Shown piece after piece: positions 1-64,000 of a stretch of DNA of 64,000 nt. This DNA is from a virus (lineage: Duplodnaviria > Caudoviricetes). A program made the position numbers and the translations under genes. The first letter of the stretch is position 1, and the number at the start of each line of letters is the position of its first letter. The stretch lies in IMG/VR virus record IMGVR_UViG_3300005614_001084, positions 96,001-160,000 of that record. One strand, given 5' to 3'. The notes below the pieces were generated by a model. It was not told the DNA's origin. It ran no database searches and was given only the letters and a program-made list of their open reading frames with translations.

Positions 1-538
1 TATCGGCGACGTACCGCACGTACTCCTCGAAGATCTCGAACTGCGACATGGCGGCGAAGCGCTGTTCGATGCGGACCTTCTCCGCATCCCACTCCGCTTG
101 CACATCGCCGGGAAGGAAAGGCGCGTTCTGCGTGATGATGATCTCACGCTGCTCACCATGGGCCTCGTCGCGCAGAGTAGTACGCGGCGCGTTCGACGAC
201 TGAGCGGTGTAGATCATCTTCTGATCCAGCTTCATCTCCTTCGCCCGCTTCTTGGTGGCCTCGGCGACCAGAATGGCGACCGCAGCGTCGAACAGAGGCA
301 GGCGCTCCAGCGCGGCGAGCAGATCGTCGATGTTGCGCAGCGTCACCTCTCCTGCTGGAGCACCGTAACTGCGATACCTCGTGCTCTCACGCAGCATCTT
401 ACGCTCGCGCAGCTCGTCCACGAGACCGAGGAAGTGCGGCGACTGGAGCCGTAGTGAAACGCGATCGAGCGCGCCCAAGACGATGTCGCCGATCAGGCTG
501 ACCTCGTCCATGATGTAGTTGGGATCGATCTTCTTCAC
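1..538 (-). CDS. hypothetical protein, 3' end truncated by window edge
   Basis: Open frame from GTG 538 (VKKIDPNYIMDEV...) to window start, directly after the 540 stop. Confidence 0.6.
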   Translation of the reverse strand, partial: MKKIDPNYIMDEVSLIGDIVLGALDRVSLRLQSPHFLGLVDELRERKMLRESTRYRSYGAPAGEVTLRNIDDLLAALERLPLFDAAVAILVAEATKKRAKEMKLDQKMIYTAQSSNAPRTTLRDEAHGEQREIIITQNAPFLPGDVQAEWDAEKVRIEQRFAAMSQFEIFEEYVRYVAD

Positions 539-539
539 G

Positions 540-986
540 TCAGTTCCCTTTCACTGCGAACACCACCAACATCTCATCCCACGTGTACGGCACGTCCGTG
601 AACACCACGTTGGTGTCGCCAGTCGCCACTCCGGTATCCACTCCACGTAGCTTGGACATCCCGTGCAGCAGCGCGTCTCGCTCCAAGAACGACTCACGAT
701 CACTGAAGTTCATCCGAATCTCGCGATGATCCTTCGTCGTCACGAGGATGGTGTAGGGCTGGACCTGCAACGCAGATCGCAGGGTGGCCAACTCGTGCTG
801 CTTCTTGGACTTCTCCTTGAAGAGGCGCCCCTGTTCGGTCGTGATGCCGGCGATGTCCGCCACCAGCGACTTGATCCCAGCCTCGATGTGATCGGGGCAG
901 CGGGTGCTGTTGCCCAGCGCCGGCTTACCGCACGGATAGACCTCGTCGTAGTTGCCGACGCGGGCTTCGCACTTCCCGCTGCTCAT
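540..986 (-). CDS. hypothetical protein
   Basis: ORF in tightly coupled minus-strand operon. Confidence 0.7.
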   Translation of the reverse strand: MSSGKCEARVGNYDEVYPCGKPALGNSTRCPDHIEAGIKSLVADIAGITTEQGRLFKEKSKKQHELATLRSALQVQPYTILVTTKDHREIRMNFSDRESFLERDALLHGMSKLRGVDTGVATGDTNVVFTDVPYTWDEMLVVFAVKGN

Positions 987-1177
987 ACGACCTCCTTGGG
1001 CTTGCCGACGTCCCAGTCCGTGAGGCTGAAGTTCGGCGGAACCGGGATACTGCCGTGCGCCGCTTCCTTCGCCTCGTCCTCGTCCATGGCGTGAACGGTG
1101 ACGCTGCCCACGATCGTCGCCTCCACGCGCACTACGAACTCCTTGGGTTCCTGATCTTTCTTCTTCGTCTTGGGCAT
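983..1177 (-). CDS. hypothetical protein
   Basis: ATGA overlap with next gene. Confidence 0.65.
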   Translation of the reverse strand: MPKTKKKDQEPKEFVVRVEATIVGSVTVHAMDEDEAKEAAHGSIPVPPNFSLTDWDVGKPKEVV

Positions 1178-1178
1178 C

Positions 1179-1532
1179 TCAGAACCCGTCCCGGATGAAC
1201 TTGTTGAATCGACCCACGAGGTTGGATCGCACCGTGCCTTCTGCTGCTTTGACGGCCTGAACGCACGCCTCGGCCAACTGATTCGCCGACTCGCGGATCG
1301 CGTCCACTACGGCCGGGTGCTCCCTCAGCATCTTCCACACTTCTCCTTCGGATCGCTCCAGTAGAGACCGCATGGTCGAGGACTTGCCCTCACGGATCTT
1401 GCGGATGGTGGCCTCCACCACTTCTGCGCGAATCCGCTCCTTCTCCTCTTCCGTGAGAGAAGCAACGATGGCGGGCAGCATCTCGTCCGCCATCCTGCTG
1501 TGCATCTGTTCGATCGTGTCTTCCAGACCCAT
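1179..1532 (-). CDS. hypothetical protein
   Basis: GGAGG RBS before ATG. Confidence 0.7.
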   Translation of the reverse strand: MGLEDTIEQMHSRMADEMLPAIVASLTEEEKERIRAEVVEATIRKIREGKSSTMRSLLERSEGEVWKMLREHPAVVDAIRESANQLAEACVQAVKAAEGTVRSNLVGRFNKFIRDGF

Positions 1533-1561
1533 GATCTACCTCCACCGTCTTCTACGCGGTT

Positions 1562-1981
1562 TCAGTGCGTGCCCGGCATCTTGGGCTGGAGCTTGAACCG
1601 CTTGAGGGTCGCCATCTTCTTGGCGTGCTCGGCCTGCTGCTTGTAGATCTGATGCATCGAGATCTTCGCCCTCTTCTTCACGAAGTCGGCAAGGTTGGTC
1701 CGGGCCTTCTCCTTGTCGCTGTCCATCGCCCGGCTGAGGACCGGGAACATCTTCGAACAGTAGGCTTCGAACGCCTCGATCGCAGGATCTTGAGTCTTCT
1801 TCGACTCGTGGAGACCGACGATGCTCTGGACGAGCGCGCGGGTCTCAAGGAGCTGCGCCTGACGGCGCTGCACCATCACCATGAGGAAGATCGTCTCCAG
1901 AAGGCTGTTGCGCGGAGGCAGCCCGTTGAACTTGTCGTACCACAAGTTCGCCAGGGCCCAGCCCACGGGAGACTCTAGCCA
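1562..1981 (-). CDS. probable -1 frameshift extension of tail-assembly-chaperone-like protein (GT-like)
   Basis: -1 frame after A AAA AAT at 1981-1987 reads KWLESPVGWALANLWYDKF..., with no obvious own start. Confidence 0.55.
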   Translation of the reverse strand, partial: WLESPVGWALANLWYDKFNGLPPRNSLLETIFLMVMVQRRQAQLLETRALVQSIVGLHESKKTQDPAIEAFEAYCSKMFPVLSRAMDSDKEKARTNLADFVKKRAKISMHQIYKQQAEHAKKMATLKRFKLQPKMPGTH

Positions 1982-3000
1982 TTTTTTGCGAAGTCCGAGG
2001 TGAAGTTCTCGCGCACCCGAAGATCGAACCACTGCCCGTGCGTGCCGAGGGCGTGGAGCAGCGGCTGCGGCATGCGCGAGTACTTCTTGTACTTCGCCTC
2101 GAACGCCTTCTCGTCGAAGTCGGCATCCCACGTCCCCTGGCCGTTGCGCTTGAGGTGGTCGACCTCCTTGGTGGTGTTGATCTGGACGACGCTGAGCACG
2201 AGCACGGCGAGACCGTAGATCTCGGAAGCCAGACGCTCGTTGCGCGGATCCTGCTGCGTCATGTTGAAGAGCCAGAGGCGCGCGGCCTGAAGCTCCATGG
2301 CGGTGACGGTGCGGTAGAGCACGCGCAGCTTGCTCGGCACCACCTCCACCCACTGCGTGAACTCGCCGGTAGCGACGCCGGTGGCGAAGTCGATCTCCGA
2401 GATGCGCTTGTTGGCGGGATCCTTGACGTGATCGCGCTCCTTCGTGTTCTGGATGACGTCCTTCTGAATCGAGCGCATCACCTGCTCGTATTCGAGGTCG
2501 TCGAGGTCGTCGATGCGACGAAGCAGCGCCTCCTTGTCCTCCTTGGCCGCCGGGCCTTCGGCCTTGGTGGAGGTGTTGGGCTGCGTGTCGGGTGTGGGGG
2601 TGGGCGGGGTCGGGATCTGATCGGCCATCTTGTTCTCCTTCTTGCTTGCGGACTCGTCGGCGGCCTTCTTCACCGCACCCAGCAGCTCCAGGCTGCCGGG
2701 GCTGAGCGCCGAGGGCGTGCCGTCGGGAGCCGTAGCACGTCTGTGGCTCTCCGTGATCTGGCCGATGGTCATCTTGCCATCCCTCTCCGGCTTGTACGCC
2801 TGATTGGCGGCGGCGAGATCACCGATAGGCGGCTTGGCGGCGCGGGTTGCGGCCGCGCGCTCCGCCACACCGGCGCCGTACTTCTTGACCTGCGGCGGCG
2901 CCTGCTTTTGCACCAGCGGGTCCTTGGTGGTGTCGATGCCACCGAGGACGACCGGCGGCTTGGGGGCGATCTTGGGCGGAAACGGCATGCGGTTCTCCAT
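1975..3000 (-). CDS. tail-assembly-chaperone-like protein (G-like) with Pro/Ala-rich N-terminus
   Basis: Ends ...DFAKNG* over a slippery heptamer. Confidence 0.55.
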   Translation of the reverse strand: MENRMPFPPKIAPKPPVVLGGIDTTKDPLVQKQAPPQVKKYGAGVAERAAATRAAKPPIGDLAAANQAYKPERDGKMTIGQITESHRRATAPDGTPSALSPGSLELLGAVKKAADESASKKENKMADQIPTPPTPTPDTQPNTSTKAEGPAAKEDKEALLRRIDDLDDLEYEQVMRSIQKDVIQNTKERDHVKDPANKRISEIDFATGVATGEFTQWVEVVPSKLRVLYRTVTAMELQAARLWLFNMTQQDPRNERLASEIYGLAVLVLSVVQINTTKEVDHLKRNGQGTWDADFDEKAFEAKYKKYSRMPQPLLHALGTHGQWFDLRVRENFTSDFAKNG

Positions 3001-3029
3001 TGGGGACAAAAGAGAGAAACGATCTTGAC

Positions 3030-3329
3030 TCAGTAACCTGCGAGCACGGCAGCGCCGACAGCGCAGTCCTCGGCGTGCGGCTTACCACGATCCTCGTCGA
3101 AGCCGCACAGCGCGCACTGCCCGGAGTCCTTGCTCAGCTCCAGCACCACTTCGCCGATCTGATACAGCGCGGTAACGCGGGTCAGCTCCGTACGCTGGTT
3201 CATCTCGCTGGTGGATCGGTTCTCCTCCTCCATCAGCCCCACGCACTTCGGGTGGTACTTGATCCCGTTGACGTCGGTCCAACTCAGAGGATCGATCCCC
3301 AACTTGCAGAACGGGCAAGTCACAGCCAT
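3030..3329 (-). CDS. small Cys/His (Zn-binding) protein
   Basis: CPFC..HPKC and CALC..HAEDC. Confidence 0.65.
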   Translation of the reverse strand: MAVTCPFCKLGIDPLSWTDVNGIKYHPKCVGLMEEENRSTSEMNQRTELTRVTALYQIGEVVLELSKDSGQCALCGFDEDRGKPHAEDCAVGAAVLAGY

Positions 3330-3763
3330 CGCAGGATCTCCTTGACCGCATGCTCACGCTCGCACGCCGAGTTCACACACCGATCCAACCACGCCGAGGC
3401 GTAGTCGTTGGGCCAGCCGTTCGCCTTGCTGCTCAGCAGCGCGTCGAGCTTGGTGATGCGCCCATCCCAGATCTCGCCGGCCAAGAGGCCAAGCAGGTAC
3501 AGCATCAACCGGACCTCGTCCTGGGGACCGAACCTCGTCGGTTCCTCGCGATGGTCAAACCACAGGCACAGATGCCCGCCACCAACCCAGGCCTCCAGCG
3601 GGCGTCGCAGGCCACCCGTCGTGCTGGACAGACCCCCCGGGGGTACAACGCGTTCCTGGCGCGACGTCGTGTCCGCAGCACGAGCTTGGGCCCGCTGTAT
3701 CTGCGCCTGTACGTGCTCGGGCTTCTGGCGTCGTCGGCTTAGCGTAGAGGGTCGTCGTGACAT
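3320..3763 (-). CDS. hypothetical protein, probably leaderless
   Basis: ATG 3763 lies 7 nt after a sigma70-like -10 box. Confidence 0.6.
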   Translation of the reverse strand: MSRRPSTLSRRRQKPEHVQAQIQRAQARAADTTSRQERVVPPGGLSSTTGGLRRPLEAWVGGGHLCLWFDHREEPTRFGPQDEVRLMLYLLGLLAGEIWDGRITKLDALLSSKANGWPNDYASAWLDRCVNSACEREHAVKEILRWL

Positions 3764-3770
3764 CAGTATG

Positions 3771-3799
3771 AGAATACATGCGAATACACAAGGCGTCAA
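3771..3799 (-). promoter_or_regulatory. sigma70-type promoter
   Basis: TTGACG-N17-TATTCT. Confidence 0.6.
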
Positions 3800-3806
3800 C
3801 AGCGGG

Positions 3807-3835
3807 CAAAGAGATGGGGAGAAGCCCCAGTCTCT
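3807..3835 (-). terminator. putative intrinsic terminator closing array A
   Basis: GAGA(C)TGGGG-CTTCT-CCCCATCTC then TTTG. Confidence 0.55.
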
Positions 3836-4189
3836 GAGATCGGTACGACGCACATTCCATCCCGCGATCGTCTCCAACCCTACAACTCTCGTTCGTCATC
3901 GCTTCCATGCTCGGCCTAGGCCCGGCGCGTTAGCTTGAGACCCACCTGCTTACCCACGGTGGTCCTGGGTTACTGCGCCAAGCTGATCCCTCCCATGCTG
4001 CGCGCAACAAAGCTCGCGGCGCATCCGCGCGAGACTTACATCTCAACAACACCACCAGCTTTTCCGCGGTGGTCCCGGATCGATGCAGGTCTCGTCCCCT
4101 GCCAGGAGGCCCGACCTTCTCACGTAGACTTCCGTCGTCGGCCCTTTCCGTTCATCACACAGCGCCGGCTTACCCGCGGCGTTCCGGGA
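3836..4189 (-). ncRNA. array A: 3 pseudoknot repeats with (GNNN)n tracts
   Basis: 28-nt repeats at 3942, 4052, 4162 (110-nt period); period-4 C on + strand, clearest at 3841-3934. Confidence 0.75.
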
Positions 4190-4481
4190 GCATCTTCGGT
4201 CTCACACGATGCGGGCCGTGCGGACACATCGTGAGGTCGATGGCTGGCCTGACGTCACCGCGCGAATCCATCCGATCGATGATGTTGTTGATGTCGCGCA
4301 CCTCATGCCCGGTATCGTCGAAGTGCGCCGCATCTTCGTGCGACTTGCCGCAGTGCGCGCAGAGGTCGTGAGCGTAGACACCTTCCATCTCAGCACCAGC
4401 CACGAACTCGTGCTGATCCCCGTACACATCACGGGCCAGGTTCCCGCCGCACTCCTCGCAGATGCACCTCACCTCGTTCAC
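4170..4481 (-). CDS. small Cys/His-rich protein
   Basis: CEEC, CAHC; GTGA overlap; stop TAA lies inside the 4162 repeat. Confidence 0.6.
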   Translation of the reverse strand: MNEVRCICEECGGNLARDVYGDQHEFVAGAEMEGVYAHDLCAHCGKSHEDAAHFDDTGHEVRDINNIIDRMDSRGDVRPAIDLTMCPHGPHRVRPKMLPERRG

Positions 4482-5116
4482 TTCGTGCTCCCCGGCTTCA
4501 CGCGTTCGAGCAAGAAGTCGAGGTCGGCGCAGTGATCGACTCCCCACATCTCTGCGGCCTCGGCGCGAAGCTTCGCGACGAAGGTGTCGGCCTCGGCGCG
4601 CAGGGCGTGCACCTTCTCGTACAGCTTCTCGGGATCACCCCACAGCTCGGCCTTCACCATCGCGGCGTTGACCCTGCGTCCCCGACCTCCCTTGCTTCTC
4701 GGCGGATCGATCTCCGCGCTGAGCCGCATCAGTCGGTACATCCCCTCGTTGATTTCGGTCGCGCCCTCGAACGCATCCCGAATCTCCTCCGCCAGCCACA
4801 TCGCCTGCTCTTCGCTCAGCGCCAGGCGCTCGACGAGCAGCGCAAGACCATCGGCATGCTTCTTCTCCCAGTCCAGCATCGTGGCGCGGCTCTTCTTCTC
4901 CTCCGCGATGCGGCATCTCTCCTCGTGCGCCGCGTAGTAGTAGTTCGCGCGCTCCACCGGATCACTACTCGCCGTGATCTCGATGCGAACGTCGTTGAAC
5001 ACCAAGACCTCGGTGTTGCCGGTGCGCTTCGCCTCTTCCACCACCGCTTTCGTCGCATCGGTGATCCACCCCAGGGTGTGGATGGTGCCGTCTTCCCTCC
5101 GATACAGTCGAAACAT
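4478..5116 (-). CDS. hypothetical protein
   Basis: CTATAAG + GGAGG then ATG 5116. Confidence 0.75.
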   Translation of the reverse strand: MFRLYRREDGTIHTLGWITDATKAVVEEAKRTGNTEVLVFNDVRIEITASSDPVERANYYYAAHEERCRIAEEKKSRATMLDWEKKHADGLALLVERLALSEEQAMWLAEEIRDAFEGATEINEGMYRLMRLSAEIDPPRSKGGRGRRVNAAMVKAELWGDPEKLYEKVHALRAEADTFVAKLRAEAAEMWGVDHCADLDFLLERVKPGSTK

Positions 5117-5131
5117 CTCTACCTCCAAGAT

Positions 5132-5138
5132 CTTATAG
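5132..5138 (-). promoter_or_regulatory. CTAT(A/C)AG phage promoter motif (representative of ~20 copies)
   Basis: Recurs just upstream of RBS/start codons on both strands; list in findings. Confidence 0.65.
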
Positions 5139-5141
5139 GGC

Positions 5142-5167
5142 AAAAAGAACACGCCAAAGCGTGTTCT
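5142..5167 (-). terminator. intrinsic terminator closing array B
   Basis: AGAACACGC-TTTG-GCGTGTTCT-TTTT. Confidence 0.75.
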
Positions 5168-5930
5168 AGATGCCAAGCGGATGCCCTCACCCTCCAGCGA
5201 TCACACGAAGCAGACGCGCCTTTCTACCCTCCATCTCTCGTCGATACCACCGGCTTGCCCACGGTGGTCCTGGGTCATCGGCGGTATCACCGATCGCACA
5301 TTCTCCCGACTTCAAGACCCCCTATCCCCACCACTCGCGACGCAGTCGAACGTGCCTTCGCACTTGCGTGTCTTCCTACCGCCAGCCACCAAGATCATCG
5401 TTACTGCGGTACCCACCTGCTTAGCCGCGGTGGTCCCGGAGCGACGCGCGAAAGTCCGAGCGTCCGTACCTTCCGCCTGGTTGCCGACCCCTCGTTCATC
5501 CCTGACCGAACCGCGCCAGCTTACCGGCGGCGCACCCGGATCAACACAGAGCGCGGACCTCCACGCCCACCCATCTTCTCACGCCATCCACTTCCACTCG
5601 CCGCCCGTCCAAGTGTGCGAACGGTCGATCTCGCCGCTTACCCGCGCGTATCCGGGATGATCTGAAAAACTTTCCTTCCCACAGCCAGGTCCCCGTTCCG
5701 TCTTCCGTGACAACCTGTACCCGTACTTTCAGCACAACACCTTCTACGTACTACGTCCTGATCTCAGAACATACTCGATCCCACCGTCTTATCGGAGGTG
5801 GGCCCCGAGATCGCAATGACTGGCGGGCGTGCTCAGACCACTGCCGTCTTCCTTCGCATCCACCGCCTGTTCATTCTCTCGAATCACCAAACAGAAGGTC
5901 CAACGCCTGCTTACCCGCGGTCGTCCGGGT
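5168..5930 (-). ncRNA. array B: 6 pseudoknot repeats with (GNNN)n tracts
   Basis: Repeats at 5247, 5413, 5513, 5630, 5781, 5903; period-4 register in all tracts. Confidence 0.8.
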
Positions 5931-6522
5931 TGATCTCGACGTCGTACATACGTCCGGCGTCGCTCTTCGGCTGCGCGTCGGGCGCCATGCTGAAGCTGAG
6001 GAGGTTGTCGCAGTCCTCGTCCTCACCGTTGTCCCGCTGCACGTCGAGCGTGACGTGACCTTCGAGCGTACGACCCGCAGTGATGACGATGTCGCCGACC
6101 TCGAAGATCAGAAGGTCCTGGTCCGCCCTACGGTCGGTGATGAGTAGCATGAGCTTGGGCGTCTGCACCGCGATGGGGTTGGGCTGTGTTGGCGCCACCA
6201 ACCGATCTGCGAGCCACATCGCACGCTCCTCTCCCGTCCACGCCATGTACTGAGGAGGCTTCAGCCCACACATCCGCAGCGCCGCGGTGACCTCCGCGCG
6301 TCGAGACGCGTGCGGGCTCATCGCCCCCTCCAGCCAGTACTCGCGCAGTCGGTGCTGGATGCTCTTGCGCGCGTTGTCGAGCGTCTCGCTCGCCAGCTTC
6401 ACCTCGTTGACGGCGAAGCTGAGTTCGTTGATGTCGGCGGCCCGTTTCTCGCGAAGCTCTTCCTGAGCCTTCTCGATCGTGCCCTCTACTTCGTCGACGG
6501 TTCGATCTTGCCATTCACCCAT
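5911..6522 (-). CDS. hypothetical protein
   Basis: CTATAAG + GGAGG then ATG 6522; stop TAA inside the 5903 repeat. Confidence 0.75.
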   Translation of the reverse strand: MGEWQDRTVDEVEGTIEKAQEELREKRAADINELSFAVNEVKLASETLDNARKSIQHRLREYWLEGAMSPHASRRAEVTAALRMCGLKPPQYMAWTGEERAMWLADRLVAPTQPNPIAVQTPKLMLLITDRRADQDLLIFEVGDIVITAGRTLEGHVTLDVQRDNGEDEDCDNLLSFSMAPDAQPKSDAGRMYDVEINPDDRG

Positions 6523-6546
6523 GTGTTCCTCCAAGATCTTATAGGC

Positions 6547-6569
6547 AAAAAGGAAGGCTGTCCTTCCTT
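6547..6569 (-). terminator. intrinsic terminator closing array C
   Basis: AAGGAAGG-ACAG-CCTTCCTT-TTT. Confidence 0.7.
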
Positions 6570-6964
6570 CGTCCGTACTGGACTTCGTACAACCGACGAA
6601 ATACTCGAATCCTTCATTCGTCCAGCTATTTCATCAGCCAACACTTCCTTAGATCACCACCTGCTTGCCAGCGGTGGTCCCCGGATAGATCGAGCCTGTT
6701 CCTCAGATCATCAGCTACAGCAGTACCGCCAAGCGCTGCTTCGTCTCTCCATTCATTCCTGTGATCGTTCCTGCAATCCCTAGGAACCAGCCGTCCTCCC
6801 CAACTTCACCCCTCCGCTAGAGCGCCACCTGCTTACCTGCGGTGGCCCCAGGAGCTTCAGATCGGGACACCCGACATAGCTACTTGATTCCTGTCCGACT
6901 AACTAACGGGGCATCAGTCGTTGCAACTGTCCGCCGTCCTCAGCTTGCCGGCGAGGTATCCGGG
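6570..6964 (-). ncRNA. array C: 3 pseudoknot repeats with (GNNN)n tracts
   Basis: Repeats at 6657, 6825, 6937. Confidence 0.8.
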
Positions 6965-7446
6965 TACGATCGCGTCTCCACGCCTTCGCGCGGATGCACG
7001 CCGACGATATCGAGCAGCATGGAATCGGGGAACCTCTGCTGCACGAACTTGACGGTGTCGCGGCGCGCCAGCTCGACGTCTGCCGGCAGCATGTAGTCGG
7101 ACACCTCTTCACCGCTGTGCCACGTACAGGCGCCCTCGAAGAAGTAGCTCAGTGCTGCCATCGGCGATTTCTCGATCAGCTTGATCGCCGCAACTTCCAG
7201 CTCTGCAAGAGAGGAGAGCGGGAAGTCAGGACAGGTGTCGTCCGTTCGAACGAGCTGACGTGCCGCAGTCCGAACCTCTTCGTACTGCACCAAGGTGCTG
7301 AGCACCGAACCCACTGCACACCGTGCGCAGAAGGGCAACTGCGACGGGAACTGCGCCGTGCCGAACCACGCCCCGGGCCGCAACTGCTCGATGGGTTCGT
7401 TCTCCAGCGCGTCGATGATCTGAGCCTTTGTCACCACGATGAGCAT
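6940..7446 (-). CDS. hypothetical protein
   Basis: GGAGG then ATG 7446; stop inside the 6937 repeat. Confidence 0.7.
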   Translation of the reverse strand: MLIVVTKAQIIDALENEPIEQLRPGAWFGTAQFPSQLPFCARCAVGSVLSTLVQYEEVRTAARQLVRTDDTCPDFPLSSLAELEVAAIKLIEKSPMAALSYFFEGACTWHSGEEVSDYMLPADVELARRDTVKFVQQRFPDSMLLDIVGVHPREGVETRSYPDTSPAS

Positions 7447-7454
7447 GTCGCCTC

Positions 7455-8033
7455 CTAACATCCGTCGTCGAGATCAGAGTCACCCACGCGTCGCTCCGCC
7501 AGATGACGAAGCTCCGCCGCCTCCTCCGCGCTGAGCGGTTCGAGCTGCGCCTTCACGCGCAACGTCTCGTAGCGCGCACCCTCATCTGCGGGGAGGGCCA
7601 CCCAGGTCAATACGCCTTTCTTGATGTCATAGATCTGATCGAAGCCGAAGCGTCGCATCATGACATCAACGGGATTGCCCGCGATCTCGTAGTCGCCCGC
7701 CGTAGCCTTGAGCACGTTGTCGATGGCGGGATGGATCTCCGACACACCACCGACGCCGTACCTGATGCTGTACAGCATGCCGCGCGTACGACTGAGCGCC
7801 TCGAAGAGCTTCGCCGACAGCTCGACCGCGGCCTTGAGACGATTGCCGATCGTGGTGGTGACGACCACGGGCTTGCCATGCTTCGCCTCGTACTGCTCCA
7901 CAATGCCCTCGATCGTACCGTCGATATGATCTCTGGCGAAGTCGGGCAGCTTGTCGTAGTCGCGCCCAAAGGGCCCGCCCAGCGGGCCACCGAGCAACGC
8001 CATGCGCAGCAGTTCCACCTCACGCTTCGTCAT
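7455..8033 (-). CDS. hypothetical protein
   Basis: ATGA-coupled start MTKREVELL. Confidence 0.7.
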   Translation of the reverse strand: MTKREVELLRMALLGGPLGGPFGRDYDKLPDFARDHIDGTIEGIVEQYEAKHGKPVVVTTTIGNRLKAAVELSAKLFEALSRTRGMLYSIRYGVGGVSEIHPAIDNVLKATAGDYEIAGNPVDVMMRRFGFDQIYDIKKGVLTWVALPADEGARYETLRVKAQLEPLSAEEAAELRHLAERRVGDSDLDDGC

Positions 8034-8347
8034 AGTCCCCTTCCTCGCTCCTGGATCTCGGCCGACTGACGGCTCATGATCTTCTCCGCCTCTTTGATGC
8101 GCCGGGCGGTACTCGCGTTGAGGCTCAGCGTTCTGTACAACACGGCGAACGTGACTGAGTTGCACGCCAAGCCGATCGGAATACCAACACGCGGCGCCCC
8201 GGTACTCCACCACAAGGCGAAGGCTGTCAGGGAAAGCAAGCCGGAGATCGCACACAGCGCAGCGCACACGATCATGCCGGCGGTGATTCCGCGCTCAGCC
8301 TTCTCTTCAACTTCGAGTGGTTTCTCGCTCTCTCTGTACGGCATCAC
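8030..8347 (-). CDS. small membrane protein (2 TM)
   Basis: Two hydrophobic stretches. Confidence 0.65.
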   Translation of the reverse strand: MMPYRESEKPLEVEEKAERGITAGMIVCAALCAISGLLSLTAFALWWSTGAPRVGIPIGLACNSVTFAVLYRTLSLNASTARRIKEAEKIMSRQSAEIQERGRGL

Positions 8348-8850
8348 GCCTCCTCGATCTTGCCGCGCACTGGGCGCGGCGTGAGCATCACGTGCGGCTT
8401 CGGGTTGTGAATGAAGGTTCGATTGAAGTCCTCGTTCTCCACTTCAGCGATCGCCGCGGCTTCGGCTGCGATGGTGTGGAGCCAGCGCTCTGCGAACAGC
8501 ACCTGCTCCTTCGTCAGGACCAGTAGGCAGGGCCAGCATACGACGTTGTAGAGACCACTAGGCCTCGACTCGATGTCGCGCAGCGTGTCGATGAAGCCCT
8601 CGACCTGCGTCGCGAAGATGTAGAGCGTGGAGTCGAAGAACGGGGTCGAGAAGCGGTGCGCACCGATGCGCATCACGCCTCCGCCATCCAGCGCCACACT
8701 GCTGATCTCCTGCTTTGCCCATGGCTCCAGGTCGGGGTCTTCGCGCCATCGAGGCTCCTTGATGGCCAGGGCCTCGTCGCTGATCCACATCGGAGAGACG
8801 CAGCGCCGGCCTTCGCGAGCGTTCTCCGGCTTCACCAGCCACCACTTCAT
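8344..8850 (-). CDS. hypothetical protein
   Basis: Start MKWWLVK coupled to upstream stop. Confidence 0.65.
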   Translation of the reverse strand: MKWWLVKPENAREGRRCVSPMWISDEALAIKEPRWREDPDLEPWAKQEISSVALDGGGVMRIGAHRFSTPFFDSTLYIFATQVEGFIDTLRDIESRPSGLYNVVCWPCLLVLTKEQVLFAERWLHTIAAEAAAIAEVENEDFNRTFIHNPKPHVMLTPRPVRGKIEEA

Positions 8851-17137: not shown

Positions 17138-17510
17138 TCTCTTCCTGCATCTTCGTGATCCAGACACGTAGCGCTCGCGCCTCGGGCACTGTCATGCGAT
17201 GGCGAAGACTCGACTCTTGGTCCAGCGCCTCGACTATCTTGGCCGCCACGAGATCACCCAGCGTACCAGACATCTCGATGCGGTTCCGCTCTCCGTCCAT
17301 CTGACGCACGGAGATAAGCACGCCCGTGATCTTGCCACCGCTGCGCATGTAAGACATACGCGTACGGATCTTCGTGGCGTTCTCGATGTTGTCCTGCCAC
17401 GCCATGGCCGCAGCATCTTCGATGATGTCGACCAGCTCGTGGCCAGGAAACATCACACTCGGGCGATCTTTACCCTTGGCCTTCGTCACCCGATCGTACA
17501 GTTCTTTCAC
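17103..17510 (-). CDS. hypothetical protein
   Basis: Coupled ORF. Confidence 0.65.
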   Translation of the reverse strand: MKELYDRVTKAKGKDRPSVMFPGHELVDIIEDAAAMAWQDNIENATKIRTRMSYMRSGGKITGVLISVRQMDGERNRIEMSGTLGDLVAAKIVEALDQESSLRHRMTVPEARALRVWITKMQEENARAEPARTPT

Positions 17511-17770
17511 TTCTTACCTCTTGGGTCTCTTGCCCAGCCTTTCGGTGGCGGGGGTGGAGGTGGAGGGTCCGGGGCGTTCTGCGGCCGCATGTCCTCCTTC
17601 CCGCACCGAGGACAGCACGCGTCCTGCCCCATCCCCTGCGTCGGCAGGGGTTCGTTGATCGGCCACGGGTACGCTGGCATGTGGAGCATCCTGAATGCCC
17701 CACAGCTTCCGCACTTCAGCTTGAAGAGGAACCGGTAGTCCTGATCCTTCGGGTCCGACACCACTGCCAC
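17507..17770 (-). CDS. Zn-ribbon protein
   Basis: CGSC...CPRC; overlaps alternative ORF 17514-17963. Confidence 0.5.
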   Translation of the reverse strand: MAVVSDPKDQDYRFLFKLKCGSCGAFRMLHMPAYPWPINEPLPTQGMGQDACCPRCGKEDMRPQNAPDPPPPPPPPKGWARDPRGKK

Positions 17771-17859
17771 CTTTCAGGAGGCCACCTTCGAGGATGTAGG
17801 CTTCGAGCCAGTGCCCAGCCATCTGCTTCGCACGGTCGATGAGCTGAGTGATTTCTCGC

Positions 17860-18387
17860 TCAGCTTTCTCGGCCAACGTAAAACACGGCGTGCAGATGAG
17901 TATCTTGCCGAAGATCTTTGTTGAGGTCGCGCTCAACTCGTTTCCGCACGACATGCACCGCATCTGTGGTCTCCTTTGCCATCTCTACCACGAGACGCAG
18001 CCCAGCGGCGAGGTAAGGCCAGTTCGCGTAGTGATCCCGCCGAAAGACCGGGCGCTCCTTCGTGCCTACCACCGCATCTCGATCTATGCCGTAATACACC
18101 ACGAATGCCTGCGCTCGATCATAGACTTGATGACGCTCTGACTTCTCCTTCGACCCCTTGGGCCCTGTCTTGGGAGGAAGAAGTACGGACTGCTTGATCT
18201 CCTCGTACGTGATGCTCGGCGGAGGCGCGACGTCCGCATGGACGTACGTCAACCACTCCCGAAGACCCCAGGTGTCCGGCAGCTCGTCGAGGATGCGCCA
18301 CGCCATTCTCCACGCCTGCCAGTCGAAGGGATCAAACAGATCACCAGTACGAGGGATTGTCGAGGGCCAACTTGATAGCGATCGCAT
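17860..18387 (-). CDS. hypothetical protein
   Basis: ORF in operon. Confidence 0.55.
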   Translation of the reverse strand: MRSLSSWPSTIPRTGDLFDPFDWQAWRMAWRILDELPDTWGLREWLTYVHADVAPPPSITYEEIKQSVLLPPKTGPKGSKEKSERHQVYDRAQAFVVYYGIDRDAVVGTKERPVFRRDHYANWPYLAAGLRLVVEMAKETTDAVHVVRKRVERDLNKDLRQDTHLHAVFYVGRES

Positions 18388-18679
18388 GCCACCTCGCCAT
18401 GATGAAGCCGGGGTACTCTTCGCCCGCCCAGGCGATCAATCGTCTGATCGCCGTCTCCACATGTTCGTTGTCACAGAAAAGAAGATCGAGATCGGTATAC
18501 CGAAGCTGCTCATCCATGTCGCTCCGTGAGGGCAGGAGGAAGCCCAGGGGTTTACCCATGGCCTCCAACCAGCCCTCACGGTCCACGTACAGCTCAGTCC
18601 ACCTTGCGGTGTAGTGAGCTACGAGGTGAGCGATCTGGATTGCTTCGGCGTCGAACTCATCCGTATCGACGGACGACAT
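18341..18679 (-). CDS. hypothetical protein
   Basis: ORF in operon. Confidence 0.6.
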   Translation of the reverse strand: MSSVDTDEFDAEAIQIAHLVAHYTARWTELYVDREGWLEAMGKPLGFLLPSRSDMDEQLRYTDLDLLFCDNEHVETAIRRLIAWAGEEYPGFIMARWHAIAIKLALDNPSYW

Positions 18680-19211
18680 CGTCCACCGACTTCAGAGCCG
18701 CGATGCCCATGTAGTGCACCGCCTCCGACTTCGACGCCTCCATGCCGGCACGGATGACCGTGGCGGCATCGTTGGCGTAGCCGAGATAGGCGTTGCGCCC
18801 CCAGCTCGGAGGATCGGTGATGAGGTCGGCGACGTTCGACCACTTGTCCGCGATCTTGATGATGCGGCCGGAGTCGTTCATCTGCTTCATGACGTCGGAT
18901 TGGTGCTTCGTCTTGGCGACGTAGTCGTCTCCGATGCTCTTCGGCAGTGTGAGCCACCCCACGATGAGAGCGACTTCCGGATCGAAGAACTTCTCGATCT
19001 CGGGGATCGTGACCGCGGTGTCCTCAACAGTGTCGTGCAGCAGGGCGCCGCAAAGCACCACCGGCGCCGTCACACCGAACGACTCCACACGCCGGGCGAC
19101 GTCCATCACGTGAGTGACGTAGGGCACGCCCTTGCCTCCGCGCTTCTGATTGGCGTGGGCGGTGGCGGCGAACTTCGCCGCCTCCCACACCGAGTTCCGA
19201 TCGACGCTCAT
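18657..19211 (-). CDS. small alarmone hydrolase (RelA/SpoT HD domain, Mesh1-like)
   Basis: AHANQKR..PYVTH..ALLHDTVEDT..IKIADKWSN. Confidence 0.88.
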   Translation of the reverse strand: MSVDRNSVWEAAKFAATAHANQKRGGKGVPYVTHVMDVARRVESFGVTAPVVLCGALLHDTVEDTAVTIPEIEKFFDPEVALIVGWLTLPKSIGDDYVAKTKHQSDVMKQMNDSGRIIKIADKWSNVADLITDPPSWGRNAYLGYANDAATVIRAGMEASKSEAVHYMGIAALKSVDDVVRRYG

Positions 19212-19657
19212 TCCGCCGCGCTCGTCTTCTGCGGCGCCGCGGCCTCCGCACGAGCCACGGCACGGCCGAGCTGCTTCTCCAGGTTCGCGGTGAGCGCGCC
19301 CTTGGCCGACTTGATGGCGTTGTTGTGCGCCACCTTCGCCTCGGCCGACGCCTTCTGGAGCGCGATGATGAACTCCGTCACGCGCTCGTCCGGCATGTGG
19401 CTGGTCGGGATGAACTTCTCGTCCACCTCCCAGCCGATCTTGTAGCTGAACTTCACGCGGTCGACCCCGTTCTTGTGGTCGAAGCCGGCCGAAGCGATCT
19501 CGACCAGAACGGCGGCCTTACGGCGCGCCTTCTCCTTCACGTGCTCGGGGAGGTTGTCGGGGACCACGGGATCCGGCCCGGTGAAGACGGCGAGCGGCCT
19601 CCACTCCAGCGGCGGACGTTGCAGACGAGTGGCGTTGCTGCGGCTGTTGTTACCCAT
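19208..19657 (-). CDS. hypothetical protein
   Basis: ORF. Confidence 0.65.
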   Translation of the reverse strand: MGNNSRSNATRLQRPPLEWRPLAVFTGPDPVVPDNLPEHVKEKARRKAAVLVEIASAGFDHKNGVDRVKFSYKIGWEVDEKFIPTSHMPDERVTEFIIALQKASAEAKVAHNNAIKSAKGALTANLEKQLGRAVARAEAAAPQKTSAAE

Positions 19658-19683
19658 GTTCTCTCTTTCGGTTCGTTGTTGGA

Positions 19684-20196
19684 TCAGCGCGGAATCTTCG
19701 GATAGGTACGAAGGAAGTGGTCGACGAGGGAGCCGGTCGTGCCCTCTTCCTTGGGGAAGGGCACGACCGGTCTGTTCGGGAACCTCGCCTCTCGCCCCTC
19801 GGGCGTAATGAGCGCATCCTCGGGCCGGTCGATCTTGAAGCTGAAGTGTGCCCGGAAGAACGGCACCTCGATCGCCATGAGGTAGCGGCGGTTCATGTCA
19901 CGGGCGAGGCGCTTCGCCGTGAGCCGACGATGGCGAGCGCGCTTCATCGCGACGAGCTGCTGAAGACCAGGAGCCTCCCGGTCCCCGAACCCGGTCAGCA
20001 GGCAGTTCTTCCAGTCGAGGCTCGCCGACCGAGCTTCGTGGGACGCCTTCTGGAGCGCCCGGCGCGCGTTGTCGATCTCGATGCGCTGACGCTCCGACCT
20101 TCGATGCTGCGCCGCCTCCGGTAGAACACCGCGATTCTGACGGCCGGTCTGCCTCATGTAGTCGTTTCTGAGGCGCTTGTATTGATCCCAGTCCAT
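19684..20196 (-). CDS. hypothetical basic protein
   Basis: CTATCAG + GGAGG. Confidence 0.7.
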   Translation of the reverse strand: MDWDQYKRLRNDYMRQTGRQNRGVLPEAAQHRRSERQRIEIDNARRALQKASHEARSASLDWKNCLLTGFGDREAPGLQQLVAMKRARHRRLTAKRLARDMNRRYLMAIEVPFFRAHFSFKIDRPEDALITPEGREARFPNRPVVPFPKEEGTTGSLVDHFLRTYPKIPR

Positions 20197-20223
20197 GGTT
20201 CCTCCACGAACTGATAGCTGATC

Positions 20224-20991
20224 TCAACGCTTCTTCTTCGACTCTTCTCGGTCTTTCCGTAGCTGCGCCGTGATCTCAGGATACGCGATGTGGGGCGGAG
20301 GATTGTGCTTCCTGTAGTCGGCCTCGGTACCGAGACGATACGTCATGAACTTGCCGTCCCGGACTCCCGTGGCCACGATCCAGCCACCATTCCGCCACCG
20401 CGTCACATCGATCTTATGCTGACGGAAGTCAGCCAAGGTACAGTGCCCCTTCTCCTCGATGTAGAGAATCAGCTTGATGCTGCTCACCTTCCACGGAGAG
20501 ATGGTGCTGGGGCTCTTCACACCCGCTGGTGTCCAGATCACGGTATCGGGCTTCCACGCAGGAGCATCGTAGTACGTCCGAAAGGTCTCGGGGATGCTGC
20601 TGAGAAGGTGATCGACGCCCGGTCTGTGCTCCACCACCGCCCTACCCGTGGAATAGGACGTACGATCCTTGGAAGCGGAGAAGAGCACGATGTTGAGGCG
20701 GCGACACAGCGACGCAAACTCCTTGGTGGCGAACGGCACCAGCACGGCGTGGAAGTTCGGGCCTGCCTCGCCCCAGTCCTTCGGCATCGCCTGGAACAAC
20801 ACCTCGATGTTGCAGTGCACCTTCGCCTCTACTCCGATTTGATCTCCGGGACGCGTACCACGCGTCTGCACCCTGTCGGTAGCTACCAGAAGAAGATCGA
20901 AGCCAGTCTCCGGATACACCTCCCAGCCCTGCTCTCTGGCCCGAGCAACGAAGGCTTCGCAGAGCGCAGCTTCACTGTGATACAGCTTCAT
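20224..20991 (-). CDS. PD-(D/E)xK nuclease-like protein
   Basis: EVYPE..FDLLLV..IGVEAK. Confidence 0.55.
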   Translation of the reverse strand: MKLYHSEAALCEAFVARAREQGWEVYPETGFDLLLVATDRVQTRGTRPGDQIGVEAKVHCNIEVLFQAMPKDWGEAGPNFHAVLVPFATKEFASLCRRLNIVLFSASKDRTSYSTGRAVVEHRPGVDHLLSSIPETFRTYYDAPAWKPDTVIWTPAGVKSPSTISPWKVSSIKLILYIEEKGHCTLADFRQHKIDVTRWRNGGWIVATGVRDGKFMTYRLGTEADYRKHNPPPHIAYPEITAQLRKDREESKKKR

Positions 20992-21037
20992 AGATCAAAT
21001 GAAAAGGGCGGCCGAAGCCGCCCCATTCCTCCTTGGT

Positions 21038-21724
21038 TCAGTCCCTACATCGATCGGCCGTGTAGACCTGAACCCTACTCCCACCTGTCCCTGTCATCAT
21101 GACCGGTCGGTAGCACCGAACCGCATCCTGATCGAGAGCGTAGAAGTGATTGTTCAGTAGCACGAAGCCGTCGTCTACCACCGAGGCGATCACCCGCGGC
21201 ATCGGAATGCCTCGATGCGGGTTACCGTCGTCTGTCGAGCCCCAGTTCATCGCACCGGGCAACGGGTCGCGTAGCGCGCCGGTCTCGAACAGCGTGACGG
21301 TCTCTCTCGCATAGTCCCAGTCGTCGACCCAGTTCCTCCAATCCGTCTGCTCGGGATCCATGCCGGGGTTGGTCTCCATCGTTCCCCACGGCAACGCACG
21401 CACCCAAGTCTGGTGCGGCGAAGGGGACGACGTGCGGTGCACGGCACAATAGTCTCGAATCTGATCTTCGAAACTGTAGGTGGAACCGGGATGCATCCGC
21501 AGATACCGGCGCCACCTTCGCAAGAGCACGTAGGCCATGGCTGCGTGCTCGGTCCGGTTCCTCCACCGATTCTCCGCCACGTAGCACTGCCCGAGCGCGA
21601 GCCGCGTGGAGTCGTTCCACGAGATGCTGGGCTCCGTACTGGCCTGTGCCTGGGCCTCCACGAGCCCGCTGCAAGCCAGCACGCTTCCCACGATCAAGAA
21701 CCCTAGGATCAATCTCATCACCAC
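21038..21724 (-). CDS. secreted SleB/Hydrolase_2-like cell wall hydrolase
   Basis: Signal peptide; LALGQCYVAE..AMAYVLLRR..DPLPGA..NHFY. Confidence 0.45.
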   Translation of the reverse strand: MVMRLILGFLIVGSVLACSGLVEAQAQASTEPSISWNDSTRLALGQCYVAENRWRNRTEHAAMAYVLLRRWRRYLRMHPGSTYSFEDQIRDYCAVHRTSSPSPHQTWVRALPWGTMETNPGMDPEQTDWRNWVDDWDYARETVTLFETGALRDPLPGAMNWGSTDDGNPHRGIPMPRVIASVVDDGFVLLNNHFYALDQDAVRCYRPVMMTGTGGSRVQVYTADRCRD

Positions 21725-21836
21725 TCTCCTTTTTCGATCTCAGCACCAATGCTGGGAACGCATGACGCCGTGAGGCATCGGAAGATGGGCACACCTTCCT
21801 ATGCCATCTGGATCCGTTTGTCCAGCCTACGGACGA

Positions 21837-22451
21837 TCAGTGTGTCCGCAAAGACACACCGGCGAGATTCTTTACGGGACGATGCCAGATCGTCTTTCCG
21901 TACTTCTCGATCGCTGCTTGATGCTCTGGAGTTCCGTAACCGGCGTTCAAGATCCACAGATATTCGGGATACAGAACACTCAGTTCAGCCATGCGATCGT
22001 TCCGCAAGGTCTTCGCCACGATGCTGGCCGCGCTCACCGCCGGAACGGTGGCATCAGCCTTCACCTGAAACTGTACTCGAACACCGGCCCGAAGAAGCTG
22101 ATCCTTCAGAGTCAGATCGACGTTGCCGTCTACGATGACTTCGGATTCCGCCCCAGACGGGAGTGCGCTCACCACGTGGATGATCGACGTGTACGCTGCT
22201 CGCCTCCACGCCTCTTTTTGCCCATGGCTCTTGATGTCCTGCACCTCGGCGAAGGCGCAGAACCCAACCACCGCTACCTCCACGATCTCATCCACCAGCT
22301 TGCGCCGCCGGTCGTCGGATAGAACCTTGGAGTCCTTCACGCCCCGCTGCCGAAGCTGCGCCTGGTCCTCGGCGTAAAGCGCCAGCGCGCACACCGTGAA
22401 GGGACCTGCCCAGGCTCCGGTGCCTGACTCATCTACGCCGATGACGATCAT
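21837..22451 (-). CDS. rnhB: ribonuclease HII
   Basis: GVDESG, VKDSK, IVDG, KAD, VSAASIVAK, GYGTPEH. Confidence 0.93.
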   Translation of the reverse strand: MIVIGVDESGTGAWAGPFTVCALALYAEDQAQLRQRGVKDSKVLSDDRRRKLVDEIVEVAVVGFCAFAEVQDIKSHGQKEAWRRAAYTSIIHVVSALPSGAESEVIVDGNVDLTLKDQLLRAGVRVQFQVKADATVPAVSAASIVAKTLRNDRMAELSVLYPEYLWILNAGYGTPEHQAAIEKYGKTIWHRPVKNLAGVSLRTH

Positions 22452-22933
22452 CGGTGATCCGGGATCTCGACCGAGTACACCGACCAGAGGTCGAGCACCG
22501 CGTGTGACTTGATGTCGTCGCGCGGCTTGCCGACCCTGTACGGCAGAGCATGACCGAGGTTGGGCGCGATGAGCTGAACCTGCGGAAGCCTGGAGCAGGC
22601 ATAGGGGTCGAGGATGCAGGGCGTGCTGTCATCGTCCTGGATCACCAACCACGAGTGTTCGACCGGCCCGTAGTGACCGTCGTAGACCATCACGGTTAGG
22701 TGCGGCTCCGCACGTTCGAGAGCGCGCCGGGCCAGGCGCGCGATCTCGTGGCAGCGGATAGGCTCCTTGTCAACCAGATCGGGAAGAAGCTCAACGAGCC
22801 TCGCCACCACTCTCATCGACCGGATATACGACAGGGGAAAGATCCGGCTCTCGCTGTAGCTCTGCATGATGAACTCCGTGTAGGTACCAGCCGGCCGCCA
22901 CACCGGCGTCGAAGATCGCGAAGGCGAGGACAA
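22448..22933 (-). CDS. hypothetical protein (start uncertain)
   Basis: C..EHSW..ILDP transglutaminase-like pattern. Confidence 0.55.
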   Translation of the reverse strand: MSSPSRSSTPVWRPAGTYTEFIMQSYSESRIFPLSYIRSMRVVARLVELLPDLVDKEPIRCHEIARLARRALERAEPHLTVMVYDGHYGPVEHSWLVIQDDDSTPCILDPYACSRLPQVQLIAPNLGHALPYRVGKPRDDIKSHAVLDLWSVYSVEIPDHR

Positions 22934-23222
22934 GAGTGGCGTAGCGTTTCAATCGCCTGACGTCGTGCTTGAAGCGGAACTCGATGTTCCGTGCTCGGTA
23001 CCAGCGACGCCACCACTCACGGGTGAAACGTCGCGGCGGCAGCTCGATGAACCGCTGGTACGCGAAGTGTTGTTCGATCTTGGCCATCGTCACGTTCATG
23101 GCCGCAATGTCTGCGGGCGTCCACGCGCGCACGGGCCCAGGGTAGCGATAGAACTGGGCGATGAACTCGTCCAGCTCAGCCTGTTCGATCTCCGTATCCA
23201 CGATCGGGGTCGTAGGGTTCAC
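22791..23222 (-). CDS. hypothetical protein with TM segment
   Basis: YATLVLAFAIFDAGVAAGWYL. Confidence 0.55.
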   Translation of the reverse strand: MNPTTPIVDTEIEQAELDEFIAQFYRYPGPVRAWTPADIAAMNVTMAKIEQHFAYQRFIELPPRRFTREWWRRWYRARNIEFRFKHDVRRLKRYATLVLAFAIFDAGVAAGWYLHGVHHAELQREPDLSPVVYPVDESGGEAR

Positions 23223-23826
23223 GTTGCACCTTCGGCAGCGTAGCTGCCTCCTTCATCATGGACACGAACCAGTGCGCCTGGATGCGCGCATCCTCGATCG
23301 CTATGTGTGGAAGATCGGTGTTCTGCTTCGGAAACCACTCCTTGGGCGAGCGCGAGCGCGAGGAGTCCGGGTAGTCGCGCCCGAGCAGCATCATGCTCAT
23401 CGTAGGCAGGTCGACTCCGCCGAGTCCGGCTTTGTTCTGCTCCGCCCACGCCGACCACTTCGCCCCGGCGAAGTCCATGAGGTAGCTGCGCAGGATCGGC
23501 ATGTCGTACGCCACGGGGTTGGCGACGAAGGCGATACGCTCGCCTTCGGCCGTGAAGTGCAGGATCCAATCCATGATCGCGTTCATACCCCACCACGGAT
23601 GCACGGGGTTGACGCGGCAGGCCTCGAAGACCTCCTTCGGCTGCGAATCCCACCACTGCCTGTAGTCGGGCTCCCAGATCCGCTTCTCCGGGATCCAGAG
23701 GTTGAAGCTCAGCTCACCCGCGCTCTCCCAGACACCGGAGCGGATGGCGACGGCGCCGAAGCTCAGCATCGGAGCGGTATCGGGCCTGCGCCCGCCGGTC
23801 TCCAGATCGAAGTTGAGATAGATCAT
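23176..23826 (-). CDS. DEDDh 3'-5' exonuclease
   Basis: FDLETGG, YD, HIAIEDA. Confidence 0.8.
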   Translation of the reverse strand: MIYLNFDLETGGRRPDTAPMLSFGAVAIRSGVWESAGELSFNLWIPEKRIWEPDYRQWWDSQPKEVFEACRVNPVHPWWGMNAIMDWILHFTAEGERIAFVANPVAYDMPILRSYLMDFAGAKWSAWAEQNKAGLGGVDLPTMSMMLLGRDYPDSSRSRSPKEWFPKQNTDLPHIAIEDARIQAHWFVSMMKEAATLPKVQREPYDPDRGYGDRTG

Positions 23827-24056
23827 GTCGAGGCCTCCCGATACTTCGCATGCGCAAGATCAGCATGATGCTTACGCCAGTCAGTCGGATCTTCTCCGGC
23901 TTTCCACGCCCGGCGCAGCTCACGTTGCGGGTCGTACGGATACGAGTAGCCGTAGGCGAACACGTACCCTGGAGTGGTGGGCTCCACGCCTGCCGCGTAC
24001 GCCCACTCTTCCCAGGTCAGCCCCTCGACGTTGGTTCTAGAAGCGCTTGTTCCCAT
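23823..24056 (-). CDS. hypothetical protein
   Basis: Coupled ORF. Confidence 0.6.
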   Translation of the reverse strand: MGTSASRTNVEGLTWEEWAYAAGVEPTTPGYVFAYGYSYPYDPQRELRRAWKAGEDPTDWRKHHADLAHAKYREAST

Positions 24057-24588
24057 GACGGTAGGACCTCGTCTCGTTGAAGGTGTGCTTCATGCGCGTC
24101 AGCTCTCGTACGTCGTAGCCCATGGCGTACAACAGATCACAAGCGCGGATGACTGCGTCGATGACCTCGATACCGAAGCCAAGCGGCTTCGACTTGCGGC
24201 ACAGCGCCACCACCAGGGCGCCCCGCAACGCCCAACGCTCGATGCTGGTGGGATCGGAAGCGTCGCCTTGAAGCCCGAGATACGCGATGAGGCTGGACAG
24301 CTTCTCGTTCGCGTTCTCGGACTTCAGGTACGCGGCGTCGAGCAGCGCCTCCAACTCTTTGAGGTGAAGGGTGCCCCACCCCTCCAGCTCCCACCTCGTG
24401 TCCCACCGGTTGTAGCAAGCTTCCGCAGTAGCTTCGCCGATCTCCGTGACGATCATCAGAAGCTTGGTCGGCACCACCGCCTTCACAAGCTCGACGCGCA
24501 AGATGCCGTCGATGATCTCGTCTTTCCACCACCCCTTGTCCACCGCGACTCGATGGATCTCCTTCGACCAGTCCGTGATCTGATTCAT
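24037..24588 (-). CDS. MazG-like NTP pyrophosphohydrolase
   Basis: LMIVTEIGEA..EVIDAVIR..KHTFNETRSYRHG. Confidence 0.75.
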   Translation of the reverse strand: MNQITDWSKEIHRVAVDKGWWKDEIIDGILRVELVKAVVPTKLLMIVTEIGEATAEACYNRWDTRWELEGWGTLHLKELEALLDAAYLKSENANEKLSSLIAYLGLQGDASDPTSIERWALRGALVVALCRKSKPLGFGIEVIDAVIRACDLLYAMGYDVRELTRMKHTFNETRSYRHGNKRF

Positions 24589-24992
24589 ACCGCCTCCATC
24601 AACGCCGCGACGACACGGCGGAAGTCGTTCTCGTTGTCGAGGCAGCAGCTCTCCACCGAGTAGAGCGCGCGCTCGATCCTCGCCTTCTTCTCTTCCGTGG
24701 CTTTCCCGGTGAGCGGGTCCTGATCACCCAGAACCTCGACGAGTCCGACCGTCCCGTCCGGCTCCACGCGAAGCGTGGCGTCGGGGTTGTTGTCGTAGTT
24801 CTCGGACGGCTCGACGGCGATGTCGATGTGCGTGGGCTGAGCCTCGGTGTCGATGCTCCACGTCGGGACCTCACACGCCACGGCGTGGATGTCGCCGAGC
24901 CTCTCCTTCACCGTCTCGTGGTCCGGTGCCTGCACATCCAGGATGATCTCTTCCTTGATGTAGTGGGACAGGGTGACGCGAAAGCTGCTCAT
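24585..24992 (-). CDS. hypothetical protein
   Basis: GGAGG RBS. Confidence 0.7.
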   Translation of the reverse strand: MSSFRVTLSHYIKEEIILDVQAPDHETVKERLGDIHAVACEVPTWSIDTEAQPTHIDIAVEPSENYDNNPDATLRVEPDGTVGLVEVLGDQDPLTGKATEEKKARIERALYSVESCCLDNENDFRRVVAALMEAV

Positions 24993-25546
24993 GGTTCCTC
25001 CTCGAACAGATTGATCAAACGATGTGCCGCCGCATCACCACGGGGCGACTTCGGGAAGATGTCGAAGAACTCTCGACACCAGCGCTCGGCCCGGACTGCC
25101 TGGGGCGTACGTCGATTGCTGATCGGATCGAGCAGCCCGATACGACCGTCGTTCGGCGTCTCGAACCCGTACCCAGCGATCTCCAAGGAGTGCCAGAAAT
25201 CATCAACTACGATGTCTACACCGAGGCGGCGCAGTACTTCAATCGTGACCGCGAAGGTCTCGACCTCGTTCAGCTTCTGGTGGTACTCGGGCGTGCGCTG
25301 CATCAGAGCGGTGAGCTTCTCCATGCAGTCGTGGTCGTGAACGTCGATCCCGAGCAGCGTGCAGTGCGCCAGCTCGTGAATGATGTGCTCGACATCCATG
25401 AGGCGGAAGTCCTCCATGGCGACCAGCCCGTCGTCTCCCAGAAGCGCGATCCCCCTGGGCTCGGCAAACGGCGCGATCTTATCGTGCAGGCGCTGAATCT
25501 TCTCTTCGTGTAGACGCTTGATCTCCTCAACTTCCTCTTCAATCAC
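24989..25546 (-). CDS. HExxH metallopeptidase-like protein
   Basis: IIHELAHCTLLG. Confidence 0.6.
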   Translation of the reverse strand: MIEEEVEEIKRLHEEKIQRLHDKIAPFAEPRGIALLGDDGLVAMEDFRLMDVEHIIHELAHCTLLGIDVHDHDCMEKLTALMQRTPEYHQKLNEVETFAVTIEVLRRLGVDIVVDDFWHSLEIAGYGFETPNDGRIGLLDPISNRRTPQAVRAERWCREFFDIFPKSPRGDAAAHRLINLFEEEP

Positions 25547-25614
25547 AAGGCCTCCTCTGGCTGATAGGCAAAGAGCACGGGTGGATCACCCGTGCCCCAC
25601 CTACATCCTGATCT

Positions 25615-26652
25615 TCACCAGTTGACGGTGTAGGCCAGGACGCCGGTAGAGGAGTAGCACCGCAGGGTGCTGCCGCTGATGCAGAGACCACGGGCGGTCC
25701 AGTCGGTAGCGCTGCCGATCGGCCACGCCACAGCGTGATCGTGGAAGGCGCCATCGTCCGGAATCACGACATCACCAGGGCTTGGGCCCACGGTGGCGTC
25801 GCCGCAGTAGGTGCCCGACGAGTTGTGCGAACAGCTCATCGAGAAGCCGAGGATGTAGTGATCGCCAACCGGGCGTTCGAGCCCGAAGGCGCCGCCGGTG
25901 TCGTGGACGCAGGAGGCGCGGTGGCCATCGCTGTGGCAGGTTGCCGGAGGATTGAGATCGTAGGCTTCATCACCTACGGCACCGGCCCCGGTTTCACGCG
26001 GGAAGGTAGCGCTCACGGCGATCGGCTGCGTGAGGCCAGCGCCCCAGCGGGTGACCGAGCCGCCGTCAGTCCAGCACACCATCTCGCCCGCCGCACTGAG
26101 CCCACAACCCCGATCGAGGTCGCTGTACTCCGCGATGCTGTCGAGTATCAGCGTGCTGCTGCCATCGATCACCGCCACCATAGACGGCGTGTGGAACTCC
26201 GCGCACCACACCTCGTGGCCCCGGAGCGCGCAGGAGCCCGAGGCCGAGGCGAAGCCCGTCCCGAGCCGGCGGACGTCCTGGACCGGCGCCCAGCGCCCCC
26301 AGCACCACATCGTGCCGGCGCGGTCTAGCGCGCAGCGGCTGCCCGTGACGTCGACCGCTTCGCCTTCGGGGCGCGGCGGGCCGGCGTCGGCTTGGGCGTC
26401 CCGCCCTCCATCAGCTCCAACGTCACCAACGCTCGATCCAGCGTCCGCTGCGTCGGGTGGTAGTCCTGCATCAGCGCCGGGGTCTCCAGCGTCGGTGCCG
26501 GCGTCTTCTTGTGGCGCTTGCCACGCGTCTGCTTGGACTTGGCCATCACTCTCCATCCAGGCGTCGCCCATGACGCCTGCATCGGTCTGCGGTTGAAGAT
26601 TCATCTGCTCGGAACACCCGAGCAGGAGTAACGCGATCGTGAGTTGCTTCAT
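25615..26652 (-). CDS. lipoprotein with DAG-rich linker and RCC1-like repeats
   Basis: LLLLGC lipobox; DAG repeats; CALDRAGTMWCWG. Confidence 0.7.
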   Translation of the reverse strand: MKQLTIALLLLGCSEQMNLQPQTDAGVMGDAWMESDGQVQADAWQAPQEDAGTDAGDPGADAGLPPDAADAGSSVGDVGADGGRDAQADAGPPRPEGEAVDVTGSRCALDRAGTMWCWGRWAPVQDVRRLGTGFASASGSCALRGHEVWCAEFHTPSMVAVIDGSSTLILDSIAEYSDLDRGCGLSAAGEMVCWTDGGSVTRWGAGLTQPIAVSATFPRETGAGAVGDEAYDLNPPATCHSDGHRASCVHDTGGAFGLERPVGDHYILGFSMSCSHNSSGTYCGDATVGPSPGDVVIPDDGAFHDHAVAWPIGSATDWTARGLCISGSTLRCYSSTGVLAYTVNW

Positions 26653-26698
26653 GGGTTCCTCCTTCGATCGCTTATAGCCGGAATCCGGCCCTTCTTGA

Positions 26699-26938
26699 CT
26701 ACCGCAGCAGATCAACGCGATCAATGATCACGATGTCGGTGTGCGGCCTGTGAGAAATGGTGCGGCCGACGGGCGGCAGTTGCTGCGTGGTCCAGACGAC
26801 CACGCGATACTTCTTCGCCAGCTCCTTGAGATCAGAGGCGAGTGACTTCATCTCCGCGTAGTCTCTCACGCCAGCACCTGAAGCGCTTCCTGAAGCGTAA
26901 CACCCTTCGGTAGCGGGTCTGTGATCTTGCGCCGACAC
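26699..26938 (-). CDS. small protein resembling a DnaB-helicase fragment
   Basis: DLKELAKKYRVVVWTTQQL; DIVIIDRVDLL. Confidence 0.5.
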   Translation of the reverse strand: MSAQDHRPATEGCYASGSASGAGVRDYAEMKSLASDLKELAKKYRVVVWTTQQLPPVGRTISHRPHTDIVIIDRVDLLR

Positions 26939-27384
26939 TTCTCGATGGCCCTCCGACGCTTGCGGCTGTCGATGACCTCCGTCTTCGAGGTCTCGGCACG
27001 GTAGGCGAAGAGCAGCATGATGAGCTTCTGGCCCACCTTGTTGATCTTCTCCACCACGGCCTCACGGCGACTCTGCGTCACTCCGATGTAGCCCGGGCTC
27101 ACGACGAAGTCGGTGAGATCGGTACGCACGAACTCCATGAAGTCGGCCGGGACCGAGTTCTTCGGCGGCTTCGGGTTGCTGCTCTTCGGATGCTTCTTCT
27201 CGAAGAACTCCGTCATCGCTGCGGCAAGCCGGATCTCCATCGAGGCGTAATCGATATCGACGTTGTGGTCCCGCTCGGCGGCACGAAAGATCTCCTGAAC
27301 TGCCCGACCCTCCTCCGTACGAAGAGGGAGGCGCTGAAGTGCCGGCCCGTCGACCACAACGAGCCCGGAAGGACTTTCACTCAT
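26866..27384 (-). CDS. hypothetical protein with a PolA motif-A-like peptide
   Basis: DIDYASMEIRLAA. Confidence 0.55.
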   Translation of the reverse strand: MSESPSGLVVVDGPALQRLPLRTEEGRAVQEIFRAAERDHNVDIDYASMEIRLAAAMTEFFEKKHPKSSNPKPPKNSVPADFMEFVRTDLTDFVVSPGYIGVTQSRREAVVEKINKVGQKLIMLLFAYRAETSKTEVIDSRKRRRAIEKCRRKITDPLPKGVTLQEALQVLA

Positions 27385-27842
27385 GTCTCGTCTCCTGGAA
27401 TCCACGACGTAGCTCCGCTTCTTCGTACCACCAGCACCGGTAGCTGGAGCATCTTCACCACCGGCGCAAGCCGAGGATCTGCCTCGGTCCAGGGTCGCTC
27501 GATCTTCTCTTCTTCTGTAGGCTCGGGAGGGAAGGCCACCACCAACGAGACGCCCTCCAACATCTCGGCGTCCCGTAGCGCGCGACCCTGCTCGTCGTTG
27601 CCCTCTGCCGGATAGACCACGCACGCCAGTCCGATCAGCTTAGCCACCTCGGACATTACGAAGTCGAAGCCTCGCGGATCCGAATGTACCGGCATGAACA
27701 TCGCGGTGTCCCGCATGATCTCCATGACGACGCAGGCAGTGTCCCAGTCCGAGAACCAGGTGCGGCTCACTGATCCGATGAACGCAACCCTTACGGGCCC
27801 GCTCTTCGCCTGCGTCGCCAGGTAAAGCAGCGCCTCCTTCAT
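27381..27842 (-). CDS. SLOG-like protein (divergent)
   Basis: VAFIGS..RALRDAEML..VVAFP. Confidence 0.5.
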   Translation of the reverse strand: MKEALLYLATQAKSGPVRVAFIGSVSRTWFSDWDTACVVMEIMRDTAMFMPVHSDPRGFDFVMSEVAKLIGLACVVYPAEGNDEQGRALRDAEMLEGVSLVVAFPPEPTEEEKIERPWTEADPRLAPVVKMLQLPVLVVRRSGATSWIPGDET

Positions 27843-27843
27843 C

Positions 27844-28248
27844 TCACGCCGCGTGATGAAGGTACTGGTCGATCACGTTGTACAGCACGCCGAGGTCGGC
27901 GCCGTCGCCGTCCAACGCCTTGCCGATGGCGACCTTGGTACGCTGAAGCAGCTCGCGCGGGTCGTTCGGGTCGTGAATGCCGATCTCGTCGGCATCGATG
28001 CGCCGACGCTGCTCCACGATCCAGTCCTTCAGGAAGGAGTGGTCGGTCTTCTTGTAGATCAGGCGCGCGTGAGCCGACTTACGCCAGCTCTGATACTCCT
28101 TGCTGGTGAGAAGCCGGTTCAGGCCCCGATCGAAGTGGGTCTTCTCAGCGAGCTGGCGTTCGATGTTCCAGATGTCCTTCTCCAGCTCACGCTTCCAGCG
28201 CAGAGCTTGAGACAGGCTCGGGGGACTTCGGTAGTTCGGGTCGTTCAC
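27844..28248 (-). CDS. hypothetical protein
   Basis: GAGGAG RBS. Confidence 0.7.
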   Translation of the reverse strand: MNDPNYRSPPSLSQALRWKRELEKDIWNIERQLAEKTHFDRGLNRLLTSKEYQSWRKSAHARLIYKKTDHSFLKDWIVEQRRRIDADEIGIHDPNDPRELLQRTKVAIGKALDGDGADLGVLYNVIDQYLHHAA

Positions 28249-28260
28249 GATTCTCTCCTC

Positions 28261-28614
28261 TCACACACGATAGACGAATACGAGCAGTCCGTGTGCACGA
28301 GCTTGCTCGATCATGTTTCTGGTTCCTCCGCTATCACCGTCCCACACCGCGATGAGGGCCTCAGCGTAGCGCGCCATGCGGCCGTTGCGCTTGTGGCCTG
28401 CGCCGTACGGATCCTTCTTCCACTCGTAGTCGGGCACGCTGAAGTCCGGACCGAGCCGGACCTTGTTGAGCAGCGCCCACTCCTCGCCCAACGAATCGAC
28501 ACCGCGGGCACCTCCGCTCACCACCTCAGTGATGTGGTAGCCAGAGGCTGCGATCGCTGCTTCTACGTGAGCCATGTCCTTAATGTCGCGGCTACCCGCG
28601 ATGATGACTCTCAC
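28261..28614 (-). CDS. SLOG family protein (DUF2493/YspA-like)
   Basis: IIAGSR, VSGGARGVD, AGHKRN..M, AVWDGDSGGT. Confidence 0.85.
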   Translation of the reverse strand: MRVIIAGSRDIKDMAHVEAAIAASGYHITEVVSGGARGVDSLGEEWALLNKVRLGPDFSVPDYEWKKDPYGAGHKRNGRMARYAEALIAVWDGDSGGTRNMIEQARAHGLLVFVYRV

Positions 28615-28727
28615 AGAAAGCGATCCTCGTCCGGGTTGTAGGGACGGCTCGGGTCCCAGTTCCACACGATGTAAACCCCGACCCCGACGATGATCACGAA
28701 AAGCACGATCTTATCCATGTGCCCTCC

Positions 28728-29945
28728 CTACTTGAGCTGAAGCCGATCTGCCAGAGTAGTCATCCTCCGGCGCGGCTCGTCGTTACTGAGCGCCGCGCTC
28801 AGCCCTTCATTGTTGCCCACGATCACGACACCCTTCTTCGCTCGGGTGACCGCGGTGTACAGAAGCTGCTGGCTCCACATGTAGTCGTGCATGCCGTGGC
28901 ACACCACGACCACCCAGTCCCACTCCGAGCCCTGCGCCTTGTGCACCGTGAGCGCATAGGCGAGGCGGAGGGTCTTCGCCGACTCTCGATCGTACTCCAC
29001 GTGACGACCGTCGAAGTCGATGCTGAGACGCCCACGCTCGTTGTCGACGTCGGTGACTACCCCGATCTCGCCGTTGAAGACGAAACGGTCGTAGTCGTTC
29101 TCCGTCGCCAGGACGCGGTCTTTCGCCCGAAGCTGATACGTCGTGCCGTTGCCCGTACGAACGCGCCACTGCGCGTCGTGCCTACCATCTATGGGATTGA
29201 TCTTGGACTGAAGGTAGTTGTTGAGCGTCTCGATACCGAGGCTGCCGCCGTTCTGCGGCGCAAGCACCTGGATGTTCGTCACGCCGGCAGCCGGCATCTT
29301 CTCGGTCACCAGCTTCACCACGTTGTTCGCAAGAACCTCGGCATCATCGATCTGGTAGTACCTGAAGTCCTCCGCCGGCGTGTGAATATCGAGATCGCCG
29401 TTCAGAATGTAGGGTGCGTTGCGGCACACCCAAGACTTCAGCGCCGAGCGATGCACGGTCTTGAGCCGGATGGTGGGCAGGCGGTCGCTGTTGAGCAGAT
29501 CGTAGAACACCTGTCCCGGTCCCACGCTGGGGAGCTGGTCCGCATCTCCGATGAAGAAGACGCGCGTTCGCATCACGTTCACTGCGGCAAGCAGGGACTC
29601 ACACGTCTCCGCATCCAGCATCGAGGCTTCATCGCACACCACGATCTCGTGGCTCAAGGGGTTCGTTTCGTTGAAGTCGAACTGCCACACGCCGCCTCGC
29701 GGCTTGCCGCCGAGGAGGCGGTGCACGGTGAACGCCTCGTGCTCCGTGACTTCAGCGATCCGCTTCGCCGCCTTCCCCGTTGGTGCGCACAGGGCCACCC
29801 TCCAGCGACTCTGCACTCGATCCAGGAAGCTCCCAAGGATCGTCGACTTCCCGGTGCCCGGTCCTCCGGTCACTGCTCCGACCCGCTTGGTCAGCATCAT
29901 CTGCACTGCCAGCTCCTGATCGGGATCCAGGATGAGGTTCGACAT
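28728..29945 (-). CDS. RecD2-like SF1B helicase core
   Basis: GGPGTGKS, APTGKAA, DEASM, GDADQLPSV, AYALTVHKAQGSE, YTAVTRA. Confidence 0.92.
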   Translation of the reverse strand: MSNLILDPDQELAVQMMLTKRVGAVTGGPGTGKSTILGSFLDRVQSRWRVALCAPTGKAAKRIAEVTEHEAFTVHRLLGGKPRGGVWQFDFNETNPLSHEIVVCDEASMLDAETCESLLAAVNVMRTRVFFIGDADQLPSVGPGQVFYDLLNSDRLPTIRLKTVHRSALKSWVCRNAPYILNGDLDIHTPAEDFRYYQIDDAEVLANNVVKLVTEKMPAAGVTNIQVLAPQNGGSLGIETLNNYLQSKINPIDGRHDAQWRVRTGNGTTYQLRAKDRVLATENDYDRFVFNGEIGVVTDVDNERGRLSIDFDGRHVEYDRESAKTLRLAYALTVHKAQGSEWDWVVVVCHGMHDYMWSQQLLYTAVTRAKKGVVIVGNNEGLSAALSNDEPRRRMTTLADRLQLK

Positions 29946-30843
29946 CGATGTTCTCCAGTAGCTTGGTGATCTTGACCGCGATTCCACGCTCGGCTTCAGC
30001 ATACCGCGGCAGCATGATGAGCCCGAACCCAGCGATCACATGCTCGTCCCGAAGCGCCATCATGAGCCCGTCCCTGATATAGCGCGCGTTGACGCCCGCC
30101 AGCGCCGCCGCGTTCTCCTCGATCCAGTCCTCGTCCGCTCCGATGTGACCGTCAGAGCTGGCCTCCTTCAGAACCTGGAGGATGGCAGAGACGAGGCGCG
30201 AAGGAGCGGTGCGCGACGCGTTCGCCTTCGAAGCGAGGTAATCGTTCCGGGCGAAGCTGATTCCGCCGATCTCCATGTAGAGTGCGAACGGGTCCCGCTT
30301 CAGCTTCTCCGCCGACAACTCTGCCTTGGCCGCAGAATGCGCCTCTCGATGCGTCAGACCGATCTCGTAGTACGGGACGTACAGCTCCCGGTCCTTCTTG
30401 TGCTCGGTCCACGCTCGGATGATGGCGTCGACACGGTCGGGCGTAATGCCATCGATCTCCAGCAGATCGTGCGGCGTCTTCTCGATGACTTCCCAGAGCC
30501 GATCACCCCAACGTTGCGCGATGATGTCGGCACGCTTGGGACCTATCTGAGGGATACGGTCGATGATCCACTGCCGAACACCCTTCATATCAGAGGGATC
30601 GTCCATGACGATCGTCTCGACCTTGAGCTGGCGCCCGTGTTTCTCCGACTGGACGTACTGGCCCACGATGCTGACGTGCATCCCCATGCGGAAGCCTTCG
30701 AGCTGGCCCACGATCTTCAGGCGCTTGCCATCCGAAGGACGCAACTCGCCGAACCCCCAGCCATCGTTCCAGAACTTCGCAGAGATGGATACGATCTCGC
30801 CCTTGAGCGTGACCTGCTCGTCTTTCTTCTCCTCGTCCATCAC
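29752..30843 (-). CDS. RecD2 N-terminal OB/HhH region as separate ORF
   Basis: HGRQLKV, IPQIGPKRA, LLEIDGI, DPFAL..GISFARND. Confidence 0.8.
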   Translation of the reverse strand: MMDEEKKDEQVTLKGEIVSISAKFWNDGWGFGELRPSDGKRLKIVGQLEGFRMGMHVSIVGQYVQSEKHGRQLKVETIVMDDPSDMKGVRQWIIDRIPQIGPKRADIIAQRWGDRLWEVIEKTPHDLLEIDGITPDRVDAIIRAWTEHKKDRELYVPYYEIGLTHREAHSAAKAELSAEKLKRDPFALYMEIGGISFARNDYLASKANASRTAPSRLVSAILQVLKEASSDGHIGADEDWIEENAAALAGVNARYIRDGLMMALRDEHVIAGFGLIMLPRYAEAERGIAVKITKLLENIDVEPHPGSRSGAGSADDADQAGRSSDRRTGHREVDDPWELPGSSAESLEGGPVRTNGEGGEADR

Positions 30844-31160
30844 TCCTCCAGCAGCCTCCGTAGTGCCGGAGGTAGCTCGAATACCACCGCCCCCTCGGGC
30901 GGGTCGAGCACGAAGGGCAGATACGACTCTGCCCGAAAGATCAACCAGAGCAGCCCGTTGCGTCGGTCGTCATACGCCAGGATGTCCTGGTAGTCGACCT
31001 CGATCGCTCCGCCGTCCGGGAACACGAACCAGATCTGTGTGGTGTCTCCGATGATGTAGTACCCGAGCCAGCCCCGGCCCCAGTTGTGACTGAAGACAGG
31101 GCTGGCTTCGAGGTGCGAATAGCGCTTAGGCAGATCGCTTGCGACGCGTCCTCTCAGCAT
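30840..31160 (-). CDS. hypothetical protein
   Basis: CTATCAG + AAGGAG. Confidence 0.7.
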   Translation of the reverse strand: MLRGRVASDLPKRYSHLEASPVFSHNWGRGWLGYYIIGDTTQIWFVFPDGGAIEVDYQDILAYDDRRNGLLWLIFRAESYLPFVLDPPEGAVVFELPPALRRLLEE

Positions 31161-31506
31161 GTTTCTCCTTCTGCTGATAGAGGATCTCGCCCTGTTTCAC
31201 GTAGTACTCCGAGGCGCCCGGGCACTGCCGGTGGTGCTCGACGTCGCGCTCCTCCGTCCCTGCGCCGTACACGCTGGCGTGGCAGGCGAAGTCGCCTCCC
31301 ATCATGTCGCGCTCCCGCTTCACCTCGTCGCGCGCCCACTGGATCTCTTCGTCCGTGACGGGACGTGGGTCGTGGTTCTTCTGTCGCAGCTTGGTGAGGA
31401 TGGTGCCGAACTGCTTGTTGTTGTCGGTGCCGAAGGGGCAGCCCGCGCACGCTCCGCCTTCTCTCGGCGGCAGGCGCGGTCTCCAGAGCTTACGGTGATT
31501 GTTCAT
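31126..31506 (-). CDS. Cys-containing hypothetical protein
   Basis: CAGCPF..FACH..CPG. Confidence 0.65.
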   Translation of the reverse strand: MNNHRKLWRPRLPPREGGACAGCPFGTDNNKQFGTILTKLRQKNHDPRPVTDEEIQWARDEVKRERDMMGGDFACHASVYGAGTEERDVEHHRQCPGASEYYVKQGEILYQQKEKHAERTRRKRSA

Positions 31507-32098
31507 CACCCACCCTGATCCTGGCCAGAACCTCCTCGATGGTGAAGCAGATCAGCCCGGGGTCGCCGCCCACGAGGTACATCAGCTCGGGCTCGAACTC
31601 CCATTGCGGCGTGAGGAAGCCCGTACCCTTGCACGTAGTGCACACCAAGTGATTGTACTGCCCCTGCTTACCCTCGCCCCCGCAGTCCCAGCAGTATTGG
31701 TTCACCGGCGGCATGTAGACGACGAGCTTGCGTCCAGATCCTGCCATCCAGCCGGCTTCGATGTGCGCGCTACGTCCGCACGGCAGCACGAGCACGCAGG
31801 TGTCCGCCCACTTCATCGCCCCAAAGTCTGCGGCGAAGCTACGCTGCGAGATCTCGTGCTTCAGCATGTCTCGATACATCACCAATGCGTTGGGATGCAT
31901 GATCTTGAACTCCGGGTTCGCGTCGAGCCAGCGGAAGCCCGTCGGGCTCACGCCGTCGGGCGGAATCGGACCACCAGACAACGGATTCCTGAAGTCGTAG
32001 CAATCGTGATGCTCGCGCAGTTGTGGCAAGATCGCTTCATAGAACGTGTTGCGCCAGCTCGATGCGACATAAAGTCGGTGCCTGTCAAAGATCTTCAT
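31490..32098 (-). CDS. nucleoside 2-deoxyribosyltransferase-like protein with DnaJ-type Zn-finger insert
   Basis: YVASSWRN..D..ADTCVLVLPCGRSAHIEAGW; CxxCxGxG twice. Confidence 0.65.
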   Translation of the reverse strand: MKIFDRHRLYVASSWRNTFYEAILPQLREHHDCYDFRNPLSGGPIPPDGVSPTGFRWLDANPEFKIMHPNALVMYRDMLKHEISQRSFAADFGAMKWADTCVLVLPCGRSAHIEAGWMAGSGRKLVVYMPPVNQYCWDCGGEGKQGQYNHLVCTTCKGTGFLTPQWEFEPELMYLVGGDPGLICFTIEEVLARIRVGDEQSP

Positions 32099-32511
32099 TC
32101 GACGTCTACCTCCACCGGATGTACCAAACAGTTGATCAGGCTTGAACGCAGGTAGCCCTGCATCTGTGGTTGCGTGCCCTCCGGCACGCCTATCTCTATG
32201 CCCCACGGCATCTGCTGGCACATCGGGCGAGACGTGCCCCAGATCACGATGAGGTCGGGGTCGTCCTCCTCGTGCGCGAACACGAAGTGGTAGCGATGGT
32301 TCACGGCGTTGAGCCGGTCGAGCACCTGCTGGACGAGGTGCTCGCTGACGTCGAAGTACGGGTCATCGGGGCTCGCCTGGACCGACACCGTGACGTCGCG
32401 TCGCGGGAACGGGCGCTGCCTGAAGAAGTCGTACGCCCCGTAGAGCCCGAACGCACAGAGCAGGAGCGCGGCGTACGACAAGATCACGACGAGCCGGTCA
32501 CTCGGACTCAC
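32095..32511 (-). CDS. membrane-anchored protein
   Basis: N-terminal TM. Confidence 0.6.
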   Translation of the reverse strand: MSPSDRLVVILSYAALLLCAFGLYGAYDFFRQRPFPRRDVTVSVQASPDDPYFDVSEHLVQQVLDRLNAVNHRYHFVFAHEEDDPDLIVIWGTSRPMCQQMPWGIEIGVPEGTQPQMQGYLRSSLINCLVHPVEVDVE

Positions 32512-32735
32512 ATCAGCCCCCGATCTTTCGCCAGCCACTCCGGAATGAAGAGCTTGCCCTTGCGGTTCTCGTCGTAATCGAAGCACTCCGACTCCTCTCC
32601 GATCATCTTGCGGGGGATCCAGACAGTCTTGCGTCGGCTCCCATCCTTGGTCAGCGGCACCACGATCTCCAGTGAAGTACCGCGCTCTCCCACGACTTCG
32701 CAGTTCGCGAAGTCGATCATCTTCTTGTCACCCAT
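32508..32735 (-). CDS. hypothetical protein
   Basis: VWIPR..IPEWLA common phage small-protein pattern. Confidence 0.65.
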   Translation of the reverse strand: MGDKKMIDFANCEVVGERGTSLEIVVPLTKDGSRRKTVWIPRKMIGEESECFDYDENRKGKLFIPEWLAKDRGLM

Positions 32736-32768
32736 CAGGTGCCGTCCCAGTCCAGGATACCCAGACGC

Positions 32769-33188
32769 CTATCTTCGGCCCACTGATCTGCGGCGCTTCG
32801 CTCCCAGTACCCGGGGGACCTGCCCTTGGCCTTTTCTGCGTCCGTCAGCGGGCGGTCGGTCTTCTCTGCTTCGGGCTTCTTCTTTTCTTCGATCTCTTTC
32901 TCGTGCACGCTGCATCTCCTCCTTCGACGTTTCCCACAAGATCTTGCGGCCGCACCACGGGCACTTGTTCAAGAAGACGCCCCGATCAGCGGGGGCCTTC
33001 TTGTACACGATGCCGATGACACGGATGTTGTGGTTGCGGGTCTCGATCGCATAGACCGAGAAGCCCTTGCGGTGCGGGTTCGCTTCCTCTTCGAGGGCTA
33101 CCGCCATCGCCTGGCACCACGTGGTGCGGGAGCAGGTGGTCGCGACATCGGGTCGCTCCACCTCGCGCCACTCCTCTGCAAGGCGCAT
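32769..33188 (-). CDS. hypothetical protein
   Basis: GGAGG RBS; CPWCG. Confidence 0.55.
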   Translation of the reverse strand: MRLAEEWREVERPDVATTCSRTTWCQAMAVALEEEANPHRKGFSVYAIETRNHNIRVIGIVYKKAPADRGVFLNKCPWCGRKILWETSKEEMQRARERDRRKEEARSREDRPPADGRRKGQGQVPRVLGAKRRRSVGRR

Positions 33189-33195
33189 AGGCCTC

Positions 33196-33600
33196 CTATC
33201 TGTTCGGTATGATCTCCTTGCTCAGTCTCAGCCTCGGCTTGTCGGCGTACAGCTTCGCCATCTCCTCGTGCTGCGTTCGGATGTCGAAGGTGGTTCGATA
33301 CGTCGTGCTCATCTCCTCGCTCTGCTTCGCGCAGTCGCGCGCCCAGCGCAGCCAGCACTCGTTCGTGATGTTGCGGCCGGCTCTCCAGTCGTCATACGAC
33401 CCGTAGTACAACGATCGCCAGGCATCATCGGGCAAGACGATGACGAGGTCGAAGTCTCTGGGCTCGTTCGGTAGGTCGCGAAGAGCCCCACCCACGAGAT
33501 ACACCGGGTACCCGTAGTACCGGCGTGACAGATCGTGGGTGAGGCACTGCACGAACCTGATGCGGTTCCCGAAGTCAGGAACGATGTCGAGGCTGATCAA
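33196..33600 (-). CDS. minimal nucleotidyltransferase (Pol-beta superfamily)
   Basis: YLVGGALRD..RDFDLVI. Confidence 0.6.
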   Translation of the reverse strand: MISLDIVPDFGNRIRFVQCLTHDLSRRYYGYPVYLVGGALRDLPNEPRDFDLVIVLPDDAWRSLYYGSYDDWRAGRNITNECWLRWARDCAKQSEEMSTTYRTTFDIRTQHEEMAKLYADKPRLRLSKEIIPNR

Positions 33601-34487
33601 AGGTTTCGCGGCATGAGGGCGTGGACGAGGTCGAGCGACCAGAGCCCGCTCTTCTCCACCGCGACTCGGGTGGAGTCGTAGCGGCTGCCCTGGTCCTGCG
33701 GGTCGTCGTGCCAGCGCGCGAAGTCGCTCTTGCCGAACCGGCTGATCAGGTCCTTGGCGAAGTCGTGTGGAGCGGTGGCACCACTGCCGTAGTGCGCCAG
33801 GGCCTGCATGAGGATGTCGGCCGCAGGCGTCGGCGCGTTCACGCTGAAGCAATGGTAGACCGACATCGCCATGTCGATCTCGGGCTGAAGCTGCGAACGT
33901 AGCACGAGCTTGAGATCACCGCTTATCCCGAACTTCGCGTACGCCTGCTGCTCGGTCGCCGCCTTGCCCTTCGCCAACCACAGGATGGCGAACGCGATCT
34001 GGGTATCGAACGTCGAGGGATCGGAGAAGAGGAGGCTGAAGCCCTCCGCCCATTCCTTGCCGCGGGTGTAACCGGGCAGCCCATTGCCGTCGGGCGATCC
34101 GACGAACTCCTGTCGGATCTCGGCGCCGGTGACCTGCTTGCCGCCCTTCATCAGCACGCCGCCCGCGGTGAGCGCCCAACCCGCCGCCGCCATCTTGACC
34201 CCCACGATGCCCAGGGACCCGACGGCGTCGCGCATGTGGGCGATGAGCAGCCAGAGGTCGCCCTGCGTCATCGTGGAGGGCAGCACGGCCACGTTGTGGA
34301 GCAGGCCCGCGCTCATCCCGGCGCCGTCGTAGCTCTGCACCGTGCCGAACTTCCCGCCGGTCTCCACCTGCGAGACCAGATACGCCACGGCTTCCATGTG
34401 CGAGGCGCCCGAAGGACGAGGCACCACCGCGTTGCCGCGCACCATCCAGCCGGCGTGGTTCTTGAACGTGATGAACGATGCACTCAT
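33597..34487 (-). CDS. putative lysozyme-like peptidoglycan hydrolase (endolysin candidate)
   Basis: ETGG..VQSYDGAGMSAG; CTATCAG + GGAGG. Confidence 0.45.
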   Translation of the reverse strand: MSASFITFKNHAGWMVRGNAVVPRPSGASHMEAVAYLVSQVETGGKFGTVQSYDGAGMSAGLLHNVAVLPSTMTQGDLWLLIAHMRDAVGSLGIVGVKMAAAGWALTAGGVLMKGGKQVTGAEIRQEFVGSPDGNGLPGYTRGKEWAEGFSLLFSDPSTFDTQIAFAILWLAKGKAATEQQAYAKFGISGDLKLVLRSQLQPEIDMAMSVYHCFSVNAPTPAADILMQALAHYGSGATAPHDFAKDLISRFGKSDFARWHDDPQDQGSRYDSTRVAVEKSGLWSLDLVHALMPRNL

Positions 34488-34715
34488 TGGATCCTCCGTT
34501 AGCTGATAGGAGCAAAATCGAAGGGCCCGGATCGGCGCGATGCCGGCGGGCCCTTCGGCAGGTTGTATGCGGGTCGTTACTCCCGCGGCGTCATGATCAG
34601 CCTCCAACTATTCGTTGAACACGGGACGCATGATGCGCGTGACGAAGTCACTCTACTACCGCAACCAGGAACCGTCACCCTTAGATCACATGGTTACTAG
34701 CGCATGTTGCACCTC

Positions 34716-34892
34716 AGACGCTGGGAGGACTTGAACCTCCAAGGGCACCGGGACTCGAACACCAGGGGGTTTGCTTTTGGTATTACAACTTTGAGATCAG
34801 TGGCCGCGGGCAAGTAGAGGTGCGGCATGAACTCTTCAGACCCTGATGATCTTCGCCTTCGATGTTGTTCCCTCATCACCTGATTCAGCGCC
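34716..34892 (-). ncRNA. tRNA-like RNA (acceptor stem + T-arm, no canonical D-arm)
   Basis: GGCGCTG/CAGCGTC and GGAGG-TTCAAGT-CCTCC. Confidence 0.4.
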
Positions 34893-34894
34893 GA

Positions 34895-35281
34895 TGGACC
34901 TGCCGGGAATCGAACCCGGGTCCGCGATTGCTTCTTCTGTGCGTCTACGTGCGTAGCAGCGCTCTTACGCCTTGATAACGGAGTGCGTGAGCTGCGTTGC
35001 CTGCTCTCTCCGAGGGATGCACGGTTGCCCGCGAATCCTCCACCATCGATCAGATCTACTGCCGCGGCCTCTCACACTGATCGCACTGTGAGAGGTTGTG
35101 CCGACTTGAATGACGTCGGGATAGGCGAATCGGACCACCTACCCCAACGGCTCAGGCCGCTCGGGCCTGGGCGTAGCTCGAATCGTTCGCAGCTACAGAT
35201 GATCGGCTTTTAGAGGAGCCCACCGATCAACTCCTGCACGCAACACAGTCGTCGTCAACCACGTCGAAACCTGTCAGGCCC
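34895..35281 (-). ncRNA. ssrA: tmRNA, tag ANDSSYAQARAA*
   Basis: 5' GGGCCTGACAGGTTTCGAC; 3' GGACCCGGGTTCGATTCCCGGCAGGTCCA; G3-U pair; tag ORF 35190-35152. Confidence 0.92.
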
Positions 35282-35588
35282 AGAACAGAAACACGGATCC
35301 ACAGGGGAACCCTTCCTGGCTCCCCCGTGGATTGCGGGGACCGAACCCCGCCCGAGTATGGCGGGCTGTGGACCCGGTGTACCACCTCGCGTGGTATCGA
35401 TGCGCCAGCGCCATAACTTGGGGCGCGCTGGACCGTTCCCCGCACTCAGCGATCGGCCCAACTTCGGGGCCTGATGAGTCGCACACCGACAAGGTCTGAC
35501 GATGTGCGATCTCGCGCTCTTCGAACCGCTCCCAACTCGGAGCGACGAGCGCGACGAGAAGGACAGCAGCCATGATGATGAAGAGCAT
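35274..35588 (-). CDS. possible small secreted protein
   Basis: Hydrophobic N-terminus; CTATAAG just upstream. Confidence 0.4.
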   Translation of the reverse strand: MLFIIMAAVLLVALVAPSWERFEEREIAHRQTLSVCDSSGPEVGPIAECGERSSAPQVMALAHRYHARWYTGSTARHTRAGFGPRNPRGSQEGFPCGSVFLFWA

Positions 35589-35623
35589 TCCACTCGCTTA
35601 TAGCAGAGATTTCGGTCTCTGTT

Positions 35624-35806
35624 CTAGTAGGTGATCCAGCCCTGGGTGCCCCGCTTCCGAGGCAGTTCATCGTAACGGCCCGCGCGCATGAGGTGGGAGC
35701 AGCGGTGACGCCACTCCCGCATCGTGATGCGCTTCGCCGTCGTGCACTCCTTGTCGTATCGAGCCATGTGGTGGACGCGCCGTCCACAGTGCTTGCTTCG
35801 AGACAT
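35624..35806 (-). CDS. small basic protein
   Basis: GGAGG RBS. Confidence 0.55.
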   Translation of the reverse strand: MSRSKHCGRRVHHMARYDKECTTAKRITMREWRHRCSHLMRAGRYDELPRKRGTQGWITY

Positions 35807-35892
35807 CGATCGATCCTCCGACTGGCACCACGCCAGTACTTAGAAGACCGCGTACTTCCTCGACATATATCACCTCTACAGCTTCTAACCGA

Positions 35893-37185
35893 TCAGGCCT
35901 TCTCCTCGATGGTCTGCTTGCCCCGGCGCGTGTCCCAGGTATCCGGGGACATGTCGGCGTGGCAAGCGATGCCGGGGTTCCTCTGCATGAAGATCGTTGC
36001 CTCTTGCTGCGCGATCCGGCGCAGCGTCGGATGCACGCTCGGACTCGTGCGCAGCTCGATCCGATAGAGGAACGCAGGCAGCGGCTGCGTGACGTGGCAC
36101 GAGACGAGGAAGCCCATCGCGCAGTAGTACTGCCGCTGCTCCGGCGACGCATCGAGCGACTGAATGCGCCGGATCTGCGTCGCGATGAGAGCCACCGCTG
36201 CATCCCGCATCTCTTCCGGTAGCTGTTCGAGGTACCACGGATGGAAGCCGCGAGACGGGGAGAGCAGAGGCATGCGCATCACACCGTTGCGATGCCGCTG
36301 AAGATCACGGAAGCTGCCGAAGTCCAGCTCGAACCGAGATTCGATCGAACCGTACTGGCCCAACCAGTGCGGCAGAGGCGCCCGTTTCGGGCGATCCTTC
36401 AGCATCTCCAGCACACCGTTGGGCGTGTAACCGAATCCCGAGAAAGTGAGCTGCACGTTCTTCGGCGCCGGCTCTACGTCGTACGTGTAGTACTCCGAGA
36501 CCTGGTTCATCCACGCCGACACCTCGTCGCTGACCTTGCGGCCGAAGCTCGACGGATAGGTCTGGGCGAGCTTGTCGTAGATGGCATCGGCGAGGTCCGC
36601 GATCTCCAGGTCCGGATGGCGTCGCATCCAGGCGAGGTGGTCGGCGGCCTGCCGCAGATCGGTGTGCCAAGAGAGGTTGGTGGTGACGCCTGCGGGCAAG
36701 AAGGCACGCAGGATGTCGAAGCTTCGTGCCTTGATCGCCCGTCCGTACACCTTCTCGTCTTCGCCCTCACTGATCGGGTAGAGCGAGCGCAGGTGTTCGA
36801 CCACGCGCGGCTCGGCTCTCCGATAGAAGTCCATCCACGTCGCCTGGATCAGCTCTCCCTCTTTCGACTCGATCGGGTTCGCTGGCATGGATTCCGAGAA
36901 ATCCATGTACCGGGTACTGGCCTCCTGGCCCCGATACAACGGCCAGTCCTGGATCGCCTTGGCCGCCAGCATCGAGACGCCCTCGACGAAGATCGTGGTG
37001 GTGCCGCAGTCCCCGATGCTGTCGTGGCCGTAACCGACGTAGTACTGCCCCATGAACTTGTCGGCGCCGACCTGCTCCACCTTCTTCAAATGCTCGATGA
37101 CGCTTGCCGGGCTGCGCGAGTACAGCGCCTGCACCATCGCCTCGCTCTCCGGATGAAGGTCATCCTTGATCAGAATCAGCGTCAT
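35893..37185 (-). CDS. thyX: FAD-dependent thymidylate synthase (long, two-domain type)
   Basis: GYGHDSIGD, QEASTRY, FRDLQRHR. Confidence 0.85.
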   Translation of the reverse strand: MTLILIKDDLHPESEAMVQALYSRSPASVIEHLKKVEQVGADKFMGQYYVGYGHDSIGDCGTTTIFVEGVSMLAAKAIQDWPLYRGQEASTRYMDFSESMPANPIESKEGELIQATWMDFYRRAEPRVVEHLRSLYPISEGEDEKVYGRAIKARSFDILRAFLPAGVTTNLSWHTDLRQAADHLAWMRRHPDLEIADLADAIYDKLAQTYPSSFGRKVSDEVSAWMNQVSEYYTYDVEPAPKNVQLTFSGFGYTPNGVLEMLKDRPKRAPLPHWLGQYGSIESRFELDFGSFRDLQRHRNGVMRMPLLSPSRGFHPWYLEQLPEEMRDAAVALIATQIRRIQSLDASPEQRQYYCAMGFLVSCHVTQPLPAFLYRIELRTSPSVHPTLRRIAQQEATIFMQRNPGIACHADMSPDTWDTRRGKQTIEEKA

Positions 37186-37690
37186 CGACGATCACCTCCG
37201 ATTGGTTGTTGTGGTCGAGCAGGTTGGAAGAGTGCTCCCCGAGCGGGCTGATGAGTTCGAGCACCCCCATGCCGAACCTCTCCGCCACGCCATCCAGCAA
37301 CGCCGCGATCTCTTTCGAGCTGTCCGACTTCTTGAGCAACTCCGAGTAGAGCGCATAGACCTGCGCCGCGTTTCGAATGTTGTCGAGCTTGTCGAACTCC
37401 GTGCGCACCACGCTCGCGGTGAGCCCGTCGCTCAGAGAGGTTCGAGCGATCACTCGATAGGCGACCGCCACCTCCTGAAGCGCGTTGGTCTGCGACATCA
37501 GACGGGCGGCACGCAGCACCGCCTTGTCCCTTTGCTTCGTGGTGGTGTCGAGCTTGCGCTGGACCGCCGCCTTCTCTGTGGTGAGACGCTTGATCTCGTT
37601 GTCCTGCTGCTGGATCTTGTGCAGGAAACCATTGCTGATCGCCCGCGCCGACTCCAGCTCCGCCCTCAGGTTCGATACTTCGTCGCTCAT
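37160..37690 (-). CDS. coiled-coil protein
   Basis: Heptad-rich. Confidence 0.65.
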   Translation of the reverse strand: MSDEVSNLRAELESARAISNGFLHKIQQQDNEIKRLTTEKAAVQRKLDTTTKQRDKAVLRAARLMSQTNALQEVAVAYRVIARTSLSDGLTASVVRTEFDKLDNIRNAAQVYALYSELLKKSDSSKEIAALLDGVAERFGMGVLELISPLGEHSSNLLDHNNQSEVIVDDADSDQG

Positions 37691-38295
37691 GTACGGTCCT
37701 TGCGTGACAGGCTCGGGACAGCCGAGGCCTGGTTCTGGTACTTCGAACGCCGACCACTGTCGCCGTAGGGGCGGCGGGCCGGGAAGTCGAGCTTCTCGAA
37801 GCGGACCTGGCAGATCCGATCTCCGGGATACAGAAGCATGGGACGGCTACTGTCGAGGCTGATCTCCAAGGTGATGGCACCCTGGAAGCCAGCATCGATG
37901 AGACCGGCGGTGCTGTGGATGCGAAGGCCCCAGCGCCCGTAACTGCTGCGCCCGTCGACGAAGGCGACAAGATCGTCGGGCACGCAGATATGCTCCATCG
38001 TGACGCCGAGCGCGAAACCCGCCGGCCCTGGATTCATGATGAACGGTGAGCCCGGAGGAACTTCTTCCTGGTAGAAGAAGTCGATGGCATCCGACGATCG
38101 TGGATCGATGACCTTTTCGTAGGTGCCAGCGAACACCGGCGCCACGTCGTACATGCGCCAGAACATGCTGCCCAGGCGAAGATCGATGGTGCTGGGCTGA
38201 AGCTGCTCGCTGAGGTTGATGGTGTTGTTCGATCCCTTGTCCTTGGGAAAGAACTCTTCGATTCGCTTTTCGAGACTTCGATCACTGAGATTCAT
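37687..38295 (-). CDS. dcd: dCTP deaminase
   Basis: QPSTIDLRLG, GRSSYGRWG, AGLIDAGFQGAITLEI, KYQNQ. Confidence 0.93.
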   Translation of the reverse strand: MNLSDRSLEKRIEEFFPKDKGSNNTINLSEQLQPSTIDLRLGSMFWRMYDVAPVFAGTYEKVIDPRSSDAIDFFYQEEVPPGSPFIMNPGPAGFALGVTMEHICVPDDLVAFVDGRSSYGRWGLRIHSTAGLIDAGFQGAITLEISLDSSRPMLLYPGDRICQVRFEKLDFPARRPYGDSGRRSKYQNQASAVPSLSRKDRT

Positions 38296-38774
38296 GCGCG
38301 TCCTACGTTCGTTGGCCCGTACACATCTGCGGGCAGACAGGTCGGGAACTTGGTGAAGGTACTGGAGAGGCGAACCCACTCGCCATCGGGATGGTCGAAG
38401 ATCCAGGTTCGGAAGCCGAGGTAGACGTGCTCGACGTGCAGCACTGCAACGACGTCGGGGATCCTATCGAGTGCGTCGCCCACGGGTACGTACTCCGCCG
38501 CGACGTCGCGCGGCAAGCACGCCAAGAACCCACCAGCTTCTAGCCGTCCCTCGGTATGGATCGAGCGCGCGGTGTACTGGAGGAACGACTGTAGCCCTAC
38601 CCGCGTGCGGATGAGCTGCTTCGCTGCGATGACGCTGAGCCCGTTCTCCTCCGCAGTCTTGGCGATGAAGCCAAGGCCGTGCGGGAAGAACATCGTATCC
38701 GAGCGAAGTGCCGCCTCCGTCTTGTTGCGGTACTCGTCCGTGATCTGTTCGATTCGATCCCAGTTGTAGAACAT
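38292..38774 (-). CDS. hypothetical protein
   Basis: ORF. Confidence 0.65.
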   Translation of the reverse strand: MFYNWDRIEQITDEYRNKTEAALRSDTMFFPHGLGFIAKTAEENGLSVIAAKQLIRTRVGLQSFLQYTARSIHTEGRLEAGGFLACLPRDVAAEYVPVGDALDRIPDVVAVLHVEHVYLGFRTWIFDHPDGEWVRLSSTFTKFPTCLPADVYGPTNVGRA

Positions 38775-38832
38775 AGCCTGATCGATGCAAAGGGAACGCG
38801 CACGAGGCGCGTTCCCGGGATAGGAGCCCAGA

Positions 38833-39387
38833 CTACCAGGGTCGCAGCAGGTCAGCGAGTTTCGTCGTCGCCGGCTTCTCCGGCTCGGGCTCGACGTACT
38901 GACGATGCAGGACCGGCGCCTGAGGCTCGGGTTGCGGAATGACCACCGGAGCCAGCGGCTCCGGCTCGGGCGGTGGCGTTCGACCGTGGGACTCGTGGAA
39001 GTCCGCCTTCATCCGGAGGAGATGAGACTTCATATCCACGAGCGCCTTGGTGAACAGTCCGACGTCCAACGTGCTAAGCGGGATCGCATTCCGCTCCACG
39101 TCACCGGCATATGACGGCCGGTATCCGTTGATCTTGCCTTCCGCGTCGAGGCTCAATGTCCTCAGCATCGGAATGAAGAAGATCTCTGGCGTTTCGTCGG
39201 GATTTTTCGAGACGTAGAATCGGGCGACGGTCAGATCGTTGTGCAGCTCCGTGCCCACGACACTATCGTGGTACCACGCAGTTGTACGACGAGGCCGGCG
39301 CCTGCGACGCATCTGTCTTCTCGGGATCCTCGGCTCTGCTTCGTCCGACGTTCCCGCTTCTCGATTCGCTTCGTTATTTTGCTCCAC
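38833..39387 (-). CDS. hypothetical protein
   Basis: CTATCAG + GGAGG. Confidence 0.7.
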   Translation of the reverse strand: MEQNNEANREAGTSDEAEPRIPRRQMRRRRRPRRTTAWYHDSVVGTELHNDLTVARFYVSKNPDETPEIFFIPMLRTLSLDAEGKINGYRPSYAGDVERNAIPLSTLDVGLFTKALVDMKSHLLRMKADFHESHGRTPPPEPEPLAPVVIPQPEPQAPVLHRQYVEPEPEKPATTKLADLLRPW

Positions 39388-39427
39388 TGGAGCACCTCCG
39401 TGTTCGCCTGCTGATAGCCGAAATCGA

Positions 39428-39904
39428 CTACCGAGTGAGCAGGGATCCAGGTGCTCCGAAGAGCTGTTCCATCGCAGCGATGATCTCGGCGAGGTAGGGC
39501 GAGACGCGCACCATCTCCGCCGCAGCGTTCGAGCGATACTTCGCCTCGACGTGATCTGCCCAGCGCGACTTGGGGAGCGGTGCGCAGAGGCTGGTGTACT
39601 CCGCCGTCATCGCGCGGTACGACTTGTAGTCGATCTTGCCGTTCGCATCACGCGGCGCTTCGAGGAGGGGACCACGCTGGCTCTGCATGATGATGACCAG
39701 AGCGCGCAGCGAGTTCTTGCGCGCCGACATCTCGTACTCCTGAAGCATCGTGGACAACGTGTTGCACCGCGCGCGAAAGTCCGAAGACACGATGATGGCG
39801 TCGATCACCTTGTAGGCGTCGTCCATCGTCGCCTTGTTCTCCCGCTCGGTAGCCGAGCCCATGATTCGCAGCAGAGGGCCACCAAGGTTCTCGCTTGACA
39901 TCAA
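39428..39904 (-). CDS. hypothetical protein
   Basis: Coupled ORF. Confidence 0.65.
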   Translation of the reverse strand: MMSSENLGGPLLRIMGSATERENKATMDDAYKVIDAIIVSSDFRARCNTLSTMLQEYEMSARKNSLRALVIIMQSQRGPLLEAPRDANGKIDYKSYRAMTAEYTSLCAPLPKSRWADHVEAKYRSNAAAEMVRVSPYLAEIIAAMEQLFGAPGSLLTR

Positions 39905-40197
39905 ACCTTCCTTACGATCGGACCATAGTGAATCGGCAACCCGTCGCCTCCGATGTCGACGCGCACCTTACCGTCTAGAACAGACGTCTTGATCGAGAAG
40001 CGGATGAAGCCCGCTCTACGACCGTACTCCGCCCAGGCCAACCGGCCGGCGGGCGTATGCTTGAGATGGGTCATGCCCATCATCAGATCTCCGGCGGTGA
40101 GGGCGTCCAGGATCCCTTGCAGCTCTTCGGGCTCTGGTGCGTGCGTCCAGCTCACCAGCCGGATCAGTTCTTTCGAAACGATACTGTCGCTAGGCAT
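39901..40197 (-). CDS. hypothetical protein
   Basis: Coupled ORF. Confidence 0.65.
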   Translation of the reverse strand: MPSDSIVSKELIRLVSWTHAPEPEELQGILDALTAGDLMMGMTHLKHTPAGRLAWAEYGRRAGFIRFSIKTSVLDGKVRVDIGGDGLPIHYGPIVRKV

Positions 40198-40565
40198 CAG
40201 CCTCCGATGTTGAAGTTGTAATCGTCGATCAATGTCCAGCCCACGATGCCGGCACGATCTGGCGTGACCTGGACGTTGGTGGGGTTCGTTGCCTGGGTCG
40301 TCAGAACCTGATCGACATCGGCGCGTGTGATGCTCCGTTCGAGCACGAGAGGAAAGGTCTGAGACGGGGGCCAGCCCTTACCCAGCTCGATACGCGGCGG
40401 AGGCACGCCACCGACGTCCTCCCAGCGGATGTAGAGGAAGAAGCGGCGGATGCCGTTCGCCTTGTCGACGATGTCGCGCAGAGACCCCCCATTCACCGGG
40501 TCCTGCTTGATCGCCAGATTGCAGAGGGCTTCGTACTGCTCGCGCGACATCGTGACGTTGGCCAT
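40197..40565 (-). CDS. hypothetical protein
   Basis: ORF. Confidence 0.7.
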   Translation of the reverse strand: MANVTMSREQYEALCNLAIKQDPVNGGSLRDIVDKANGIRRFFLYIRWEDVGGVPPPRIELGKGWPPSQTFPLVLERSITRADVDQVLTTQATNPTNVQVTPDRAGIVGWTLIDDYNFNIGG

Positions 40566-40575
40566 GGGCCGAAGT

Positions 40576-41076
40576 CTACTCCTTCACGAGCCGGACGGCG
40601 CCATCTCCGAACACCGGCAGCGGATAGAGGACCCGCGCCGGGCGATTATGCCGATGCGTCGCCACCTGTGCGAAGCGGATGACGTCGATCTCCCGAAGGG
40701 CCGACTTCTCGGAGTCCGAGCCGTGCACCGCGTTGTACATGATCGGCTTGTCCTTGGAGCCGAATCGCTGCCTGATGGTGCCGGGATCCGCCGCCTTCGG
40801 GTCCGTGGCCCCCATGAGCGTCCGCCAGCGCGCCACCGCGTCGTCGCCCACCAGACTCACCGCGATGATGGGCCCCGAGACCATGAACGCGATGAGGTCG
40901 AGGAAGAACGGGCGATCCTTGTGTTCGCTGTAGAACTCGCGCACCAGGTCTGCTGGCCACTTGCAGCCGTGCATCTCTCCGATGGTGAAGTTCTGCTCCA
41001 TCTCCGTGATGAGCTGTCCCGCGCAACCGGAGAGGACTGCGTCGGGCTTGATGAGGGCGAGAGTGATCTGTTTCAT
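40576..41076 (-). CDS. ndk: nucleoside diphosphate kinase
   Basis: TLALIKPDAV, MGATDP..PGTIR, NAVHGSDS. Confidence 0.95.
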   Translation of the reverse strand: MKQITLALIKPDAVLSGCAGQLITEMEQNFTIGEMHGCKWPADLVREFYSEHKDRPFFLDLIAFMVSGPIIAVSLVGDDAVARWRTLMGATDPKAADPGTIRQRFGSKDKPIMYNAVHGSDSEKSALREIDVIRFAQVATHRHNRPARVLYPLPVFGDGAVRLVKE

Positions 41077-41150
41077 GTCTTCTCCATCCAAAAACGACTA
41101 CGGGCCGCGCCTACGTGAGGCACGACCCGTAGTAACCCGACCGAGCTTGA

Positions 41151-42032
41151 TCACTTCTTCGCGGGAGGCGACATCGCGACGAGCATCTTGGCCGACTCCA
41201 TCTGGAACGCGGGATCGTTGACGTGGAGATCGATGATCTCCCCCATCTTGTCCACCCACCCCAGCATGGTCTCGCGGGTGAAGATGAAGATGCCGTCGGG
41301 CAGCTTCGCGTTCGGCAGCTCTCCGCTCTCCACCGCGGCGTCGAGGTCGTCGCCGAGGCTCGCGGCGCCCGGCGAGAGGTAGAAGATCACCTGGATCTGC
41401 CCCTCCTCGTCGGAGCGCTTCACGATGTTCGCGACGTCGGCGGGGCTACCGCCCATGAAGAAGTCGTTCTTCAGCGCCTCGGGCGTGAACTTGTGCGCGA
41501 GGAACGAAGCGTTCCGCAGGTCCATCATGACCTCGGGGATCTTCTCGAAGCCCTCGTCCTCCTCGCCCAGCTCCATCGCCTGGCGGATCTCCGAGTAGTT
41601 GAAGCCCGCGCTCTTGTCCTCCTGCGCGGCGAACACGCCCATCACCTTCTTGTGCCACGAACGATCGGCGTTCTTGGTTCCGCTCTTCTTCTTGCCTGCC
41701 ATCGAGATCTCCTTCTTGTCGGGAACGGTTTCGGGAGCGGACTTCGGGGAGCCGCTAAGCCCAGGGATAGCGTAGACGTATGCCGGGCGTCCAGAGGTGT
41801 TCTTACGAACCTCGCCCGTCTTGATCAGCGCCCCACGGTTGAACAGCGCGTTGATACGTGCCGACACCGACTGGTGCTTCTGCTTGAGCGCAAGCTCGAC
41901 CTCCTCGGTCGTACAGCCTGCGGGTGTGAGGACGAACACTGCGTAGACCTCGGCCTCCCTCTTCGCGAGGGAGGCTTCGACGCTGCGCGCAGCAGCGATC
42001 GAGGTCGCGGTGTAGTTGTGCGGCGCCTTCAT
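41151..42032 (-). CDS. wHTH-containing protein; possible internal start at 41702
   Basis: HQSVSARINAL..TSGRPAYVY; internal AAGGAG-N6-ATG. Confidence 0.7.
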   Translation of the reverse strand: MKAPHNYTATSIAAARSVEASLAKREAEVYAVFVLTPAGCTTEEVELALKQKHQSVSARINALFNRGALIKTGEVRKNTSGRPAYVYAIPGLSGSPKSAPETVPDKKEISMAGKKKSGTKNADRSWHKKVMGVFAAQEDKSAGFNYSEIRQAMELGEEDEGFEKIPEVMMDLRNASFLAHKFTPEALKNDFFMGGSPADVANIVKRSDEEGQIQVIFYLSPGAASLGDDLDAAVESGELPNAKLPDGIFIFTRETMLGWVDKMGEIIDLHVNDPAFQMESAKMLVAMSPPAKK

Positions 42033-42352
42033 CGCGTCTTCAGCTCGTCGTAGCCGAGCAGGCGCGCCTCCTCCACACTGCCAACGCGCAGTGGCTTCGG
42101 GTCGCCCATGACGACGAAGTGCTCGGTCTCGCAGTCCGCGCAGATGATGGGGCCGCGGATTGTCTGGTCGGGGCCGTTCTCCTGGCCACCCAGCTTGTCC
42201 CAGCTTGCCTTGAGGTCAGCCTGACCGATCTTCTGGCCGCCGATCTTGATGGTCCAGTTGCGGTCGGCGAGGGGTACGATCTTCTGGATGGTGACCTTCG
42301 CCCGCAGATCCTCGCTACCGCAGCTACCGCACTTCTTGCTCGTTCCGCTCAT
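42029..42352 (-). CDS. Zn-binding hypothetical protein
   Basis: CGSC..CADC. Confidence 0.65.
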   Translation of the reverse strand: MSGTSKKCGSCGSEDLRAKVTIQKIVPLADRNWTIKIGGQKIGQADLKASWDKLGGQENGPDQTIRGPIICADCETEHFVVMGDPKPLRVGSVEEARLLGYDELKTR

Positions 42353-42720
42353 CTCTCCTCCAGTACTTTCTCCAGAGACTTGATCACTTCTTCGCTCGCC
42401 TCCACCTCCACGGGGGAGTCGCCCATGTTACTGCGCATCTGCTTGATGAGGTGCCTGACGCTCTCCTCAGTGAGACGCCATTCCCAACACAGGTCGGGCG
42501 GGCTGTCCAGCAGCCATTTCTCTGCGTCCTTGCCACGAAGCACGGTTCCTTCGGGCGGGCTTCGCGGATCGACGTCGCGCCCATAGTACTCGGGCCGGTC
42601 ATTTCCGAAGCCCGAGCCCATCGAGGCCCAGGAGAAGAACGCCTGCTTGATGTCGGCGTCCTGCGATCGAGCGACGAACTCCTCCGCGATCTTGACGACC
42701 ACTAGCCTGTCAGGCACGGG
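42349..42720 (-). CDS. hypothetical protein (start approximate)
   Basis: ORF. Confidence 0.55.
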   Translation of the reverse strand, partial: PVPDRLVVVKIAEEFVARSQDADIKQAFFSWASMGSGFGNDRPEYYGRDVDPRSPPEGTVLRGKDAEKWLLDSPPDLCWEWRLTEESVRHLIKQMRSNMGDSPVEVEASEEVIKSLEKVLEER

Positions 42721-42895
42721 CAGCCGTTCGCAAGATCTGAAGCTCGTCGTTGATGGTGTCCAGGAACTCGCGGTAGTCATCCTGCTTCATCTTGTTGGGG
42801 TTGCCCAAGTCTTCGATGAGGACGATGACCTGCTTGACCGGGTCGTGAGAGGGGGTGGTCGTACGGCGCGGCGGAACGGGCTTGCTCTTGGGCAT
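42710..42895 (-). CDS. small hypothetical protein
   Basis: GAGGAG RBS then MPKSKPV. Confidence 0.6.
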   Translation of the reverse strand: MPKSKPVPPRRTTTPSHDPVKQVIVLIEDLGNPNKMKQDDYREFLDTINDELQILRTAARA

Positions 42896-42967
42896 AGATC
42901 TCCTCACATGCTGATACGCGAAACACGAAGAGAAGCGGAAAAGGCCTATCAGCAAGCGGAGGAAACG

Positions 42968-43684
42968 ATGCAGTTCAGCCTTGCGAATGGTTCCATGTCC
43001 CCCGATCTTCCCATCACCATTGTGGACCAGTCCTCGATGACGATGGCGGACGAAGAGATGATCGTCGCCTTCGGCGAACACATGCCGGAGTCCAAGTTCC
43101 ATCCCGGTGATCTCGGCTACCTGACGGAGGCGACGTCGTACCTGAAGCAGCGGGGCAAGACGTTGCCGCGACTGTGGCAGGTACGCTTCATCATCTCGAT
43201 GTGGCAGCACGAGCTGATGGCTCTGGCCCACACCCACAACGGCCTGATGGGTATCGATCACGCCCACTCCCTGCTCCAGAGCAGGGGGATGGTGGAGATG
43301 AACTACCGCAAGCCGATGCTGTACTGCCACGCCTTCCCGCACGGCATGTACCCCGACACCGCGGCTTGGATCCCCGAACGTGCCCTCCGGAAGATCAGCT
43401 TCCGTGAACAGAACCAGCAGTGGCAGCGCATCCTCGACGAGGCGAAGGCCCCGTTCGTCGGGTACGACACCTCTCACCTCATGGCGCCGTACATCTACGA
43501 TCTTGCGCCCGACCGCTACAGCAGTGGCGAGAACCTCGGACGCCCCTTCAGCTTCGAAGAAGCCACGGTCCATACCGCCGCGCTGCTCGGGCTCGAAGAG
43601 GTGATGTTCAGGCCCGTCGACGCCTACTACATCAACAGCAACCGGATCATCGATCCGCAGCACGACATCTTCAAGGGGAAGTGA
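42968..43684 (+). CDS. hypothetical protein
   Basis: CTATCAG + GGAGG then ATG 42968. Confidence 0.75.
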   Translation: MQFSLANGSMSPDLPITIVDQSSMTMADEEMIVAFGEHMPESKFHPGDLGYLTEATSYLKQRGKTLPRLWQVRFIISMWQHELMALAHTHNGLMGIDHAHSLLQSRGMVEMNYRKPMLYCHAFPHGMYPDTAAWIPERALRKISFREQNQQWQRILDEAKAPFVGYDTSHLMAPYIYDLAPDRYSSGENLGRPFSFEEATVHTAALLGLEEVMFRPVDAYYINSNRIIDPQHDIFKGK

Positions 43685-43685
43685 C

Positions 43686-44156
43686 ATGACCAAGAACGGA
43701 ACGATCGCCGTATTTCTCGCCCTGTGCATGAACTACGGGTGCCTGCTCTGTATCGCATACGTGCTGCACAACGGCATCGACCTGTGGCAGCACGCCATCC
43801 CACCTGCCGAGCTTCTGGCCCAGGATCAGGCACAGCGAGAAGCCAACATCGCAGAGCACGAGGACTACCTCCGAGAGCATCCTCCGCAAGACGCCGCGGT
43901 GATCTACCAGGATGCTGGACTGGAGCCCGCGTACCCCGATGGCGGCATGTCGGCGACGCGCTACATCGAGCACTGCCGGATGCTGTGCGAGACACCACGT
44001 CGGCACTTCGTCAGCGACCCACCGCCGCTACCCGGAGTCCCTCACGTTCTGTCCGTCAACCCCGAGGCCAACACCTGCACGTGCTGGAGACCGGATCGCC
44101 CCTACTGGGGACCCGTCGAGGTCTACTACAACTGGAGTCGGAGGAGCGGAGGATGA
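43686..44156 (+). CDS. membrane-anchored protein
   Basis: N-terminal TM. Confidence 0.65.
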   Translation: MTKNGTIAVFLALCMNYGCLLCIAYVLHNGIDLWQHAIPPAELLAQDQAQREANIAEHEDYLREHPPQDAAVIYQDAGLEPAYPDGGMSATRYIEHCRMLCETPRRHFVSDPPPLPGVPHVLSVNPEANTCTCWRPDRPYWGPVEVYYNWSRRSGG

Positions 44157-44413
44157 ACACGATCACGGAAGAAGCACTCGCCAAGATGAAGGCCGGAGCA
44201 CACGAAGGTACGCGCTGGGCCGCCTACGAGAACAAAGCGCTGGACAGCGCAACTCTCGGCGATCTGCGGTTCCTGAAGGTGGGCAAGGACTGCACGTTCA
44301 AGGAGCCGCCGGCACGCTACCCCGACACCGTGCACGGCACGGGCTGGCGCCACGTCTTCGTCGGTTACGTCGACCTGGAGAAGGGAATCATCGATGATCG
44401 AACCCACGGCTAG
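44153..44413 (+). CDS. hypothetical protein
   Basis: GGAGG, ATGA overlap. Confidence 0.65.
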   Translation: MNTITEEALAKMKAGAHEGTRWAAYENKALDSATLGDLRFLKVGKDCTFKEPPARYPDTVHGTGWRHVFVGYVDLEKGIIDDRTHG

Positions 44414-44651
44414 CATCGGCATCATCGTGGTGCCGCAGAAGATGGTGCAGGCGGCTCGCGTCAACAAGGATCACTTCGGGCATCACCTGGTGTGGTGGCT
44501 GAAGATCGGAGAACAATGGGTGAGCACGGGAGTCCCGGCTGGAGAGACCGAGGAAGAACGCTCGAAGTCGGAACGGGCGCTGTGCGACGCCCTGGGCTGG
44601 GAGACCCCGAAGGCTCATCGCATCATCCCGCCAGGCCCGTGGCCCGCCTGA
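44394..44651 (+). CDS. hypothetical protein
   Basis: ORF. Confidence 0.55.
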   Translation: MIEPTASIGIIVVPQKMVQAARVNKDHFGHHLVWWLKIGEQWVSTGVPAGETEEERSKSERALCDALGWETPKAHRIIPPGPWPA

Positions 44652-44653
44652 AC

Positions 44654-45043
44654 CTGAGTAAGATCACCTCGACATACTTCTATGACTTCGAGGACCCCAA
44701 CGTCATCAACAGCGGATGGTGCTTCGTCTGGGCGTGGCTCGCGCACCTGAAGTGTGGCGGCGAGCTGTGGACGTACGACGAGCCGCTCACGATGCAGTAC
44801 CGCGACTGCCACGCCTTCATCAAGGTCGGATCGCTGTACTACGACAGCAGCCGGCCCCGCGGCGTCCGCAAGATGGAACGGCTCAGCTTCTTCGGTAGCC
44901 CACCGGAGAAGGAGTTCCTGATCCCGAAGCAGACGCCCGAGGAGTTCAGGAGGTTCTGGGAGCGCAACGGAAGGAACATCTCCTGGGAGACACAGATGCT
45001 CGATCCATGGCCTAAGATCCTGCCAAAACGCCCCGATCTCTAG
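44654..45043 (+). CDS. hypothetical protein (start uncertain)
   Basis: INSGWC..HAFI..YYD, papain-like triad pattern. Confidence 0.5.
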   Translation: MSKITSTYFYDFEDPNVINSGWCFVWAWLAHLKCGGELWTYDEPLTMQYRDCHAFIKVGSLYYDSSRPRGVRKMERLSFFGSPPEKEFLIPKQTPEEFRRFWERNGRNISWETQMLDPWPKILPKRPDL

Positions 45044-45068
45044 CTATAAGCAGGTAGAGGAGGGACTC

Positions 45069-45281
45069 ATGCAGATCTTCAAAGGGCTGTGGTCGTTACC
45101 GAGTGTCGCCGAGGTCATCACGCTGGATCAAGAGCTTCAGCGCCTGGCCCAGCGGAGCAAGAAGTCGCCGGAGCAGCGCAACCTCGTTCGTCGTCGCATC
45201 ACCGCAACGATGCAGGCGCGCGAGCAGGTCATCGGCATCACGAATGCGGAGCGCAGGCTTCGCGAGTACCTGGGCAACTGA
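45069..45281 (+). CDS. hypothetical protein
   Basis: CTATAAG + GGAGG. Confidence 0.7.
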   Translation: MQIFKGLWSLPSVAEVITLDQELQRLAQRSKKSPEQRNLVRRRITATMQAREQVIGITNAERRLREYLGN

Positions 45282-45318
45282 TCGAATCGTACAACCAAAA
45301 AGAAGAGACAACACGAAC

Positions 45319-45750
45319 ATGCTGAACAAGATCAAGAACTTCCTGTCCGAGGTGGGCAAGCGTGTGTGGCATGCCTGCAAGTCGCTGGTCGTCGGCATCG
45401 GCGGCGGCGTGGTGGCATCGATGGGCGCGGCTCCGGTCTCGATCGGCATCGGGGTCGTGACGCCGCTGCTCCTGGTCTCGAACGAGGGGCTCGGCGCGCT
45501 CCCGATGGGCCTGATGGCCGGCGTGCTCAGCATGCTGAGCACCCTGGCGGTCTTCCAGGTCATCGCCGTGATGTCGCCGCTCGTCGGCGTCTACGATGCC
45601 GTGGCCTGGCTCGCTCTGGGCGAAGGCAGCGGGGTCGACAAGATCGGAGACGTCATCAACGACATCTCCGTGGTCATGGAAAAGAACACGGACGACCTGG
45701 TACGGCGGCGCACCGTCGAAGTGGTGGAGGCCCCGGCCGTGAACGCCTGA
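45319..45750 (+). CDS. membrane protein
   Basis: Long hydrophobic segments. Confidence 0.65.
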   Translation: MLNKIKNFLSEVGKRVWHACKSLVVGIGGGVVASMGAAPVSIGIGVVTPLLLVSNEGLGALPMGLMAGVLSMLSTLAVFQVIAVMSPLVGVYDAVAWLALGEGSGVDKIGDVINDISVVMEKNTDDLVRRRTVEVVEAPAVNA

Positions 45751-45796
45751 GATCGTGGCGCTCTCCCGCAAGGGATGAGCGCCAGATCTCTTTGCC

Positions 45797-46381
45797 TCAA
45801 TCCTTGAGCCACTCCTCGCTGAGCTTGGTGTAGCTGTTCGCGACCGGACGACCGCCCATCATCTCCGGCACGATCTTCATCAGGATGTCGGCGTCATTGA
45901 GCGCGTTGTGTGCTGCTTCCGGATCGTAGTTGATCTGAAGCGCGCCAGCGACATCGAGCAGCTTGTGGTGTGCACGCATGCGCAGACTCGGATGGTGCTT
46001 CTTCGCGAACTCCATGGTGCAGAGAGTGGGGACGCCCCGCGGCCACTCCTCGCGCGGAATCACGTAGCTCAACATCCGGGCGTCGAAGTTCATCTGATGC
46101 GCCACCCACGGCACATCCATCCGCAGCATGTCGAGGACCTGCGGACGTATCTCGTAGAACTCCGGAGAGTTCTCCACGTCCTCGTCCGAGATGCCGTGAA
46201 CCGCTCGGGCTCCTTCGGAGATCGCACGCTTCGGGTTCACGAGAGAATGGAAGACACGAATGATCTTCCCCTGACGCGCCAGGATGATTGCGATCTCGCA
46301 GATGCGGTCCTCTCTGCTGAAGCCCGTGGTCTCGGTGTCGATGGCGAGATAGGGCGTCTCGGACCAGGTAAGGTCGATCAT
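45797..46381 (-). CDS. DnaQ/epsilon-like 3'-5' exonuclease
   Basis: IDTETTG, VHGI, VAHQMNFD, AHNALND. Confidence 0.88.
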   Translation of the reverse strand: MIDLTWSETPYLAIDTETTGFSREDRICEIAIILARQGKIIRVFHSLVNPKRAISEGARAVHGISDEDVENSPEFYEIRPQVLDMLRMDVPWVAHQMNFDARMLSYVIPREEWPRGVPTLCTMEFAKKHHPSLRMRAHHKLLDVAGALQINYDPEAAHNALNDADILMKIVPEMMGGRPVANSYTKLSEEWLKD

Positions 46382-47010
46382 GGAGTCTCCTTGTGGATCA
46401 GCTCGTGGTTGGCGGTGTTGGGGTCGACGAAGGCACGGAACATCTCCATCGCGGCGCGGTGGCAGATGCCTTCGATGTCTTGGGCGTAGAGCGTGTAGAC
46501 CGAGTGCTCGGGCTCCAGGTGGTTCTCCTCCTGTGGCCTCAGCTTCTCGTGAAGGATCTCCCGGAGCTTCAGCGCGACGACGGTGAGCCGGTCCTGGATC
46601 TCCGGATCCTCCAACGTTCCCTTCACCTCGACCTCGGTGGGGATCGGAGGAGCGAAGCCACGAAGCCATTGCTTCGCCATCTCCGCAGCAAGACCGAGGA
46701 TCGAGGCGTAGGCCTTCGCCGTCAGCACTCCTCCTCGATCGTTGTAGTTCTGTGCTTCCTTGAGGATCGCCTCCTCAGCTCGATCGAGAAGATCCTTGGT
46801 CTTCATCCCCGCGTTGGCAGGGATCTTACCGGAGGCGATGCCTACGGCCAGCATCACCTCTGCGATCGCCTCCAGCATCACCTGAGTGTTGCCTTTCTCG
46901 CAGTGGGCTCTGACGAGCTTCTGAGCTTCAGCACTCAGCACGCCGTAGGCTCGAAGCACCCCGCCTATCCTGGACTCAGTCACGGCCGTCTCCCCATTCC
47001 TCCCCAACAT
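46378..47010 (-). CDS. hypothetical protein
   Basis: ORF. Confidence 0.7.
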   Translation of the reverse strand: MLGRNGETAVTESRIGGVLRAYGVLSAEAQKLVRAHCEKGNTQVMLEAIAEVMLAVGIASGKIPANAGMKTKDLLDRAEEAILKEAQNYNDRGGVLTAKAYASILGLAAEMAKQWLRGFAPPIPTEVEVKGTLEDPEIQDRLTVVALKLREILHEKLRPQEENHLEPEHSVYTLYAQDIEGICHRAAMEMFRAFVDPNTANHELIHKETP

Positions 47011-47085
47011 CCTTACTTACTGTCATCTCGTCTCTCTTTCACTCGTATAAGGGTCTGTGGATAGCTGTGTCAAGGAAATGGTGTG

Positions 47086-47114
47086 TTGACTCTGGTTTGA
47101 GATATATGTATTCT
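47086..47114 (+). promoter_or_regulatory. sigma70-type promoter in AT-rich divergent intergenic region
   Basis: TTGACT-N17-TATTCT. Confidence 0.6.
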
Positions 47115-47192
47115 CTCTTTTTCATCAAGATCTATCTCTCTTCGATACTGACATCACGTAGGAGAGATACAACGAGATGACAGGATGTAAGG

Positions 47193-47855
47193 ATGTCCAG
47201 GCGCACACTCCCGGGTGAACTTCGAGCGAGACTGGGCCTGCTGGTCTCTCAGGCCGAGAAGCAGGTCCGGCTACCCAGTCCGAGCCAGATGGAAGCCGAC
47301 CGTGCCCCGAGGATCCGCTACAAGCCGTCGGGACAGAAGACCCAGGCGGAGAGCTTCAAGGACCTCGACCACTGGCTGGAGGAGGCGCAGGCCGGCATGC
47401 CGGACGACTCCTTGGCTCGTGCCGCCAACGTCTCGATGACGGCGGTGCTGGAGTGGAGGAAGGCCAGAGGGGTGAAGCGCAAGCGAGGCTGGCAGGCGAG
47501 GCGAGAAGCCGACGTCTGGGCGATGGACGCCTTCGGTGACGGATTCATCTCCGAGATCCAGCAAGCACAGTCGCAGCTCAAGGGTGCCTGGGATCTTCCG
47601 GAGTACGTGCTTCGTCTACCGCTAAAGTACGACTCGCTGTGCCGAGCCGCGTACCATCTCGCCGCTGATCTCGGTATGACGCCGGACGAGATTGCCGGAG
47701 CCATCGGACTCAGGATCCGCGACGTCGAGATGGCGATCGCGGTGGAGACGGCATACCTCACACGCGTATCGATCTCTTGCTCAAACTGTGGTCGCCCGTG
47801 CGATCCCAACTACGGAGAGTTCTGTTCCACTCGATGCAAGGCGGAGAAGACATGA
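47193..47855 (+). CDS. HTH + Zn-finger putative regulator
   Basis: DSLARAANVSMTAVLEWR; MTPDEIAGAIG; CSNC..CSTRC. Confidence 0.65.
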   Translation: MSRRTLPGELRARLGLLVSQAEKQVRLPSPSQMEADRAPRIRYKPSGQKTQAESFKDLDHWLEEAQAGMPDDSLARAANVSMTAVLEWRKARGVKRKRGWQARREADVWAMDAFGDGFISEIQQAQSQLKGAWDLPEYVLRLPLKYDSLCRAAYHLAADLGMTPDEIAGAIGLRIRDVEMAIAVETAYLTRVSISCSNCGRPCDPNYGEFCSTRCKAEKT

Positions 47856-48523
47856 GACCCCTGACCTGGTGGGAGTGGCTGATCGCAGACAGCGCCAGCA
47901 TCCGGCGCCTCGGCCACGACCCGACGCAGCGGCTGCCCCATACCGGACACCAGCGTGCGCTCAGCTCTCGCTGGGCACAAACGATCGGCAAGTGGGGCCG
48001 GAGCAGCCCGGCCTCCATCATCAAGCTGTACCGCGGCGAGTCCGAGACCGCGATCTCGGAACAGAAGGCACGGTGGGCATACGATCTGTTCAAGAACCGG
48101 AACCACCTGTGGTCGCCCGGCGACTGGATCTCGCTGCTCGACGCCGAGCCCATCGACTTCCTGCGCATCGGAGGGGTGATGATTGCGTCACTCGCACATG
48201 CTCGCGTGATGTTGTGGAAGGTCACCCACCCCACGCTGAGCCTCGGCGCAGCGGCTCGGGAGGCAGTGCTCTACGAACAACCTCAGGACAAGGCGAAGGA
48301 GAAACTGAACTACCTCGGCATGCTGCCGATCGAAGCTCTTTTGTACTACCACGCGATCGAGCATGTGCTGGAGGAAAGCGGCATCACCAAGATGGTGTGG
48401 AGCGACTGCCAAGGGATCGAAGCCTGGGGCGAGCGCGCCGACCTCTGGAAGCGCCACGAATGCGACGAGCTGGTCTCCTTGCCCGCGCACGCGCTGGCCG
48501 CCTATCCTGTGGACTATGCGTAA
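47852..48523 (+). CDS. hypothetical protein
   Basis: GGAG, ATGA overlap. Confidence 0.7.
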   Translation: MRPLTWWEWLIADSASIRRLGHDPTQRLPHTGHQRALSSRWAQTIGKWGRSSPASIIKLYRGESETAISEQKARWAYDLFKNRNHLWSPGDWISLLDAEPIDFLRIGGVMIASLAHARVMLWKVTHPTLSLGAAAREAVLYEQPQDKAKEKLNYLGMLPIEALLYYHAIEHVLEESGITKMVWSDCQGIEAWGERADLWKRHECDELVSLPAHALAAYPVDYA

Positions 48524-49079
48524 AGACACCCTCGATCACGACTACGCCGCGGCGTTCATCGCGCAGCACGCGCCTCGTCATGACGCACTCGACGCGTTCC
48601 GCAGCCTCATAGCGGCGAAGCCGGAACAGAAGGCAGAGGCGCTGGCCACCTTCAACGGCCTCTTCACGCATACCGCCGACACCACCTCGTCGCAGCCCAA
48701 AGATCTGATCGAGCTGTATGGCATCGATCTCCGTGCGATGTGGCGCGACTACGAGGACCGCCCAGACCATTACACGGCACGCCAGCACGAGATCTTGCTG
48801 TTCCTCGTGATGCAGCGGCCGATCAACAAAGAGCCCACGGCAGAGGAGAAGAACGGCCTCGTACTGAGCTTCCTCGGCCAGTCCGCCACCGACAAGCACC
48901 AGGAGATGGCGCGTAAGCGATACGACGAGGCGCAGCGCGCGCGACGTGAGGCAGAGGAGAACGACGGCATTGTGCTCGATGACGGGCGCACCGCCAACGA
49001 TCTCATCAACGAGGAGAGGACCAGGTCACACGAACCCACGTTCGAGAAGCAGGACTACGGCGACAAGGTCTTGATCTGA
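48516..49079 (+). CDS. hypothetical protein
   Basis: Start MRKDTLDH. Confidence 0.65.
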   Translation: MRKDTLDHDYAAAFIAQHAPRHDALDAFRSLIAAKPEQKAEALATFNGLFTHTADTTSSQPKDLIELYGIDLRAMWRDYEDRPDHYTARQHEILLFLVMQRPINKEPTAEEKNGLVLSFLGQSATDKHQEMARKRYDEAQRARREAEENDGIVLDDGRTANDLINEERTRSHEPTFEKQDYGDKVLI

Positions 49080-49378
49080 TGAACCTCGATATGCTCCCCA
49101 CGTCAGAACCCATTACTGCCGAGACGCTGCGCACGATGTTCGATCGCATGTACAGGGCGGTAGCGTTGCCGCCCCAGTACCTCGTCACGCCCCAGACCTG
49201 GAGGCGCTTCGAAGAGATGCGGGCCAATCCTCGTCTTGATCACTACGATTCCTCTACTCTGCTCGCCTACGCCGAGGTCGGCGCCACACCACGGCTGCGT
49301 ACCGCTAGCTATGCGCTGGGCAAGTCGTACCGCCGGGCCACGCGCCGCGCCCGCAGGAAAGCGCGATCGCAGCGCTAA
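49079..49378 (+). CDS. hypothetical protein
   Basis: Coupled ORF. Confidence 0.6.
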   Translation: MNLDMLPTSEPITAETLRTMFDRMYRAVALPPQYLVTPQTWRRFEEMRANPRLDHYDSSTLLAYAEVGATPRLRTASYALGKSYRRATRRARRKARSQR

Positions 49379-49411
49379 GATCACCTATAAGCGTGTGAAG
49401 GAGGCTCCAAC

Positions 49412-49759
49412 ATGAACACGCACTTCCACGGTCTCAATCCCTCTATCGTTCTCGACATGAACCGTCTCGGCACCGCCGCGCTCACCGACATGCAGAGGAT
49501 GTGGCGCGACTACCCCGACATCCTCGGGCTCATCGACGATCAGATCGATCTTATGCACAAGAACGTGATGCTGAAGCACAACGCATCGAACACCCTGCAT
49601 TCCGTGAAGATGGGGTACATGAACCACATGGCCGGCGCGGTCACTTACGCCGCGATCAACCGAGCGGTAGCGGATAACGCCGCGGTCATCCGCGCCAACG
49701 GGCGGATCATCTTCGACGTCATCACCGCCCACATGACTGGGCGTGTGGCGGAGGCCTGA
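49412..49759 (+). CDS. hypothetical protein
   Basis: CTATAAG + AAGGAGG. Confidence 0.75.
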   Translation: MNTHFHGLNPSIVLDMNRLGTAALTDMQRMWRDYPDILGLIDDQIDLMHKNVMLKHNASNTLHSVKMGYMNHMAGAVTYAAINRAVADNAAVIRANGRIIFDVITAHMTGRVAEA

Positions 49760-49760
49760 C

Positions 49761-49964
49761 GTGAGATCGCTGGAGCGGGCGTTGCGGCGATGGGCCGCGA
49801 CGCCGATCAACGACCACGGCACGCCCCACCTCAACATGCCGGCGCACTACACCATCGCCGAGCAGAACATCTTCGTCGACTTCGTGAACCAGGATCGATT
49901 CGTCTCGGCGGAGGAACAGTACGCCAAGCACGCCGAGATCATGGCTGCCCGGGAGAAGAAGTGA
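49761..49964 (+). CDS. hypothetical protein
   Basis: GGAGG then GTG. Confidence 0.55.
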   Translation: MRSLERALRRWAATPINDHGTPHLNMPAHYTIAEQNIFVDFVNQDRFVSAEEQYAKHAEIMAAREKK

Positions 49965-50293
49965 TGGCACACGGCGCATGCGACCACTGCGGTTGTGCGT
50001 TCGAGGAGCACGAGTGCGACGGCACTCCCGTCAACACCAGGCTGGAGCGCGCACGACGCGCGCTCGCCAACCCCCAGAAGGAGAAGCCGAAGACCCAGCT
50101 CGGCCGGGACGACTGGGTTCGTGTGCGGAAGGGGCACCGGCTCGCAGGAGCTGCGGGCCAGGTGAAGCACGTGGACCGAAGCGTGGTACCGGCCTTGGTA
50201 CGCGTCCGGCAGCTCAACGGCAACGAGCTGCGACTGCCCCTCGGGCTGTTCGAGTTCGTCAGCTATTCCAACGTGGAGCCCGACGTTCTGTGA
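49964..50293 (+). CDS. hypothetical protein, KOW-like C-terminus
   Basis: DWVRVRKG..GAAGQV. Confidence 0.55.
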   Translation: MAHGACDHCGCAFEEHECDGTPVNTRLERARRALANPQKEKPKTQLGRDDWVRVRKGHRLAGAAGQVKHVDRSVVPALVRVRQLNGNELRLPLGLFEFVSYSNVEPDVL

Positions 50294-50601
50294 GTGAGCT
50301 GAAGAAGATGGGCCTGAAGTTCTGGCCGCTCACTCACGACGAAGAGATCGCCGAGGTCAAGAAGGAAGATCTCAAGCTGCTGCCGATTGGCAGTTGGCCG
50401 CCCGATCTCTTCAAGGTGTACATCGAGGCCGACATCAAACTCACCGCACACTACTGGACTCCGTACCTCTGCCGCCGCTGGGGATGCCCGGCGTGCTGGC
50501 TGAATCAAGAGGCGAAGCTCGAACAACTGGAACCACAGCGCTGGCTCGACGATGGCGGGCCGGACATCCCCGATACGATGACCCGAATCTGGAGAGACTG
50601 A
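50290..50601 (+). CDS. hypothetical protein
   Basis: GTGA overlap. Confidence 0.55.
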   Translation: MSELKKMGLKFWPLTHDEEIAEVKKEDLKLLPIGSWPPDLFKVYIEADIKLTAHYWTPYLCRRWGCPACWLNQEAKLEQLEPQRWLDDGGPDIPDTMTRIWRD

Positions 50602-50602
50602 T

Positions 50603-50903
50603 CATGGGAATGTTCGTCAACCCGCAGCCGAAGTGGCTGGCACCGCTGGCCCGTCTGCTCGGCTATGCGCCGCGCTACACCGAGCCGTATCACCTCCGAG
50701 TGACGACGGATCGTGGCGCGCTCATGGTCGGCTACCCATCGGGCGCTCACACCGCGATCGAGATGGCCGCGCAGGTCGTCACCCACGACAGCTCCATGCT
50801 CGACATCGACGAAGAGGCGACCAGCATCCAGGTGCTGGACGCCGACGACAAGATCGTCTTGAGCATGAAGCGCACGCACAACGGACTCTGGGAGTTCGTG
50901 TGA
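50603..50903 (+). CDS. hypothetical protein (start approximate)
   Basis: GGAG RBS. Confidence 0.55.
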
Positions 50904-51217
50904 CCGAGATGTTCGATCCCCACCAGGTACAGCGCGAGTACCTGGTGGGGAGCGGCTTCAAGGAGAAGCTCTACTCCGCGCTTCGCGACATGCACGCCAT
51001 AGGCGGTGATGATCATCGCACGTGGCTACGCCACATGATCAAAGTTCTTCTTTCCGTACAGATCGATACGCCGATAGTGATCGCAGGCGCATCTGTTGGC
51101 ACGATGACACTGGGATTCGGCACTGGGCTGACCGGGCTGATTGGACTCGCCGCCACTACCAGAACCGAAGACCTTCAGGCTCTCGTCAACATGATCATCA
51201 TGAAGTACCAACTATGA
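50900..51217 (+). CDS. FDP-motif paralog 1
   Basis: TEMFDPHQVQREYL. Confidence 0.6.
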   Translation: MTEMFDPHQVQREYLVGSGFKEKLYSALRDMHAIGGDDHRTWLRHMIKVLLSVQIDTPIVIAGASVGTMTLGFGTGLTGLIGLAATTRTEDLQALVNMIIMKYQL

Positions 51218-51471
51218 CGGAGATGTTCGATCCTATCCGCGTGCAAGGTGACTATCTGCGCGAGACAAACTTTCGCGGTCGTCTGAAGATCATAGCTACA
51301 GTCCGCAACGATCTCAACCAGGTTGGAATCGCGGAGAGGCAGTATCTGCGAAGTCTGATGCCGATCTTCTCGTTCTTGAACTGGCGCCGAGACATGAGCA
51401 ACGACTGGGTGCTCGACTTTGCCGACTTCCTGATCCGAGCGTACGACCTGGGAGACCCGATCCGTGCCTGA
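51214..51471 (+). CDS. FDP-motif paralog 2
   Basis: TEMFDPIRVQGDYL. Confidence 0.6.
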   Translation: MTEMFDPIRVQGDYLRETNFRGRLKIIATVRNDLNQVGIAERQYLRSLMPIFSFLNWRRDMSNDWVLDFADFLIRAYDLGDPIRA

Positions 51472-51868
51472 ATGGTTTGATCCCACCCGCATCCAGCGCG
51501 AGCATCTCGAACAGATCGGATTCCGGGCCATGCTTGTCGAGTTGTGCCGCGTCGCCAGTCGGGTGCTGGTCCCCGGCTACGAGATCAACAACTACAACGA
51601 AGTGGACCGCATCGAAGCCTCCAAGCGGCTTCAGAGGATCGGGGAGTTCGCGCCGCCGGTACCAGGCGTCGATCTGGCGATGCGGCTACCTTCGTCCTTG
51701 AGAAGCCTCGCCGCTCGAACTGAGATCGCGGAGTTGGTCCGTCTATCCAACGCGCTGATCTACACGTACGGATTGGGAGAACTGATCCACTACGAGGAGC
51801 TGCACGGCGAACTACCCGCCGCGGCATGGCCTCCCATGAAGAAGATCAAGTATCCGTACAGTAGGTGA
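51464..51868 (+). CDS. FDP-motif paralog 3
   Basis: PEWFDPTRIQREHL. Confidence 0.6.
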   Translation: MPEWFDPTRIQREHLEQIGFRAMLVELCRVASRVLVPGYEINNYNEVDRIEASKRLQRIGEFAPPVPGVDLAMRLPSSLRSLAARTEIAELVRLSNALIYTYGLGELIHYEELHGELPAAAWPPMKKIKYPYSR

Positions 51869-51910
51869 CGAGGCGTGGCGTACCCCTCCCGAGGGGACGC
51901 CCCGCCCCGC

Positions 51911-53662
51911 CTAGATTGCTCGGCCCGGACCGTAGAACGCCGCCGGTGCCAGCGGAGATTCCGCTGGACTCGACAGGATGTTCGAGGCCGTCTGGATCCC
52001 CTTGTACCCGCCGTAGGTCGCAAGACCTCCGGCTGCCGCGACACCGCCGAGCGCGAGGTTTCGCGGGGTCAGGGGATTCAGCGATCGCCGCTGTGCAGCC
52101 GGAGCCGCAGCAGTGGTGGTCACGGGGGTCGGGACTCCCCCGGGCGCCGGAGACGGAGGTGCGACGTTCGGCGGCGCCTTGGGCGCCAGCGCAGGCCTCG
52201 CGCGGCCCGCTTCTGCCATCGTGGCTCCACGCGGATCGAGGATGGTGGGTCGGCCTCCGGCGTTGCGTGATGCCAGGCTGGCCTCCATCTGACGACCGCG
52301 CTGCATCACCGCCGGAGACACCTCGCGGCCCAGACGCGCGCTCTGGAACGCCGCCTGAGCCCGGTTCGCCATGCCCGGAGCGCCACCGGCCACCAGCGCC
52401 TTGGCGCCGGCCACCGCCTGCTCGCCGTGACGCACGAGCTGACCGCCGATACGACCGAGCTGTTCGAGGAGCGCCGTCTTCTCCTGCTCCGTGCGGTACT
52501 CGAAGTCCGGGTACAAACGGGTCGCGATCTTCTCCAGCTTCATCTTGCGATTGACGACCCGCTCCGCCACTTCGTCGGCTTCGCAACCACCGAGTCCCCG
52601 TCGCTCCATCTCGGCCTGGACGGCCTTGAAGGTATTGGGATCGTGCTTCTGGTCCGCCTGCTTCTCCGCCGGCAGTACCTTGTTGATGCCCTTGGCGATC
52701 GAGTGGGTGACACCCGGCGCCACCATCGCGAGGCCCGCCAGCTCGCGCGCGTGGCTGTGGCCGAACGCGGAGTCCGGACCGAACTTCTCCAGCGCGCGCC
52801 CGGCGAGCTGAAGCTTCGGGTTCTTCGCCTTCGACAGCATGTGACCGGCCGCGCCCGCGGCGTACGGAGCTGCGAGCACACCAATGCCGACGTCGTCGAC
52901 ACGATCTGCGATGCGGGACGTGCGGTCGTTGTCGGCCGCGGTCTTCACTTCTCGTTTGCCCTGATCGCGCTCCTGGCGACTCATCGAGGCCTGCGAGTAG
53001 TTGGTCACCGCCGGCAGCGTGGAGATCCCGGGCGTCCCCTCGCCGAGCAGGTCACCGTTGGCCACCTTCGGCAGAACGAGATCTTCTCCGAGGCTGAGCT
53101 TGACGAGGTTCAGCTCGGTGAGCAGCGAGGCGTGCTTCTTCCGCTTCGCGTCGCGCTCCTTCTTCTCCTTGAGCTTCTCGGGGTGATCCATGAAGTACTG
53201 GATCATGTCGCCATTGGCGATCTTCTGGCCGTGGTTGTCCTTGTGTAGGACCTTCGCCTTGAAGTCTTCCACGCTCATCTCCTTCATGCCGCCGAAGAAC
53301 CGATGATCATCGTACTGCTTGAGGTAGGCGAACTTCGCCTCTGCCGCGTTCTTGAACGCGAGCATCACCTTCTGCTCGTCGAACTGCTTCCAGTCCTTGC
53401 CGTCGTCCGGGGTAGACGGCTTCTTCATCTGATCGACGATGTACACTTTCGTGGCTTCGAGATCCGGGCCGACGTAGACATCGACGTGGTCGCCGTCGGT
53501 GCCCTTGGTGCCGCGGATGTAGCCGTAGTCGAAGTGCATCTTCGTGTGGCCAGTCTCCTTGCCGTGCGGATCGTACCAACGACGGACGGAGCCCTTCGCG
53601 TTCTCGATGCTGATGTCGAGCCCGTACAGCTTCGTGCGTCCCTGGAGCTTGTGAGCGACCAT
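51911..53662 (-). CDS. protein with N-terminal InPase (inorganic-pyrophosphatase-like) domain, probable virion protein
   Basis: ISIENAKGS..DYGYIRGT.GTDGDHVDVYVG..FDEQKVML. Confidence 0.75.
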   Translation of the reverse strand: MVAHKLQGRTKLYGLDISIENAKGSVRRWYDPHGKETGHTKMHFDYGYIRGTKGTDGDHVDVYVGPDLEATKVYIVDQMKKPSTPDDGKDWKQFDEQKVMLAFKNAAEAKFAYLKQYDDHRFFGGMKEMSVEDFKAKVLHKDNHGQKIANGDMIQYFMDHPEKLKEKKERDAKRKKHASLLTELNLVKLSLGEDLVLPKVANGDLLGEGTPGISTLPAVTNYSQASMSRQERDQGKREVKTAADNDRTSRIADRVDDVGIGVLAAPYAAGAAGHMLSKAKNPKLQLAGRALEKFGPDSAFGHSHARELAGLAMVAPGVTHSIAKGINKVLPAEKQADQKHDPNTFKAVQAEMERRGLGGCEADEVAERVVNRKMKLEKIATRLYPDFEYRTEQEKTALLEQLGRIGGQLVRHGEQAVAGAKALVAGGAPGMANRAQAAFQSARLGREVSPAVMQRGRQMEASLASRNAGGRPTILDPRGATMAEAGRARPALAPKAPPNVAPPSPAPGGVPTPVTTTAAAPAAQRRSLNPLTPRNLALGGVAAAGGLATYGGYKGIQTASNILSSPAESPLAPAAFYGPGRAI

Positions 53663-53742
53663 TCGCCGAGTATAGCCGGGCCGTTGGCGCTGTGGAAACC
53701 CCTATAAGAGATCGAGGGAAAGGTCCCTCTGGGAGACCGATC

Positions 53743-54357
53743 ATGCAAACCGTGAAGACGAAGACGAAGGCGAGGAAGAAGATGAGCGAAGACAAGACCC
53801 CGGGCACGCAGACGATCAACGGCAGCATCAACCGCATCCTCTCGGACGAGAATCTGACGGATAGCGACCGTCAGCAGCAGCTCGACTCGCTGCTGGGCCG
53901 CACCAACATCCCTCAGCCCGCGCTGTTCGAGACGTTCGAGCGCGTGCTGCCGGGCCGGCCTCGCGTCATCGCGGTGAGCGGGACCGCGCTCAACGTGAAC
54001 ATCGACCTGAAGCCGGAGGCGGTGTGGCCGGTCGTCGAGGTCTTCGAGATCGGAGACGACGGTCTGATCGAGACCGCGAAGCCGGTCATCCTGCTGGACG
54101 CGAACGGTCATGAGCGCGAGGTGTTCCGTCACGTCGAGATCCTCGGTCCGTGCAGGATCATCCACATGCCGAAGAACCCGCTCGGCTACAACATGCGCCG
54201 TACCGCCGTGATGCAGACGGAGGCACCGCTGCGCATTCACGTCGACACCGCCGCGCAGGCGGCGAAGAACGGCACGCACGACCGCGTCGCGATCCGGCAA
54301 GGTACGGTCAGCGGAAAGCCCGAGCGCAGCACCATCCGCCGACCCTACGGCTGCTGA
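53743..54357 (+). CDS. hypothetical protein
   Basis: CTATAAG + GGAG. Confidence 0.7.
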   Translation: MQTVKTKTKARKKMSEDKTPGTQTINGSINRILSDENLTDSDRQQQLDSLLGRTNIPQPALFETFERVLPGRPRVIAVSGTALNVNIDLKPEAVWPVVEVFEIGDDGLIETAKPVILLDANGHEREVFRHVEILGPCRIIHMPKNPLGYNMRRTAVMQTEAPLRIHVDTAAQAAKNGTHDRVAIRQGTVSGKPERSTIRRPYGC

Positions 54358-54695
54358 TGCCGCGCAGGGCATGGGCGGCGACCGTGAGTCGAGGAGGATC
54401 ACCTCCACGTGTCATCGCGGTCGCTCTGGACCAACGCTCGATCCTCTTCTCCGTTCGCAAGCACATCCTCGGGTGTGTCTATGCGCTGCCGAGGAGCGAA
54501 CGAGAGAAGAAGAACGAGATCATCAAGCGGTTGCGCCGGAACGACAGCGGCGACGTGATCAACGCAGCACAGCTCCTGTGGCAAGCCGGAGGCCCGGAAG
54601 TGCATTGGGGCGAGGCTGACCTGGAGGAGCCCTCGGACGAGACACTCCAGACGATGGACGAGACGACGGAGGCACTGGCACGCAGCCTGCTGTAG
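54357..54695 (+). CDS. hypothetical protein
   Basis: TGATG coupling. Confidence 0.55.
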   Translation: MPRRAWAATVSRGGSPPRVIAVALDQRSILFSVRKHILGCVYALPRSEREKKNEIIKRLRRNDSGDVINAAQLLWQAGGPEVHWGEADLEEPSDETLQTMDETTEALARSLL

Positions 54696-54742
54696 TCGGC
54701 GCCGGTCTGTTCTCTCATCTCACCGAACCTGGAGTACTCCCG

Positions 54743-54922
54743 ATGCTCAACGCCGTTCGCGTCTCACCCGAGGCAACCATCCACATCGCCGAGGTCGCCA
54801 ACAAGGAAGGCCTCACCATCTCCGAAGCCACCAATCGTCTCATCGAGACGGGATTCGCCAGGCGCACCGCTCTGACGAAGTGGCGTCGCAAGGAGCGACG
54901 CGCGCGCCGCAGCCACGCCTGA
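54743..54922 (+). CDS. 59-aa RHH-like DNA-binding protein (not in ORF track)
   Basis: GGAG RBS; resembles N-terminus of 15843-16091. Confidence 0.55.
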   Translation: MLNAVRVSPEATIHIAEVANKEGLTISEATNRLIETGFARRTALTKWRRKERRARRSHA

Positions 54923-55258
54923 GGCAGCGTCGCACACCACAACTTCGAGGCCCCTGGGACCCACCGGTCCTGGGGGCTTCGTCGTTCGGGGTCGAGTTCG
55001 TGGGTGCTCCCCCGTCACTACAAGCAGGCCCAAAACGGGCTGATCGAAGTTCTCCGCCATGCTGGTAAGGCGTGAATCCACGCACCTCAACGGCGATCGC
55101 ACCGCGATCCTGCAATGGAAGTCGAGCTTCGGGGTAGTCCCCGATCCATGGCTCGGGGAGACGATTGGACCGCGCCGGGAGGCCCGTCGCCAATCTCTTC
55201 TTGCCTCGATCGCCAGATCGGGCTGGATTCCGGCTATAAGCGGATGAAGGAGAACCCC

Positions 55259-55525
55259 ATGACCAAGAATAAGATCAAGACTGTGGCCAGTGCCGACTTC
55301 GGCCGCATGATCGGCATTCCGGACGATGACGGCCATCGTCACGAGAAGAACAAGACCGACGTCGTGTGGATCTCTGCACGGCACATCGTCAGCATCACGC
55401 CCACCAGCAACGGTGGGTGCACCATCGCTACGATCTCGGTCGACGCGATGCACGGCAACCTCGTCGCCACCTCAGTTGGTGTGGATGAGATCTTCAAGGC
55501 CCTTGGACTTCAGGAGGAATCATGA
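55259..55525 (+). CDS. hypothetical protein
   Basis: CTATAAG + AAGGAG. Confidence 0.7.
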   Translation: MTKNKIKTVASADFGRMIGIPDDDGHRHEKNKTDVVWISARHIVSITPTSNGGCTIATISVDAMHGNLVATSVGVDEIFKALGLQEES

Positions 55526-55737
55526 GCACCACGTTTCTCGTCCGCCGTCGCGTCGGTGACAGCTTCCTCGGCAAACAGAACCTCAAGATCGAAGATGCCC
55601 TCGACCTGTTCCAGTCCTGGGTCAAGGACCCCGGACGTACGGGCGAGACCATCATCCAGTTGGTGGACGAGACCACCAATGCATCAACCCTCACCCTCCG
55701 GTACTCGGAGAGTGAGGGCGAGTGGAAGAAGATCTGA
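55522..55737 (+). CDS. hypothetical protein
   Basis: AGGAGG, ATGA overlap. Confidence 0.7.
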   Translation: MSTTFLVRRRVGDSFLGKQNLKIEDALDLFQSWVKDPGRTGETIIQLVDETTNASTLTLRYSESEGEWKKI

Positions 55738-55770
55738 AGAACGGGGCGTGCGGTGTTAGCCGTCTGCGCC

Positions 55771-56256
55771 CTAGTTCTTTGCTTGCTTCTGTTGGTCGAC
55801 GATGACGCGGTCGAAGGCGGCGACCTCGTCCGGGTTGTCCAGGTACCAGTCCTTGCCGTACGCCAGCGCCACCAGGCTGCCCGCGATGTAGCAGAGCCAC
55901 GGACTGAGGGCCCAGATGGCCAGCGCGGCCCAGGGAGCCCAGTAGGCGCAGGACGCCGCCATCACGGCTCCAGCGATGGCATGGGTCTCGTACTGGATCG
56001 TGTGCCGGTGCTCGTGGTCCATGTACGCGTCGAACTCGGGCTCACCGCAGGGCACCACGAGCATGGTGTGGCCGATCGTGGTCGCGCCGTACTTGTAGAG
56101 CTTGAGGAACCAGTTCCCGACCGCCATGCGAACGACGAGGCATCCGTCGTTCCACACCAACTCGCCGCCGCCAGTGCGCAAGATGAGGATCCAGAGCACG
56201 CCGATGATGTCGGTGGGGAGTAGAAGCGGGTAGAGCAGGTAGCGTGTCCAGCGCAT
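55771..56256 (-). CDS. membrane HExxH metallopeptidase-like protein
   Basis: ATTIGH..DHEHRHTIQY..NPDEVAA. Confidence 0.65.
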   Translation of the reverse strand: MRWTRYLLYPLLLPTDIIGVLWILILRTGGGELVWNDGCLVVRMAVGNWFLKLYKYGATTIGHTMLVVPCGEPEFDAYMDHEHRHTIQYETHAIAGAVMAASCAYWAPWAALAIWALSPWLCYIAGSLVALAYGKDWYLDNPDEVAAFDRVIVDQQKQAKN

Positions 56257-56269
56257 GATGTACTCCTGA

Positions 56270-57982
56270 TCAGAGACCAGCCGCAACGGGAAGGTTGGTC
56301 CCGTAATCCGACTGGCCGATGGGGCCGGGGTGGATGCTGTCGTCGCTGTCGCCGAGCGTGTAAAGAGTAGTGCCGTCGATGATCACGCCGAACCCAGAGG
56401 CGGATACCGCTGCGGCATCGGCCGCACGGAACTGCGCGAGAGTCTGTCCGCGCCCGTTGGTGGGCTCGTCGGTACGCGGTCCTGCGGTCTGCTTCCAGAT
56501 CCGCCCGAAGTACGGCCCCACGATGCTGTAGAAGGTCGTCTTCGCCGCCTGGTAGTCCGAGACCAAGACCCACTGGTTCTTGCCGAAGTCGTTTGTCGAT
56601 AGCTGATCTAGAAGATCGTTGCCTACGGTACCGTCGGCCTGTGCGATCACCGCGGCCGCAAAAGCCGCGGGACTGGCGAACCGAACGAAGCACATGTCGT
56701 AGAAAGAGAACGTCCCACCGGCGAGGAAGGTCGTACGTCCGCCACCTGTGCTGGTGGCGTACGCCGCTCGCCACGCGATGCCTGCGCCTCCTGCCTGCGA
56801 CTGCCCCGCCTTCTGACCCTGGAGGATCGAATCGAACAACACCACGCAGCGGTGTGCCGGCGGCGTTGGAGTACTCGGGATGAAGCTGTATCCGGGAGGC
56901 AGCCAGAGTTCCTTCAAATAAGATCCAGCATTCGGCGGCGTGACGTTCAACGTCTGAGGACCCACCTCGATCGCGACCGTTTTTGAAACACCAGGATTGC
57001 CGAGAGAGATTCCGGGATACGCGATGGTAGCCACGTCGATGACACTCCGCACTCCATCTACTGTCACAGCGATGGTGTACTGCGGGGTGTCGGTCTTCTC
57101 GACGGTAAGAAGTTGAAGCTGATCCGACGTCGTCGTTCCCACGATCGACGAATACACGGACACGATGTCATAGCCCGGGCCCGGGACGGCTGGAGCGGAG
57201 TCGAAGTACGGGACGCCGGCCAACGAGACCTTCGTGGTACCGCTGGCTGCGGCGAGCAGCGCGGCAAGCTGTGCGTCGTCGGCGTCGGAGAGGGCGTCCG
57301 GAAACACGACGACGAAGCGCGCCGTCATCGTGGGGCTCAGGCCTGCGCTTGCGATGACACCACCGATCGCTACCTGACCTGAAGGCAGCGTTAGCCCTGA
57401 GACATCAGCAGATCCGGCGTTCGTTCCGAAGAGGTCGGTTCCGTTAAGTCGTTGCGGCTTCACCGCGGACGAGCCATCGGAGAACTTCGCGCGTCCTGAC
57501 CAGATGCCCCAACTGTCGCTGTACCTCGCGGACTGGTAGTAGCAGACGCTGCTCCCGCCCTTGATCGCGATCATGCCGATGTGGCCGCTGTTGCGTGCGT
57601 ACAGGCCAACGTAGTCCGTCGCCGTACCTGCGTTCACGGCGTAGCTCTCGCTTGCCCCGCCCGCCAACGAGCCAACAAGATAGATCGATGCCCCAGGGGC
57701 GCCGGTAAGAAGGTTGTCCAGTCCCTTCATGACGGTGGTGGGCGTGAAGAGCACCGTGTTCGTCGAGGGACTTGCAGTCGGTCGTGCGGTAGATCCCGAT
57801 GCCGCAGTCACAGGAGCTTGGCCAGTGAGCGGGGCCCACGACGTCATGCGCTGGCCCGCTTCGACGACGCGTCCCGACGCTCCATCAAGAAGAGCCCCGC
57901 CACCTCCGTGCGTGCTTACGAAAGAGATCAACGCCGACAGGGCACTTGCTGCTCCGCCGGCGAGAAGGAGCGATCGACTCAC
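56270..57982 (-). CDS. tail fibre/receptor-binding-like protein with SGNH esterase domain
   Basis: FDSI, STND, DSIHP; GTG start MSRSLLL. Confidence 0.65.
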   Translation of the reverse strand: MSRSLLLAGGAASALSALISFVSTHGGGGALLDGASGRVVEAGQRMTSWAPLTGQAPVTAASGSTARPTASPSTNTVLFTPTTVMKGLDNLLTGAPGASIYLVGSLAGGASESYAVNAGTATDYVGLYARNSGHIGMIAIKGGSSVCYYQSARYSDSWGIWSGRAKFSDGSSAVKPQRLNGTDLFGTNAGSADVSGLTLPSGQVAIGGVIASAGLSPTMTARFVVVFPDALSDADDAQLAALLAAASGTTKVSLAGVPYFDSAPAVPGPGYDIVSVYSSIVGTTTSDQLQLLTVEKTDTPQYTIAVTVDGVRSVIDVATIAYPGISLGNPGVSKTVAIEVGPQTLNVTPPNAGSYLKELWLPPGYSFIPSTPTPPAHRCVVLFDSILQGQKAGQSQAGGAGIAWRAAYATSTGGGRTTFLAGGTFSFYDMCFVRFASPAAFAAAVIAQADGTVGNDLLDQLSTNDFGKNQWVLVSDYQAAKTTFYSIVGPYFGRIWKQTAGPRTDEPTNGRGQTLAQFRAADAAAVSASGFGVIIDGTTLYTLGDSDDSIHPGPIGQSDYGTNLPVAAGL

Positions 57983-58968
57983 AGCCCGGCGCCGTTCTTC
58001 AGGTACGCTTCTGCATCCGCCAGATCGCCGTCCTGAGCCTGCCCCGACAAGAACATCAGGGCGGGCCCTGATGTACCTGCCCACGGACTCGCGAGACCTC
58101 CGTTGCGGGCGCCGTAGTTCAACTGCGCGTTCGCGAAGTTGCCGGGACCGCACGAGTTGACGGCGGTGCTGAGCGAGAGAGGTGTTCCGTTCTTGCGGAT
58201 GAACACGCAGCCCTTGGTGAGCGTGGTTGTGACGCCGAACGACATCACGCACGGCGAAGCCAGAGACTCGACCGCGGTACATGCGCCGAAGCCCGCAGAT
58301 CCGCGGGCGAAGACGCCTACGCTCGGATTGCTGTCGTTCACGTCGATGAGGAAGCCGCCGTTATTGCTGGTGGCGTCCGCGGTCAGTTCCAAGATCATCG
58401 CCGCGGCCGTCTGACCGTCGGTCAAGGCAGCGACGATGCGCAGCGAGTTGTACGGCGAGAAGTCGCAGACACCCGCCAGCACGGAGTTGAAGCCCGGGCC
58501 CTGGAACTGAAGACCGGGCTTGCTGTTGAAGCTCGACTGCGAGGCGATCGGCTTCTGTCCTGCCACGGACTGGGTGAGGGCGAAGCCGGCCTTGGATCCG
58601 GTGAGGGCGCCTACGGCACCCGGGGCGAGCGCGCTCTGCTCCAGGACGTCGATCACCGCGGCGACGGTGGCGTACGTGTAGTGCAGCACGTTGCTGTTCG
58701 TCGTGCCCCCGGGGCCCGTCGTGACGCATCGAATCGCGTAGCCGATGTCCGCCGACGTCGGGCTGTACGTAGTTCCGGTGGCACCGCCGATGTCGGAGTA
58801 CGTGCCGATACCGGACTGACCCCACGCATCCCCGCGCTGCCACTTCCGCGACGTGACGGAGCCGCCCTCCGTGGCGGTGAGCGTCCCTCCGATGGTGACC
58901 TGTCCGGCGATGGACACCGTCGGTGGAGCCGCCACCTGGGCTCCACCGAGCAGCAAAGACCGGCTCAC
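57979..58968 (-). CDS. tail-associated Ig-like + LamG-like protein
   Basis: KWQRGD..IGGATGTTYSPTSADIG; AEAYL end. Confidence 0.6.
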   Translation of the reverse strand: MSRSLLLGGAQVAAPPTVSIAGQVTIGGTLTATEGGSVTSRKWQRGDAWGQSGIGTYSDIGGATGTTYSPTSADIGYAIRCVTTGPGGTTNSNVLHYTYATVAAVIDVLEQSALAPGAVGALTGSKAGFALTQSVAGQKPIASQSSFNSKPGLQFQGPGFNSVLAGVCDFSPYNSLRIVAALTDGQTAAAMILELTADATSNNGGFLIDVNDSNPSVGVFARGSAGFGACTAVESLASPCVMSFGVTTTLTKGCVFIRKNGTPLSLSTAVNSCGPGNFANAQLNYGARNGGLASPWAGTSGPALMFLSGQAQDGDLADAEAYLKNGAGL

Positions 58969-58971
58969 GGC

Positions 58972-59430
58972 TCAGGCTCCCGAGAACCAGTTCAGGCCAT
59001 CCTTCGAGACGAGCGAGATCCGCTTCCGCCCCGTCCCACCGTCGAAGGCCACGCCGACACCGGCGTTGTCGATCTGAACCGTGCCTGCCGGAGTGATGGT
59101 GACGTGCGTCGCGTTCCCCGTGCACTGGATGGTCAGGATCAGCGCGGTGCCGGGCGCCTTCACCAGAGCAGCGGAGAGATCGGGGAGCGTGAACGCCTGC
59201 GCACCGGCGCCAGTGGCGAACACCACCGCGCCGATGTCGGCCGCGACCAATCCGTACGCGCCTCCTTGCGGGTTGGCGGCCGGCTGCGCCATGGCCAGCG
59301 TCATGGCGTCGAGCGCGTTGGCGACCTGGGTGCGGAAGAAGCGAACCTCCTCACCGAGCCCGCTACCGGGACGAGTGAGGTGGGGCTTCTTCGAATGACG
59401 CGGGAACGGCGGTAGCGGGAACAGCGGCAT
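58972..59430 (-). CDS. putative virion protein
   Basis: AQAFTLP..SKDGLNWF. Confidence 0.6.
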   Translation of the reverse strand: MPLFPLPPFPRHSKKPHLTRPGSGLGEEVRFFRTQVANALDAMTLAMAQPAANPQGGAYGLVAADIGAVVFATGAGAQAFTLPDLSAALVKAPGTALILTIQCTGNATHVTITPAGTVQIDNAGVGVAFDGGTGRKRISLVSKDGLNWFSGA

Positions 59431-59479
59431 GGCGATCTCCTCAGCTCAAGAAGGGAGCCTGTTCAAACCAGCGAGAAGC

Positions 59480-60187
59480 TCAGGCGATCAGCTCGATGCT
59501 GCGCGTCGCGATCGGGATGAGCAGCTCGAACTGCACCGCCACGCTCTCCTGGACCAGCACGCCCTGGGCGTCGGTCGCGAAGGTGTGGTTCGGCACGTAG
59601 CAGCTCTCCAGGTAGAACGCGCCGTAGGTGTCCTGGTTGGAGTCCTTGACCACGACCAAGAGCCCGATGGGCTGGCCGAAGAGATCCGACGCCAGGTTGG
59701 CGAAGAAGTTCTCGTAGCCCGGCGGGATGACGACGTCGTGCGGGTTCGGCATGGAGCCGGCACCGACGTTCGGGAACACCGAGGGGACCAGGGTGTTCGG
59801 GATGAGATCCTGGTAGTATGCGTAGAGCACGCGCAGGATCGAGGGGCCGTGGTAGAGCACGCGGCTCAGCCCAAGCTGACCGATCGTGCGCCCGCTGATG
59901 AAGTAGCTGCGCTCCGAGCCCAGCTCGAAGATGCGGCTGAACTGTCGGTTGTGCGACAGATTCATGTTCTGCGTCACGCCGACCGGGTAGACGATCTGAC
60001 TCGCCGTCGCCGGGCTGCTGAGCGCCGCACCCAGGCTCAGCGCGCCACCGACCGTGGCGAGGCGCGGAGGCCCGGCGAAGATGCCCATGAATGCGCCCGA
60101 CACGAACTGACCGTCCACCATGCCGGGGCCTTCGCCACCGCTCTGGACGTAGTTCTCGTACGGCTTCCAGTTGCTGAAACTCGCCAT
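59480..60187 (-). CDS. tail tube protein
   Basis: Follows sheath; RIFELGS..YFISG..ESC..LVQESVAVQFE. Confidence 0.7.
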   Translation of the reverse strand: MASFSNWKPYENYVQSGGEGPGMVDGQFVSGAFMGIFAGPPRLATVGGALSLGAALSSPATASQIVYPVGVTQNMNLSHNRQFSRIFELGSERSYFISGRTIGQLGLSRVLYHGPSILRVLYAYYQDLIPNTLVPSVFPNVGAGSMPNPHDVVIPPGYENFFANLASDLFGQPIGLLVVVKDSNQDTYGAFYLESCYVPNHTFATDAQGVLVQESVAVQFELLIPIATRSIELIA

Positions 60188-60207
60188 GATCGTTCTCTCC
60201 TACGGCT

Positions 60208-60513
60208 TCAGCCGTTCTTCGCCTGGGTGATGAACTCGTCGATGCTGGTCTGCCGCGCGACGTCGAAAGCGGCGAGCTTCTTCTTCGTGGTGTGCTGGCG
60301 GATCTCTTCCTCCGCCGACTTGTGCCTGGTGGAATCGATCAGCTCACGCACCTCGTCCAGCGGAGACTTCTCCGCCAGACGGGCGATGCCGTTGGGCTCG
60401 TTCTGGCGGTCGGCCTCCTTCTTGGCGGTCTTCTCCGCCTCGTAGGCGACGAGGTCCTTCTCCAGTTCCTCGTCGAACGTCCGCGCCTTGTCGTCGTATC
60501 GGAAGTCCTTCAT
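60208..60513 (-). CDS. hypothetical protein
   Basis: GAGG RBS then MKDFRYD. Confidence 0.6.
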   Translation of the reverse strand: MKDFRYDDKARTFDEELEKDLVAYEAEKTAKKEADRQNEPNGIARLAEKSPLDEVRELIDSTRHKSAEEEIRQHTTKKKLAAFDVARQTSIDEFITQAKNG

Positions 60514-60521
60514 GACGCACC

Positions 60522-63500
60522 TCAGATGACGAGCGTGATCTTGACGTAGTTGAGCGGGTACAGCACGCCGACGGTGACGTCGATCTCCAGGGTGTCGGGC
60601 GCCGAGGCGCTCTGGCGGATGGCGTTCACCTCGAAGCTCTTGAGCACACCGTTCTTCACGAGGAAGGCGGCGAGGCCGTCGAGGACGATGCTGATCGCAT
60701 CCTGGACGTTCGTCGTGATGTTGTAGCGACCGATGAAGTTCTTCAGGCCGCCGCGGATGAACTTCGCCGTGAAGTCGAGGGCGCGCGTGATCGACGTCTC
60801 GCGCTTCTCGATCGTCGACATGTCGGTGGTGAGCTGGTGCCGCGTCTTCACCGGCTGCCCGTCGGCTTCCTGGTAGAGCACCCACAGACCACCGCCGCTC
60901 AGGATCTTGAGCTGCGCCTCGGAGTAGCGGTCCTGGGAACCCAGGACGCCGGTGAAGCCCGCGATGCTCTCCTCGGTGAGCGGCTGGCTCGGGTCCACCG
61001 CGCTCATCTTGCCGGCGAGCGCCGCCGCCAGGTAGTAGCCGGCGATGGCGGTCTCCAGGCCGCCGAGCGAGGCCTTGGCCTGGTCGGGTGCCGTGGCGAT
61101 GACGCGACGGTCGAGGTAGCCGCGCGCGATGTCGGCGTACGCGATGGCCTCGTCGGTGCGGTTGCCCAGCGCGCCGCCCAGGATGAACACCGAGACCGGA
61201 CGGTCGACGATCGCCGAGGTGAACACCGGGCTGCCCTCGCCGTCGAAGAACAGCGTGTTGCCGGCGCTCAGCGGACCATCGTTGATCGTGGCGTTCGGGC
61301 CCACGACGCTCTCCACGAGGTAGCGGTTGGTGTCGTCCTCGAACATGAGGAAGACGCCATCGGCCTCGACGTACGTCGGGCCGGGCTTGCCGAGGGCGGC
61401 CAGCTTCGCCTGGAGATCGGCGATGCCGGTGTTGACGACGTTCGTCGGCGGGCCCGCCACGTTCGCCGTGGGAGCCGAAGCGACGAGGGTGTCACTCTTC
61501 CGCGTCGGACGCGTCGGGTTGAGGATCGCGATGCGCTCCAGGCCGTTCTCCGGCTTGCTCAGCTCGTCCACGTGGACCTGGGCGACCTGCCCGACGGTGC
61601 CGGCGTGGGTGAGCGGCGCGATGCCGTAGACGTCCTTCGACTCCAGGTACTCGAAGCCGCGGGTGTAGGCGTCGAGCGTGCCCTCGGGCTCGCCTGCCGA
61701 GATCGCATCGACACCGAGCCCCGTGACCTCGACGCCCGGGGCGTTGAGGATCGCGAAGTACATGCCGAGACCGAGCGGGTTCTGGGTGTCGAGCGGGGCC
61801 AGCGCGGCCTCCAGCGCGGTCGTGGTGCCGAAGCGGAGGAGGTTGAAGTCCGTGCCGCTCGTCGTCACGTCCTTGCGAAGCGCGTTGTACGCGACGTACG
61901 TCGCCAGCGGGCCGACGTTCGACGGATCGCCGTTGGTGGCGCGGAACAGCTCGTGCTTCACACGAACCGCGCCGCTCGTCACGTCGACCCGAAGATCGGA
62001 CGAAGGACGCGAGGTCGTGGAGTCGGAGTTGTCGAGCGCCTTGGCCTGGATGTACCAGGAGCTGCCGGTGTAGCTGAGGAGCTGTTCCACGCTGATGCGC
62101 AGGCGGTTGTCCGGCGTCGCCGGCACCTCGGTGATCTGACCGAGGCGCACGCCGTTGACCCACACCTCGTCACCGACGATCGGCGAGAAGGCGTTGCCGT
62201 ACACGGCCGAGACCGTGTTGAACGGCGCGCCACTGCCCGTGAGACCGAGGGCGGTGAGGAGCGTGGAGTCGCTGGCGTTGAGGTCGATGCGGACCTCGCT
62301 CTCGCGCCCGCCGTTGGTGTCGAGGCCGTGCAGCACGAGGTTGTTCGCCCCGTTCAGCGACGCCGCGCCTGCGCCCCAGAGCGCGTTGATAGCGGTGATG
62401 AGCGTCGCCGCGCTCGTCACCGACGTGCTGAACACGATCTGCTGGAACTGGTCGCCACCGATGCTCATGCGGAGCACGCGGCCCTGCACGCTGGCCGAGT
62501 ACGTCACGGCCGTGAGGTCGGTGTTGCCCTGCGCGCGAGCCTTGCTCGGCTTGCCTGCGGCGTAGCTGCCGATCGCGAGACCGATCGTGGCCTCGTTGAT
62601 GGTGCCGCCCGCACCGATCTCGATGCCCGACACCGCGCCCGTGGCGAGCGACGTGATGACGGGGTGGTTCGCGCCGTTCAGCACCGCCGTGGCGAAGCCG
62701 GAGAGGCCCGAGTTGAGCTGACCGATCGCGGCCGGCGCGTTGCCCGGGCTCGCGAACGTCACGGTGTGCGACACGCCGTCCACGAGGACTTCGAGCGTGA
62801 AGGTGCCGAACTCCGCGGGGTACGACAGCGTCGTCCAGTCGACCGTGCCGGTGAGCGCGGCGGCCTTGTCGTGGAACACCGCGTTGGCGAAGTTCAGGTA
62901 CGGCGAGAGGTTGTCGCCGTCCCCGTCGTTCTGCACCGTGACCGCCGACGTCGCGCCGTCGAGGAAGCTCTCCGTGCGGAGCACCTCGCGGACGTTGCCG
63001 CTGCCGTCGTTGATGAAGACGCGGACGGTATCGAACTCGATCGTCACCTGGTCGATGATCTTGCGCGGATCCGGGTAGTCGGGCAGGCCGATCTTGAGGT
63101 CCCAGAAGTTGTTGTAGCCGGACGCGCCGACGTTCGTGTAGCCCTTCGTGATGGCGAAGGCCGTGAGCACGGCACTGCTCGTGCTCGCGCCGACCTGGAG
63201 GCTGGCGTTCTCGCCCGTGACCTCGGTGTAGACGACGACGCGCTTCTGCGTGCCGCTGATCTCCACCGTGGCGTGCAGGCCCGGGATCTCGGCCGAGTTG
63301 ATGGCATCCGCCACCTGATCGACCGTGAGGTTCGGGCCCGTGCCGAACACGACCTGATCGGGGGCGGCGTTGTTCACGCTGACCTCGAACGTGTTCGTGC
63401 CGACGCTGGCGTACTCGAACGGCGAGCTGACGTACTTGAACGCGATGCGCGCGGGTTCCGCGATGCGCGCGTCGGGGTTCAGGCTCCCGTCGTCCTGCAC

Positions 63501-63626
63501 CGCTTCGATGACCTGGATGCAAGGGCCCATGATGCACGCCGGCATCGTGGGGGTGAGGATCGTCGGGCTGACGGTCTGGAAGTCCTGGATGACCTGGACA
63601 CTGGGACGCTCGATGGTGGCAACCAT
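60522..63626 (-). CDS. contractile tail sheath protein
   Basis: RPSVQVIQ start; C-terminal HQLTTD..SITRALDF..VLYPLNYVKITL. Confidence 0.85.
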   Translation of the reverse strand: MVATIERPSVQVIQDFQTVSPTILTPTMPACIMGPCIQVIEAVQDDGSLNPDARIAEPARIAFKYVSSPFEYASVGTNTFEVSVNNAAPDQVVFGTGPNLTVDQVADAINSAEIPGLHATVEISGTQKRVVVYTEVTGENASLQVGASTSSAVLTAFAITKGYTNVGASGYNNFWDLKIGLPDYPDPRKIIDQVTIEFDTVRVFINDGSGNVREVLRTESFLDGATSAVTVQNDGDGDNLSPYLNFANAVFHDKAAALTGTVDWTTLSYPAEFGTFTLEVLVDGVSHTVTFASPGNAPAAIGQLNSGLSGFATAVLNGANHPVITSLATGAVSGIEIGAGGTINEATIGLAIGSYAAGKPSKARAQGNTDLTAVTYSASVQGRVLRMSIGGDQFQQIVFSTSVTSAATLITAINALWGAGAASLNGANNLVLHGLDTNGGRESEVRIDLNASDSTLLTALGLTGSGAPFNTVSAVYGNAFSPIVGDEVWVNGVRLGQITEVPATPDNRLRISVEQLLSYTGSSWYIQAKALDNSDSTTSRPSSDLRVDVTSGAVRVKHELFRATNGDPSNVGPLATYVAYNALRKDVTTSGTDFNLLRFGTTTALEAALAPLDTQNPLGLGMYFAILNAPGVEVTGLGVDAISAGEPEGTLDAYTRGFEYLESKDVYGIAPLTHAGTVGQVAQVHVDELSKPENGLERIAILNPTRPTRKSDTLVASAPTANVAGPPTNVVNTGIADLQAKLAALGKPGPTYVEADGVFLMFEDDTNRYLVESVVGPNATINDGPLSAGNTLFFDGEGSPVFTSAIVDRPVSVFILGGALGNRTDEAIAYADIARGYLDRRVIATAPDQAKASLGGLETAIAGYYLAAALAGKMSAVDPSQPLTEESIAGFTGVLGSQDRYSEAQLKILSGGGLWVLYQEADGQPVKTRHQLTTDMSTIEKRETSITRALDFTAKFIRGGLKNFIGRYNITTNVQDAISIVLDGLAAFLVKNGVLKSFEVNAIRQSASAPDTLEIDVTVGVLYPLNYVKITLVI

Positions 63627-63635
63627 GGTTCTCTC

Positions 63636-64000
63636 CTATCGGGTCTGGATCTCGACCGTCAGAGGCTCGCTAGATTGTGCCTCGTCCGGGCCTGTTTGTG
63701 GAAGGGGACCCGCGCCGACCGCAGCATCACGGTCTGTCGGAGTCTGATTCGGCTGCTGGACGGCCGAGCCCTGGAGCGGGCTCACCGCCACCGGGCGATC
63801 CGGTGGGATCGCCGGAGTGGTCGTCATCGTCGTGTTGATCTTGCCCACGATCGGCTTGTTGAGCGGCAGCGCCGTGTCCTGGATGTGCAGGTACGTCGGG
63901 ATGGCGACCACCACGACGGTCCAGTCGGTGTCGACGGTATCGATCAGCGAACCTGCGGGAGACGGCGGGGACAACATCATCTTCGAGCCCGTGTACATCA
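63636..64000 (-). CDS. tail/neck protein, 5' end truncated
   Basis: Open frame upstream of sheath. Confidence 0.5.
   Translation of the reverse strand, partial: MYTGSKMMLSPPSPAGSLIDTVDTDWTVVVVAIPTYLHIQDTALPLNKPIVGKINTTMTTTPAIPPDRPVAVSPLQGSAVQQPNQTPTDRDAAVGAGPLPQTGPDEAQSSEPLTVEIQTR

What the first reader, a model, noticed from the sequence alone, without database searches (positions are those of the whole stretch)
5168..6936. Period-4 G register in the variable tracts
Hand counts of + strand C (= G in the RNA) at every 4th base: 13/15 at 5445-5501; 19/30 at 5662-5778 (never G); 16/23 at 5812-5900; 15/21 at 6855-6935 versus 11/63 at other positions of that spacer; 10/13 at 9527-9575; 21/30 at 11259-11375. 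Some tracts have a single phase slip (5206->5211, 3869->3874, 6606->6611, 11568->11570). The tract at 3970-4051 is the weakest. Period 4 cannot come from codon bias, and the intervening triplets do not repeat, so this is not a microsatellite. It looks like an information-bearing scaffold.
Basis: seen in the sequence. Interest (0 to 1): 0.9.

Follow-up and report, generated by a model that had tools for sequence, protein, structure and literature searches.

The report
Four-base-repeat guide RNAs of a phage RAMP system
The G at every fourth base is real: it marks long non-coding RNAs that appear to be read by a phage Cas7-like protein in the manner of the recently described VIPR systems, but in 4-base units instead of the published 5-base units, so the recognition code would differ.

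Summary
All hand counts are exact. Six tracts stay significant after correction for phase choice (shuffle p 5e-5 to 2.5e-3). All four phase slips are reproduced.

A period-4 HMM scan of the whole 172-kb phage genome finds such tracts on one strand only. Six of its seven segments lie in the five arrays at window 3830-11630.

The tracts are G-rich, C-poor and unstructured. On the minus-strand RNA each follows a covarying 27-nt pseudoknot, inside promoter-gene-array-terminator cassettes.

The gene just upstream of array E (11669-12775, minus) folds as a winged-helix domain fused to a Cas7/Csm3-type RAMP. It is the only gene shared with related phage contigs. In most of them it is followed by 0.4-1.6 kb of unrelated non-coding DNA that also shows period-4 G (z up to 19). 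One distant relative instead carries a pentamer array (KCG/NN).

This matches VIPR systems (bioRxiv, 2026). There, one RAMP protomer binds each short RNA repeat, hides the fixed bases and presents the variable ones to DNA. Every published VIPR repeat is pentameric.

Verdict: a tetranucleotide (GNNN) variant of a known kind. RNA expression, protein binding and targets are inferred; no target was found. The scan also noted (GNNN)n in another genome, which I did not check.

The parts
11669..12775 (-). Gene for a 368-aa protein: N-terminal winged helix, helical linker, then a C-terminal RAMP (Cas7/Csm3-like) domain with the G-loop RRGLSPARGTRYG. A CTATCAG promoter-like motif lies at 12807-12821.
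   Evidence: AF2 model pLDDT 76. Foldseek PDB E 5e-7, prob 1.0 to Cas7-11, Cmr4, Csm3 and type VII Cas7. VIA Z 10.7 to Cmr4 and 10.3 to Csm3; Z 13 to the Pex/PadR wHTH. No Pfam or PHROG hit. It is the only gene conserved with related loci.
11512..11630 (-). Unit E1: pseudoknot 11630-11600, then tract 11594-11512
   Evidence: Register G 16/22, z 3.1, two slips. PK pairs 4/4 and 5/5.
11424..11513 (-). Unit E2: pseudoknot 11513-11482, then tract 11476-11424 (no significant register)
   Evidence: Register G 7/13, z -0.5. PK 4/4 and 5/5.
11256..11417 (-). Unit E3: pseudoknot 11417-11387, then tract 11381-11256. It holds an in-phase duplication of ATATGACTGAAC at 16-nt spacing (11355-11344 and 11339-11328).
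Evidence: Register G 21/31, z 6.5, no slip.
11228..11253 (-). Intrinsic terminator ending array E
   Evidence: Stem of 11 pairs followed by a T run.
9522..9609 (-). Unit D1: pseudoknot 9609-9579, overlapping the 3' end of ORF 9565-10677, then tract 9573-9522 and a terminator hairpin at about 9525-9505
   Evidence: Register G 10/13, z 3.5. Sequence read.
6858..6966 (-). Unit C1: pseudoknot 6966-6937, overlapping the stop of ORF 6940-7461, then tract 6932-6858
Evidence: Register G 13/19, z 5.7.
6692..6855 (-). Unit C2: pseudoknot 6855-6825, then tract 6820-6692
   Evidence: Register G 22/33, z 3.8, two slips.
6572..6688 (-). Unit C3: pseudoknot 6688-6657, then tract 6652-6572, then terminator 6570-6553
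   Evidence: Register G 13/20, z 3.2, slip at 6611/6606. Terminator.
5816..5932 (-). Unit B1: pseudoknot 5932-5903, overlapping the stop of ORF 5911-6534, then tract 5898-5816
Evidence: Register G 14/21, z 3.3.
5664..5811 (-). Unit B2: pseudoknot 5811-5781, then tract 5776-5664
Evidence: Register G 18/28, never C, z 4.3.
5546..5659 (-). Unit B3: pseudoknot 5659-5630, then tract 5625-5546 (weak register)
   Evidence: Register G 13/20, z 1.5.
5446..5543 (-). Unit B4: pseudoknot 5543-5513, then tract 5508-5446
Evidence: Register G 14/16, z 4.4.
5284..5443 (-). Unit B5: pseudoknot 5443-5413, then tract 5408-5284
   Evidence: Register G 24/31, z 4.1, two slips.
5147..5277 (-). Unit B6: pseudoknot 5277-5247, then tract 5242-5168, then terminator hairpin 5166-5147 with a T run. 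The TATAAGATCT promoter-like motif of the next cassette follows at 5137-5128.
   Evidence: Register G 15/18, z 1.9, slip at 5211/5206. Sequence; motif.
4086..4191 (-). Unit A1: pseudoknot 4191-4162, then tract 4157-4086 (weak register)
   Evidence: Register G 12/18, z 1.7.
3980..4082 (-). Unit A2: pseudoknot 4082-4052, then tract 4047-3980. There is no register, and it contains a terminator-like hairpin at 4029-4015.
Evidence: z -0.9. Hairpin.
3815..3972 (-). Unit A3: pseudoknot 3972-3942, then tract 3937-3832, then terminator 3829-3815
   Evidence: Register G 18/26, z 2.2, slip at 3874/3869. Terminator.

Best explanation
The period-4 tracts are the repeat part of vrRNA-like guide or scaffold RNAs. 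They belong to a VIPR-like, phage-encoded system whose protein is the wHTH-RAMP fusion at 11669-12775.

Proposed mechanism, by analogy with published VIPR complexes and with class 1 CRISPR backbones:
1. The minus strand is transcribed as promoter-gene-array-terminator cassettes.
2. Each unit is a 27-nt H-type pseudoknot followed by 12-33 GNNN repeats.
3. RAMP protomers polymerise along the single-stranded tract, one per 4-nt repeat.
4. Each protomer sequesters the register base in a pocket that prefers G, tolerates U or A and excludes C.
5. The three variable bases are left exposed to recognise a nucleic-acid target, most likely DNA of a competing mobile element. The fused winged helix would supply the DNA contact that separate Vap proteins give in other VIPR types.

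Shown here: the periodicity and its strand and locus specificity; the pseudoknot covariation; the RAMP fold; the conserved pairing of this gene family with period-4 (or, in one relative, period-5) non-coding DNA.

Inferred: transcription and processing; one protomer per repeat; G sequestration; target recognition and its pairing rule.
For: 1. The periodicity is significant, confined to one strand, and confined to the arrays in the whole 172-kb genome.
2. Only the register position is fixed (G 71%, C 6%). The other three positions are near uniform, and no tract repeats another.
3. The tracts are G-rich, C-poor and not structured: MFE z is about 0, and -0.28 versus -0.33 kcal/mol/nt for the genome.
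4. The adjacent protein has a Cas7/Csm3-type RAMP fold plus a wHTH.
5. This gene is the only one shared with related contigs. Downstream non-coding DNA of unrelated sequence shows period-4 G in L008 (z 10.5), L009 (10.4), L010 (9.3), L014 (8.9), L015 (19.1), L021 (11.7), L017 tract (6.5), L020 (4.0) and L005 (2.9).
6. L016, a distant family member, has a pentamer array CGNNK, that is KCG/NN (C z 7.5, A z 9.8). This is the published VIPR architecture of three fixed plus two variable bases.
7. A model of canonical Vipr (SUSP1 clade, pLDDT 93) shares its five best viral structural neighbours and its best PDB chains (Csm3 9g9a_D and 6ae2_B, Cmr4 6s6b_I) with our RAMP domain, at similar scores.
8. 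Published mechanism (bioRxiv 10.64898/2026.04.26.720920 and .720927): one Vipr protomer per repeat; the fixed GGY is held by the G-loop and thumb with its guanines flipped; the variable NN pairs with DNA.
9. An in-phase 16-nt-spaced duplication in tract E3 suggests that tracts grow in whole units.
Against:
- No target was found under seven pairing rules in the phage's own genome or related loci, by blastn against isolated phages, or by four exact pattern scans.
- Profile-profile comparison with the SUSP1 Vipr family is not significant (E 0.13), so common descent with Vipr rests on fold alone.
- The register phase is not locked to the pseudoknot on either side.
- The register G is only about 70% conserved, weaker than the GGY of SUSP1.
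- Four of 16 tracts (E2, A2, B3, A1) have a weak register or none.
- The variable bases are 47% GC in a 63% GC phage, which could reflect a structural constraint rather than target content.
- Several family loci have coding DNA directly downstream and no clear array.
Confidence: 0.68

Rival explanations
1. The protein-RNA filament forms, but it is not a guide. On this reading the GNNN tracts are only an assembly or sequestration scaffold in the 3' UTRs. They might stabilise or regulate the cargo mRNAs in cis, or store or titrate the wHTH-RAMP protein. The NNN bases would then be free to drift.
For: Positions 2-4 are near uniform and no target was found. The arrays are embedded in the 3' UTRs of unrelated genes rather than standing alone. 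Tracts of 50-130 nt are much longer than the published 9-16 repeats. NNN has a lower GC content than the genome.
Against: In the one characterised system of this kind, the variable positions are the guide. The tracts are all different and turn over quickly: an 87%-identical protein (L018) is followed by unalignable downstream DNA, as expected for guides in an arms race. A pure scaffold could be a simple repeat. Related phages have stand-alone promoter-pseudoknot-tract-terminator units (L005).
Confidence: 0.15
2. The system is RNA-guided but targets RNA, as the type III Cas7/Csm3 backbone does. The filament would bind or cleave transcripts of the host or of rival phages rather than silence DNA.
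For: The best structural matches are RNA-targeting Csm3, Cmr4 and Cas7-11. The tracts sit in sense orientation in mRNAs.
Against: The canonical DNA-binding Vipr model hits the same Csm3 and Cmr4 chains equally well, so the fold does not discriminate. The fused winged helix (PadR/Pex-like, Z 13) points to dsDNA contact. I could not check for a catalytic Asp, because no residue-level alignment was available.
Confidence: 0.08
3. The period is a DNA-level or mutational by-product with no RNA or protein function, for example a decayed tetranucleotide microsatellite, a replication-slippage product or a compositional artefact.
For: One in-phase duplication in E3 shows that slippage-type events do occur.
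Against: A decayed microsatellite would keep a preferred base at all four positions; here only one is fixed. The signal is strand-specific and limited to the arrays. It recurs in unrelated sequence next to the same gene family in many lineages.
Confidence: 0.02
4. The tracts are decoded by the ribosome or another machine in 4-base steps (quadruplet reading), or they encode peptides once the register base is dropped.
Against: The triplets after the register base include stop codons; GTAG units occur several times. No tRNA genes are present in the genome. The register slips by +1 or -1 about once per 100 nt. The concatenated triplets match nothing in the sequences at hand.
Confidence: 0.01

Closest known systems
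VIPR systems, type II (Escherichia phage SUSP1 and the Pseudomonas fulva prophage); bioRxiv 10.64898/2026.04.26.720920 and 10.64898/2026.04.26.720927
   Same: - A phage-encoded lone RAMP protein flanked by long non-coding regions.
- RNAs made of many short tandem units in which fixed guanine-containing positions alternate with hypervariable positions.
- A conserved pseudoknot cap.
- Several RNAs per locus.
- No cas1, cas2, cas6, cas8 or cas10.
- The same structural neighbours for the protein.
   Different: - The unit is 4 nt (GNNN, 1 fixed + 3 variable), not 5 nt (GGY/NN, 3 fixed + 2 variable). Autocorrelation peaks fall at 4, 8 and 12 versus 5 and 10 in SUSP1.
- Tracts have 12-33 units, not 9-16.
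- The pseudoknot lies 5' of the tract, not in a 3' tail.
- The RAMP is fused to a winged helix instead of having a separate vap gene.
- The arrays are dispersed over 8 kb inside the 3' UTRs of unrelated genes.
- No detectable sequence-profile similarity to SUSP1 Vipr.
Non-canonical VIPR arrays: NNNGG, YNNNG and NNNNG; GAC/NN, CAC/NN, WGT/NN and TGH/NN (bioRxiv 10.64898/2026.10.21.760802)
   Same: The fixed motif can be degenerate, down to a single G (NNNNG). These arrays are associated with Vipr-like folds. The distant relative L016 of our family has such a pentamer array (KCG/NN).
   Different: All described variants keep a 5-nt period. In the Evo-PIN survey the periodic clusters fall at 5, 18 and 60-79 nt, and the listed outliers I saw are 7, 8 and 10 nt. 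None of the four held papers mentions a 4-nt class.
Class 1 CRISPR backbone filaments (Cas7, Csm3, Cmr4, Cas7-11)
   Same: The same RAMP fold (Foldseek E 5e-7, VIA Z about 10). In those complexes one protomer binds each fixed-length RNA segment, and a thumb flips one base per segment.
   Different: There the period is 6 nt (5 paired + 1 flipped) and no base is preferred at the flipped position. The guides come from arrays of identical 24-48-nt repeats with 30-40-nt spacers and need Cas5, Cas6 and large subunits. None of that is present here.

Membership tests
VIPR (Viral Interference Programmable Repeat) systems | A lone RAMP-fold protein (RRM core, G-loop, thumb) encoded by a virus | tested here: met
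   The AF2 model has a beta1-alpha1-beta2-beta3-alpha2-(G-loop)-beta4 core and Cas7/Csm3 matches. The genome is a 172-kb myovirus-like phage with tail sheath, ligase and helicase genes.
VIPR (Viral Interference Programmable Repeat) systems | The protein belongs to the Vipr clade, separate from Cas5, Cas6 and Cas7 | tested here: inconclusive
   hhalign of 58 family members against 23 SUSP1-clade Viprs gives E 0.13. However, both models share the same top-5 BFVD neighbours and the same best PDB chains. No phylogeny was possible.
VIPR (Viral Interference Programmable Repeat) systems | A minimal locus without a CRISPR array or other cas genes | tested here: met
   No Pfam or PHROG cas hits in neighbouring ORFs. 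Only the wHTH-RAMP gene is conserved across loci.
VIPR (Viral Interference Programmable Repeat) systems | vrRNA built of tandem pentanucleotide repeats (GGY/NN or a related 5-nt consensus) | tested here: not met
   The period is 4, not 5: period-5 z is -1.1 to +0.4 in all four arrays against period-4 z of 5.7-6.4 in arrays B, C and E, and lags 4, 8 and 12 against 5 and 10 in the SUSP1 control. The feature is met only in the distant relative L016.
VIPR (Viral Interference Programmable Repeat) systems | A variable repeat tract capped by a conserved structured element (a 3' tail with a pseudoknot in the SUSP1 clade) | tested here: inconclusive
   A covarying H-type pseudoknot is present in all 16 units (S1 64/64 pairs, S2 77/80). 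The array layout, and the promoter-pseudoknot-tract-terminator units in L005, place it 5' of the tract.
VIPR (Viral Interference Programmable Repeat) systems | An accessory DNA-interacting vap gene | tested here: inconclusive
   No conserved neighbouring gene. Instead a winged helix is fused to the RAMP (VIA Z 13 to Pex/PadR).
VIPR (Viral Interference Programmable Repeat) systems | vrRNAs are expressed and co-purify with the protein | not testable with these tools
VIPR (Viral Interference Programmable Repeat) systems | Variable bases match DNA of competing mobile elements under a fixed skip rule | tested here: inconclusive
   No match above null under seven rules in the phage's own genome and related loci, by blastn against 50,697 phage records, or in four exact pattern scans. 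The host and co-resident elements are unknown.
CRISPR-Cas class 1 (type III-like) | An array of near-identical 24-48-nt repeats with 30-40-nt spacers, plus cas5, cas6, cas10 or cas1-2 | tested here: not met
   The repeats conserve structure, not sequence (10 distinct S1 and 11 distinct S2 arm pairs). Spacers are 50-130 nt. No other cas gene was found.

The most novel reading that the evidence does not exclude
This would be a distinct RNA-guided recognition code. Each wHTH-RAMP protomer hides a single G and presents three consecutive bases. Targets would be read either as 3 paired + 1 skipped, which is a short-period version of the 5+1 class 1 CRISPR geometry, or as contiguous triplets. That would place the family as a structural intermediate between VIPR (2 read of 5) and Cas7 backbones (5 of 6). 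One DNA-binding winged helix per protomer would take the place of Vap or Cas8/Cas11.
Probability: 0.4. Interest if true: 0.85.

Novelty: new variant of a known kind. Interest (0 to 1): 0.78.

Why it matters
VIPR was described only in 2026. It is presented there as a pentanucleotide code and as a possible ancestor of CRISPR backbones.

A sizeable family of wHTH-RAMP proteins (166 clusters at 50% identity) has non-coding partners that mostly carry a 4-nt period, while at least one member carries a 5-nt period. This would show that the repeat length of such codes is evolvable. It would also provide a natural pair of closely related proteins for asking how a RAMP protomer sets its footprint.

A 1-fixed/3-variable unit carries more information per protomer than GGY/NN. 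If programmable, it would be a denser guide format.

It also bears on discovery methods. Searches for YNNGG repeats, or for a 5-nt period, would probably miss this class.

Tried and rejected
- **Known RNA families.** Rfam at gathering score finds only the tmRNA. An E-value scan of 3800-7000 gives only chance-level hits. No tRNAs are present.
- **Close relatives.** Megablast of 3800-12000 against phages gave no match. The search for related loci in IMG/VR with two proteins gave nothing. A pseudoknot-consensus pattern in IMG/VR gave 4 single chance hits without the pseudoknot. No family member exists in 185k species genomes.
- **Targets.** Seven pairing rules against the phage's own genome and five related loci gave only the trivial self hit. 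Seed-and-extend searches in both directions, under the 3+1 and 3+0 rules, were no better than a reversed-sequence null. blastn 'distant' of 5160-6960 against phages gave only E 0.5 hits, and those fell in coding DNA. Exact six- or seven-unit patterns gave 0 hits in IMG/VR (3+1 and 3+0), in metagenome contigs and in genome contigs.
- **Phase locking.** The register phase is not fixed relative to the pseudoknot on either side.
- **EM runs.** EM with a background state collapsed. The forced EM overfits: control coding DNA reaches 0.48 G at the register. I therefore rely on the shuffle z-scores.
- **Sequence homology to SUSP1 Vipr.** hhalign gave E 0.085 with a single sequence and E 0.13 profile against profile.
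- **Tool limits.** The alignment of 58 sequences was too divergent for the search for related loci.
- **Ideas considered and dropped.** CsrA/Hfq-type sponges, rut sites, type III toxin-antitoxin RNA arrays, attC sites, riboswitch pseudoknots and frameshift signals. None explains a strict 4-nt period linked to a RAMP gene.
Full report
**Observation**

All are exact, apart from one denominator: 11/60 off-phase C in 6855-6935, not 11/63.

Shuffles that keep each tract's composition and take the best of the four phases give p between <5e-5 and 2.5e-3 for the six tracts cited as positive.

Local Fourier power at period 4 exceeds shuffles by z 5.7 (array B), 6.4 (C) and 5.9 (E). Periods 2, 3, 5 and 6 are at background, and array A as a whole is not periodic.

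Read on the minus strand, the register position is G 71%, U 14%, A 8% and C 6%. The three positions between registers are close to uniform, with position 2 poor in C and position 3 poor in G.

A cyclic hidden Markov model with slips assigns G to 242 of 346 register positions. Twelve of the 16 tracts have z >= 1.9.

The window is bases 96001-160000 of a single 172,310-bp contig. I ran the same model over both strands of that genome. It finds nothing on the + strand. On the minus strand it finds 3 segments (strict settings) or 7 (loose). All lie inside the arrays except one 51-nt purine-rich stretch at 46997-47047.

**Anatomy**

The genome is a myovirus-like phage. It has tail sheath, DNA ligase and RecD-like helicase genes and a tmRNA gene, and no tRNA genes.

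Genes in this region run on the minus strand. On that strand there are 16 copies of a 27-31-nt element, grouped 3+1+3+6+3 between 11630 and 3942, and nowhere else in the genome.

Each copy folds as an H-type pseudoknot: a 4-bp stem 1, a 5-bp stem 2 and a conserved AAGC in loop 3. Stem 1 pairs in 64 of 64 positions with 10 different arm pairs. Stem 2 pairs in 77 of 80 positions with 11 different arm pairs. Re-pairing arms between copies never reaches these totals in 1000 permutations.

A variable tract of 50-130 nt follows each pseudoknot. Each array ends in an intrinsic terminator. A conserved TATAAGATCT motif followed by GGAGG, presumably the promoter and ribosome-binding site of the next cassette, comes directly after it.

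The first pseudoknot of an array overlaps or abuts the stop codon of the preceding gene. In the related contig L005, promoter-pseudoknot-tract-terminator units stand alone. I therefore read the pseudoknot as the 5' cap of each unit.

The tracts show no conserved fold. Their MFE z-scores scatter around zero, and they are slightly less structured than same-length genome samples. No Rfam family matches.

**The linked protein**

The gene immediately upstream of array E (11669-12775, minus strand, 368 aa) has no Pfam or PHROG hit.

An AlphaFold model built on 13 homologues (pLDDT 76) shows three parts:
- an N-terminal winged helix (VIA Z 13.2 to Pex, 10.1 to PadR);
- a helical linker;
- a C-terminal RAMP domain. 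Its Foldseek matches have E 5e-7 and probability 1.0 to Cas7-11, Cmr4, Csm3 and type VII Cas7; VIA Z is 10.7 to Cmr4 (6s6b_I) and 10.3 to Csm3 (9g9a_D).

The invariant motif GLSPARGxRxG sits where the RAMP glycine-rich loop belongs.

A profile search of 1.84 billion representatives finds 166 clusters, 124 of them at E <= 1e-10. Most are 340-440 aa and cover the whole length of the profile. None lies in 185,579 species genomes. The family is so far seen only in metagenomic contigs, several of them large and phage-like.

**Co-conservation**

Across nine contigs carrying homologues (25-56% identity), this gene is the only one shared with the window. In each contig it is followed by 0.26-1.6 kb without called genes.

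These gaps are G-rich and C-poor and cannot be aligned with the window. Most nevertheless show period-4 G:

| Locus | Period-4 G z-score |
|---|---|
| L015 | 19.1 |
| L021 | 11.7 |
| L008 | 10.5 |
| L009 | 10.4 |
| L010 | 9.3 |
| L014 | 8.9 |
| L017 (tract only) | 6.5 |
| L020 | 4.0 |
| L011 | 2.8-3.9 |
| L005 | 2.9 |

The capping structures differ between lineages. L005 has the same pseudoknot. L008 and L014 have hairpins with GGCCGAGATGG-type loops. L009 has CTCGCGAGAGG loops. L010 has a TAGAAC...GGACAA element.

A contig whose protein is 87% identical (L018) already has unalignable DNA between the stop codon and its first pseudoknot.

One distant member, L016 (30% identity), has no period-4 signal. 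It has instead a clear period-5 array of CGNNK units, that is KCG followed by two variable bases (C z 7.5, A z 9.8).

Several other loci have coding DNA directly downstream and no clear array. The association is therefore strong but not universal.

**Comparison with what is known**

Notes from earlier agents of this scan pointed me to 2026 preprints on VIPR systems, and I read those preprints myself.

VIPR loci are phage-encoded. [quoted passage not shown] The G-loop and thumb hold the flipped GGY bases. The NN bases pair with DNA, skipping one target base per repeat. Natural targets are satellites and prophages.

All seven published types, and the alternative consensuses NNNGG, YNNNG and NNNNG, are pentameric. 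A language-model survey of 376 million intergenic regions places VIPR-like arrays at period 5, with further non-canonical pentamers. The outlier periods I saw listed there are 7, 8 and 10 nt. None of the four held papers mentions a 4-nt unit.

As a positive control I took the SUSP1 locus from GenBank. Its array has autocorrelation peaks at lags 5 and 10, whereas the arrays here peak at 4, 8 and 12.

**Is the protein a Vipr?**

Profile-profile comparison of 58 family members with 23 SUSP1-clade Viprs is not significant (E 0.13). The VIPR authors themselves note that RAMPs share little sequence similarity.

Structurally, a high-confidence model of the SUSP1-clade Vipr (pLDDT 93) behaves like our RAMP domain in two ways:
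- Its five best neighbours among predicted viral structures are exactly the five best neighbours of our model.
- Its best solved-structure matches are the same Csm3 and Cmr4 chains, at similar Z.

Together with the pentamer array in L016, this places the family in VIPR-like territory. I do not file it as a member of a published VIPR type, because the defining pentanucleotide repeat was tested and is not met. It works like a VIPR, with a different unit length.

**Mechanism proposed**

By analogy, the wHTH-RAMP protein polymerises on each tract with a footprint of 4 nt. The register base sits in a pocket that prefers G and excludes C. Three bases per unit are displayed.

The most economical pairing rule, given that the thumb displaces one base on each strand in both VIPR and class 1 CRISPR complexes, is three paired bases plus one skipped target base. 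A contiguous-triplet rule is the main alternative.

The winged helix carried by every protomer would contact duplex DNA. All of this is inference.

I searched for targets under seven rules in the phage's own genome and related loci, by blastn against isolated phages, and with four exact pattern scans of the large collections. Nothing was found. The exact scans are insensitive and the host is unknown, so this negative result is weak. No-self-targeting is what the published systems show too.

**Points that do not fit neatly**

- The register G is only about 70% conserved.
- Four of the 16 tracts have little or no register.
- The register is not phase-locked to the pseudoknot.
- The variable bases are AT-richer (47% GC) than the genome (63%).
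- Tracts are two to three times longer than published vrRNAs.

These points leave room for the rival reading in which the filament is a scaffold or regulator of the cargo mRNAs rather than a guide.

**Verdict**

The period-4 register is real, specific and evolutionarily conserved. It is best explained as the repeat code of a tetranucleotide variant of VIPR-type RNAs read by a wHTH-fused RAMP protein. It is a new variant of a recently described kind, and it would be of high interest to people working on CRISPR origins and programmable nucleic-acid recognition. Another note of this scan (e1-5772286) reports (GNNN)n tracts beside a lone RAMP in a different genome; I did not check it.

Noticed in passing
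window 34892-35281 (-): A full-length tmRNA gene (Rfam 120.7 bits; tag peptide ANDSSYAQARAA) lies in a phage genome that carries no tRNA genes.
   Followed up: no
window 5128-5137, 6534-6543, 9488-9497, 13787-13796, 15773-15782 (-): There are five exact copies of TATAAGATCT, each just downstream of a terminator and just upstream of GGAGG and a start codon. This looks like a phage-specific (late-type?) promoter. The same motif occurs in the related contig L011 at about 12575-12590.
   Followed up: partly
window 12807-12821, 13368-13382, 20199-20217, 31163-31180, 39403-39417 (-), 42946-42964 (+): A CTATCAG...GAA motif occurs 7 times against 0.6 expected. One copy lies directly upstream of the wHTH-RAMP gene. 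In L005 the same motif precedes stand-alone pseudoknot-tract units. It is probably a second promoter class.
   Followed up: partly
L016 2721-3361: A distant member of the same protein family is followed by about 120 tandem pentamers CGNNK (= KCG/NN). This is a non-canonical VIPR-type array, so the family spans both 5-nt and 4-nt codes.
   Followed up: partly
L008 11320-12290; L014 2860-3200; L009 11440-12330; L010 4900-5830: Related phages cap or separate their period-4 tracts with other conserved elements instead of the pseudoknot. L008 and L014 have hairpins with GGCCG(A/T)GATGG loops. L009 has hairpins with CTCGCGAGAGG loops followed by T runs. L010 has four copies of a TAGAAC-stem-GGACAA-stem element.
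   Followed up: no
window 11328-11355 (-): Tract E3 contains ATATGACTGAAC twice, 16 nt apart and in register. This is a duplication of four whole units.
   Followed up: no
window 5900-5940 and similar sites upstream of most pseudoknots: A GATC (or GAAG) motif lies 2-4 nt upstream of most pseudoknots. It may be a processing site between units.
   Followed up: no
window 46997-47047 (-): This is the only period-4 HMM segment outside the arrays. It is a 51-nt purine-rich stretch and is probably a chance hit.
   Followed up: no
window 4015-4029 (-): A terminator-like hairpin lies inside tract A2, the tract without a register. Array A may therefore be partly decayed or organised differently.
   Followed up: no
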